This document shows positions 1 to 30,633 of a DNA stretch of 30,633 nucleotides, one piece after another. The notes below the pieces were generated by a model, which saw nothing but the letters and a program-made list of their open reading frames with translations, did not search any database and had not been told where the DNA came from. Source of the DNA: an uncultured Candidatus Saccharibacteria bacterium (GTDB lineage Bacteria; Patescibacteriota; Minisyncoccia; Phycocordibacterales; SBAW01). The position numbers and the translations under genes were made by a program. The stretch is taken from assembly GCA_964641145.1 (NCBI GenBank), contig CAZXKI010000001.1:1-30633 (forward strand), read 5' to 3'. Positions within the stretch are counted from its first letter, which is position 1; every line of letters begins with the position of its first letter.

Positions 1-1
1 G

Positions 2-202
2 TCACGGATTGAGTGGGCACGAGTGCCGCTTGCCATGGAAGTGAAAGGAGGCCGAGTTAACTGTTATGCATACGAGAAACTCCTTCTTTCTGAAGTGTCT
101 CCCAATCTGCCAGCCAAAGGTTCAGCAGGTATTGAAGTGTGGGATCAAGAAGCAAATAAGGGCTACCACTTAGTAAAAACCTTCTACGTCAGCCCACTCT
201 AG
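2..202 (+). CDS. 3' end of a hypothetical protein (runs off the window start)
   Basis: Frame 2 is open from position 2 to TAG at 200-202 (SRIEWARVPLAMEVKGG...KTFYVSPL*). It converges on the next gene's stop at 207. No family recognised. Confidence 0.55.
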   Translation, partial: SRIEWARVPLAMEVKGGRVNCYAYEKLLLSEVSPNLPAKGSAGIEVWDQEANKGYHLVKTFYVSPL

Positions 203-206
203 CGCT

Positions 207-1088
207 TTACGGGAGACTTTCGCACGCTTCTCCGTCTTTGTTCGAGTCGAGCTTATGAATGTCATTGGAAGATCCTCCGCACTGCTCAAACACCGCCTGA
301 GCCTCAGCGTGAGTTGCAAAGTCCGTACAGTTATATTTGTTTGTAGAGCAGATGTATGAAGAAGTGTCTACATCCTCTCTCTTCTCTTCCTCAGCTACTG
401 TCTCCTCTTTTGCTGGCTCGGGCGTTGCTTCTTTCTTAATTGGCTCTTGTACAGTCTTTTGCTGAACAGGAGCAGAAACCGGCTCTTCTTGTATAGCTTG
501 CTTGGCAGGGGCTGTATTAGTACACGCTCCAGGCGCCCATAGACCTTTTTTGGTATCTTGGGCGCTCTTCTGAGCTGCTTTATAGGCAGCTTGATACTTA
601 TACGCCTTGTTATAGGTATACTCCCGTCCAAAACCGTTTTTTATAAGATACTCTGCCACGTTTACCCCCGTGTCAGTAAAAACATACGCAAGAAGACGAT
701 TATACTTGTCACGCTCGCCTTGGGTCTGATCCTTTTCGAGCCTTACTCTAGTACCTTGAAACAGCACTTTTAGCGCAGCAGTTGCTTCAGTGGCAAAACA
801 CTCGGCGTTGGCCCCAGTCTCTGGAGTGTCGATACCGATAAGCCGCACCGTCTCCTGTTTTCCAGCTACTTTTATAGTAATTGTGTCGCCATCTATCACT
901 TTGGCAACCTCATAGAGCTCCCCTGCTGGTGATTCGGCAACTGCTGCACTTTGTGTATCTGCCTCTGCCGCTCCGAGCCCCAGAGTCTCGCCCGCAGGAG
1001 CGGGCGCCGGCTTGTCAAAATAGATGGCTGCCGCTAACACCACCGATGCGGCAAGGCCAAATGCACCATATATGACATGCTTTGTCAT
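207..1088 (-). CDS. Secreted/membrane-anchored thermonuclease (SNase-like) with C-terminal Excalibur Ca-binding domain
   Basis: N-terminal hydrophobic segment. SNase motifs VIDGDT, VRLIGIDTPE, DKYNRLLAY and KKGLW. Pro/Glu/Lys-rich linker, then C-terminal YNCTDF...EAQ...C...HKLDSNKDGEACESLP typical of Excalibur. Confidence 0.9.
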   Translation of the reverse strand: MTKHVIYGAFGLAASVVLAAAIYFDKPAPAPAGETLGLGAAEADTQSAAVAESPAGELYEVAKVIDGDTITIKVAGKQETVRLIGIDTPETGANAECFATEATAALKVLFQGTRVRLEKDQTQGERDKYNRLLAYVFTDTGVNVAEYLIKNGFGREYTYNKAYKYQAAYKAAQKSAQDTKKGLWAPGACTNTAPAKQAIQEEPVSAPVQQKTVQEPIKKEATPEPAKEETVAEEEKREDVDTSSYICSTNKYNCTDFATHAEAQAVFEQCGGSSNDIHKLDSNKDGEACESLP

Positions 1089-1136
1089 AGTTGTGAACTT
1101 GCACTACAGCTTAAGAATACGCTACTTTTTATAGAT

Positions 1137-1691
1137 ATGAATAAACTATCTGTGCTTATCGGTCTTTTTATTGTACTTCTCATAGCAAGCGCTGCGCTCG
1201 TGCTCTTGCCACCAAGCGCCAACGCTCCTACCGGCCCTAACGAAAAAGAGCCTATCAGCTTCGCTGAGTGTGTAGCGGCAGGATATCCAGTTGCAGAAAG
1301 CTACCCCCGCCAGTGCAACACCCCTAACGGCGGGCACTTTGTTGAAGATATCGGCAACGCTCTCGATAAACAGAACCTTATTGTGGCAGAGAGTCCACGC
1401 CCAGGAGCCAAAGTCTCTTCCCCTCTTACTATTTCCGGCCAAGCGCGCGGCTACTGGTTCTTTGAAGCCAGCCTCCCGTACGAACTACAAGATGCCAATG
1501 GCAACGTAATCGCCCAAGGTCCGGTACAGGCTTCCGGCGAATGGATGACTGAAGATTTCGTACCGTTTACTATCGGAATTACCTTCCCCGCTCAGCCAGC
1601 TGGCTCTACAGGCAAGCTGTTACTCAAAAAAGACAACCCTTCTGGCTTGCCAGAAAATGAGGATGCGCTCGTGATCCCGGTAGTGTTCTAA
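1137..1691 (+). CDS. Membrane-anchored Gmad2-type immunoglobulin-like domain protein
   Basis: ATG at 1137 starts a TM/signal segment (MNKLSVLIGLFIVLLIASAALVLL). It carries an SFAECVAAGYPVAESYPRQC motif and a C-terminal SPRPGAKVSSPLTISGQARGYWFFEASLP...GEWMTEDFVPF domain resembling Gmad2. Confidence 0.75.
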   Translation: MNKLSVLIGLFIVLLIASAALVLLPPSANAPTGPNEKEPISFAECVAAGYPVAESYPRQCNTPNGGHFVEDIGNALDKQNLIVAESPRPGAKVSSPLTISGQARGYWFFEASLPYELQDANGNVIAQGPVQASGEWMTEDFVPFTIGITFPAQPAGSTGKLLLKKDNPSGLPENEDALVIPVVF

Positions 1692-1723
1692 CATTCTCTG
1701 ATTAGACATATTGAAATAAGAAG

Positions 1724-1753
1724 AGGGCCTCGCGCGTACGCGAGGCCCTTTGT
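1724..1753. terminator. Intrinsic terminator, probably bidirectional
   Basis: 11-bp perfect stem AGGGCCTCGCG/CGCGAGGCCCT with a CGTA loop, A-rich on the left and T-rich on the right, between convergent genes. Confidence 0.75.
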
Positions 1754-1803
1754 CGTAAAGAACGTTCATCCTGTCGAAACAGGTATTTGACCGGAAAGAG
1801 CGG

Positions 1804-2076
1804 CTAACCCGAACCGCGGCAGTGCTTGCTCGAGGGATCCCCGAGACACGCACAGACCTCGTCGAGATTGGTCCTGAAGCCGACCGGCACCGCCGAAAGG
1901 TTCGCCTGAGTCGGAGCCCGGCAGTACTGGGCGACCGGATCGGCCACCTTCGCCTTGACGTAGTCGCCCACGAGAACGAATCCACCAGCCGCCACGAGGC
2001 AGAGAGCAGTCGCTTTCGGGAAGAGAACGCCAAGATGGCCTAGTCCCGACACTCGGCCGGGAGGTGATACTGACAT
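1804..2076 (-). CDS. Small single-TM protein with four C-terminal Cys, last gene of the polysaccharide operon
   Basis: Strong SD (GGAGGT, overlapping the previous gene's end) 9 nt before ATG 2076. Hydrophobic stretch ATALCLVAAGGFVLVG, then YCRAP...VCACLGDPSSKHC. Followed by a terminator. Confidence 0.65.
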   Translation of the reverse strand: MSVSPPGRVSGLGHLGVLFPKATALCLVAAGGFVLVGDYVKAKVADPVAQYCRAPTQANLSAVPVGFRTNLDEVCACLGDPSSKHCRGSG

Positions 2077-2079
2077 GTG

Positions 2080-2820
2080 CTAGGTACCTCCTACTATTGG
2101 TTTCTGAAGCTGCTTCAGCGTCTCGCCGACCGTGAGAGTGGTAAGGCCCCTGGCGTGGACCTCCTCGATGATATCCTCGAGGAGGGTCGTGCCGTATTCC
2201 TCGGTAACCTGACTGCCCTTAGGGAAGACGTGATGCATTTGCAGTATTACCCAACCCCCCGTCAATTGCAAGTCGTCAAGAACCTTGACAATTTCTTCCA
2301 TCGTGGTGTTCTTCACCAGATAGTAAGAGGCAAGTCTGGAGAGGTCGGGCTCGAGCGTGTTCTTGCCGATGGGCCATGCGGTCCGATGGGACTCGTAGTG
2401 GCTCATCAGTATCTTGAGAACACGGTCGTCGTAGGCGCCAAACGGCGAGGCGAAGTGCTTGGGTTCAGAAAAGCCGCACTTGGCGAACTCTTCCTTCGAG
2501 ACCTCGATCTCGCCTTCGATTTCCGCATCGGTAAGAGTGGTAAGCCGCGCATGCGTATGCGTGTGCGCTCCCAGCTCCCACCCATGGCCGTTGATCGCTT
2601 CCTTGATGGCGTCGCAGTCCATGTATCCCGGCCGCGTCATGTTTCTTGTCGAGATGTAGAGCGTGGCCGGGATGTGATATTTCTCGAGGAGGGGCAAGCC
2701 CACCTCGAGCACAGAGTCCGGAGCATCGTCGAAGGTAAAGCTGACGTATGCAGCCGGCTCAGCCCGCACCACCAAAGAGGTAAGCGCGAGTACGAAGAAC
2801 GCGAGGACAATCCGAATCAT
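2080..2820 (-). CDS. Secreted polysaccharide deacetylase (CE4/NodB homology)
   Basis: Signal peptide MIRIVLAFFVLALTSLVVRA. CE4 motifs TFDD, ELGAHTHTH, FASPFG and LQMHH are intact. AAGGGA SD. Confidence 0.9.
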   Translation of the reverse strand: MIRIVLAFFVLALTSLVVRAEPAAYVSFTFDDAPDSVLEVGLPLLEKYHIPATLYISTRNMTRPGYMDCDAIKEAINGHGWELGAHTHTHARLTTLTDAEIEGEIEVSKEEFAKCGFSEPKHFASPFGAYDDRVLKILMSHYESHRTAWPIGKNTLEPDLSRLASYYLVKNTTMEEIVKVLDDLQLTGGWVILQMHHVFPKGSQVTEEYGTTLLEDIIEEVHARGLTTLTVGETLKQLQKPIVGGT

Positions 2821-2836
2821 TGCTGTAGGTCCCTTC

Positions 2837-3988
2837 TTACTTGGCTGGTTTTTCCACGTACCGTTTAGGTGATTCCCACTTCACCGTTCCCTTCTGGATA
2901 ATCGCGCGCCAAAACCCCTTGAGGAAGTAAAGGACGTCGACATACCAGATAAATGGATAGGTTGGTGAGTAGACAATGATGTCCCAGCGTCTTTCGAGCC
3001 AGGCAAAGATAAGCATCGACGGAAGCGACATGAGGAAGCTCCCGCCGGTCAGTGCAGCGAACGCCAGCAACCCCGAATACCACGGAGTGCTGAGCGAAAT
3101 GTAGTACTGGATCGTCCTCTCGCTCATGAGACCGATATCTGAAAGCCAGGTCAGCTTATGAGCGATAAACGGCAACGAGAGCGCCATGACCGGCATGGTA
3201 AAGCGCCAAAACGCTGTTAGCACACCCTCGCTCCAGAGCAGTTTGCATTCCCAATCCACCCGGCGGTTACCCCAATAGACGCGACGCTTGGCGATCACCT
3301 GCCATGTGCCGGTGTACCAACGCAGCATCTGCTTCATGTAGTCTCGCAAGGTCCGCGGAGTTTGCGTATAGACCTTTGCTTCGGTCACATACGCAATCTT
3401 GCCGAGCCTTTCGTGGTGGATCTGGATAGTCACATCCATATCCTCCGAGACCGTGCCACCCCTCCAGTCGAGCAGTTTGAAGACGGAGGTGCGGTACATG
3501 CTTGAGCATCCAGGGGCAATGCAGACCATACCGAGCTTGCCTTGCGCCTTACGGTATATGTAGTGACCGTTGGCGTAGCATAGGGCCCGGTAGGCAGTAA
3601 GCCAGTTGTATCTGACCGAGATCGGCCGCCCGCAGGCGGCGACCACCCATGGATCATCGAAGCTCTCGAGCATCCATATGAAGTATTCGACGTCGACGAG
3701 CGTGTCGGCGTCCATGAGCGCAACGTAATCGTACTGGTGAGTCAGATTGAATACCTCGAACGCACGCTCAATGCCGAGCGCTTTGCCAAGGTTAGGATCG
3801 TTGCGCAGCACATTGACACCGAGCTCTCGCCCGATGTCGCCAGTCCTGTCCTTCGAACAGTCATCAACAAGGTAGATGTCTTCGGGTCGTGCCCCAGCGG
3901 CTATGAGCCCCTTGAGCGTGCTTTCGATCATCATTTCCTCGTTGTGGGCCGGAACGATCACGCAGAACTTCTTTCGTGGTTCCCACAT
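2837..3988 (-). CDS. Processive GT2 glycosyltransferase (PgaC/IcaA/NodC-like)
   Basis: VPAHNEE, VDDCSKD, MDADT, SEDMD and KQMLRW (D,D,D,QxxRW signature), plus C-terminal TM helices. TAGGAG SD. Confidence 0.9.
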   Translation of the reverse strand: MWEPRKKFCVIVPAHNEEMMIESTLKGLIAAGARPEDIYLVDDCSKDRTGDIGRELGVNVLRNDPNLGKALGIERAFEVFNLTHQYDYVALMDADTLVDVEYFIWMLESFDDPWVVAACGRPISVRYNWLTAYRALCYANGHYIYRKAQGKLGMVCIAPGCSSMYRTSVFKLLDWRGGTVSEDMDVTIQIHHERLGKIAYVTEAKVYTQTPRTLRDYMKQMLRWYTGTWQVIAKRRVYWGNRRVDWECKLLWSEGVLTAFWRFTMPVMALSLPFIAHKLTWLSDIGLMSERTIQYYISLSTPWYSGLLAFAALTGGSFLMSLPSMLIFAWLERRWDIIVYSPTYPFIWYVDVLYFLKGFWRAIIQKGTVKWESPKRYVEKPAK

Positions 3989-3997
3989 TCACAACTC

Positions 3998-4603
3998 CTA
4001 GGCGAGCTCTGTCACCTTCAGTTCTTGTTTGAGTGTATAGCAGGCAGCCGGAAGATTCTTTTCGATAGTTATCCGGGGGCCAAAGATGCTTCCCGGGGCA
4101 ACGATTCTTCCTGGAAGAATGATGACCTGGATGCCGAGCGACGCCTTGGCGCCGATATAGGCCCCAAGCTTGTCGAGTCCGGTACTGTGGAGCGAACCTC
4201 GATACATTGCCGAGACCGGTTTACGGTCCAGACGCTGATTGCTGGTACGCACCATAGCACCGAGATAAGCATCACTATCGACCACAGAGTCCGCAACATA
4301 GCACGAGGGTCCCATGAGGACCCGCGTGCCGATCACGGCATTCTTGAGTTCGGCCGAAAAGCCGATGCGCGACCCGGCCGCTATTCTGAGCGGGCCGCGC
4401 AGCATGGTGTTGTTGCCGATCAGACAGTTCGCTCCGATCCACACCGGCCCTTCGATATAGGCGCCGTGACAGATCTTTGTGTTCGGCCCGACCCGCACAT
4501 CGCCCACCAAGATTGCCGTTCGGGCGATCTTGGCAGAGCGACTAATATACGGTTCGAGGTGGGTGCAGAATTCTGCCATCACCCCGAGTTTCTTCCACCA
4601 CAT
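3998..4603 (-). CDS. Hexapeptide-repeat (left-handed beta-helix) acetyltransferase resembling the GlmU C-terminal domain
   Basis: Repeating I/V-G-x hexads (VRVGPNTKICHGAYIEGPVWIGANCLIG). LGAMVRTSNQRLD...KLGAYIG...ILPG resembles GlmU acetyltransferase domains. Start placed at ATG 4603 (GGAG upstream); ATG 4579 is an alternative. Confidence 0.8.
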   Translation of the reverse strand: MWWKKLGVMAEFCTHLEPYISRSAKIARTAILVGDVRVGPNTKICHGAYIEGPVWIGANCLIGNNTMLRGPLRIAAGSRIGFSAELKNAVIGTRVLMGPSCYVADSVVDSDAYLGAMVRTSNQRLDRKPVSAMYRGSLHSTGLDKLGAYIGAKASLGIQVIILPGRIVAPGSIFGPRITIEKNLPAACYTLKQELKVTELA

Positions 4604-4619
4604 ATTGTTTCTTCTCCGG

Positions 4620-5237
4620 TTAGAGGATGATCTTGTAGCCCCTAAAGGCCTCTGCTGCCGCAACGTCCACTTGCTGACCTCGGAACCTGGCATGGGTCTT
4701 CATAGCACCCGGCTGGGTGTAGGGTCGGTCACGCTGACTCGTATGGAGAGCCAGCGCAGCGATCTTGATCTCGAGCATGCCGTTGATATTTTCGAAGGCT
4801 TCTGGATCGAAGTTGGTCCAGCTCGAGGGTGTTTCGTAGCACAAGATCTGGTGTGCAGGGCGGCAGGCAACGATCGTTGCCCGATACACCGCACGATGAT
4901 CTTGATGCCGGTCATTCTCGAACATGGTGTAGACTCGGTCAGGATTGAGCTCTCGAGCGTGACACTCGATGCAGGAGATCAGATCTGATTCGTGTTTGTC
5001 GAGCTTGGTGTCAGGAAAGTCGGCAGTATGGATGTCGGTCACTCCCAAAAGCGCGAGCGCCTTGCGGGTTTCCTCGATCCGATCTGCGTCGTTCCGGTTA
5101 CCAACCTCTCCACGAGTGAGCACGAGGGCGCGAACATGTACGCCGCGCCTGGTAAATTTGGCGATACTGCCGCCACACCCTAATTCGATGTCGTCAGGGT
5201 GGGCGCCGACCGCCAGAATTCTCTGGAGTTCGATCAT
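4620..5237 (-). CDS. PIG-L/LmbE family N-acetyl sugar deacetylase
   Basis: AVGAHPDDIELG metal motif, LTRGE, RIEE and DRHQDHR, all typical of PIG-L/LmbE enzymes. Confidence 0.9.
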   Translation of the reverse strand: MIELQRILAVGAHPDDIELGCGGSIAKFTRRGVHVRALVLTRGEVGNRNDADRIEETRKALALLGVTDIHTADFPDTKLDKHESDLISCIECHARELNPDRVYTMFENDRHQDHRAVYRATIVACRPAHQILCYETPSSWTNFDPEAFENINGMLEIKIAALALHTSQRDRPYTQPGAMKTHARFRGQQVDVAAAEAFRGYKIIL

Positions 5238-5285
5238 AGTAGACCCTTTCTTTCTGTGTAAGTGTCAAAGTCCGGTCGAATGCAA

Positions 5286-5314
5286 AAATACCATATATAT
5301 AGACATGTAGCAAA
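5286..5314 (-). promoter_or_regulatory. Candidate sigma70 promoter of the polysaccharide operon
   Basis: Minus strand reads TTGCTA-17 nt-TATTTT with a TGn extension, about 50 nt upstream of ATG 5237. Confidence 0.4.
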
Positions 5315-5333
5315 CAATATGGTGAGAATGGCT

Positions 5334-5362
5334 TTGACACCTTCTACCTGCTGTGGTATTTG
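5334..5362 (+). promoter_or_regulatory. Candidate sigma70 promoter of the divergent CE4-like gene
   Basis: TTGACA (5334-5339), 17 nt, then TG-G-TATTTG. The -10 element is weak. Confidence 0.45.
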
Positions 5363-5420
5363 TATGTACGGCGTTCCTGACAGAAAGCCACCCCCTAGTT
5401 ACCTCAGACACAAGAGGCAC

Positions 5421-6296
5421 ATGATGAAAAAGTTGCTTGCCCCGCTCCTTGCGGTGGTTCTGCTCGCCCTTCCCGTTGCCGCTTCTGCGACCAACGACAC
5501 GGAGATCCGGCTCCCGAAGCTGCGCGAGGACGCGAAAAAGGTCGAGGCCATGGTCACCGTCACGTTCGACGTGTACGGCCCGGACAACGCCTTTTCCGCC
5601 GCCCTCCCTCTCCTCGAGAAGTACGATCTTCCCGCCACCCTCTTCATCACCACCGGGGCGATGGGCGGCACCAACATGCCGAGCTGGACGGAGATCAAGG
5701 GTCTCACGAACCTTCGTGCCGACCCCAAGAAGAGCGACAGCCCCTTCCTGTACGACATCGCCTCCCGGGGTGACGTCGATGACAACATGACGAAGATGGA
5801 CGACGCGGCGATCGCCGCCTCGATCGCCACATCGGCATGGAAAATCGCCTTGGAAACGGACTCACGCCCCGTCGCGTTCACCGCGCCGTGGAACCCGGGC
5901 GATCAGCGCACCGCGGCGGCAGCACGCAGACTGAAGCTCACCAACGTCTCAAGCTCCGACTATGGCTCCCTGCTCGGCGCCGGCCAGAATCATCTCGGAA
6001 GCCTGGGGCCGAGCGGCGTAAGCCGACTGGTGGTCACCAACGCGGCCAAGCCCGAAGAGATCTGTGACCAGGTCGCATGGGCTGCCAACGATCACCGGTG
6101 GCTGGTCATCGGCTTCTCGAAAGTGGTCAAGGAAGCCGTCGAGAACAGCCAGTGGTATGACGTCTCCTACGCCAACGTCGACCTGATCTTCGACTGCATC
6201 GCCACCTATGCGGCAAGCGGCGTGATCAAGCCGGTCACGCTGCGAGACGGCCTCAACGCCTTGCCGCCGCCCACCGTGGCAACGGCGACAGAATAA
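5421..6296 (+). CDS. Secreted CE4/NodB-fold protein with degenerate catalytic motifs
   Basis: AAGAGG SD, then MMKKLLAPLLAVVLLALPVAASA signal peptide. VTVTFDV, LPATLFITTG and AFTAP line up with the CE4 fold of the 2080-2820 gene, but the His motifs are missing. Confidence 0.75.
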   Translation: MMKKLLAPLLAVVLLALPVAASATNDTEIRLPKLREDAKKVEAMVTVTFDVYGPDNAFSAALPLLEKYDLPATLFITTGAMGGTNMPSWTEIKGLTNLRADPKKSDSPFLYDIASRGDVDDNMTKMDDAAIAASIATSAWKIALETDSRPVAFTAPWNPGDQRTAAAARRLKLTNVSSSDYGSLLGAGQNHLGSLGPSGVSRLVVTNAAKPEEICDQVAWAANDHRWLVIGFSKVVKEAVENSQWYDVSYANVDLIFDCIATYAASGVIKPVTLRDGLNALPPPTVATATE

Positions 6297-6322
6297 GCCA
6301 GTACCTGCAAGTTCATTCCCTG

Positions 6323-6357
6323 TGCGGGACCTCCCAAAGGTCCCGCATATTTTTTAT
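6323..6357 (+). terminator. Intrinsic terminator
   Basis: 10-bp stem TGCGGGACCT/AGGTCCCGCA with a CCCAA loop, followed by TATTTTTTT. Confidence 0.85.
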
Positions 6358-6367
6358 TAACAGATAT

Positions 6368-6396
6368 TTGACAATTTAAATTATTTAATGCATTAT
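6368..6396 (+). promoter_or_regulatory. Candidate sigma70 promoter of the 3D-domain gene
   Basis: TTGACA at 6368-6373, a 17-nt AT-rich spacer, then CATTAT. AAAGGAG SD before ATG 6435. Confidence 0.55.
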
Positions 6397-6434
6397 CTTG
6401 ACGGACATACCGAAAAGAAGAAAGGAGTGCACGT

Positions 6435-7094
6435 ATGCATTGGTCTATAAAAGCAGCTGCAAGTGGAATCGGGATTTTACTGCTTGGCGTATCGATAGGA
6501 GTGGGCGTTCCCGAATGGGTACGCTGGATGGAGGCTTCTTCGGCAGTAGTTGCGTCCCCTGGTGAAAAAGGATCGTGCCCTAAGGATTGGAGTCTGCGCG
6601 AAGGATTTCGGGTGACTGGCTACTACGTGCCCCGAGAGAGTGATTTTTCGGGCCCTACACAAGAAATTACAATCAACAGCAGGGTCCGGCAGGTTAGCCT
6701 GAATTTTCTGAAGGAGGTAGACGACCACAACACCAACACGGGCGAAGGGTGGGGACAAACACGTGAAGGCGACTTCATTGGACGCTACGGCCCTGGCGGT
6801 AGTTGGATTTCGTCTGTACATCCTCTGGACGCCATGGGACACACTCTCAAAGTGGGGACCGTTGCAGTAGACCCGGCGGTCATCCCCTTTGGCTCAAAGG
6901 TGAAGATTCTCACCCTCCCGAAAGTGGGTGAGATCGGGCCGCGGACGACCTTTAAGGCGAGCGTCGAGGGCGACTCGGTGAACGGACGCCATATCGACGT
7001 CTACACAGGGGTGGGCGCCAAAGCCCGGCAGGCAATGTTTGCACTGACCAGCCGCGGCAAAAGCGCAATGGTGTGCGTACAGTACAAGAAGTAG
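6435..7094 (+). CDS. Membrane-anchored 3D (MltA-like) domain protein
   Basis: N-terminal TM, then VTGYY, VAVDPAVIPFGSKVKI and GRHIDVYTG motifs of the 3D domain. Confidence 0.8.
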   Translation: MHWSIKAAASGIGILLLGVSIGVGVPEWVRWMEASSAVVASPGEKGSCPKDWSLREGFRVTGYYVPRESDFSGPTQEITINSRVRQVSLNFLKEVDDHNTNTGEGWGQTREGDFIGRYGPGGSWISSVHPLDAMGHTLKVGTVAVDPAVIPFGSKVKILTLPKVGEIGPRTTFKASVEGDSVNGRHIDVYTGVGAKARQAMFALTSRGKSAMVCVQYKK

Positions 7095-7105
7095 TGTGAG
7101 CGCGA

Positions 7106-7138
7106 AGCGCGGCCCCTTGGGGCCGCGCTCTTCTTTTT
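7106..7138. terminator. Bidirectional intrinsic terminator
   Basis: AGCGCGGCCCC-TT-GGGGCCGCGCT followed by CTTCTTTTT, between convergent genes. Confidence 0.8.
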
Positions 7139-7679
7139 ATATCCCCGACCGGTCTGAATGATGATCTTCTTTTTCTTTAGCTAATGCGTCTTGTTTAAGG
7201 TTTTCTGCCTGCCATCCTACGCGGTTAGCCGCTATCTGTATACATGAGCCGGCTCCTGACACTGCCAAGAACAGAATAATGAACCATGCCCACGAGAACA
7301 TAAAGTAAAAATATGAGACAACCAACCCTGCCCAGAGCCCAATACACCACGGACAGCCAAGGAGGTCGCTCATAGTGTGCCTGAAGCCTCGACCAATCGG
7401 TGTAAGCTCTATCCACGTTTTTTCTTCATGGGTAATCTCCTTTCGTACCACAAACCACTCGCGGAAAAAGCGGGTTATTTTGTCGTACACCACGAGCCGG
7501 GTAATCCGAAACGAGGCAAAAGCGAGCAAGAGCGCATCAAACGGCGGAATATGTGTAGGAAATCCACCATACACCCACCACATGCTCCACAATGCTCCCG
7601 TTAATACACAAATAAAGAAAACCGAGAACAAAATATTCCAAAAGTTTAAATCTTCTTTCGGCCGACGGGTTGTGCTCAT
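7137..7679 (-). CDS. DUF1360-family membrane protein
   Basis: LAFASFRITRLVVYDKIT and LLGCPWCIGLW motifs with several TM segments. ATG 7679 is preceded by TATACT 6 nt upstream. Confidence 0.75.
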   Translation of the reverse strand: MSTTRRPKEDLNFWNILFSVFFICVLTGALWSMWWVYGGFPTHIPPFDALLLAFASFRITRLVVYDKITRFFREWFVVRKEITHEEKTWIELTPIGRGFRHTMSDLLGCPWCIGLWAGLVVSYFYFMFSWAWFIILFLAVSGAGSCIQIAANRVGWQAENLKQDALAKEKEDHHSDRSGI

Positions 7680-7831
7680 GCAAAAAGTATATTCCAGTCT
7701 GTTATACACACGCAACTTCCGTCAACACACATACAACCATCAGACAGACCTCGGTATACTTGATAGTCCAAGTGTTCGGTGCGCCAAAAGGTCATCTCGA
7801 AGATTATTAACCATCAATAAGAAAAAGCGGC

Positions 7832-10800
7832 ATGTCCACCACGCAAAAAATTAAAAAGAGGAATGGAGAAATAGTTGATTTTCATCCGGAAAAAATAACT
7901 ATTGCTATAAAGAAAGCGTTTGCTGCAACGCTGGGCGACTCACACGAATCAGAAGCTGTTGCAATCACCAAATACATCATTGACGCCGTCGATGCCCGCT
8001 TCGGCAATACTGCCCTCCTTCCTAGCGTGGAAGCGATTCAGGACCTGGTAGAAAACGCGCTGATGGACCGCGGCTTCTTCACGGTTGCTAAAGCCTACAT
8101 AATCTACCGCTACGAACACGAAAAGATCCGCCGCGAAGAAAAAGAAAAAATTGTTGAGAAAATCATCGAGAACGAGCTCTATATAACGAAGAGAAATGGC
8201 TCTAGAGAGCGCTTTTCTGAGAGCAAGCTCACCCGCACCCTCCTTCGCGCTGCAGAAGGCTATGACCGCGCCATAGACGTGCCTTCTATCATTGCAAAAG
8301 TGCGCCAGGAAATGTACGACGGCATCAAAACCAAAGAAATTCATGAGGTGCTGGTAATGGTGGTGCGCTCATTTATTGAGCGCGACCCAGCACACTCGAC
8401 TGTTGCCGCTCGCCTATTACTCCAGTCTATCTATCACGAAGTGATGGGTGAAGTTGATTACACCAAGCTTGAAGAAACTCATCGCAACGGCTTTATCAAC
8501 TCTATTAAGCGCGGCGTAGCTATCGGACAGTTTGATCCGCGCATGGCAGAGTTTGACCTTGCCAAGCTTGCTGACGCGCTCCAGGTTGAGCGTGACCTTG
8601 AGTTTAAATACCTTGGCCTTCAGACACTTCAGACCAACTATCTCTCTAAAGAGCACGGGACCCGCAAGATCCTCGAAACCCCGCAAATGTTCTGGATGCG
8701 CATAGGCATGGGCTGTGCCTTGGCAGAAAAGACCCCTGAAGAGCGCGAGCGCCACGCTATCGAGTTCTACGAGATCATGTCGGCAATGTATTACACCCCC
8801 TCTTCTCCGACCCTGTATCACTCGGGTCTGGTTAAGCCCCAACTCTCGTCCTGCTTCCTCTCTACAGTGCCGGACGACCTCCACCAGATCTTTGCCGAAT
8901 ACTCTGACGGCGCGCAGCTTCTTAAATATGCTGGCGGCACCGGCACCGACTGGACACCTGTTCGTGCCACGGGCTCTCTTGTTAAAACTACCGGTGTTGA
9001 AAGTCAGGGTGTGATTCCCTTCCTCAAGATTGCTAACGATGTGACCATTTCGATCAATCGTTCGGGTCGTCGTCGCGGCGCCGCTGCGGTGTATCTCGAG
9101 TACTGGCACCTAGATATTGAGGACTTTATGGAGCTCCGCAAGAACACGGGCGACGAACGCCGTCGCGCTCACGACCTCAACACCGCAACCTGGATCCCCG
9201 ATCTCTTTATGAAGCGTTTGCGTGAAGACGGGTACTGGACGCTCTTTAGCCCAAGCGACGTACCGGACCTGCATGACCTCTACGGCCGCAAGTTTGAAGA
9301 AGCCTATGCTCGCTACGAACAGATGGCGGAGGAAGGCAAGATTCCTCACCACAAGCGCATGCGCGCCGCAGAACTCTGGCGCAAGCATCTCACCATGCTC
9401 TTCGAAACAGGTCATCCTTGGATCACCTGGAAGGACCCGTCCAATGTCCGCTCTCCGCAAGATCACGTAGGTGTAGTGCATTCGTCAAACCTCTGCACTG
9501 AGATTACGCTTAACTCTTCTGCCACAGAAACTGCGGTCTGTAACCTGGGCTCAATCAATATGGCGAAGTTTGTCGTAAACGGTAAGTTTGACCGCGACCT
9601 CGTAGCTCGTGTTGTGCCGGTTGCTATGCGCATGCTCGACAACGTGATCGACGTTAACTACTACCCCACCGAAAAGACCAAACGCTCTAACACGCGCCAT
9701 CGCCCGGTAGGTCTAGGTCTCCGCGGACTCCAGGACGCACTCTACAAGCTCAACATTAACTTCGACACCGAAGAAGCGGTGCGCTTTAGCGACGAGTCTA
9801 TGGAGGCTATTAGCTACCACGCCATTCTTTCTTCAGCCCTGTTGGCAAAAGAGCGCGGGGCTTACGAAACCTACAAAGGTTCTAAGTGGGACCGCGGCAT
9901 ACTCCCACAAGACACACTTAACCTGCTTGAGCACGAGCGCGGTATGCGCATAGACGTGCCTCGCCACGAAACGCTTGATTGGCGCCTAGTGCGCGAAGCG
10001 GTGCGCCAGTGGGGTATGCGCAACAGCAACACTATGGCCAACGCTCCCACCGCCACGACCGCAAACATTGCCGGCTGCTACCCTACTATCGAGCCGATCT
10101 ATAAAAACCTCTACGTTAAGTCCAACATGGCTGGCGACTTTATGGTCGTTAACGAATTCCTGGTAGAAGACCTTAAGCGTCTTGGCCTCTGGACTGAAGA
10201 TATGCTCGAGAAGATCAAGTACCACGACGGCAGCATCCAGGAGATCATGGAGATCCCTCAGGCATTGCGCGACAAATACAAAGAAGTCTTCGAGATCGAA
10301 CCGCAGTGGCTTATTAAAGCTGCCGCCTATCGCGGCCGCTGGATCGACCAAAGTCAGTCCTTGAACATCTTCTACGGCGGCACGTCTGGAAAAGTATTGT
10401 CCGAGATCTACCAATATGCCTGGGAGCTTGGGCTTAAAACCACGTATTACTTGCGCACCATGGGCGCTAGCCGCATCGAGAAGTCGACCGTTAACTTGGC
10501 TAAGTTTGGTGGCACGAGCAAGGGCGACACCTCAGTAGCTTCCTCGCCCCAAGGCTCAGTACCCTCAACCGTGATTATTGAAGAGACGGTAACCGTAGCT
10601 TCGGTCAACCAAAGCCCGCTCCTAAGCGCCGTTATCAACGAACGCGCCATGTATACCGAACCAACTGCTAAAATCGCAACCACGAGCCCTGTGACGCCAG
10701 TGGCGGCACCTCAGCCACAGATCTCGCCTGTCATTACCGCCTCTACAGGCATTCCAAGCTTTGGCGAGAGTACGGTGGCAAAGAGCTTTGTCGGCCCCAC

Positions 10801-10855
10801 TGGCAAGCGTATAGAAATTGTCGGACAAGAGGAGTGCGAGAGTTGCTCGGCCTAA
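7832..10855 (+). CDS. nrdA: Ribonucleotide reductase large subunit with two N-terminal ATP-cones
   Basis: Two ATP-cone starts (IKKRNG, ITKRNG). Catalytic SSCFL, SNLCTEI and VCNLGS motifs, the TTYYLRT tyrosine dyad, and a C-terminal CESC pair. Confidence 0.96.
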   Translation: MSTTQKIKKRNGEIVDFHPEKITIAIKKAFAATLGDSHESEAVAITKYIIDAVDARFGNTALLPSVEAIQDLVENALMDRGFFTVAKAYIIYRYEHEKIRREEKEKIVEKIIENELYITKRNGSRERFSESKLTRTLLRAAEGYDRAIDVPSIIAKVRQEMYDGIKTKEIHEVLVMVVRSFIERDPAHSTVAARLLLQSIYHEVMGEVDYTKLEETHRNGFINSIKRGVAIGQFDPRMAEFDLAKLADALQVERDLEFKYLGLQTLQTNYLSKEHGTRKILETPQMFWMRIGMGCALAEKTPEERERHAIEFYEIMSAMYYTPSSPTLYHSGLVKPQLSSCFLSTVPDDLHQIFAEYSDGAQLLKYAGGTGTDWTPVRATGSLVKTTGVESQGVIPFLKIANDVTISINRSGRRRGAAAVYLEYWHLDIEDFMELRKNTGDERRRAHDLNTATWIPDLFMKRLREDGYWTLFSPSDVPDLHDLYGRKFEEAYARYEQMAEEGKIPHHKRMRAAELWRKHLTMLFETGHPWITWKDPSNVRSPQDHVGVVHSSNLCTEITLNSSATETAVCNLGSINMAKFVVNGKFDRDLVARVVPVAMRMLDNVIDVNYYPTEKTKRSNTRHRPVGLGLRGLQDALYKLNINFDTEEAVRFSDESMEAISYHAILSSALLAKERGAYETYKGSKWDRGILPQDTLNLLEHERGMRIDVPRHETLDWRLVREAVRQWGMRNSNTMANAPTATTANIAGCYPTIEPIYKNLYVKSNMAGDFMVVNEFLVEDLKRLGLWTEDMLEKIKYHDGSIQEIMEIPQALRDKYKEVFEIEPQWLIKAAAYRGRWIDQSQSLNIFYGGTSGKVLSEIYQYAWELGLKTTYYLRTMGASRIEKSTVNLAKFGGTSKGDTSVASSPQGSVPSTVIIEETVTVASVNQSPLLSAVINERAMYTEPTAKIATTSPVTPVAAPQPQISPVITASTGIPSFGESTVAKSFVGPTGKRIEIVGQEECESCSA

Positions 10856-10907
10856 GTAGGACTCTGTCAATATTGTTCCCCATTAAAAGCTAGCTAGAAT
10901 AACCTGT

Positions 10908-11903
10908 ATGGCAGGGATCATAAACGGTGCGTCCACAACCGACCCGAACAAGATACTTCCGATGAAGTATCCGTGGGCGCGTACACATTACAAGAAGGGC
11001 GTGGCGAACAACTGGGTGCCGGAAGAAGTTTCGATGCAGCAAGACGTTGAGCTGTGGAAGAAGGCAGGCGCCTTGAGCGAAGACGAGCGCCGCATGATCC
11101 TCTGGAACCTCGGCTTCTTCTCTACGGCAGAGTCTCTTACTGCCAACAACCTAGTCTTGGCGATCTACCGCCACATCACCAACCCCGAAGCGCGCCAGTA
11201 TCTCCTGCGCCAAGCCTACGAAGAAGCGGTGCACACCGACACGTTTATCTACTGCTGTGACACGCTCGCCCTTTCTCCAGACGAGATCTACAACATGTAC
11301 CTCACGATCCCGTCTATTAAAGAAAAGGATGACTTTGTCGTAGAGATCACCAAGAGCGTGTTTGACCCTAACTTCTCGACCGAGGGCGACGAAAATATCC
11401 AAAAGTTTGTACACGACCTGGTGGGCTTTTATGTGATCATGGAAGGCATCTTCTTCTATGCAGGCTTTGTCATGATGCTCTCAATGCTCCGCAAAAACCG
11501 CATGGTCGGTGTTGGCGAGCAGTTCCAGTTTATTCTCCGCGACGAGTCGGTGCACCTCGCCTTTGGCGCAGACCTTATTAACACCATTGTGCAGGAAAAT
11601 CCGCAGATCTGGACCACGGAGTACAAGGCCACGCTTACCAAAAACATTATGCGCGGCGTTGAGCTTGAGAAGAAATATGTAGACGACGCACTCCCGCGCG
11701 GCATTGTGGGTCTTACCCCAACGACCATAAAGCAGTACATTGAGCACATTGCCGACCGCCGCCTTGAGCGCATTGGCCTGGAGCGTCAGTATCACAAAGA
11801 CAACCCGTTTCCTTGGATGTCAGAGATTATCGACATGCCAAAAGAGAAAAACTTCTTCGAAACCCGCGTTACTGAATATAAAACCGGTGAGTTGGATTGG
11901 TAA
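10908..11903 (+). CDS. nrdB: Ribonucleotide reductase small subunit, class Ic (R2c) signature
   Basis: FFSTAES, EEAVHTDTF, MEGIFFY, RDESVH and C-terminal NFFETRVTEY. Ligand 1 is Glu75 and the radical position is Phe113. Confidence 0.95.
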   Translation: MAGIINGASTTDPNKILPMKYPWARTHYKKGVANNWVPEEVSMQQDVELWKKAGALSEDERRMILWNLGFFSTAESLTANNLVLAIYRHITNPEARQYLLRQAYEEAVHTDTFIYCCDTLALSPDEIYNMYLTIPSIKEKDDFVVEITKSVFDPNFSTEGDENIQKFVHDLVGFYVIMEGIFFYAGFVMMLSMLRKNRMVGVGEQFQFILRDESVHLAFGADLINTIVQENPQIWTTEYKATLTKNIMRGVELEKKYVDDALPRGIVGLTPTTIKQYIEHIADRRLERIGLERQYHKDNPFPWMSEIIDMPKEKNFFETRVTEYKTGELDW

Positions 11904-11914
11904 ATGTAATGCTC

Positions 11915-12679
11915 TTATCTGAGTGAACGGTCGAGGCCGTACTCGCCCACTTTGGTGCGGAGGATATGGAGTGCCAGAGCTGGGGTGCCCAAGTCTTTGC
12001 CGAGTCCGTGCGCGATAGAACGCGCGTAGGTGCCGCTTGAGCACGAGATAGAGATAGTGGCACAAGGGAACTCGCGCGTCCCTTCTGCCTTAAGCTTGCG
12101 CTTCCAAAGGCGGATCGTCTCTTCTTGTCTAAAATCTCCTTCAACTTTCTCCACGCTTTCTTCTATGTAGTTTAAAAGTGTGCCCTCATCTACTTTGTAC
12201 ATACCCACAAGCTGAATGTCATAAATAACCACCACCTTGCGTGGCAACACTAAGGTGCTAATAGCACCGCCGCGCGCCCATTCGATAAGCGACTTGCCTT
12301 CTATAGTCTTAGACGAATACGGCGGATACTCCTGAGCAAAGGTGCCGCGAAACTCGTTAAGGCCTTTTTGCACATCCTCTTTTCTGACCTTTGAGGCATC
12401 CCCTGCATCCATCACCCGGCCTAAAATATCGTAGGTGTCGGTAGAAAAGCCGAAGAGCACATCAAGCACATACTCCTTAGACATGTCGAGGTACTGCTCG
12501 CGGCGCTTGTTAGCCGAGCCCACTAGGCACAATAGGACCCCCTCTGCCATAGGGTCGAGCCTGCCCGCGTAGGAAAGCACCTCATGAGCGTACTCTGGCC
12601 TCTGGATCCGTAACCTTTCTAACCGCTCGCGGGGCGTCTCACCAAGATTTTTGTATAAGTTCAGTACTTCTCCCCCCAT
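11915..12679 (-). CDS. truB: tRNA pseudouridine(55) synthase TruB-like, without an evident PUA domain
   Basis: AGRLDPMAEGVL (catalytic Asp), KEY, GFSTDTYD, PPYSSK and CSSGTYARS...L.R motifs. Confidence 0.85.
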   Translation of the reverse strand: MGGEVLNLYKNLGETPRERLERLRIQRPEYAHEVLSYAGRLDPMAEGVLLCLVGSANKRREQYLDMSKEYVLDVLFGFSTDTYDILGRVMDAGDASKVRKEDVQKGLNEFRGTFAQEYPPYSSKTIEGKSLIEWARGGAISTLVLPRKVVVIYDIQLVGMYKVDEGTLLNYIEESVEKVEGDFRQEETIRLWKRKLKAEGTREFPCATISISCSSGTYARSIAHGLGKDLGTPALALHILRTKVGEYGLDRSLR

Positions 12680-12713
12680 AAATATCTTGATACACTAGTC
12701 GATAACAGCCTAT

Positions 12714-13961
12714 ATGTCCAAAAAAGACCGAATTTCAACAGAGCCGTACAAAGGAGTGCGCGACTTTTATCCGCAAGACCAGGCATTTTTAAACTACGTA
12801 ACTGCCACACAGCGCCAGGTTGTAGAGCGTTTTGGATACGCCGAGTATGGCGCGTCAATTCTGGAGCCTTCAGAATTGTATAAAAACAAGGGTGCCGAAA
12901 ATGAAGAAATCGTAAACGAGCAGACCTACACGTTTACCGACCGCGGCGACCGCGAAGTGACGCTTCGCCCCGAAATGACACCCACCGCAGCTCGTATGGT
13001 AGCCGCTAAGCGACGCGAACTGGGCTTCCCTTTGCGCTGGTACTCTATCCCCAACCTGTTTCGTTACGAGCGCACCCAGCGCGGCCGTCTGCGCGAACAC
13101 TGGCAGTTAAACGTTGATATCTTTGGCTCACACTCGCTCCAAGCCGACGCAGAAATTATTGCCGTTGCCGCTGCAGTACTGAAAGCCTTTGGCGCAACAG
13201 ACAGTGACTTTGTGATTAAGGTAGCAAGCCGCACCTTCCTCGACAGTGTCGCGGAAAAGCTTGGGCTTTCAGAAGAGAATATTAAGCGCCTGCGCAACAC
13301 CCTCGACCGCAAAGACAAAGTTGCTAAAGAGCAGTTCGAGAAGGACCTGCAAGAGATAGGCGTAGCACTAGAAATCACGTCCCCAGACAACCCGCCCGAA
13401 GACGTGCAGGAGGTTCTCCGCCACCTTCAGGCGAGAGGTATTACCAACGCCGTATTTGACCCGGCCATTGTGCGCGGCTTCGACTACTACACCGGCGTCG
13501 TGTTTGAGGTTTTTGACACTCACCCTGAGAACAACCGCGCCCTTCTGGGAGGCGGCCGCTACGACAACTTGACTGAGCTCTTTGACGACGAACCGGTGCC
13601 GGGCGTGGGCTTTGGCATGGGTGACGTCACGATTAAAGACTTTCTTGCAGTGCGCAACATGCTCCCCGACTATCTGCCGGCAACAAAGGTATACCTAGCC
13701 GTCGCCGGACAAGAGTTCGTAAACGAGGCACTGAGCCTTGCCGACACGCTGCGCGACGAAGGTGTGGCCGTAGCTGTAGACTTTGGAGAGAAAAAACTTG
13801 GCGACCAGATCAAAACTGCAGACAAGCAACGTGTCCCCTATGTGATTGTGGTGGGCGCAGACGAAGCCTCAAGCGGCACGTATAAAGTAAAAGACCTTGC
13901 GACCGGCGAAGAGAAGTCTCTAAGCCGCCAAGAGTTAGCGTCATTCTTCCTTAGCCTGTAA
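12714..13961 (+). CDS. hisS: Histidyl-tRNA synthetase
   Basis: KGVRDFYP, LRPEMT, FRYERTQRGRLREHWQ, VRGFDYYTG and GGGRYD motifs, with a C-terminal anticodon-binding domain. Confidence 0.97.
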   Translation: MSKKDRISTEPYKGVRDFYPQDQAFLNYVTATQRQVVERFGYAEYGASILEPSELYKNKGAENEEIVNEQTYTFTDRGDREVTLRPEMTPTAARMVAAKRRELGFPLRWYSIPNLFRYERTQRGRLREHWQLNVDIFGSHSLQADAEIIAVAAAVLKAFGATDSDFVIKVASRTFLDSVAEKLGLSEENIKRLRNTLDRKDKVAKEQFEKDLQEIGVALEITSPDNPPEDVQEVLRHLQARGITNAVFDPAIVRGFDYYTGVVFEVFDTHPENNRALLGGGRYDNLTELFDDEPVPGVGFGMGDVTIKDFLAVRNMLPDYLPATKVYLAVAGQEFVNEALSLADTLRDEGVAVAVDFGEKKLGDQIKTADKQRVPYVIVVGADEASSGTYKVKDLATGEEKSLSRQELASFFLSL

Positions 13962-13970
13962 AATCTAGCG

Positions 13971-14543
13971 ATGCGCAAAGTTACACTCGACATTGAAACC
14001 GAGGGCGATTTCCGTGGCAATGGAGATTTTGGCAACCTAGAGGTAACTATTGCCTGCATCCACGACTCAGAAACTGATGAGTTTAAAAGTTTCCTCAAAC
14101 CGGAGCTCCCTGACCTGTGGCCCATCCTTGAGCGCGCCGATATGATAATCGGCTACAACTCCGACCACTTTGATCTCCCGATACTCAACAAATATTACAC
14201 CGGTGACTTAAGCAAGATCAGGAGCTTAGACCTGCTTAAAGAGGTTAAAAACGTGCTAGGACGGCGTCTACGTCTCGACAGTATTGCAGAGGCCACCTTA
14301 GGCAAAAAGAAGAGCGGCAACGGCCTAGAGGCGGTGCAATGGTGGAAGGAAGGCAAGGTAGACAAGGTGCGTCAGTACTGCATCGACGACGTGCGTATCA
14401 CCCGCGACATTTACGAATACGCAAGGAAAAACGGAGCGCTCAAATATCGCGACTTTGACGGTGTTCGTGAGATAAAACTCGATACCCGCAAATGGGAGGA
14501 AGAAAGCGCTGGCTCAGCTATAACCCACACCCTGCCCTTTTAA
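13971..14543 (+). CDS. RNase H-like (DEDD/YprB-like) exonuclease-domain protein
   Basis: Exo I LDIET, Exo II IGYNSDHFDLP and Exo III YCIDDV motifs. Confidence 0.8.
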   Translation: MRKVTLDIETEGDFRGNGDFGNLEVTIACIHDSETDEFKSFLKPELPDLWPILERADMIIGYNSDHFDLPILNKYYTGDLSKIRSLDLLKEVKNVLGRRLRLDSIAEATLGKKKSGNGLEAVQWWKEGKVDKVRQYCIDDVRITRDIYEYARKNGALKYRDFDGVREIKLDTRKWEEESAGSAITHTLPF

Positions 14544-14609
14544 AGCGAAATAGTCTCTCTATACTGTCAAGACTTTTATGAGCGGGGCAAACCGGTACAA
14601 TAAGCATAT

Positions 14610-15320
14610 ATGAAAAGCCAATACGTGTTACCTATTACTATTGTGGTCGCGGGCGGATTAATAGCAGGAGCAGTATTTTTACTTGGCGGCAGCAAAACGC
14701 CCAACCCAACCGGCTCGCAGAATATTGATGCGCGCGCCTATGACCCAGCTACCGACTACATCTTGGGCAACCCTGATGCACCAATAAAGGTTGTTGAATA
14801 TTCGGACCTTGAGTGCCCGTTCTGCAAAAACTTCCACACCACCATGCACCAGATCATGCAGTACTACGGCTCTGGCGGCCAAGTGGCATGGGTCTTCCGT
14901 CACTTCCCTCTGGCACAACTCCACTCAAAGGCGCCTCGCGAGGCTCAGGCCGCAGAGTGTGCAGGCGAACTTGGGGGCAGCGAGGCATTTTGGAAGTATG
15001 TTGACCGCGTCTTTGAAGTTACCCCCTCAAGTAACGGCCTCGATCTTGCGCAACTCCCGGTTATCGCAGGAGAAGTTGGCCTTAACGTAGAAGCCTTTAA
15101 TCAGTGTCTCGCAAGCGAAAAGTATGCCAAGAAGGTCAGCGACTCATACCAAGAGGCTATCAAGCTCGGCGCACAGGGCACGCCGTACACCCTTATTATG
15201 GTTGGCGAGCAGGCAGTAACACTCCCAGGCAACCAGCCGTATGACTCAATGCGCGCAGCTATCGACGCCGTATTGGCAGGCGTACAAGCCCCCGCAGCTA
15301 CCGAGACAACTCCTCAGTAA
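14610..15320 (+). CDS. Membrane-anchored DsbA-family thiol:disulfide oxidoreductase
   Basis: N-terminal TM, EYSDLECPFC active site, FRHFPL, and the GTP cis-Pro loop. Confidence 0.9.
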   Translation: MKSQYVLPITIVVAGGLIAGAVFLLGGSKTPNPTGSQNIDARAYDPATDYILGNPDAPIKVVEYSDLECPFCKNFHTTMHQIMQYYGSGGQVAWVFRHFPLAQLHSKAPREAQAAECAGELGGSEAFWKYVDRVFEVTPSSNGLDLAQLPVIAGEVGLNVEAFNQCLASEKYAKKVSDSYQEAIKLGAQGTPYTLIMVGEQAVTLPGNQPYDSMRAAIDAVLAGVQAPAATETTPQ

Positions 15321-15339
15321 GGCTGAAAGCACAATAAAC

Positions 15340-15380
15340 AAAAGCCCCTGCGAGATTCCCGCCGGGGCTTTTTCTTTCTT
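15340..15380. terminator. Bidirectional intrinsic terminator
   Basis: AAAAGCCCC(T)GCG...CGC(C)GGGGCTTTT followed by TCTTTCTT, between convergent genes. Confidence 0.7.
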
Positions 15381-15401
15381 CGATCCTCCTCTGATCTGCG
15401 A

Positions 15402-15665
15402 TCAATCAGGAGCACTGTACGCAGCAGCAACCACGTAGAGCGCCTGCAATATGGTGTCCTTAGTGAGTCCTTTGGTTTCTGCAAGAACCTCTGCAAGGGT
15501 CTCCTCCAGACCTTGCATACTCCGCTTGTCCTCTTCAGTCCCCTCGATATCCATAAGCTCAACGAGGACCCTGAGTCTTTCTGCAACAACGCCATTAACG
15601 TCCTTTCGCGTGCCGCCGTGGGTATTTAGTACCAACTGCTGAAGCCCTGCACCCGAGATCGCCAT
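15402..15665 (-). CDS. 87-aa hypothetical protein, stand-alone cassette
   Basis: AAGGGAG SD 7 nt before the ATG and its own promoter. Helical, acidic sequence with no recognised family. Confidence 0.7.
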   Translation of the reverse strand: MAISGAGLQQLVLNTHGGTRKDVNGVVAERLRVLVELMDIEGTEEDKRSMQGLEETLAEVLAETKGLTKDTILQALYVVAAAYSAPD

Positions 15666-15695
15666 CTATCTTCTCCCTTGTGTACTGTCGGAAAT

Positions 15696-15724
15696 ACCAT
15701 ACTTTGAAATATGATTGGCGTCAA
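15696..15724 (-). promoter_or_regulatory. Candidate sigma70 promoter of the 87-aa gene
   Basis: Minus strand TTGACG (15724-15719), 17 nt, TATGGT (15701-15696). Confidence 0.6.
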
Positions 15725-15736
15725 TAGTCTGCCGCG

Positions 15737-16594
15737 TTATTTATCCGGACGAAAGTGGGCGTCGTACGGCTCAGGCATGAGGTTGATGCGGTAGATATCA
15801 AACGAATTCTCCCCTTCAAAAATGTCTGATGGGTTGGGCAAGAATACTCTCGCTGTGGCAAGCGACTCTGTAGCATCACGCAGCAACCGATTGAATATGA
15901 TGAATTCTTCTCTAAACGTGCGAAAGTCCACTACATAGCGCCGCATCTGCGGGCTGCCGTCTGCATTACGCGAGATCTTCCACTCGTGGACGATAAAGCG
16001 CCGCACTGGCTTGTTAAAGCCCTTCTTGACGGTGTAGTAGTTGAATATAGCCTGCAAGATAAAAAGGGACCGGTCACTTCCTGCAGGGCTGAATGCAGTG
16101 ACAAACTTGTGGTCAACCACATCTATGCCGCGCTTGTCGACCTTACTCACCGCCACAAGGTCGGAGATCGCTTTAATAGGAAGCTGGAGGCCTTCTACTT
16201 TAGCCATGCCCTTCACTTCTACGCCCAACACTTTATAAGCAGGAGGCTTTGCGGCAAAAAACTCCATTACCTGGCTGTATTCCCGCTCCATAGCGAGACG
16301 TTTTTTCTTTTGAGCAGCTTTGCTTTTAACCCTTTTGCCAAAGTTAATCTCAAAGTCTGGTATGTTACGCAAATACTCGAGCCCTAGCTCTCCCGCCGCC
16401 TCAATACCAACGCCGGTGTAGTAATGCTCTACCGCCTTATGTGCTGCGCGCCCCACGGCAGCCGCAGGGCCCATGGGGGTGTCATAGACCTGCTCTACAT
16501 AGCGCTTGTACCAGGCAAGCGGGTTGCGCAGATACGCCATAAGAGACGAGTAGCTCCAGTGCATGATCGGGAGTTTAGGAGCCTTGGCAACCAT
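15737..16594 (-). CDS. PD-(D/E)XK nuclease family protein (RecB/AddB/Cas4-like fold)
   Basis: WSYSSL, GRAAHKAVE, KAISDLV and IDVVDHK motifs. No Cys cluster. Confidence 0.8.
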   Translation of the reverse strand: MVAKAPKLPIMHWSYSSLMAYLRNPLAWYKRYVEQVYDTPMGPAAAVGRAAHKAVEHYYTGVGIEAAGELGLEYLRNIPDFEINFGKRVKSKAAQKKKRLAMEREYSQVMEFFAAKPPAYKVLGVEVKGMAKVEGLQLPIKAISDLVAVSKVDKRGIDVVDHKFVTAFSPAGSDRSLFILQAIFNYYTVKKGFNKPVRRFIVHEWKISRNADGSPQMRRYVVDFRTFREEFIIFNRLLRDATESLATARVFLPNPSDIFEGENSFDIYRINLMPEPYDAHFRPDK

Positions 16595-16707
16595 TTGCGA
16601 AGTATATCAAAAAGAAGTAAGGTAAAAATATAGCAGCTTTCTATAAATGCGGCTCATCCGCTTTTTAGGGGCGGCTTTTTACTTTTTTATAGATAGCATT
16701 GCATACT

Positions 16708-18822
16708 ATGGAACTTAGCATTACTGCGGTACTCGCCTTTTTTTCTCTCCTCACTATTGCGAGCGGCACATACTTTTTAGCCGAGCGCATACGCATCCCC
16801 TACACCGTACTTCTCGTCGCCGTAGGCGCCTTTGTATTGGTGCCACTCAGTCATTTAGGCGGTTTTTCATTCATTGACGAGCTCTCTCTCACGCCTGAGC
16901 TGCTGTTTTATATCCTCCTGCCGATCCTGATCTTTGAGTCTGCCTACAACATGAATATTCGCCGCGTTGTCGAGAACACGGCACCCATTCTTTCCCTTGC
17001 CATAGTAAGCCTCTTGATCTCTACGGTATTTACGGGGCTTATGATGACGGCTGCATTTCCGTTCTTTGGACTGCAGATACCCCTCATCATTGCGCTCCTG
17101 TTCGGCGCAATTATCTCTGCCACCGACCCAGTCGCGGTGCTCTCTCTCTTTAAAGAAGTGGGCGCCCCGCGCAGACTGGCGCTTATCTTTGAAGGCGAGA
17201 GTATCTTCAACGACGGCACTGCGGTAGCGCTTTTCTTGGTGCTCCTCGGCATTATCGAGTCTCTGGGCGTAGCAGGGTTCTCGCTCTCTGAAGCGTTCTT
17301 GGGTGGATTTGGCACCTTCCTCTCTATGCTTATAGGCGGCACCCTTATCGGGCTTGTGATGGGCGGTGTGTTTGCCAAGGCTATCGGGTACACTCGCTCA
17401 AATGAGTTCGTCTCAATCACGCTCACCATCGTGCTTGCTCACCTGACCTTTATTCTGACCGAGCTTGTGTCCCAAAGCGGTCTTCACTTGGGGTCAGTAG
17501 AGCTTCATTTCTCAGCCATTATCGCCACCACTATCGCCTCGCTCGTAATGGGTAACTATGGACGCAGCAAGATCCAGCCGCAGGCCGAAGAGTTTGTAGA
17601 AAAATTCTGGGGCCAGTTCGCCTTCTTGGCCAACTCGATCGTGTTCTTACTGGTAGGCCTGATCTTTGCTCAGCTCACCTTCTCACTTACCGAGCTATGG
17701 CTCCCCATCCTTATCACCGTGCTTATTGTGGCAACGGGTCGCGCCCTTTCTATCTATCCTGTTGTGTGGGCACTCAACAAGATTGAATATAAAACTCCTA
17801 TCCCGCGCTCGTGGCAACACCTGCTTGCCTGGGGCAGTCTACGCGGCGCCCTCGCAATCATTATGGTAATGCTGGTTCCCGATACGCTTAGTGTGCCTGG
17901 CTGGACACTCGACTACAGCATTAAAGAATTCTTACTCGCCATTACCGTTGGCTGTATCTTTGCCACGCTGTTTATCAAAGCGACAACCATTGTGTGGCTT
18001 ATGCACAAGCTCAATATCGGCGGCCTCACTGCTATAGAAGAGACTCAGTACCGAAAAGCCCGCACCCTGGTGCACGAACAAGTGCTCTCCCGTCTCAACG
18101 ACTTTTCACAGAAAGGCTATATCGACCCTGTAACGTTTAACGTGCTCTCAGCCGAGCATGGCGGCCGCCAAGCGCTCAACGCAGGCCATACGCAGCACAA
18201 AGAAGCGCCTAACCATTCGGAACAGATTCTTCACCTCTATGCTATTGGCATTGAAAAACATTACTTGAGGGAGCTCTATGCCTACGGCGAAGTGAGTGAA
18301 CAGGTATATAAGCGCATTCTTGGAAAGCTTGCTATCCAGCAAGAACAAATTGAGCACCACATACCGGTAGCCGACCCTTCTCAGTACCGCGACGCACGCG
18401 ATGTATTTGAGATTATAGCCGACGCGGTCCGCCGCACGATCTCTTCGAAGCACTCAACACAAGCCCCCGTCGAGCAGTACATGTATTACCGCGCACAGAG
18501 CATTATTGCGCGCAAGGTTCGTAAAGAACTGGCAGAGATTGAAGAGGCTGGTGGCTTGCAGGCCTTTGGCGCAAAAGCCATGCATACCGTTAAAGAAGTG
18601 TATGAACGCTACCGGATGCAATCGCTTAAAAAGATGGAGGATGTTGCGGTTAAGCACCCCACAGAAACCGCAGAGGCAAACGAACGCCTTGCGCGCCGCG
18701 GCATATTAAAGATTGAGGAAGCAACACTCAATGAACTCAAAGAAAAAGAAATGATTACACCTAAAACATACATTACTCTGCACGACGAGCTTAAAGAAGA
18801 AGCTGAACATCACCGCGAATAG
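16708..18822 (+). CDS. CPA1-family Na+/H+ antiporter (NhaP-like) with long C-terminal cytoplasmic domain
   Basis: LLPILIFESA, ISATDPVAV, FEGESIFNDGTA, GRA and GSLRGAL motifs across about 13 hydrophobic segments. Confidence 0.92.
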   Translation: MELSITAVLAFFSLLTIASGTYFLAERIRIPYTVLLVAVGAFVLVPLSHLGGFSFIDELSLTPELLFYILLPILIFESAYNMNIRRVVENTAPILSLAIVSLLISTVFTGLMMTAAFPFFGLQIPLIIALLFGAIISATDPVAVLSLFKEVGAPRRLALIFEGESIFNDGTAVALFLVLLGIIESLGVAGFSLSEAFLGGFGTFLSMLIGGTLIGLVMGGVFAKAIGYTRSNEFVSITLTIVLAHLTFILTELVSQSGLHLGSVELHFSAIIATTIASLVMGNYGRSKIQPQAEEFVEKFWGQFAFLANSIVFLLVGLIFAQLTFSLTELWLPILITVLIVATGRALSIYPVVWALNKIEYKTPIPRSWQHLLAWGSLRGALAIIMVMLVPDTLSVPGWTLDYSIKEFLLAITVGCIFATLFIKATTIVWLMHKLNIGGLTAIEETQYRKARTLVHEQVLSRLNDFSQKGYIDPVTFNVLSAEHGGRQALNAGHTQHKEAPNHSEQILHLYAIGIEKHYLRELYAYGEVSEQVYKRILGKLAIQQEQIEHHIPVADPSQYRDARDVFEIIADAVRRTISSKHSTQAPVEQYMYYRAQSIIARKVRKELAEIEEAGGLQAFGAKAMHTVKEVYERYRMQSLKKMEDVAVKHPTETAEANERLARRGILKIEEATLNELKEKEMITPKTYITLHDELKEEAEHHRE

Positions 18823-18854
18823 TCACGCTCAAAGCCTACCTGTGCTGAACTTTT

Positions 18855-18882
18855 TTGACTTTTAAATTGAGAGGAGTAAGGT
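18855..18882 (+). promoter_or_regulatory. Candidate promoter of the first CA-like gene
   Basis: TTGACT, 16 nt, TAAGGT. GGAGG SD at 18922-18926. Confidence 0.4.
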
Positions 18883-18932
18883 GGCTAGTGGGCTAGTACC
18901 TGGGCTCAAGTTAGGAAAAGTGGAGGTTGCAC

Positions 18933-19523
18933 ATGCGGCTCTCTGAAGCCGATTTTTCCGTTTTACGGTCTCTGCGGGATTCTGGAGTGCTCGAGGACGC
19001 GATCCCCGATCGTCTCCGAAACAGTCCCCGTAAAGTCGTTTGCCAATGTGGCGACGGACACCGCTTCCCGGAATGGTTCAAGCATCTGGAGTTGCTCTGC
19101 GACAACGATGAACTGATCCATCCGGTCACGGTGAACGGGGGTGCGCTTACGCTCACACCGCCGCTCGCCAACCGCTACGGACGTCCCCACGACCTCGTGT
19201 GCCTCGACAATATTCGCGAGGGTTGCGAGATCAAGGACACCAGGACCATCCTGCTCGGCGTTCACTTCCCGTGCGGCATGGCCATCAACAACGGCCTCTC
19301 GGTGATCGAGGTGTTCGAACGCTTTGTGGCCGGCAAGGAACGGATCCGCGAGAAGATCAGGGGTGCACACCCAATCATGCTCATCCATGTCGACTACGAC
19401 GGGTGGCGCGAGAACGGAGAACGGTTCCGAACCTATTTCTTCAATCGGAAGCGGTTCGAAGCCTATCTTCAGCGTCCGGTCGCACGGCCAGAGTCGTCCC
19501 ACCACGTTGTTCTGCAGGCCTAA
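18933..19523 (+). CDS. Beta-carbonic-anhydrase-like Zn-binding protein (putative)
   Basis: CGDGHR near the N-terminus, NGGAL, and HFPCG: the Cys...His-x-x-Cys ligand pattern of beta-CA folds. GGAGG SD before ATG 18933. Confidence 0.6.
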   Translation: MRLSEADFSVLRSLRDSGVLEDAIPDRLRNSPRKVVCQCGDGHRFPEWFKHLELLCDNDELIHPVTVNGGALTLTPPLANRYGRPHDLVCLDNIREGCEIKDTRTILLGVHFPCGMAINNGLSVIEVFERFVAGKERIREKIRGAHPIMLIHVDYDGWRENGERFRTYFFNRKRFEAYLQRPVARPESSHHVVLQA

Positions 19524-19542
19524 ACGGCCTCACTACGAAAAA

Positions 19543-19576
19543 CCCCGGCATCTCACGATGCCGGGGCCTTCTTTTT
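19543..19576. terminator. Bidirectional intrinsic terminator
   Basis: 10-bp stem CCCCGGCATC/GATGCCGGGG with a TCAC loop, an A-run before and CCTTCTTTTT after. Confidence 0.85.
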
Positions 19577-19579
19577 ATA

Positions 19580-20011
19580 TTATTTTTCTGCGGGAATTCT
19601 GCCCACTTCTTTAAGCGGCCATTCAGTGTCGCTCTTGTACGTTGCACACAGCGCCACCATATCACCCTTAAAATCTAACTCTTTTTTATAGTACTGCATC
19701 ATCTCCTCAGAGTGCTGGTCGTGCTCCATGTCGCCCACCGGGTGGCCTGCGCAGTTATAGTGCGCAATAAATGCAATAGCAACCGGCTTGTGAGCGCCTA
19801 CAAGCAGCTTGAGCCACTTGGCGAGCAATGCGCGCTCGATATCATACTGCTCGATAGCACAGACACCATCAGGGCCTGGGATAGCGATAACGTCTACCCC
19901 ATCTACCCCCAGATGATTCTTAACTGCATTGTTTACATGGACACCCTCCTGGTGGAGACGCCAATCTGCACAAAACACGCCCACAGCAATTTTCTTGCCT
20001 TCTGCTGACAT
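19580..20011 (-). CDS. Small beta-carbonic-anhydrase-like protein (putative)
   Basis: CADWR (CxDxR), IPGPDG and AHYNCAG (HxxC) motifs. Confidence 0.7.
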   Translation of the reverse strand: MSAEGKKIAVGVFCADWRLHQEGVHVNNAVKNHLGVDGVDVIAIPGPDGVCAIEQYDIERALLAKWLKLLVGAHKPVAIAFIAHYNCAGHPVGDMEHDQHSEEMMQYYKKELDFKGDMVALCATYKSDTEWPLKEVGRIPAEK

Positions 20012-20023
20012 ACAACGTAAAGA

Positions 20024-21250
<1,227 letters not shown>

Positions 21251-21275
21251 ACTTAGGCGCTAGTGTACCACATTG

Positions 21276-22913
21276 TCACAAAAATTTCATTTTAAAACGC
21301 TCCTTGTGAAGAGTGACTGAAATCTGGCGCAACATGTCTTCGGCCACCCGATCTTCGGTAGTATGTTCGCCCAATTCTGCCTCAAATCTAAAGCGCAGCG
21401 TTTCTGCCTGCGGTTTAAGCCGCTCCGTAAGTGACGCAACTTCCCCCTCACCCATTACCTCAACCAGTTTGGCGTATATGTCCGACTGAGGACCAAAATG
21501 GAAGATAAGCATGCCGGCTTTGCGCTCAAGAGGCATAAGCGCAGTATCTTCGAGAGCCTGCACCTTCACTTCAGGCTCTTCAGACACCTCGCGTAACACC
21601 GGGTGTTTAGCGACTTCTGCAATCACAGCTGCCTCTGGCACCCGCAAACGCTCTGCAACAATCCGCGCAAAGTGCGCCTGCTCTATCTTGCTGCCCATGG
21701 CGGATATGAGCGGAAGTATGCTGGCCTCTACCAAACGCTGGTAGGCTCGCTCGTCTTTAGCTTGCGGCTTAAGTGCATCTAGAAAGAATTCAACTGCGGT
21801 CTTACTGGTGCGCACCGCAGCTTTAAGAAGTTCTGGATTCTCGCGCGCCACATCGGCAGGGTCTTTACCCTCGGGGAATACCGGTACCTTTACCTCAAAC
21901 CCTGCACTAAAAGCCATTAACGCGCTTTTAAGCCCACTGCGCACGCCGGCCTGGTCGGCATCGAGTGCAAGCACCAGGCGCTTAGAAAGCCGCCCCAAAA
22001 GCGACAGATGTTCAACCGTAAGCGCGGTACCCGAAAGCGCAACGGTAAAATGCAGGCCGGACTGATGTGCCAGGATAAGGTCAAACTGCCCTTCTACCAA
22101 CAAAATGCAGTCGAGTTTACGGATAACTCCTCGCGTCACGGCCTGCCTGCCGGCAGGCAGGTCGAGACCATACAATGTCTTAGACTTTTTAAACAACAAG
22201 GTCTCAGGAGAGTTAACATACTTGGCCGGCTCGGTGTCATCTTTCTGGCCAGGCACTTTTTCAAAAAACCTGCCCGAAACCGCAATAGGATGACCTGCAT
22301 TGTCGAAGATGGGGAACATAATACGCCCCCGAAAACGGTCAAATATGTCTCCCGGCTTTTTCTCTGACTTTACGGCAAATCCCGCATCAACAATGTCGTC
22401 CTTACTAAAACCCTGCCCCACCAAGTGTTTTGATAACTCTTCCCATGCGGCAGGCGCATACCCTAAGCGCCACTGCGAAGCAGTTTCTGGGAGCACGCCA
22501 CGAGTGTGCAAATATTCCTGCACATCTGTACGCTCGACAAGACGGGCTTCAAAAAACGTTACCGCAGCATCAGTTACCTGCCGCAAGCGTTCTTCTTTAT
22601 CTTTTTTCTCGGGGTCGGGAGCTGTTGTGCGCTCAAGTTTGACCCCCGCCTTCTCTGCCAGCTGGCGAAGCACAGTCGGGAAATCACTCCCCTCTATCTT
22701 TTGCACAAAACTAAAAATATCGCCACGCTCACCGCAGCCAAAGCACATGTAGGTGCCGCGCTCGGGGCTTAGATGAAAGCTGGGCGTCTTTTCTTTATGA
22801 AAGGGGCAGCGCGCCGTGTAGTTGCGGCCCGCCTTTTTGAGTTGAACGTATTGCCCCACTATATCCACAATAGAAAGTCGGTCTTTAATCTTTTCTACAT
22901 CACCGGAAGCCAT
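21276..22913 (-). CDS. dnaG: DNA primase
   Basis: Zn-finger CPFH...CFGC, FRGRIMFPI, KYVNSPET, TOPRIM VEGQFD and LALDADQAG, and GKDPAD. Directly upstream of rpoD. Confidence 0.97.
   Translation of the reverse strand: MASGDVEKIKDRLSIVDIVGQYVQLKKAGRNYTARCPFHKEKTPSFHLSPERGTYMCFGCGERGDIFSFVQKIEGSDFPTVLRQLAEKAGVKLERTTAPDPEKKDKEERLRQVTDAAVTFFEARLVERTDVQEYLHTRGVLPETASQWRLGYAPAAWEELSKHLVGQGFSKDDIVDAGFAVKSEKKPGDIFDRFRGRIMFPIFDNAGHPIAVSGRFFEKVPGQKDDTEPAKYVNSPETLLFKKSKTLYGLDLPAGRQAVTRGVIRKLDCILLVEGQFDLILAHQSGLHFTVALSGTALTVEHLSLLGRLSKRLVLALDADQAGVRSGLKSALMAFSAGFEVKVPVFPEGKDPADVARENPELLKAAVRTSKTAVEFFLDALKPQAKDERAYQRLVEASILPLISAMGSKIEQAHFARIVAERLRVPEAAVIAEVAKHPVLREVSEEPEVKVQALEDTALMPLERKAGMLIFHFGPQSDIYAKLVEVMGEGEVASLTERLKPQAETLRFRFEAELGEHTTEDRVAEDMLRQISVTLHKERFKMKFL
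22142..22161. repeat. Perfect 20-bp palindrome CCTGCCTGCCGGCAGGCAGG inside dnaG
   Basis: Exact self-complementary sequence. Read in the dnaG frame it contributes LPAGRQ. Confidence 0.9.
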
Positions 22914-22955
22914 ACGTAACGGTTAGTGTAGCCCTCTTGCCTCCTTTTATCCACA

Positions 22956-22984
22956 TTGACAGGATTATGCCGTTTTAGTACACA
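22956..22984 (+). promoter_or_regulatory. Sigma70 promoter, leader copy A
   Basis: TTGACA, 17 nt, TACACA, then GAATAT and ATG. The same flanks occur in copy C. Confidence 0.65.
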
Positions 22985-22990
22985 GAATAT

Positions 22991-23142
22991 ATGAGCTACA
23001 TGTGCTGGACAACAAAGGCAACACGCAAAGTCACCCTCAACAGTGACGCACATGCGCCTATTGTCCAGCCGCGGTAGTTTGATCTCAACCAAACATGCAT
23101 CGAAACACCCCGGCTGAACAAAAGCCGGGTATTTGTTTCAGC
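22991..23142 (+). ncRNA. Putative structured leader RNA, copy A (contains a 28-codon uORF at 22991-23077)
   Basis: Long stem (GCTGGACAA 23004-23012 / TTGTCCAGC 23061-23069; AGGC/GCCT; GTCAC/GTGAC), then AGCCGCGG, GTTTGATCTC and a terminator hairpin. Colinear with 23908-24060. Confidence 0.55.
23102..23142. repeat. Repeat copy 1: terminator with overlapping alternative hairpin
   Basis: The 24-mer ACCCCGGCTGAACAAAAGCCGGGT (23107-23130) is identical to 24024-24047. Both copies are followed by TTTGTTTCAGC. Confidence 0.9.
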
Positions 23143-23185
23143 GCATAAGATAGTTCTTTTTAGGCGACCATAAAGGAGACTGGAG

Positions 23186-23467
23186 ATGGAAATCATCGAG
23201 CCGCCGCCGAGACTTAGGCTCGACAGCGTGCGCCCCTTGGTTGAGTACCTGCTTGAGCTGTCTCGCGACTGCAGCGACCGAAGGCTCACGTGGGATGAAG
23301 ATGCGCGTGCATGCGAGATCCTTCTCGAGCTTCCCGAGACCTCAAACGCCGCATACGTGCGCACTAAGATACTGCGCTACATCGACCCCGAGTGCCGGCC
23401 GTTTAGAACCTTGACCACCTGGTTCTGCATTGCCCGCACCATTGGAGACCTTCTTCGGAAGGGTTAG
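23186..23467 (+). CDS. 93-aa hypothetical protein
   Basis: AAAGGAG and GGAG SD sites before the ATG and a terminator right after the stop. No family recognised. Confidence 0.7.
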   Translation: MEIIEPPPRLRLDSVRPLVEYLLELSRDCSDRRLTWDEDARACEILLELPETSNAAYVRTKILRYIDPECRPFRTLTTWFCIARTIGDLLRKG

Positions 23468-23473
23468 GTACTT

Positions 23474-23503
23474 CCGGCGCCCTCACCAGGGCGCCGGGTT
23501 TCT
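23474..23503 (+). terminator. Intrinsic terminator
   Basis: 10-bp stem CCGGCGCCCT/AGGGCGCCGG with a CACC loop, followed by GTTTCT. Confidence 0.75.
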
Positions 23504-23510
23504 GTATGTA

Positions 23511-23539
23511 TTGACAATACACGTATTTGAGTGTATAAA
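23511..23539 (+). promoter_or_regulatory. Sigma70 promoter of the 73-aa gene
   Basis: TTGACA, 17 nt, TATAAA: close to consensus. Confidence 0.75.
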
Positions 23540-23580
23540 TAATTTGTACGTTCACCAGAAATAAAAGGGAGTTTCTACCC

Positions 23581-23802
23581 ATGTCTGACATGTCGGAACC
23601 CTTGCAGGAAGCAAAGCTGCTGCGCATGCCCCCTTTTGTCGCATACGTGGGACTGTTCGGAAACGCAGGGATGGCGAGTCTCTGTTTCGGCCTCTACACG
23701 CAGTCGCTCTGGTTCGGACTTGGTGTTCTTTCCGTTCTGACCATGATCATCACGCTGGTTTCGGTAGTCGCCGAGAGCATCGAGAAAGCACGGAGGAACT
23801 GA
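23581..23802 (+). CDS. 73-aa two-TM membrane protein
   Basis: AAAAGGGAG SD and two hydrophobic segments, with its own promoter and terminator. Confidence 0.7.
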   Translation: MSDMSEPLQEAKLLRMPPFVAYVGLFGNAGMASLCFGLYTQSLWFGLGVLSVLTMIITLVSVVAESIEKARRN

Positions 23803-23823
23803 GACAGAACGAGCGGCAACGCC

Positions 23824-23865
23824 AATCGGTGCGAGGGACAGACTCCCCCGCGCCGATTTCTTTTT
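23824..23865 (+). terminator. Intrinsic terminator
   Basis: AATCGGTGCG/CGCGCCGATT outer stem with an inner GGGA/TCCC pairing, followed by TCTTTTT. Confidence 0.7.
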
Positions 23866-23872
23866 ATATACA

Positions 23873-23901
23873 TTGACAGAAAGGTTCGTGCGGGTTATAG
23901 A
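23873..23901 (+). promoter_or_regulatory. Sigma70 promoter, leader copy C
   Basis: TTGACA, 17 nt, TATAGA, then GAATAT and ATG, the same spacing as copy A. Confidence 0.7.
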
Positions 23902-23907
23902 GAATAT

Positions 23908-24060
23908 ATGCGACACCATCGCGGACAGATGAATAGCTCTAAGTGCGCCACCCTCTGGGTCGGCTCTTTAGCTGTTTGTTTAGCCGCGGCTGTTTAATCT
24001 CCTTTCTCAAGATTGATTGAAAAACCCCGGCTGAACAAAAGCCGGGTCTTTTGTTTCAGC
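23908..24060 (+). ncRNA. Putative structured leader RNA, copy C (contains a 29-codon uORF at 23908-23997)
   Basis: Long stem (GGACAG/TTGTTT, AATAGCT/AGCTGTT, GCC-ACCC/GGGT-C-GGC), then AGCCGCGG, GTTTAATCTC and the shared terminator element. Confidence 0.55.
24019..24060. repeat. Repeat copy 2: terminator with overlapping alternative hairpin
   Basis: GAAAAACCCCGGCTGAACAAAAGCCGGGTCTTTTGTTTCAGC, near-identical to 23102-23142. Confidence 0.9.
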
Positions 24061-24090
24061 AAAACTGTTCTTTCACAAAGGGAGTGCGAA

Positions 24091-24741
24091 ATGACGCCTG
24101 TTTTTCTAGACCACCCTCAAAGCTCATCCTGTCTGCTGGTCATGGGCAAAGAGCATGCTGACTTGATCCACAGTCTGCAGAACGACCCAGAAACGCGACA
24201 GTATCTGACCCGCTATATTCCGGAGACGCACGCAGAGGTCATTGAGTGGATCGAGAAACACGACTCCAACAACATTGTGCTTACCGTTGCTACGAAACCG
24301 GATAAGACGCCCATAGGAACGATGGGCTTGCACCGGATTGACTGGAGGAACCGGCGCGCCACGACCGGCGCTGTCCTCTCTCTCGCGAGCTGCAACAAAG
24401 GGTACGGGAGCCACGCCAAGATGCTCCTCTTAGCCCACGCATTTCTGACGCTAGGGCTCAACAAAGTCGAGTCGCGGGCGCATGCCACAAACGAGCGGAG
24501 CATCGCCTATAGCAAAAAGTGCGGCTACGAAGAAGTTGCCAGGCTAAGAAGACACACCTTCCAAAACGGTGAGTGGATCGACGAAGTAATCTTGGAAGTG
24601 CACGCAAGTACGTGGAAACCGCTCTGGAAGCAATTCGAACAGGGCGAGTTCAACAAAAAGCCTACACCTGAACCCTTCCCTGGCCACTATGATGCGTGCA
24701 GCTTGGGCTGGGACGTCTGGCAAGACGGCTGCGGCAGATAA
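24091..24741 (+). CDS. GNAT N-acetyltransferase, RimJ/RimL family
   Basis: IGTMGL..IDW.NRRA..G, NKGYGS, AF..LGLNKV, NERSI....KCGY and LRRH motifs. AAAGGGAG SD before ATG 24091. Confidence 0.9.
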   Translation: MTPVFLDHPQSSSCLLVMGKEHADLIHSLQNDPETRQYLTRYIPETHAEVIEWIEKHDSNNIVLTVATKPDKTPIGTMGLHRIDWRNRRATTGAVLSLASCNKGYGSHAKMLLLAHAFLTLGLNKVESRAHATNERSIAYSKKCGYEEVARLRRHTFQNGEWIDEVILEVHASTWKPLWKQFEQGEFNKKPTPEPFPGHYDACSLGWDVWQDGCGR

Positions 24742-24753
24742 AGCTGACCCCAT

Positions 24754-24788
24754 ACACCCGACGCCTCACGAGGCGCCGGGTGTTTGTT
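24754..24788 (+). terminator. Intrinsic terminator
   Basis: ACACCCG-A-CGCCT/AGGCG-C-CGGGTGT with a CACG loop, followed by TTGTT. Confidence 0.75.
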
Positions 24789-24798
24789 AATATGGTAC

Positions 24799-24827
24799 TT
24801 GACAATGTGTATTTAATAATGTAAAAA
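24799..24827 (+). promoter_or_regulatory. Candidate sigma70 promoter of the 36-aa ORF
   Basis: TTGACA, 17 nt, TAAAAA, in an AT-rich stretch. Confidence 0.55.
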
Positions 24828-24859
24828 TAGATTGTCGGTATAAATCAAGGAGTTCTTCC

Positions 24860-24970
24860 ATGGAGCTGTGTTTTTCGTCACTGGGGGCCGATCCCACTGT
24901 CATCACGAGCGCGATCGCCATCACTGTCTTTCTCTTCCTGACAGGTATTGTCGCACTGATCACGCGGTGA
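24860..24970 (+). CDS. 36-aa single-TM small protein (absent from the supplied ORF track)
   Basis: AAGGAG SD 7 nt before the ATG. MELCFSSLGADPTVITSAIAITVFLFLTGIVALITR*. Promoter before and terminator after. Confidence 0.65.
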   Translation: MELCFSSLGADPTVITSAIAITVFLFLTGIVALITR

Positions 24971-24990
24971 AACAATCGGCACACAACGCC

Positions 24991-25029
24991 AAACGGCGCG
25001 GAATCTAATTCCGCGCCGTTTAACTTTTT
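24991..25029. terminator. Bidirectional terminator for the small ORF and rpoC
   Basis: 14-bp perfect stem AAACGGCGCGGAAT/ATTCCGCGCCGTTT with a CTA loop, followed by AACTTTTTT. Confidence 0.85.
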
Positions 25030-25043
25030 TCTCTATTTAGTTT

Positions 25044-28000
25044 TTACTGCACTTCGGTCTTCTCTACTGCAGGTACTTCTACCTGGCGCGGAGAAAACTT
25101 GTGGATCAACTCCTGCTTTGGAGACCCCTTAAAGCCGGTACCAGCTGGGATCAAGCGGCCGATGATCACGTTCTCTTTCAAGCCTTCGAGCTTGTCCATA
25201 GCGCCACCAATCGATGCCTTGATGAGCATGCGGGTTGTGTTCTGGAACGACGCTGCAGAGAGGAAGCTTGCGCGAGAGAGCGACACATCAAGAATACCCA
25301 TGATGAGACCCTCGCCCTTTGCCGGCTCGCCGCCTGCGGCCTTAATGCGCTCGTTAGTTGCAGACAAGTCAGTCTCAGGGACCACGTCTCCTATAGAGTA
25401 CTCGGTGGTACCGATTACAGTGATCTTAACACGGCTGAACATCTGGCGAACGATCACTTCAAGGTGCTTGATCGAGATGTTGGCGCCCTGGAGTTCGTAG
25501 ATCTTCACGATTTCAGAGATGATGTATGCGAGAGTCTTCTCCTTGCCAGCGTACTTGAAGAGCTCGGTGAGGTCGGCTGAGCCGTCGGTCAAGAACTGAC
25601 CCTTCTCTACCTTGTCTCCTACTTTTACAAGCGCCACACGGCGGAAGTGCACTTCATACTCGATAGCGTCTTTGCCTTTCTTGCCAGCCTTCATGTGCTC
25701 GATATCCGGAGCGACAACAATGATCTTCTCTTTGCCGTCGTCTTTGATGTCGATCACTTCACCGCCAACCGTAGCAATAACTGCCGGGTTACGAGGTGCG
25801 CGGCGCTCAAAGATTTCTTCAACACGAGGGAGACCCTGCGTAATGTCGCCACCTACAGAAGCTGCACCGCCGGCGTGGAAGGTGCGCATAGTGAGCTGGG
25901 TGCCCGGCTCACCGATAGCCTGTGCTGCAACGGTGCCCACCGCCTCACCGAGCGCAACCGGCTTCATGGTGCCCAAGTCTGCGCCGTAGCACTTCTGACA
26001 AACGCCCTTAAATGACTTACATGCAACTGGAGAGCGAACATAGGCTGCCGGTACGCCGAGCTCTTCAATGCGCTTTGCGTCTGCGTGCGTAATGAAGTGG
26101 CCTTTCTTGTATTCAGTTTTGCCGTTTACCTCGATATCTTCTGCCAAGTAGCGGCCGCCGATATTCTGCGCGAGGAAGGTGCCGATACCAGAAGCTGATT
26201 CACGCGTAATAGTGAGACCGTCTTTGGTGCCGCAGTCTTCTTCAGTTACTACTACGTCCTGTGCTACGTCGAAGAGGCGGCGCGTGAGGTACCCTGCTTT
26301 TGCAGTGTTGAGCGCGGTGTCAGAGAGACCTTTGCGAGAGCCGTGGGTCGTAATGAAGTACTCAATCGGTGAGAGACCTTCTTTCATTGACTTCGTAATT
26401 GGGAACTCGATCGCCTCGCCAGTCGGAGAAGCAATGAGACCTTTCATACCAGCCATCTGAGTAACCTGAGCTACCGAACCGCGGGCACCAGACTTAAGCA
26501 TGTCTGAAACCGGGCCGTTAACCGCAAGAGTGCCGGGCATAAGCTTTTCTACCTCTGACTTAGCGCCGTGCCAGACTTCGATGTTCATGCGGTAACGCTC
26601 TTCCTCTGAAAGGAGGCCGTCGTGCCAGTGCTTCATGATTTCATCTGACTTCTGCTGAGCTGCAGCCACAATATCTGCCTTCTCTTTCGGAATCTTGATG
26701 TCGTCGAGCGACCAGGTAATACCTGACTGGGTGACGTAGCGGAAGCCGAACGTCTTAATGCGATCGAGAATTTCAGGAACCTTCTCAAGGCCGTAGCGGA
26801 CAATGAGGTCATCTACGAGTTTCGAGAGGCTCTTCTTATCAATTGGATAGTTTACGAATGGATAGTCACTTGGGAACACCGTGTTGAAGAGGAGGCGGCC
26901 CACCGTGGTCTCAAAGAGCTGACCACCGAACTGTGCGTACTTCTCCTTCTCTGACGGCATAACCTTGATCTTTGCTTGGAAGCCCACCACACCGTGGTCG
27001 TATGCAAGGATAGCGGCGTTCGGAGAGTGGAAGGCGCGACCTTCACCCTTCATGCCATCAACCTCTTTGGTCATCCAGTATGAGCCGAGCAAGATGTCGA
27101 GAAGCTTGGTTGCAATAACGGCTTCGCCGGAACCTGGCTTCAAGATGTTGCGGTGCGCAGCCATAATCTCGCGAGCCTCGGTCTGAGCCTCTGGAGAGAG
27201 CGGCACGTGTACGGCCATCTGGTCGCCGTCGAAGTCTGCGTTAAAGGCTGGACATACCATCGGGTGGAGCTGGATAGCATTGCCTTCGATCAGGATCGGC
27301 TGGAATGCCTGGATACCAAGGCGGTGCAAGGTAGGTGCGCGGTTAAGAAGCACATACTTGTCGCGGATGATCTCTTCGAGAATTGCCCACACCTCCGGCA
27401 CGCCTTCGTCGATAAGACGACCAGCGCCACGGATGTTGTATGCGAGCTCCTTCTCAAGCAGTTTACCGATCACGAATGGGCGGAAGAGTTCCAACGCCAT
27501 GTGCTTAGGCAGACCGCACTGGTTGAGCTTGAGTTCAGGACCAACCACGATTACCGAGCGGCCCGAGTAGTCTACGCGCTTACCAAGAAGGTTCTGGCGG
27601 AAGAGACCGTGCTTACCCTTGAGGTTGTCAGAAAGGGACTTGAGCGGACGAGTGCGAGCTTGAGTGGTTGCAGAGTATGCCGCACCGCCATGGCGGATTG
27701 AGTTGTCGATAAGGGCGTCCACTGCCTCCTGGAGAATGCGCTTCTCGTTGCGGAGAATCACGTCAGGTGCGGCAATTTCAATAAGCTTCTTCAAGCGATT
27801 GTTGCGGTTGATAACGCGGCGATAGAGGTCGTTGACGTCTGATGTCGCGTGGCGGCCACCGTCGAGCGCAACCATTGGGCGAAGTCCTGGTGGGATAACC
27901 GGAATGCGAGTAAGGAACATCCACTCTGGGCGTACATTTGCACGCACCATTGAGCGGAGTGTTGAGAGGCGCTTAGAAAGTTTTTCGCGCTCTGCAGCAC

Positions 28001-30632
28001 CGGCATCCTCAAGCGCAGCAGCTGTTTCTTCTACCATCTGCTTAAGGTCGAGACCTTTGCAGAGTTCGTGGATAGCTTCTGCACCAATGCCTGCCTCGAA
28101 CATAGCGCCGTACTTAATGGCGTAGCGGTGATAGCGAGGCTCGTCGAGCACTGCGCCAACATGAATAGCTTCGATGTCGCGTTTAGCTTCGAGGAAGAGT
28201 TCCTTCATCTTCTCCTTCGACTTCTCGTCTACCAAGTTCTTCATCTTGGTCTTGTATTCAACTTCAAGCTCGCCGACGATGCGCTCTTTTTCTGTCTTGT
28301 GCACCGTCGTTACGATGTAGCCGGCGAAGTACACCACTTTTTCAAGCTCACCGCCTGAGATACCAAGCACCATCGAAAGGCGCGACGGGATAGCGCGGAG
28401 GAACCATACGTGCGCAACCGGTACTGCAAGGTCTACGTGACCCATGCGCTCGCGGCGGACAATGGCACGGGTGATTTCCACACCGCACTTCTCGCAGGTA
28501 ATACCCTTGTAGCGGATGCCGCGGTATTTGCCGCAGTAACATTCGTAATCTTTTTCAGGACCAAAGATCTTTTCGTCAAAGAGTGAGTTCTTTTCTGGAC
28601 GCTGAGTGCGGTAGTTAATAGTTTCTGGTTTGGTTACCTCGCCGTGTGACCACTCGAGGATGCGCTCAGGCGAAGCTGGGCGGATGCGGACATTGTCGAA
28701 GTCGGCAACATCAGCGCCAGGAGTCTTGCGGAGTGCTGAGACGCGCTCAGAACCGCGCATAAGCTCGATGTCGAGTGCGAGACCGCGCAGGGTGTGCAAG
28801 AGCACGTTAAATGATGCCGGTGCGTAGTGGTGAGAAATGCGCTCGCCGCGAACAATCGCGTCAAAGGCAGCCGAGCGGCCCTGGATGTCGTCAGACTTAA
28901 TCGTGAGCATCTCGCGCAAGGTATACGCTGCGCCATAGCCAAGAAGCGCCCACACTTCCATTTCTCCGAAGCGCTGACCACCGCCCTGAGCTTTACCGCC
29001 CAAAGGCTGCTGGGTAATAAGCGAGTACGGTCCGATAGAGCGCATGTGGATCTTGTCCTCTACCATGTGGTGGAGCTTCAAGATGTACATGTAACCAACT
29101 GAGACGTCCTGTTCGAACTTCTCACCGGTGCGGCCATCGAAGAGCGTCATTTTGCCGCTCTCGTTAAAGCCTGCTTTCTTAAGCTCTTCGCGGATCTCTC
29201 CTTCGGTTGCGCCTGCAAACGGCGGGCAGATTGCCTGATAGTTAAGTGAGTTTGCAGCAAGACCAAGGTGGAGTTCCAAAATCTGACCGAGGTTCATGCG
29301 GCTTGGCACGCCGAGTGGAGTAAGGATCACGTCTACCGGGCGACCATCTGCCATGTATGGCATGTCTTCTTCAGGCAAGATGCGTGAGATAACACCCTTG
29401 TTGCCGTGACGGCCGGCGAGTTTGTCGCCTACTGATACCGCGCGGAGCTGTGCGATCTCAATGTGGATGCGCTTGATGATGCCCGACTCGAGGTTGTGGC
29501 CCGCTTCGCGAGAAAATACTTTAACGCCAATGATGCGGCCGCGCTTGCCGTTCTCCATGCGGAGTGAAGAGTCTTTAACATCGCGAGCCTTGTCGCCGAA
29601 GATCGAACGCAGAAGGCGCTCTTCTGGGGTCAGCTGAGTCTCGCCCTTTGGAGTGATCTTGCCGACAAGAATGTCGCCAGGACGCACTTCTGAGCCGACA
29701 CGGACAACGCCGTCTTCGTCCAAGTTGCGGAGCTTTGTTTCAGATACGTTCGGAATATCGTGGGTCGTCTCTTCCGGTCCGAGCTTAGTGTCACGGACGT
29801 TGCAGACAAACTCCTCAATGTGAATTGAAGAGAACTTAGAGTTTTTAACCATGCGCTCAGAGATAATGATGGCATCTTCGTAGTTGGCGCCAGACCAGCA
29901 CATAAATGCAACGAGACAGTTCTGACCAAGCGCAAGCTGGCCTTGGTCTGAGGTTGATGTGTCTGCAAGAAGATCGCCTTTCTTAACCTTGTCGCCTACT
30001 GAAACAGTCGGGCGCTGGTGAAGGGCGGTAAAGCCGTTAGTGCGAACAAAGTTTACGAGGCTGTAAGTAGTCTCTTTGCCCTTGGCATTCTTAACCTTTA
30101 CATGTTTGCCGTCGACAGCAGAAACTACTCCATCTTCGAGTGAGTAGTGGAGACGGCCAGTGTCTTTAGCAGCGCGCTCTTCGATACCTGTTGCCACAAG
30201 CGGAGCCTCAGGAACGATACATGGCGTAGACTGCTTCTGCATGTTCGAACCCATGAGAGAGCGGTTAGCGTCGTCGTGCTCAAGGAACGGAATCATCGAG
30301 GTTGCGATAGAAAATGGCTGCTCTGGCGCAACGTCTATATATTTAACGTCTTTGCGGGGAACACGGGTCGGGCCGCCGTTGAGGCGTACTTCTACCTGCT
30401 CATCAATAATGGAGCCGTCGTCTTTAAGAAGAACCCCTGCGTGAGCGATAGGCTCCTTCTCTTCCTCTGCAGCGTTCAAGTAGACAACCTCTTTGGTAAC
30501 CTTGCCGTCAACAACACGAGCATACGGAGTCTCGATCATGCCGAACTCGTTCAAACGGGCAAACTGCGCCAAACGCAAAATAAGACCGATGTTCGGACCT
30601 TCAGGAGTATGGATCGGACAGAGGCGGCCGTA
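25044..30632 (-). CDS. rpoBC: Fused RNA polymerase beta-beta' subunit (5' part lies beyond the window end)
   Basis: One open frame from 30632 to the stop at 25044. RpoB motifs ([53 protein letters not shown]) run into RpoC motifs ([18 protein letters not shown]...[32 protein letters not shown]-like [38 protein letters not shown]). Confidence 0.95.
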
Positions 30633-30633
30633 G

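Follow-up and report, generated by a model that had tools for sequence, protein, structure and literature searches.

Duplicate leader RNAs with the features of a ribosome-dependent transcription attenuator in an uncultured Candidatus Saccharibacteria genome

The window analyzed here, a stretch of 30,633 nucleotides from an uncultured Candidatus Saccharibacteria bacterium, contains two copies (A and B) of a leader sequence, each of which is, with a probability of roughly three in four, a ribosome-dependent (leader-peptide) transcription attenuator. Both copies consist of a promoter, a short ORF beginning at the predicted transcription start, three alternative helices, and an intrinsic terminator ahead of a predicted target gene (Table 1). 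This anatomy is conserved among homologs, the helices covary, the leader ORF remains open across the family, and the structures switch in silico when a ribosome footprint is imposed on the RNA. The start site, the termination, and the read-through of both copies are predictions.

The original prediction had described two colinear copies with a promoter of their own, and an alignment of positions 22956 to 23185 (copy A) with 23873 to 24090 (copy B) gave 77% column identity, in agreement with that description. A repeat finder detected shared blocks of 43 and 21 nt at a spacing of 917 nt, and a search of the whole 806-kb assembly returned copies A and B only, for a genome copy number of two. The promoter layout noted earlier (TTGACA, a 17-nt spacer, a −10 box, GAATAT, and ATG) was read in both copies, as were the internal motifs GC(T)GGACA from +14 and CACCCTC from +42. 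The long 5′ stem attributed to both leaders was recovered upon folding of the first ∼85 nt (z = −2.3 for copy A and −3.4 for copy B relative to shuffles), both terminator hairpins were picked up by a terminator scan, and the terminated transcript, previously estimated at ∼146 nt, is predicted here at 148 to 149 nt. The ORF that overlaps the 5′ stem is a feature absent from the earlier description.

Table 1. Coordinates and folding statistics of features in leader copies A and B. Energies are in kcal/mol; SD, Shine–Dalgarno sequence.
Feature	Coordinates	Strand	Energy	z	Details
Promoter A	22956..22990	+			−35 TTGACA 22956-22961, 17-nt spacer, −10 TACACA 22979-22984, GAATAT; read from sequence
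Leaderless leader ORF A	22991..23077	+			28 codons + TAG 23075-23077; ATG 7 nt past −10
P1 A, anti-antiterminator hairpin (segment 1:2)	22993..23080	+	−36.0 (P1 region)	−5.3	Minimum-free-energy fold
Antiterminator A	23062..23120	+	−21.5	−5.5	5′ strand 23062-23083 (stop codon inside) : 3′ strand 23099-23120; RNAalifold
Intrinsic terminator A	23109..23138	+	−13.3		Stem-loop 23109-23129, U-tract 23130-23138
Post-terminator elements A	23132..23178	+	−10.5 (segment 5 : terminator loop duplex)	−2.7 (same duplex)	Segment 5 TTTGTTTCAGC 23132-23142; GTTCTTT 23153-23159; SD AAAGGAG 23172-23178
93-aa ORF, predicted target of copy A	23186..23467	+			Open reading frame
Promoter B	23873..23907	+			−35 TTGACA 23873-23878, 17-nt spacer, −10 TATAGA 23896-23901, GAATAT
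Leaderless leader ORF B	23908..23997	+			29 codons + TAA 23995-23997
P1 B, anti-antiterminator hairpin	23912..23994	+	−35.6	−3.4	Fold
Antiterminator B	23977..24037	+	−23.8	−5.4	5′ strand 23977-23998 (stop codon inside) : 3′ strand 24016-24037
Intrinsic terminator B	24026..24056	+	−13.3		Stem-loop 24026-24046, U-tract 24047-24056
Post-terminator elements B	24049..24084	+		−2.8 (segment 5 : terminator loop duplex)	Segment 5 TTTTGTTTCAGC 24049-24060; GTTCTTT 24067-24073; SD AAAGGGAG 24077-24084
GNAT acetyltransferase, 216 aa, predicted target of copy B	24091..24741	+			Acetyltransf_3, Pfam E = 3e-20

The promoter arrangement is shared by all 41 homologs, in which a −35 element, a spacer of 16 to 18 nt, and a −10 element are followed after 4 to 9 nt (6 nt in 24 of 41) by an ATG or, in one case, a GTG. 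The −10 elements of the two window copies do not carry the usual final T and, for this reason, were not listed by a consensus promoter scan; homologs in other genera have canonical −10 boxes at the same position. Transcription probably starts at the A of the AUG. As the ORF start would thus coincide with the transcription start, the leader ORF is predicted to be leaderless and devoid of a Shine–Dalgarno (SD) sequence; none is present upstream of the copy A ORF, and an SD-like motif precedes the ORF in only 3 of 41 homologs. The ORF is open in all 41 homologs over 24 to 53 codons, while the probability of an open frame in shuffles has a median of 0.16 per sequence (summed log10 = −32.8, for sequences that are related to one another). 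Among the 40 homologs with a terminator, the stop codon ends 21 to 33 nt (median 27) 5′ of the terminator stem, a distance held despite the twofold range in ORF length. The leader ORF is probably translated. Sequencing runs listed for the wider stretch comprise four of DNA and one labeled RNA (marked as probably DNA), the latter spanning positions 22773 to 22985 only, from a 95 to 99% relative, and not informing on the leader; an RNA-only search with copy B and the GNAT gene listed zero runs.

The conserved blocks recorded in the original prediction are strands of three mutually exclusive helices. TTGTYYAGCCGCGG and GTTTRAT together form the 5′ strand of the antiterminator, and GAAAMACCCCGGCTGAAC provides both its 3′ strand and the 5′ arm of the terminator. 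In both copies, stability follows the order P1 > antiterminator > terminator, with family medians of −33, −21, and −15 kcal/mol. RNAalifold, applied to three sequences, chose the antiterminator, a plain long helix of 19 to 22 bp without the bulge of a T-box; Rfam scans of the window and 14 homologous loci likewise contained no T-box. Across 35 model-aligned homologs, 89% of the cells in its 19 pairs are paired and 14 of the 19 pairs have changed on both sides, in an alignment fitted to the model structure and hence biased toward that structure; none of 500 shuffles was as good, and slid controls reached at most 47% paired. Covariation of the terminator stems extends to both of the strands they pair with, with variants including CCCGGC, CCUCGGC, CCCCAUGGC, and CCGUGGC. 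A terminator consisting of a GC-rich hairpin and a U-tract (−8 to −25 kcal/mol) is found in 40 of 41 homologs, the exception being L078; these calls were made with a strict rule, which missed seven sequences, followed by a looser rule, which regained six, and by hand for L039.

P1, when scored in a fixed register, is 64% paired as compared to 34 to 42% in slid controls; its median z across homologs is −3.9, and its shape is kept while its sequence changes. Such stability and conservation of shape would also suit a riboswitch-like antiterminator in which P1 is a sensor domain that a ligand, protein, or tRNA stabilizes or opens and the ORF is incidental, and a riboswitch could just as well operate through the terminator/antiterminator platform. 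However, homologs differ freely in the length and sequence of the apical half of P1, and all conserved blocks are strands of the switching helices, so that no conserved aptamer core is apparent. Nor would an incidental ORF begin at the predicted +1 in 41 of 41 homologs, remain open for 24 to 53 codons, and end 21 to 33 nt before the terminator. No Rfam family matched the whole window at the gathering score, the leader region at E values up to 10, or the 14 homologous loci, consistent with the earlier impression that the element fits neither the T-box nor other known riboswitch consensus sequences; only chance-level matches were obtained (IRES_APC, FinP, mir-1010, SAM_alpha on the wrong strand, and BASRCI414). 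A riboswitch-like sensor is, on balance, unlikely. Of the roles offered at the outset (attenuator, riboswitch-like element, or sRNA), the attenuator is favored by the present analysis, while an autonomous structured or ligand-binding 5′ stem is not, given the hypervariability of apical P1.

The sensor of the attenuator is most likely the ribosome rather than a small molecule, because P1 is itself coding and the ORF from the predicted +1 is open in every homolog. In the proposed mechanism, the RNA would start at the A of the AUG, and a 70S ribosome could load directly at the 5′ end of the 28- to 29-codon ORF, which spans both strands of P1 (segment 1:2). Segment 2 could alternatively pair with segment 3 to form the 19- to 22-bp antiterminator, and segment 3 would also constitute the 5′ arm and loop of the terminator (segment 3:4). 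With no ribosome, P1 and the terminator would form and transcription would stop ∼148 nt from the start (OFF). A ribosome keeping pace to the stop codon, positioned within or immediately past segment 2, would cover segment 2 and again leave the terminator to form (OFF). A ribosome held within approximately codons 2 to 14 would instead cover segment 1, leaving segment 2 free to assume the antiterminator and permit read-through (ON). As only an early-stalled ribosome would produce the ON state, the switch would report slow or stalled early elongation.

Switching was modeled in silico with a 28-nt ribosome footprint masked during minimum-free-energy folding of 40 sequences. The terminator formed in 37 of 40 free RNAs, a footprint at P-site codons ∼2 to 15 abolished it in about 28 of 40, and later footprint positions brought it back. 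The range of codons over which the footprint removed the terminator was 2 to 11 for copy A and 3 to 14 for copy B. In about 10 of the 40 homologs, the equilibrium fold kept the terminator at every ribosome position.

Part of the leader peptide is conserved within the genus. Seven same-genus sequences (group 2) with four different ORF lengths keep the blocks at the two ends of the peptide (MNHKIHEMN and SRGFCMTS) in one frame with synonymous changes, and differences by codon position among seven close relatives (269, 275, and 320) are only mildly skewed to position 3. These blocks would fit a separate gene that ends at the terminator and whose product is a small protein, such as a regulatory or membrane peptide, the downstream gene being expressed only by leaky read-through or from another promoter, and there is precedent for a leader peptide acting in trans in peTrpL (PMC7298713). 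For a plain gene and terminator, however, the three-way covariation of segments 2, 3, and 4 would be purposeless, as would an antiterminator placed across the stop codon. In addition, the peptide differs between the window copies and across frames, the interval from the terminator to the SD (35 to 60 nt in most homologs) contains no evident promoter, and the element is linked to just two gene families, all of which makes a separate small-protein gene improbable. The peptide sequence may be irrelevant to the attenuator, because the motifs MxxxYxQMN and FSRD/G overlap strands of P1 and the antiterminator, the segment 2 core AGCCGYGG occurs in each of the three reading frames (19, 11, and 5 of 35), and the replacement of Asn by Tyr at codon 9 is accompanied by a compensating change in the opposite RNA strand. 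A conserved arrest peptide was considered and rejected as unproven on these same observations. The leader ORFs contain no run of one regulatory codon, no recognizable arrest motif, and no Cys tract. Across homologs, codons 2 to 14 are enriched in Asn (4.1-fold), Gln (3.2-fold), and His (2.6-fold), these residues being dispersed and in part dictated by P1 pairing; the leader ORFs of copies A and B are not Asn-rich.

Beyond the terminator stem, two further pairings were evaluated. The terminator loop and ∼3 nt of the stem are complementary to the U-tract plus CAGC, and this complementarity covaries strongly. The resulting loop–tail helix could form only in read-through RNA. Because G–U pairs are frequent, the pairing is assigned to the RNA rather than the DNA level, which speaks against a DNA operator palindrome; an H-type pseudoknot with the terminator stem was also considered and is sterically unlikely. 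The same covarying complementarity might be expected if the ∼148-nt attenuated RNA were mainly a trans-acting sRNA whose terminator loop pairs with segment 5 or with other targets, and an attenuator-derived sRNA is exemplified by rnTrpL (PMC6614838). The complementarity is, however, intramolecular and adjacent, so that cis pairing should win, and an sRNA function would at most be added to attenuation; a mainly trans-acting RNA is thus very unlikely. As for the GUUCUUU motif, pairing with the GAAAMAC block was rejected after hand pairing gave 4 bp at most, and a weak pairing with the SD, seen in only 12 of 40 folds, is the more plausible. In copy B, folding of the region past the terminator leaves the SD paired.

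A BLAST-type DNA search of 60 relatives yielded a single true homolog (G019), with a GNAT ortholog behind the same leader at a syntenic locus, and covariance models were consequently used for the search of CPR genomes. Of 79 other genomes from the genus, 14 carry the same design; in the order it was found in 39 of 150 other genomes sampled, some of the weak matches in this second set being doubtful, and two convincing cases lie outside the order. Leaders ahead of GNAT orthologs also occur in MAGs labeled Saccharibacteria, Microgenomatus/Microgenomates, and Paceibacterota. The earlier view holds in that the leader is functional and conserved and carries both a promoter and a terminator of its own. 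A decaying duplication without function, the alternative raised in the original prediction, would accommodate the presence of just two copies in the genome, one of them before a near-orphan ORF, but is refuted by the conservation of covarying homologs in dozens of families and several CPR classes and can be discarded with near certainty.

The genes downstream of 38 leaders encode SpeG-like GNAT acetyltransferases (24 of 38), TetA(P)-like MFS proteins (12 of 38), or a small uncharacterized ORF (2 of 38). The best matches of the GNAT targets are the PseH, SpeG, ArsN1, and AAC(6′) models; for the GNAT in the window, the only member with scores listed, every named-model match is far below the curated cut-off, and the closest solved structures are SpeG spermidine N1-acetyltransferases (E = 4e-9). 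The best named matches of the MFS targets are the TetA(P), Tet(40), and HP1165 efflux pumps. The 93-aa ORF behind copy A has no Pfam or NCBIfam match, and a search of 5.8 billion proteins gave three matches at E ≤ 0.001, the window's own protein included; in genome G063, a 98-aa ORF resembling it lies behind a leader resembling copy A. As the target genes comprise SpeG-like GNATs and TetA(P)-like MFS exporters, the natural signal is most likely translation stress from ribosome-targeting compounds, with detoxification or efflux as the output. Antibiotic-responsive control of the copy B GNAT, as suggested in the original prediction, is plausible.

A more elaborate possibility is that the element goes beyond a generic stall sensor and combines a specific signal with an extra regulatory layer, which is doubtful. 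The signal might then be the charging of tRNAs for amide amino acids, read through the Asn/Gln/His-rich window as a CPR-wide “ribulon”, or alternatively a specific small molecule lodged within the exit tunnel; in both cases the element would turn on a SpeG/ArsN-like acetyltransferase or an exporter. The additional layer would consist of the loop–tail helix and GUUCUUU as an anti-SD, of a kind not described for known attenuators. In this genome, gatB is present, glnS is absent, and an asnS-like gene is sub-threshold.

To our knowledge, almost nothing is known about how genes are regulated in CPR/Patescibacteria, and descriptions of cis-regulatory elements from these bacteria are few. The element would contribute a defined and alignable switch of ∼150 to 220 nt, present in approximately one in four genomes sampled from one order and also in further CPR classes. 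Attenuation of this kind would imply that leaderless translation serves regulation in these CPR bacteria and that their transcription and translation are coupled closely enough for attenuation. It would also imply that a GNAT and an MFS exporter form a front-line inducible response to translation stress, paralleling the whiB7 regulon of Actinobacteria, the phylum that provides the hosts of cultivated Saccharibacteria. For genome annotation, the element flags an unannotated small ORF and offers an explanation for long “empty” regions upstream of target genes.

No published description of the element was found in the literature; it is apparently undescribed, with a mechanism familiar from attenuators of the bmrCD, vmlR, and whiB7 type. 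In the classical trpL, hisL, pheL, and leuL attenuators, four segments pair as 1:2, 2:3, and 3:4, with P1 and the terminator as the default state. The leaders described here share this four-segment logic and a stop codon placed such that a terminating ribosome masks segment 2, but differ in the absence of a codon run for a single amino acid, in their nonbiosynthetic targets, and in the leaderless start. In Bacillus subtilis, ytbD encodes an MFS transporter. Leader-peptide attenuation in this species controls bmrCD and vmlR, by means of an anti-antiterminator, an antiterminator, and a terminator, as well as tlrB and ytbDE, and a second layer at vmlR and tlrB consists of an SD-sequestering hairpin that silences leaky read-through (PMC13689557). 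The arrangement of bmrB-bmrCD, vmlR, tlrB, and ytbDE, in which a uORF lies over the anti-antiterminator and is followed by the antiterminator and an intrinsic terminator, resembles that of copies A and B, with uORF stalling in the B. subtilis systems leading to read-through into exporters and resistance factors (PMC13689557). GUUCUUU can pair with the SD in the present leaders, reminiscent of the SD hairpin of vmlR and tlrB. The present leaders are not similar in sequence to those of B. subtilis. They differ further in a uORF that lacks a Shine–Dalgarno sequence and would lie at the RNA 5′ end, in the control of SpeG-like GNAT or TetA(P)-like MFS genes of CPR bacteria, and in an extra covarying helix between the terminator loop and the U-tract plus CAGC.

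The whiB7 attenuator of mycobacteria is similar in that a stall on a variable uORF flips a rho-independent terminator to an antiterminator; depending on the composition of the uORF, it is triggered by translation stress and by amino-acid shortage, and among the members of its regulon are an MFS pump (Tap) and a GNAT acetyltransferase (Eis) (PMC10274678). Both of these gene classes recur among the targets found here. The whiB7 attenuator controls a transcription factor that activates the pump and the acetyltransferase, whereas here each gene has an attenuator of its own, and the whiB7 uORF is Ala-rich, whereas the present leaders are Asn/Gln/His-rich in codons 2 to 14. The mycobacterial polycysteine sORFs act on translation, freeing a sequestered ribosome-binding site, and sense cysteine by a Cys tract (bioRxiv 10.1101/834739). 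As proposed for the leaders of this study, they are leaderless sensory sORFs forming the first cistron, on which a stalled ribosome remodels the downstream RNA (bioRxiv 10.1101/834739); the present element differs in dispensing with a Cys tract and in possessing a canonical intrinsic terminator.

The two look-alike leaders of the window (copies A and B) are colinear, as originally predicted, with 77% column identity in an alignment (22700-24400 read), and a repeat finder detected 43-nt and 21-nt repeat blocks in them at a spacing of 917 nt; a search of the whole 806-kb assembly returned these two copies and no more. In each, a TTGACA -35 box is followed by a 17-nt spacer, a weak -10 box (TACACA in A, TATAGA in B), an invariant GAATAT and an ATG, and the internal motifs (+14, +42) as well as the subsequent conserved blocks lie where the original prediction had placed them. 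Both copies fold as a long 5' hairpin plus terminator (~148-nt RNAs, z = -4.4 and -3.7), while their leader peptides are unrelated in sequence (MSYMCW... versus MRHHRGQMN...). The proposed absence from known families held in Rfam scans: no family reached the gathering score in the window, with nothing meaningful at E up to 10, and none was matched in any of 14 homologous loci.

One homologue was present in another genome of the genus (G019), at a syntenic dnaG-GNAT-rpoBC locus. When copies A and B and this homologue were folded jointly with RNAalifold, neither the long 5' hairpin (P1) nor the terminator was chosen, but rather a long helix of TGTYYAGCCGCGGTAGTTTGAT with ATCGAAACACCCCGGCTGAACA. 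This helix is the predicted antiterminator, its 5' strand being the 3' strand of P1 and its 3' strand the terminator 5' arm and loop. Because strands are shared in this way, the conserved blocks noticed originally correspond to segments 2, 3 and 4 of a classic attenuator, with P1 as 1:2, antiterminator as 2:3 and terminator as 3:4. Among 35 model-aligned homologues, in an alignment fitted to the model structure and thus favoring it, the antiterminator was 89% paired, with 14 of 19 pairs changed on both sides (88 cells); 0 of 500 shuffles were as good, and slid registers reached at most 47%. In one fixed register of a MAFFT alignment P1 was 64% paired, versus 34-42% when slid. Since the P1 register varies by lineage, folding each sequence is the better test, and this gave a median of -33 kcal/mol and z = -3.9 (34 of 40 below -2). 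The terminator arms covary with each other and with segment 2 (CCCGGC, CCUCGGC, CCCCAUGGC, CCGUGGC and CCCGAC series).

All 41 homologues carry a -35 box (TTGACA in 32), 16-18 nt and a -10 box, which lies 4-9 nt (6 nt in 24) from the start codon, an ATG with one GTG exception; an SD-like motif precedes the leader ORF in only three. Given this promoter-to-ATG spacing, the A of the ATG is the expected transcription start. The ORF spans 24-53 codons; in the two remaining frames a stop is met after a median of 2 and 11 codons. Its open-frame probability against dinucleotide shuffles was 0.16 per sequence (median) and summed to -32.8 in log10, the sum overstating significance because the sequences are related. 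More telling are the distance from stop codon end to terminator stem, 21-33 nt (median 27) in the 40 terminator-bearing homologues despite a twofold range of ORF length, and the stop codon itself, always at or beyond the segment-2 core. Seven close relatives with four ORF lengths keep N- and C-terminal peptide blocks in frame, with synonymous changes. With a probability of roughly three in four, the element would be an attenuator sensed by the ribosome on a predicted leaderless ORF, starting at the predicted transcription start. The original interpretation is supported in part: the attenuator stands, and the riboswitch-like structured RNA gives way to a ribosome as the most likely sensor.

Each leader was folded over the span from +1 through the terminator stem with a 28-nt ribosome footprint forced unpaired. 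The terminator formed in 37 of 40 free RNAs, was lost from about 28 of the 40 when the P site stood at approximately codons 2-15 (2-11 in copy A, 3-14 in copy B), and was restored with the footprint further downstream, stop codon included. The ~10 sequences that never switched were those with the strongest terminators; such equilibrium folds disregard that the antiterminator is transcribed before the terminator. This is the modeled behavior expected of an attenuator that reads through only upon early ribosome hold-up.

Beyond the terminator, the U-tract and following CAGC are complementary to the loop and last ~3 nt of the 5' arm. This loop/tail pairing covaries widely (GCUGAAC/GUUCAGC, GCUGGACGAA/UUCGUACCAGC, GCUAAAU/AUUUAGC, CUUUACA/UGUAAAG, ACUUAC/GUAAGU and, read by eye in locus L103, GCCUCUUACAA/UUGUAAGAGGC), tolerates G-U pairs, sometimes finds its partner 10-16 nt further downstream, and has a median z of -2.9 (32 of 40 below -2). 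As modeled, it and the terminator are mutually exclusive, the helix being possible in read-through RNA only. A conserved GUUCUUU, 4-10 nt beyond the partner, is able to base-pair with the SD AAAGGA(G), whose core was paired in 12 of 40 folds. One homologue (L078) lacks an intrinsic terminator; its only remaining hairpin, GCUGAACA/UGUUCAGC, borders directly on the SD and the start codon of a GNAT gene, and the locus may represent a form of the switch that acts in translation alone.

The leader peptide sequence may be irrelevant. Its recurrent motifs, MxxxYxQMN and L[IV]FSR[DG], coincide with RNA strands, and the segment-2 core AGCCGYGG falls in each of the three frames (19, 11 and 5 of 35). At codon 9, 28 of 41 homologues have AAU; in those with UAU there, UAUUCAG in the partner strand is replaced by UAUACAG. 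Differences are mildly skewed across codon positions 1, 2 and 3 (269, 275 and 320). Relative to downstream proteins, codons 2-14 are enriched in Asn (4.1-fold), Gln (3.2-fold) and His (2.6-fold); these residues are scattered, and the Asn richness is absent from the window copies. Bearing on Asn/Gln-rich leaders, gatB of the window's own genome exceeds the curated cut-off, no glnS scores above cut-off, and the sole asnS-like gene reaches 208 bits versus a cut-off of 343, gene content suggesting that Gln-tRNA is probably, and Asn-tRNA perhaps, made by transamidation.

Downstream of 38 loci lie a GNAT acetyltransferase (Acetyltransf_3, 185-222 aa; 24 loci), an MFS transporter (390-410 aa; 12) or a small ORF of no assigned function (copy A and genome G063). 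The window GNAT has SpeG spermidine acetyltransferases as nearest solved structures (E = 4e-9) and PseH, SpeG and ArsN1 as nearest NCBIfam models, all far below curated cut-offs; for the MFS proteins, the efflux models TetA(P), Tet(40) and HP1165 come closest, cut-offs being listed for the window GNAT alone. Of 5.8 billion proteins, three matched the 93-aa ORF behind copy A at E <= 0.001, one being its own, and, since a strong intrinsic terminator directly follows this ORF, copy A would control one small gene almost without relatives. Between the copies, a 73-aa hydrophobic ORF without Pfam or NCBIfam match has a near-consensus promoter (TTGACA, 17 nt, TATAAA) and SD AAAAGGGAG. RpoB-type then RpoC-type sequence occupies one unbroken frame of at least 1862 aa, so rpoB and rpoC are apparently fused; the G019 locus ends in the same RpoC tail, beside its GNAT. 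A wastewater contig of a related strain (95-99% identity; run labelled RNA-Seq, marked probably DNA) ends 6 nt short of the start codon of copy A and is not informative on transcription.

Location of features in the window and at other loci
Feature	Location	Strand	Remarks
Copy A	22956-23185	+	P1 -36.0, antiterminator -21.5, terminator -13.3 kcal/mol
Copy A -35 box	22956-22961	+	
Copy A ATG	22991	+	
Copy B	23873-24090	+	P1 -35.6, antiterminator -23.8, terminator -13.3 kcal/mol
Copy B -35 box	23873-23878	+	
Copy B ATG	23908	+	
93-aa ORF	23186-23467		
Terminator after 93-aa ORF	23473-23498		11-bp stem
Promoter of 73-aa ORF	~23511-23539		
73-aa ORF	23581-23802		
GNAT	24091-24741		216 aa
rpoB-rpoC frame	25044-30632	-	
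Wastewater contig match	22773-22985		dnaG 5' end and intergenic
Terminator-less homologue	L078:1501-1640		
tRNA-amidation/synthetase loci, window's genome	C25:427-1812, C43:1227-2507, C104, C40		

The covariance-model search proposed for CPR genomes returned homologues in the genus, the order and beyond. Among 79 other genomes of the genus, 14 had matches to a first model, which covered the core and drew on three sequences; a second, built from 14, matched in 39 of 150 other sampled order genomes across dozens of families (E <= 0.01, the weakest doubtful). A phylum-wide sample gave weak matches only, two of which (L085, L086) have the full architecture on inspection. Anchoring on the GNAT protein placed the closest loci in MAGs titled uncultured Candidatus Saccharibacteria, and the model also matched 5' of GNAT orthologues in MAGs whose titles name Candidatus Microgenomatus (E = 2e-21) and Candidatus Paceibacterota; most model-negative GNAT loci still have a promoter-proximal small ORF then a terminator. 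This arrangement also precedes a CPR-type GNAT (44% identical) in a MAG titled "uncultured Gammaproteobacteria bacterium" (L093, contig CAYLHT010000004.1); the element may have been transferred there, or the contig assigned to the wrong bin.

Full-text literature on leaderless genes, attenuators or riboswitches in Saccharibacteria or Patescibacteria yielded no description of the element. The type of mechanism is already well established; judged by sequence, the element adds a new family to it, one that is widespread in CPR bacteria. In Bacillus subtilis, bmrCD and vmlR are governed by leader-peptide attenuators that combine an anti-antiterminator with an antiterminator and a terminator, tlrB and ytbDE also use leader-peptide attenuation, and antibiotic-induced stalling is the trigger in all four cases (PMC13689557). 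The mycobacterial whiB7 uORF shares the working principle, and both an MFS pump (Tap) and an acetyltransferase (Eis) belong to its regulon (PMC10274678). Leaderless sensory sORFs also exist in mycobacteria but differ in acting on the RBS and sensing cysteine (10.1101/834739). The GUUCUUU-SD pairing is reminiscent of the SD-sequestering hairpins of vmlR and tlrB, which silence leaky read-through (PMC13689557).

Follow-up and report, generated by a model that had tools for sequence, protein, structure and literature searches.

What controls two neighbouring genes of an ultra-small member of the CPR/Patescibacteria, each of which stands behind a promoter, a short open reading frame (ORF) and an intrinsic terminator? 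The genes lie in a 30,633-nucleotide stretch of DNA (hereafter the window) that corresponds to positions 1–30,633 of contig CAZXKI010000001.1 from an uncultured Candidatus Saccharibacteria bacterium (GCA_964641145.1). The first-pass annotation had proposed attenuation by a leaderless upstream ORF (uORF) whose translating ribosome senses translation. Comparison of homologous sequences supports this reading and adds to it an antiterminator and the regulated genes, such that each gene apparently carries upstream a conserved, so far undescribed leader switch of about 190 nt. The first gene (23186–23467, forward strand, as are all features described below) is a Shine-Dalgarno-led ORF for a 93-aa protein of unassigned function, which had no match in Pfam, NCBIfam, PADLOC, the PDB (profile search) or the ESM Atlas; its homologues lie behind the same leader in the relatives L023, G065 and L034. 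The second gene (24091–24741) encodes a 216-aa GNAT N-acetyltransferase (PF13302, Pfam E = 3e-20) whose NCBIfam matches to PseH, SpeG and antibiotic acetyltransferases are weak and fall short of the cut-offs.

A BLAST search of the leader against 60 relatives returned one homologue only (G019), and the family had to be delineated with pattern scans and a covariance model. The model (R1) covered only regions 2–4 of the leader, as defined below, and held no uORF information. Together with the pattern scans, it added 37 leaders from about 34 genomes belonging to the same order, giving a total of 39, and in a sample of 151 genomes of one order about 23 carried the element. Weak model matches (G103, G064, G023, G091, G003, G075, G076, G042 and a second match in G156) corresponded to plain terminators behind genes or in coding sequence and were left out of the leader counts, and the reverse-strand matches were a product of the near-palindromic antiterminator. 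Rfam 15 yielded nothing at the gathering score across the whole window and nothing relevant at E-values up to 10 in positions 22800–24300, where the best matches inside the two leaders had E > 3; no described equivalent of the family was found in Rfam or in the literature searched. Among sequencing runs, the locus is present only in DNA runs of a bioreactor metagenome, and one putative RNA run covers only the dnaG-side DNA of a relative.

The promoter of leader 1 (22956–22984) consists of a −35 element TTGACA (22956–22961), a 17-nt spacer and a −10 element TACACA (22979–22984), and that of leader 2 (23873–23901) has TTGACA (23873–23878), a spacer of the same length and TATAGA (23896–23901). 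Neither promoter was called by a strict scan for the sigma-70 consensus because both −10 hexamers lack the usual T at position 6. A family matrix of 38 leaders aligned on their start codons displays TTGACA at −35 to −30, TG at −15/−14 and TAtaaT at −12 to −7, with a pyrimidine at −1 and an A at +1 each present in 37 of the 38. The ATG that had been placed exactly 6 nt 3′ of the −10 box in both copies does begin there (22991 and 23908), and in all 39 leaders the start codon, ATG with the exception of one GTG, follows the −10 element by 5–9 nt with a mode of 6. Its distance from the −35 element is 34–38 nt (38/38 leaders and the second leader of L034), and the leaders offer no space for a Shine-Dalgarno site that could serve the uORF. 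Among ORFs of 100 codons or more in the same genome, TANNNT peaks 6 nt ahead of the first ATG (86 occurrences versus a background of ~19), so the geometry is a common one there. Comparative geometry thus suggests that transcription starts at the first base of the sensory ORF.

The putative leaderless uORF 1 (P0001, 22991–23077) comprises 28 codons and a TAG stop, and uORF 2 (P0002, 23908–23997) comprises 29 codons and a TAA stop, in exact agreement with the coordinates and translations first assigned to them. As had also been described, both uORFs span the long stem, and their stops lie 31 and 28 nt 5′ of the terminator stems, whose first bases are 23109 and 24026, respectively. Homologues without the +1 ATG or the open frame would have spoken against the original proposal; on the contrary, a start codon at the predicted +1 followed by an open frame was retained in all 39 leaders examined, with a uORF of 24–53 codons that ends in or just past the region 2 segment and contains no earlier stop. 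Judged from these sequences, the conservation of start position and open frame is beyond chance, since every one of the 39 leaders combines this promoter distance with an open frame, whereas shuffled sequences are open with a probability of ~0.27 each and 58 of the 76 off-frames contain a stop. A frame of 27–28 codons is kept before the homologues of the 93-aa gene (L023, G065 and the second L034 leader). The view of copy 1 as a degenerate product of a frameshift was rejected, as its frame with the ending QPR-stop is shared by L035 and by both leaders of L034. The distance from the stop codon to the 5′ arm of the terminator is ~25–35 nt in about 30 leaders, despite the three frames in which region 2 is crossed; this range and the energy ranges given below come from the leaders whose terminator was correctly placed, to the exclusion of the last five leaders and of G105.

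The motif AGCCGCGG (23067–23074 and 23982–23989) is read as (C)AG CCG CGG in copy 1 and as (TT)A GCC GCG G in copy 2, confirming the difference in frame noted at the outset, and it is read in three frames across the family. The reading of one motif in different frames argues for selection on the RNA plus the open frame, in line with the original proposal that selection acts on the RNA and not on the peptide. That the uORF keeps its position and length while its peptide varies, as first suggested by the two window copies, holds across the homologous leaders. A conserved micro-protein was rejected after a negative test for purifying selection on the peptide, and the third-position excess was absent (8, 6, 9 and 4, 8, 8). 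The composition of the uORF peptides is unlike that of proteins (Cys 4.9-fold, Glu 0.18-fold); Cys, Asn, Met and His are enriched, and Asn occupies codon 9 in 27 of 38 uORFs. Runs of identical codons, including Cys runs, occur in none of the leaders.

Folding of the leaders predicted three mutually exclusive pairings. Hairpin 1:2, the putative anti-antiterminator, spans 22993–23080 in leader 1 (dG −36 kcal/mol, z −3.6), with region 1 as its 5′ arm and region 2 as its 3′ arm; its counterpart in leader 2 spans 23912–23994, with a dG of about −37 kcal/mol when the leader is folded without the terminator, −35.6 kcal/mol for the hairpin region alone and a z of about −2.7. Region 2, which was delineated with RNAalifold and RNAfold, is TTGTCCAGCCGCGGTAGTTTGA (23061–23082) in leader 1, where it contains the uORF stop, and TTGTTTAGCCGCGGCTGTTTAA (23976–23997) in leader 2, and it doubles as the 5′ strand of the antiterminator. 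That alternative structure joins region 2, with its AGCCGCGG and GTTTGA, to the 5′ arm and loop of the terminator. This partner, region 3 (23100–23121 in leader 1 and 24017–24038 in leader 2), forms the 3′ strand of the antiterminator. The predicted intrinsic terminators (23109–23140 and 24026–24057) are identical and consist of a stem-loop (23109–23129 and 24026–24046) followed by a T-rich tract. Both leaders would accordingly share the general hallmark of attenuators, a short ORF upstream of an intrinsic terminator. The antiterminator is strong in these models and was absent from the first-pass annotation, and finding it renders the attenuation idea mechanistically complete.

Pair counts over the 39 leaders showed that 92% of the antiterminator cells are paired, compared with 33–49% when the strands are slid, and the pairs covary as GC/AU, CG/UA and UA/AU/GC. 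A G-to-A change in region 2 of leader 2, which turns TGA into TAA and keeps the stop, is compensated by a C-to-T change in region 3. Region 2 and both arms of the terminator change together, with AGCCGCGG, CCCGGCT and AGCCGGG (region 2, 5′ arm and 3′ arm, respectively) standing against AGTCGTGAT, ATCTCGACT and AGTCGAGAT, and a further co-changed set reads AGCTCGGAT, ATCCGAGCT and AGCTCGGAT. Predicted free energies in about 30 leaders range from −16 to −50 kcal/mol for hairpin 1:2, from −15 to −26 kcal/mol for the antiterminator and from −7 to −24 kcal/mol for the terminator. RNAalifold found no consensus for hairpin 1:2 on MAFFT alignments, because these are not structure-aware; the hairpin was therefore judged by single-sequence folds, in which the sequence of the arms varies between homologues and the pairing is always kept. 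The window copies and their genus form a plain long hairpin of highly divergent sequence. Beyond this genus, most relatives fold hairpin 1:2 into a Y-shaped three-way junction that carries two apical hairpins and a G.G..TTTTGC.GT motif of moderate conservation. Their stop codon is located ~16 nt past the core of region 2, so that a ribosome terminating there would leave part of the antiterminator strand uncovered. All three pairings, 1:2, 2:3 and 3:4, are predicted for each leader with the ORF lying over region 1, and the covariation of regions 1, 2, 3 and 4 is, according to these models, that of a classical attenuator.

Across the family the element is always placed directly 5′ of a co-oriented gene. 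The gap of ~45–60 nt between the terminator and this gene contains a Shine-Dalgarno site only, with no evident promoter. A GNAT domain was found downstream in 18 of 20 cases and, in relatives, an MFS_1 domain in 8 of 8. The GNATs weakly resemble AAC(6′), SpeG and PseH and the MFS_1 proteins are closest to efflux pumps of the TetA(P)/Tet(40)/HP1165 type, in both cases far below curated cut-offs. By analogy, GNAT and MFS genes are the kinds of genes that uORF attenuators switch on under translation stress.

From these features we consider it probable that the leaders act by ribosome-mediated transcription attenuation that senses slowed translation, in the manner of the whiB7 leader. Some features speak against this reading: the −10 boxes of the window copies lack their final T, most relatives outside the genus have a three-way junction and a stop codon that leaves the antiterminator strand partly accessible, and the efflux and drug-acetylation roles of the downstream genes are suggested by low-scoring matches. 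The start site, translation of the uORF, the read-through state and the inducing signal are the parts of this scheme that we infer. The first transcribed base would be the A of the ATG, and the emerging 5′ end would be open to loading by a 70S ribosome. If no ribosome loads, hairpin 1:2 would form and then 3:4, leading to termination. A ribosome that keeps pace with the polymerase would reach the stop codon ~30 nt before the terminator stem and occupy region 2, again allowing 3:4 to form and transcription to terminate. If, after initiation, the ribosome slows or stalls within the first ~15–20 codons, it would instead hold region 1 apart and leave region 2 free, which could then pair with region 3 as the antiterminator, prevent the terminator from forming and permit read-through into the GNAT or 93-aa gene or, in relatives, also into the MFS transporter gene. 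As conservation is limited to the open frame and the point where it ends, the peptide itself would not be the signal, and the switch therefore most likely reports a general slowdown of elongation. The most likely triggers are ribosome-targeting compounds or a shortage of charged tRNA that slow elongation in general.

The pairings could also be governed by something other than a translating ribosome. In a riboswitch or a protein- or tRNA-binding leader, a ligand or protein would shift the stability of hairpin 1:2 and so set the choice between antiterminator and terminator, with the uORF irrelevant or secondary, perhaps as an aid to keeping the RNA open. Such a leader would be consistent with selection on the RNA rather than the peptide, and the three-way junction and apical motif of most relatives outside the genus may provide a binding site, but no common pocket is evident when the genus of the window has plain hairpins of divergent sequence, and even the permissive Rfam search (E up to 10) gave no match. 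Since it would also leave unexplained the +1 start codon in 39 of 39 leaders, the frame that stays open across indels and frame changes and the fixed distance between stop and terminator, we regard this explanation as unlikely. A narrower form of ribosomal sensing, the amino-acid-specific attenuator of the trp/his type, would respond to a shortage of one charged tRNA, with Asn, Cys, His and Tyr as candidates and the GNAT and MFS proteins acting in metabolism or uptake. CPR bacteria depend on imported amino acids, and the Asn at codon 9 as well as the enrichment of Cys, Asn, Met and His would suit such a sensor. The whiB7 uORF, too, responds to amino-acid starvation (PMC10274678). The AAT at codon 9, however, is part of ATGAATA, which pairs with TATTCA in region 2 and co-varies with it (as in TGTATAC with GTATACA), so that a constraint on the RNA explains Asn9. 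With no run of identical codons in any leader and downstream genes that are not biosynthetic, specificity for one amino acid appears quite unlikely.

The leaders might, finally, be small genes in their own right, the terminated transcript of ~150 nt serving as a small RNA or as the mRNA of a micro-protein while expression of the downstream gene is independent of it. In favour of this, every leader is furnished with a promoter and with a terminator that looks efficient, and action in trans is known from other bacteria for both the RNA and the peptide product of an attenuator, as with rnTrpL and peTrpL (PMC7298713). Independent expression is at odds with the missing promoter in the gap before the downstream gene and with the invariable position of the element directly 5′ of a co-oriented gene; moreover, the peptides are unconserved, unlike proteins, and the conserved, covarying antiterminator would have no role. 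We therefore consider stand-alone genes very unlikely, and ribosome-mediated attenuation remains the preferred reading in what follows.

In the whiB7 leader of mycobacteria (PMC10274678), efficient translation of the uORF leads to a Rho-independent terminator, whereas translation stress leads to an antiterminator and read-through, and the whiB7 regulon includes tap (MFS) and eis (GNAT). The leaders described here resemble it in their uORF-dependent terminator/antiterminator logic, in a uORF sequence that varies between species and in their GNAT and MFS output, but they have no sequence or structural homology to it. WhiB7 is a transcription factor that activates a regulon, whereas here each GNAT or MFS gene has its own cis switch, and the Ala enrichment of the whiB7 uORF has no parallel in the present uORFs. 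The part of that paper searched does not use the term 'leaderless' and calls the start site distal, in contrast to the start codon predicted at +1 here. The trp, his, leu, thr and phe attenuators share the four-segment logic of 1:2, 2:3 and 3:4 with a leader ORF over region 1; the present leaders differ from them in lacking regulatory codon runs, a biosynthetic operon and a Shine-Dalgarno site, and none of the Rfam leader models of amino-acid attenuators matched in the window. The present uORF also crosses all of region 2, whereas classical leader ORFs stop before or at this region.

The leader ORFs of bmrB-bmrCD, erm, msrD and hflXr are Shine-Dalgarno-led. Ribosome-mediated transcription attenuation operates at bmrB-bmrCD of Bacillus subtilis (PMC4191407), and this leader and those of erm, msrD and hflXr (PMC6310831; 10.1101/2021.11.29.470318) resemble the present family in combining a leader peptide ORF with an alternative terminator and antiterminator. 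The gene behind them is of the transporter or resistance type, a role that the GNAT and MFS genes here may share. Their sequences show no relationship to the present leaders and come from a different phylum, and their induction by ribosome-targeting compounds was shown experimentally, whereas here it is predicted. The leaderless short-ORF attenuators of mycobacteria place the sensory ORF at the transcription start, and promoter geometry is the basis on which the same is predicted here. Among them, the 'Cys ribulon' (10.1101/834739) likewise uses a leaderless short ORF at the 5′ end as sensor and repeats one design at several unlinked loci, but it acts on translation, by unmasking a downstream ribosome-binding site, and senses Cys by a poly-Cys tract, whereas the present leaders use an intrinsic terminator, located 45–60 nt before the Shine-Dalgarno site, and an antiterminator, without a codon run.

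Gene regulation in the CPR/Patescibacteria is almost unknown, as these bacteria are largely uncultured and have few recognisable regulators. The element is conserved and precisely delimited. It would unite leaderless translation with classical terminator/antiterminator attenuation, which are usually separate fields, and, with a sensing ORF that has no conserved peptide, the family would represent a clean natural case of a uORF selected solely for being translated. The terminated leader RNA might also act in trans. On a broader and more tentative view, which we hold with somewhat less than even confidence, a CPR order may possess a translation-stress regulon that has no regulator protein, in which several unlinked genes per genome, for GNATs, an MFS pump and the 93-aa protein, each carry a leaderless-uORF attenuator and the ribosome is the sole sensor. 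If this is true, the family would be the first Patescibacteria-specific cis-regulatory switch of RNA and peptide found in the literature searched, and a cis-wired counterpart of the WhiB7 regulon. The element would also mark the GNAT, MFS and 93-aa genes as a stress-induced set and provide a handle on their function.

The interval that carries the two leaders lies between dnaG on its left (21276–22913, minus strand) and a fused rpoB-rpoC gene on its right (25044–30632, minus strand), on contig 1 of an 806 kb genome assembled into 118 contigs. The fusion is a single frame of more than 1860 amino acids that leaves the window; in it Pfam finds Rpb2 domains followed by Rpb1 domains. At a related locus, L023, a complete 2285-aa rpoB-rpoC fusion adjoins the same leader and the 93-aa gene. 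The interval holds three plus-strand units. Leader 1 precedes a 93-aa ORF (23186–23467) and leader 2 precedes a 216-aa GNAT gene (24091–24741; PF13302, E 3e-20); between these two leader-controlled genes, a 73-aa membrane-like ORF (23581–23802) forms a unit (23512–23802) with its own canonical promoter (TTGACA, 17 nt, TATAAA), Shine-Dalgarno site and terminator. The same three units recur reordered at locus L034 (leader-GNAT, promoter-small membrane protein at 1626–1930, leader-93-aa gene), which suggests that the three proteins are functionally linked as a module.

The two leaders are paralogues (79% identity over aligned columns) and the only copies in the window's genome; an Rfam search with them gave no family match. 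The −35 box, the string AGAATATATG and the motif TTGT..AGCCGCGG..GTTT.A are common to both, and their terminators are identical. Each contains a uORF, a short reading frame opening at the predicted first base of the leader transcript, and the translations in the first-pass annotation were reproduced: 28 amino acids and TAG in copy 1 (22991–23077), and 29 amino acids and TAA in copy 2 (23908–23997). The ATG does lie 6 nt past the −10 box in both copies (TTGACA, 17 nt, TACACA or TATAGA, 6 nt, ATG), neither −10 box having the final T, and AGCCGCGG is indeed read in different frames. The uORF ends are separated from the terminator stems by 31 and 28 nt, in agreement with the ~30 nt proposed, and the long stem that each spans is an imperfect hairpin with a predicted dG of ~−36 kcal/mol (z −3.6 and −2.7 against shuffles). 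The two copies agree exactly in the string AGAATATATG (22985–22993 and 23902–23910), comprising the 6 nt before the start and the ATG, and several same-genus leaders keep it, others carrying AAAACT, TAGTTT or TGGAAT. Its conservation exceeds the need of spacing alone and may reflect a discriminator or initial-transcribed-sequence effect.

Hereafter, regions 1 and 2 denote the arms of the long hairpin, 2 and 3 those of the antiterminator, and 3 and 4 those of the intrinsic terminator. Six more leaders came from pattern scans that covered the family, one genome for each species, and metagenomes. A covariance model made from regions 2–4 only, with the uORF unused, added nine from the genus and 21 from 21 further genomes of the order, matching 23 of 151 genomes (the window's own and one plain terminator included), and one further leader was found in L034. 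The +1 start proposed for the window copies is present in 38 of 38 leaders and in this second L034 leader, 34–38 nt (mode 35) after the first −35 base; it is ATG in all except G161 (GTG), and one leader has a degenerate −35 box (TTCTCA, G203). Upstream regions aligned on the start codon gave a promoter matrix of TTGACA at −35 to −30, TG at −15/−14 and TAtaaT at −12 to −7, with a pyrimidine at −1 and A at +1 each in 37 of 38. Given this matrix and spacing, transcription is expected to begin at the start codon, which would leave no space for a Shine-Dalgarno site. That the organism should have leaderless genes is plausible. In a genome-wide scan of the first ATG of ORFs of ≥100 codons, TANNNT peaked upstream with 86 cases at 6 nt and 45 at 7 nt, over a background of ~19; this sharp peak and a separate Shine-Dalgarno peak at 5–9 nt indicate that roughly 100 leaderless candidates coexist with Shine-Dalgarno-led genes.

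The frame opened by this start persists for 24–53 codons, with no stop ahead of region 2, in all 38 leaders and the second L034 leader; most relatives outside the genus have 34–53 codons, mostly 37–46. Stops occur in 58 of 76 off-frames, and shuffles remain open with P ~0.27 per leader. Indels shift the frame among close relatives, yet the stop always falls within or just past region 2, ~25–35 nt before the terminator 5′ arm in the ~30 leaders with a correctly placed terminator. Family-wide, three frames run across the region-2 motif (TTC AGC CGT, TCA GCC GCG and CAG CCG CGG), and the leaders conserve neither a codon run nor a peptide motif. Six same-frame leaders of one genus showed no third-position excess (variable sites by codon position: 8, 6, 9 and 4, 8, 8), and pooled uORF composition is unlike that of proteins (Cys 4.9-fold, Glu 0.18-fold). 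Recurrent residues such as Met8-Asn9 are explained by RNA pairing: their codons, in ATGAATA, pair with TATTCA of region 2, and region 2 GTATACA goes with region 1 TGTATAC. The lack of third-position excess, the protein-unlike composition and the three frames thus uphold the view that the RNA, not the peptide, is the target of selection. Judged from these comparisons, the open frame, with its start and end point, is under selection as well.

RNAalifold, given both copies and the first homologue (from G019), paired region 2 with region 3. Region 2, which forms the long hairpin's 3′ arm, reads TGTTCAGCCGCGG..GTTTGA; region 3 starts at ATCGAA and takes in the 5′ arm and loop of the terminator. Predicted energies, drawn from ~30 leaders, are ~−15 to −26 kcal/mol for the antiterminator, found in every leader, −16 to −50 for hairpin 1:2 and −7 to −24 for the terminator. 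In copy 2 two changes compensate each other, GTTTGA to GTTTAA and ATCGAA to ATTGAA, the former also preserving a stop codon (TGA to TAA). Among 39 forward matches, in a model-fitted alignment biased towards the fitted structure, 92% of antiterminator cells are in standard pairs, versus 33–49% with the 3′ partner slid 1–2 columns, and several pairs switch between GC/AU, CG/UA or UA/AU/GC. Region 2 and the terminator 5′ and 3′ arms change jointly (AGCCGCGG, CCCGGCT, AGCCGGG; AGTCGTGAT, ATCTCGACT, AGTCGAGAT; AGCTCGGAT, ATCCGAGCT, AGCTCGGAT), and region 1 covaries with region 2 likewise. On these predictions, the leaders have the four-segment design of classical attenuators. The model also matches the reverse strand (23034–23127 and 23965–24044, minus); these matches were rejected as further elements because they are artefacts of the nearly self-complementary antiterminator. 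In relatives outside the genus (L044–L050, L066–L085), hairpin 1:2 is mostly a three-way junction that bears two apical hairpins and carries a semi-conserved apical motif, G.G..TTTTGC.GT, an arrangement that would leave room for ligand or protein input. The stop lies ~16 nt past the region-2 core there, so a terminating ribosome may mask only part of region 2. The last codon before the stop is often Ser in these leaders.

Without a ribosome, 1:2 and then 3:4 would form, and transcription would terminate. A ribosome in step with polymerase would traverse region 2 to the stop, blocking 2:3, so that 3:4 forms and termination again follows. If the ribosome initiates but slows within the first 15–20 codons, it would keep region 1 open and region 2 free; 2:3 would then form, giving read-through. 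As the leaders have no conserved codon run or peptide motif, the likely signal is a general slowing of elongation. The genes behind the leaders agree with this. In one set, 18 of 20 leaders precede a GNAT acetyltransferase (weakly AAC(6′)/SpeG/PseH-like, below cut-offs), and in another, 8 of 8 precede a twelve-helix MFS_1 transporter (closest to the efflux pumps TetA(P), Tet(40) and HP1165, far below cut-offs), a resistance-like character that is one of resemblance, not membership; the 93-aa protein follows a leader in four loci. The attenuation by a leaderless uORF that was first proposed for the window is thereby supported, with a predicted antiterminator to complete it and comparative backing from 39 of 39 leaders.

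The nearest functional analogue is the mycobacterial whiB7 leader, in which efficient uORF translation leads to a Rho-independent terminator and translation stress to an antiterminator; its uORF differs among species, and its regulon includes tap (MFS) and eis (GNAT) (PMC10274678). In B. subtilis, a drug transporter is controlled through ribosome-mediated transcription attenuation at bmrB-bmrCD (PMC4191407). Leaderless short ORFs with a sensory role are established in mycobacteria, where they act on translation and sense Cys via poly-Cys tracts (10.1101/834739). The leaders described here have logic but no sequence in common with these systems. Full-text literature on Patescibacteria/CPR leaderless genes, attenuators, leader peptides and riboswitches yielded no such element. 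What the leaders combine is a leaderless start, an intrinsic terminator and an antiterminator, wired in cis to each effector gene. Quite probably they are ribosome-mediated transcription attenuators whose leader ORF is leaderless and sequence-free, a form specific to one CPR order.
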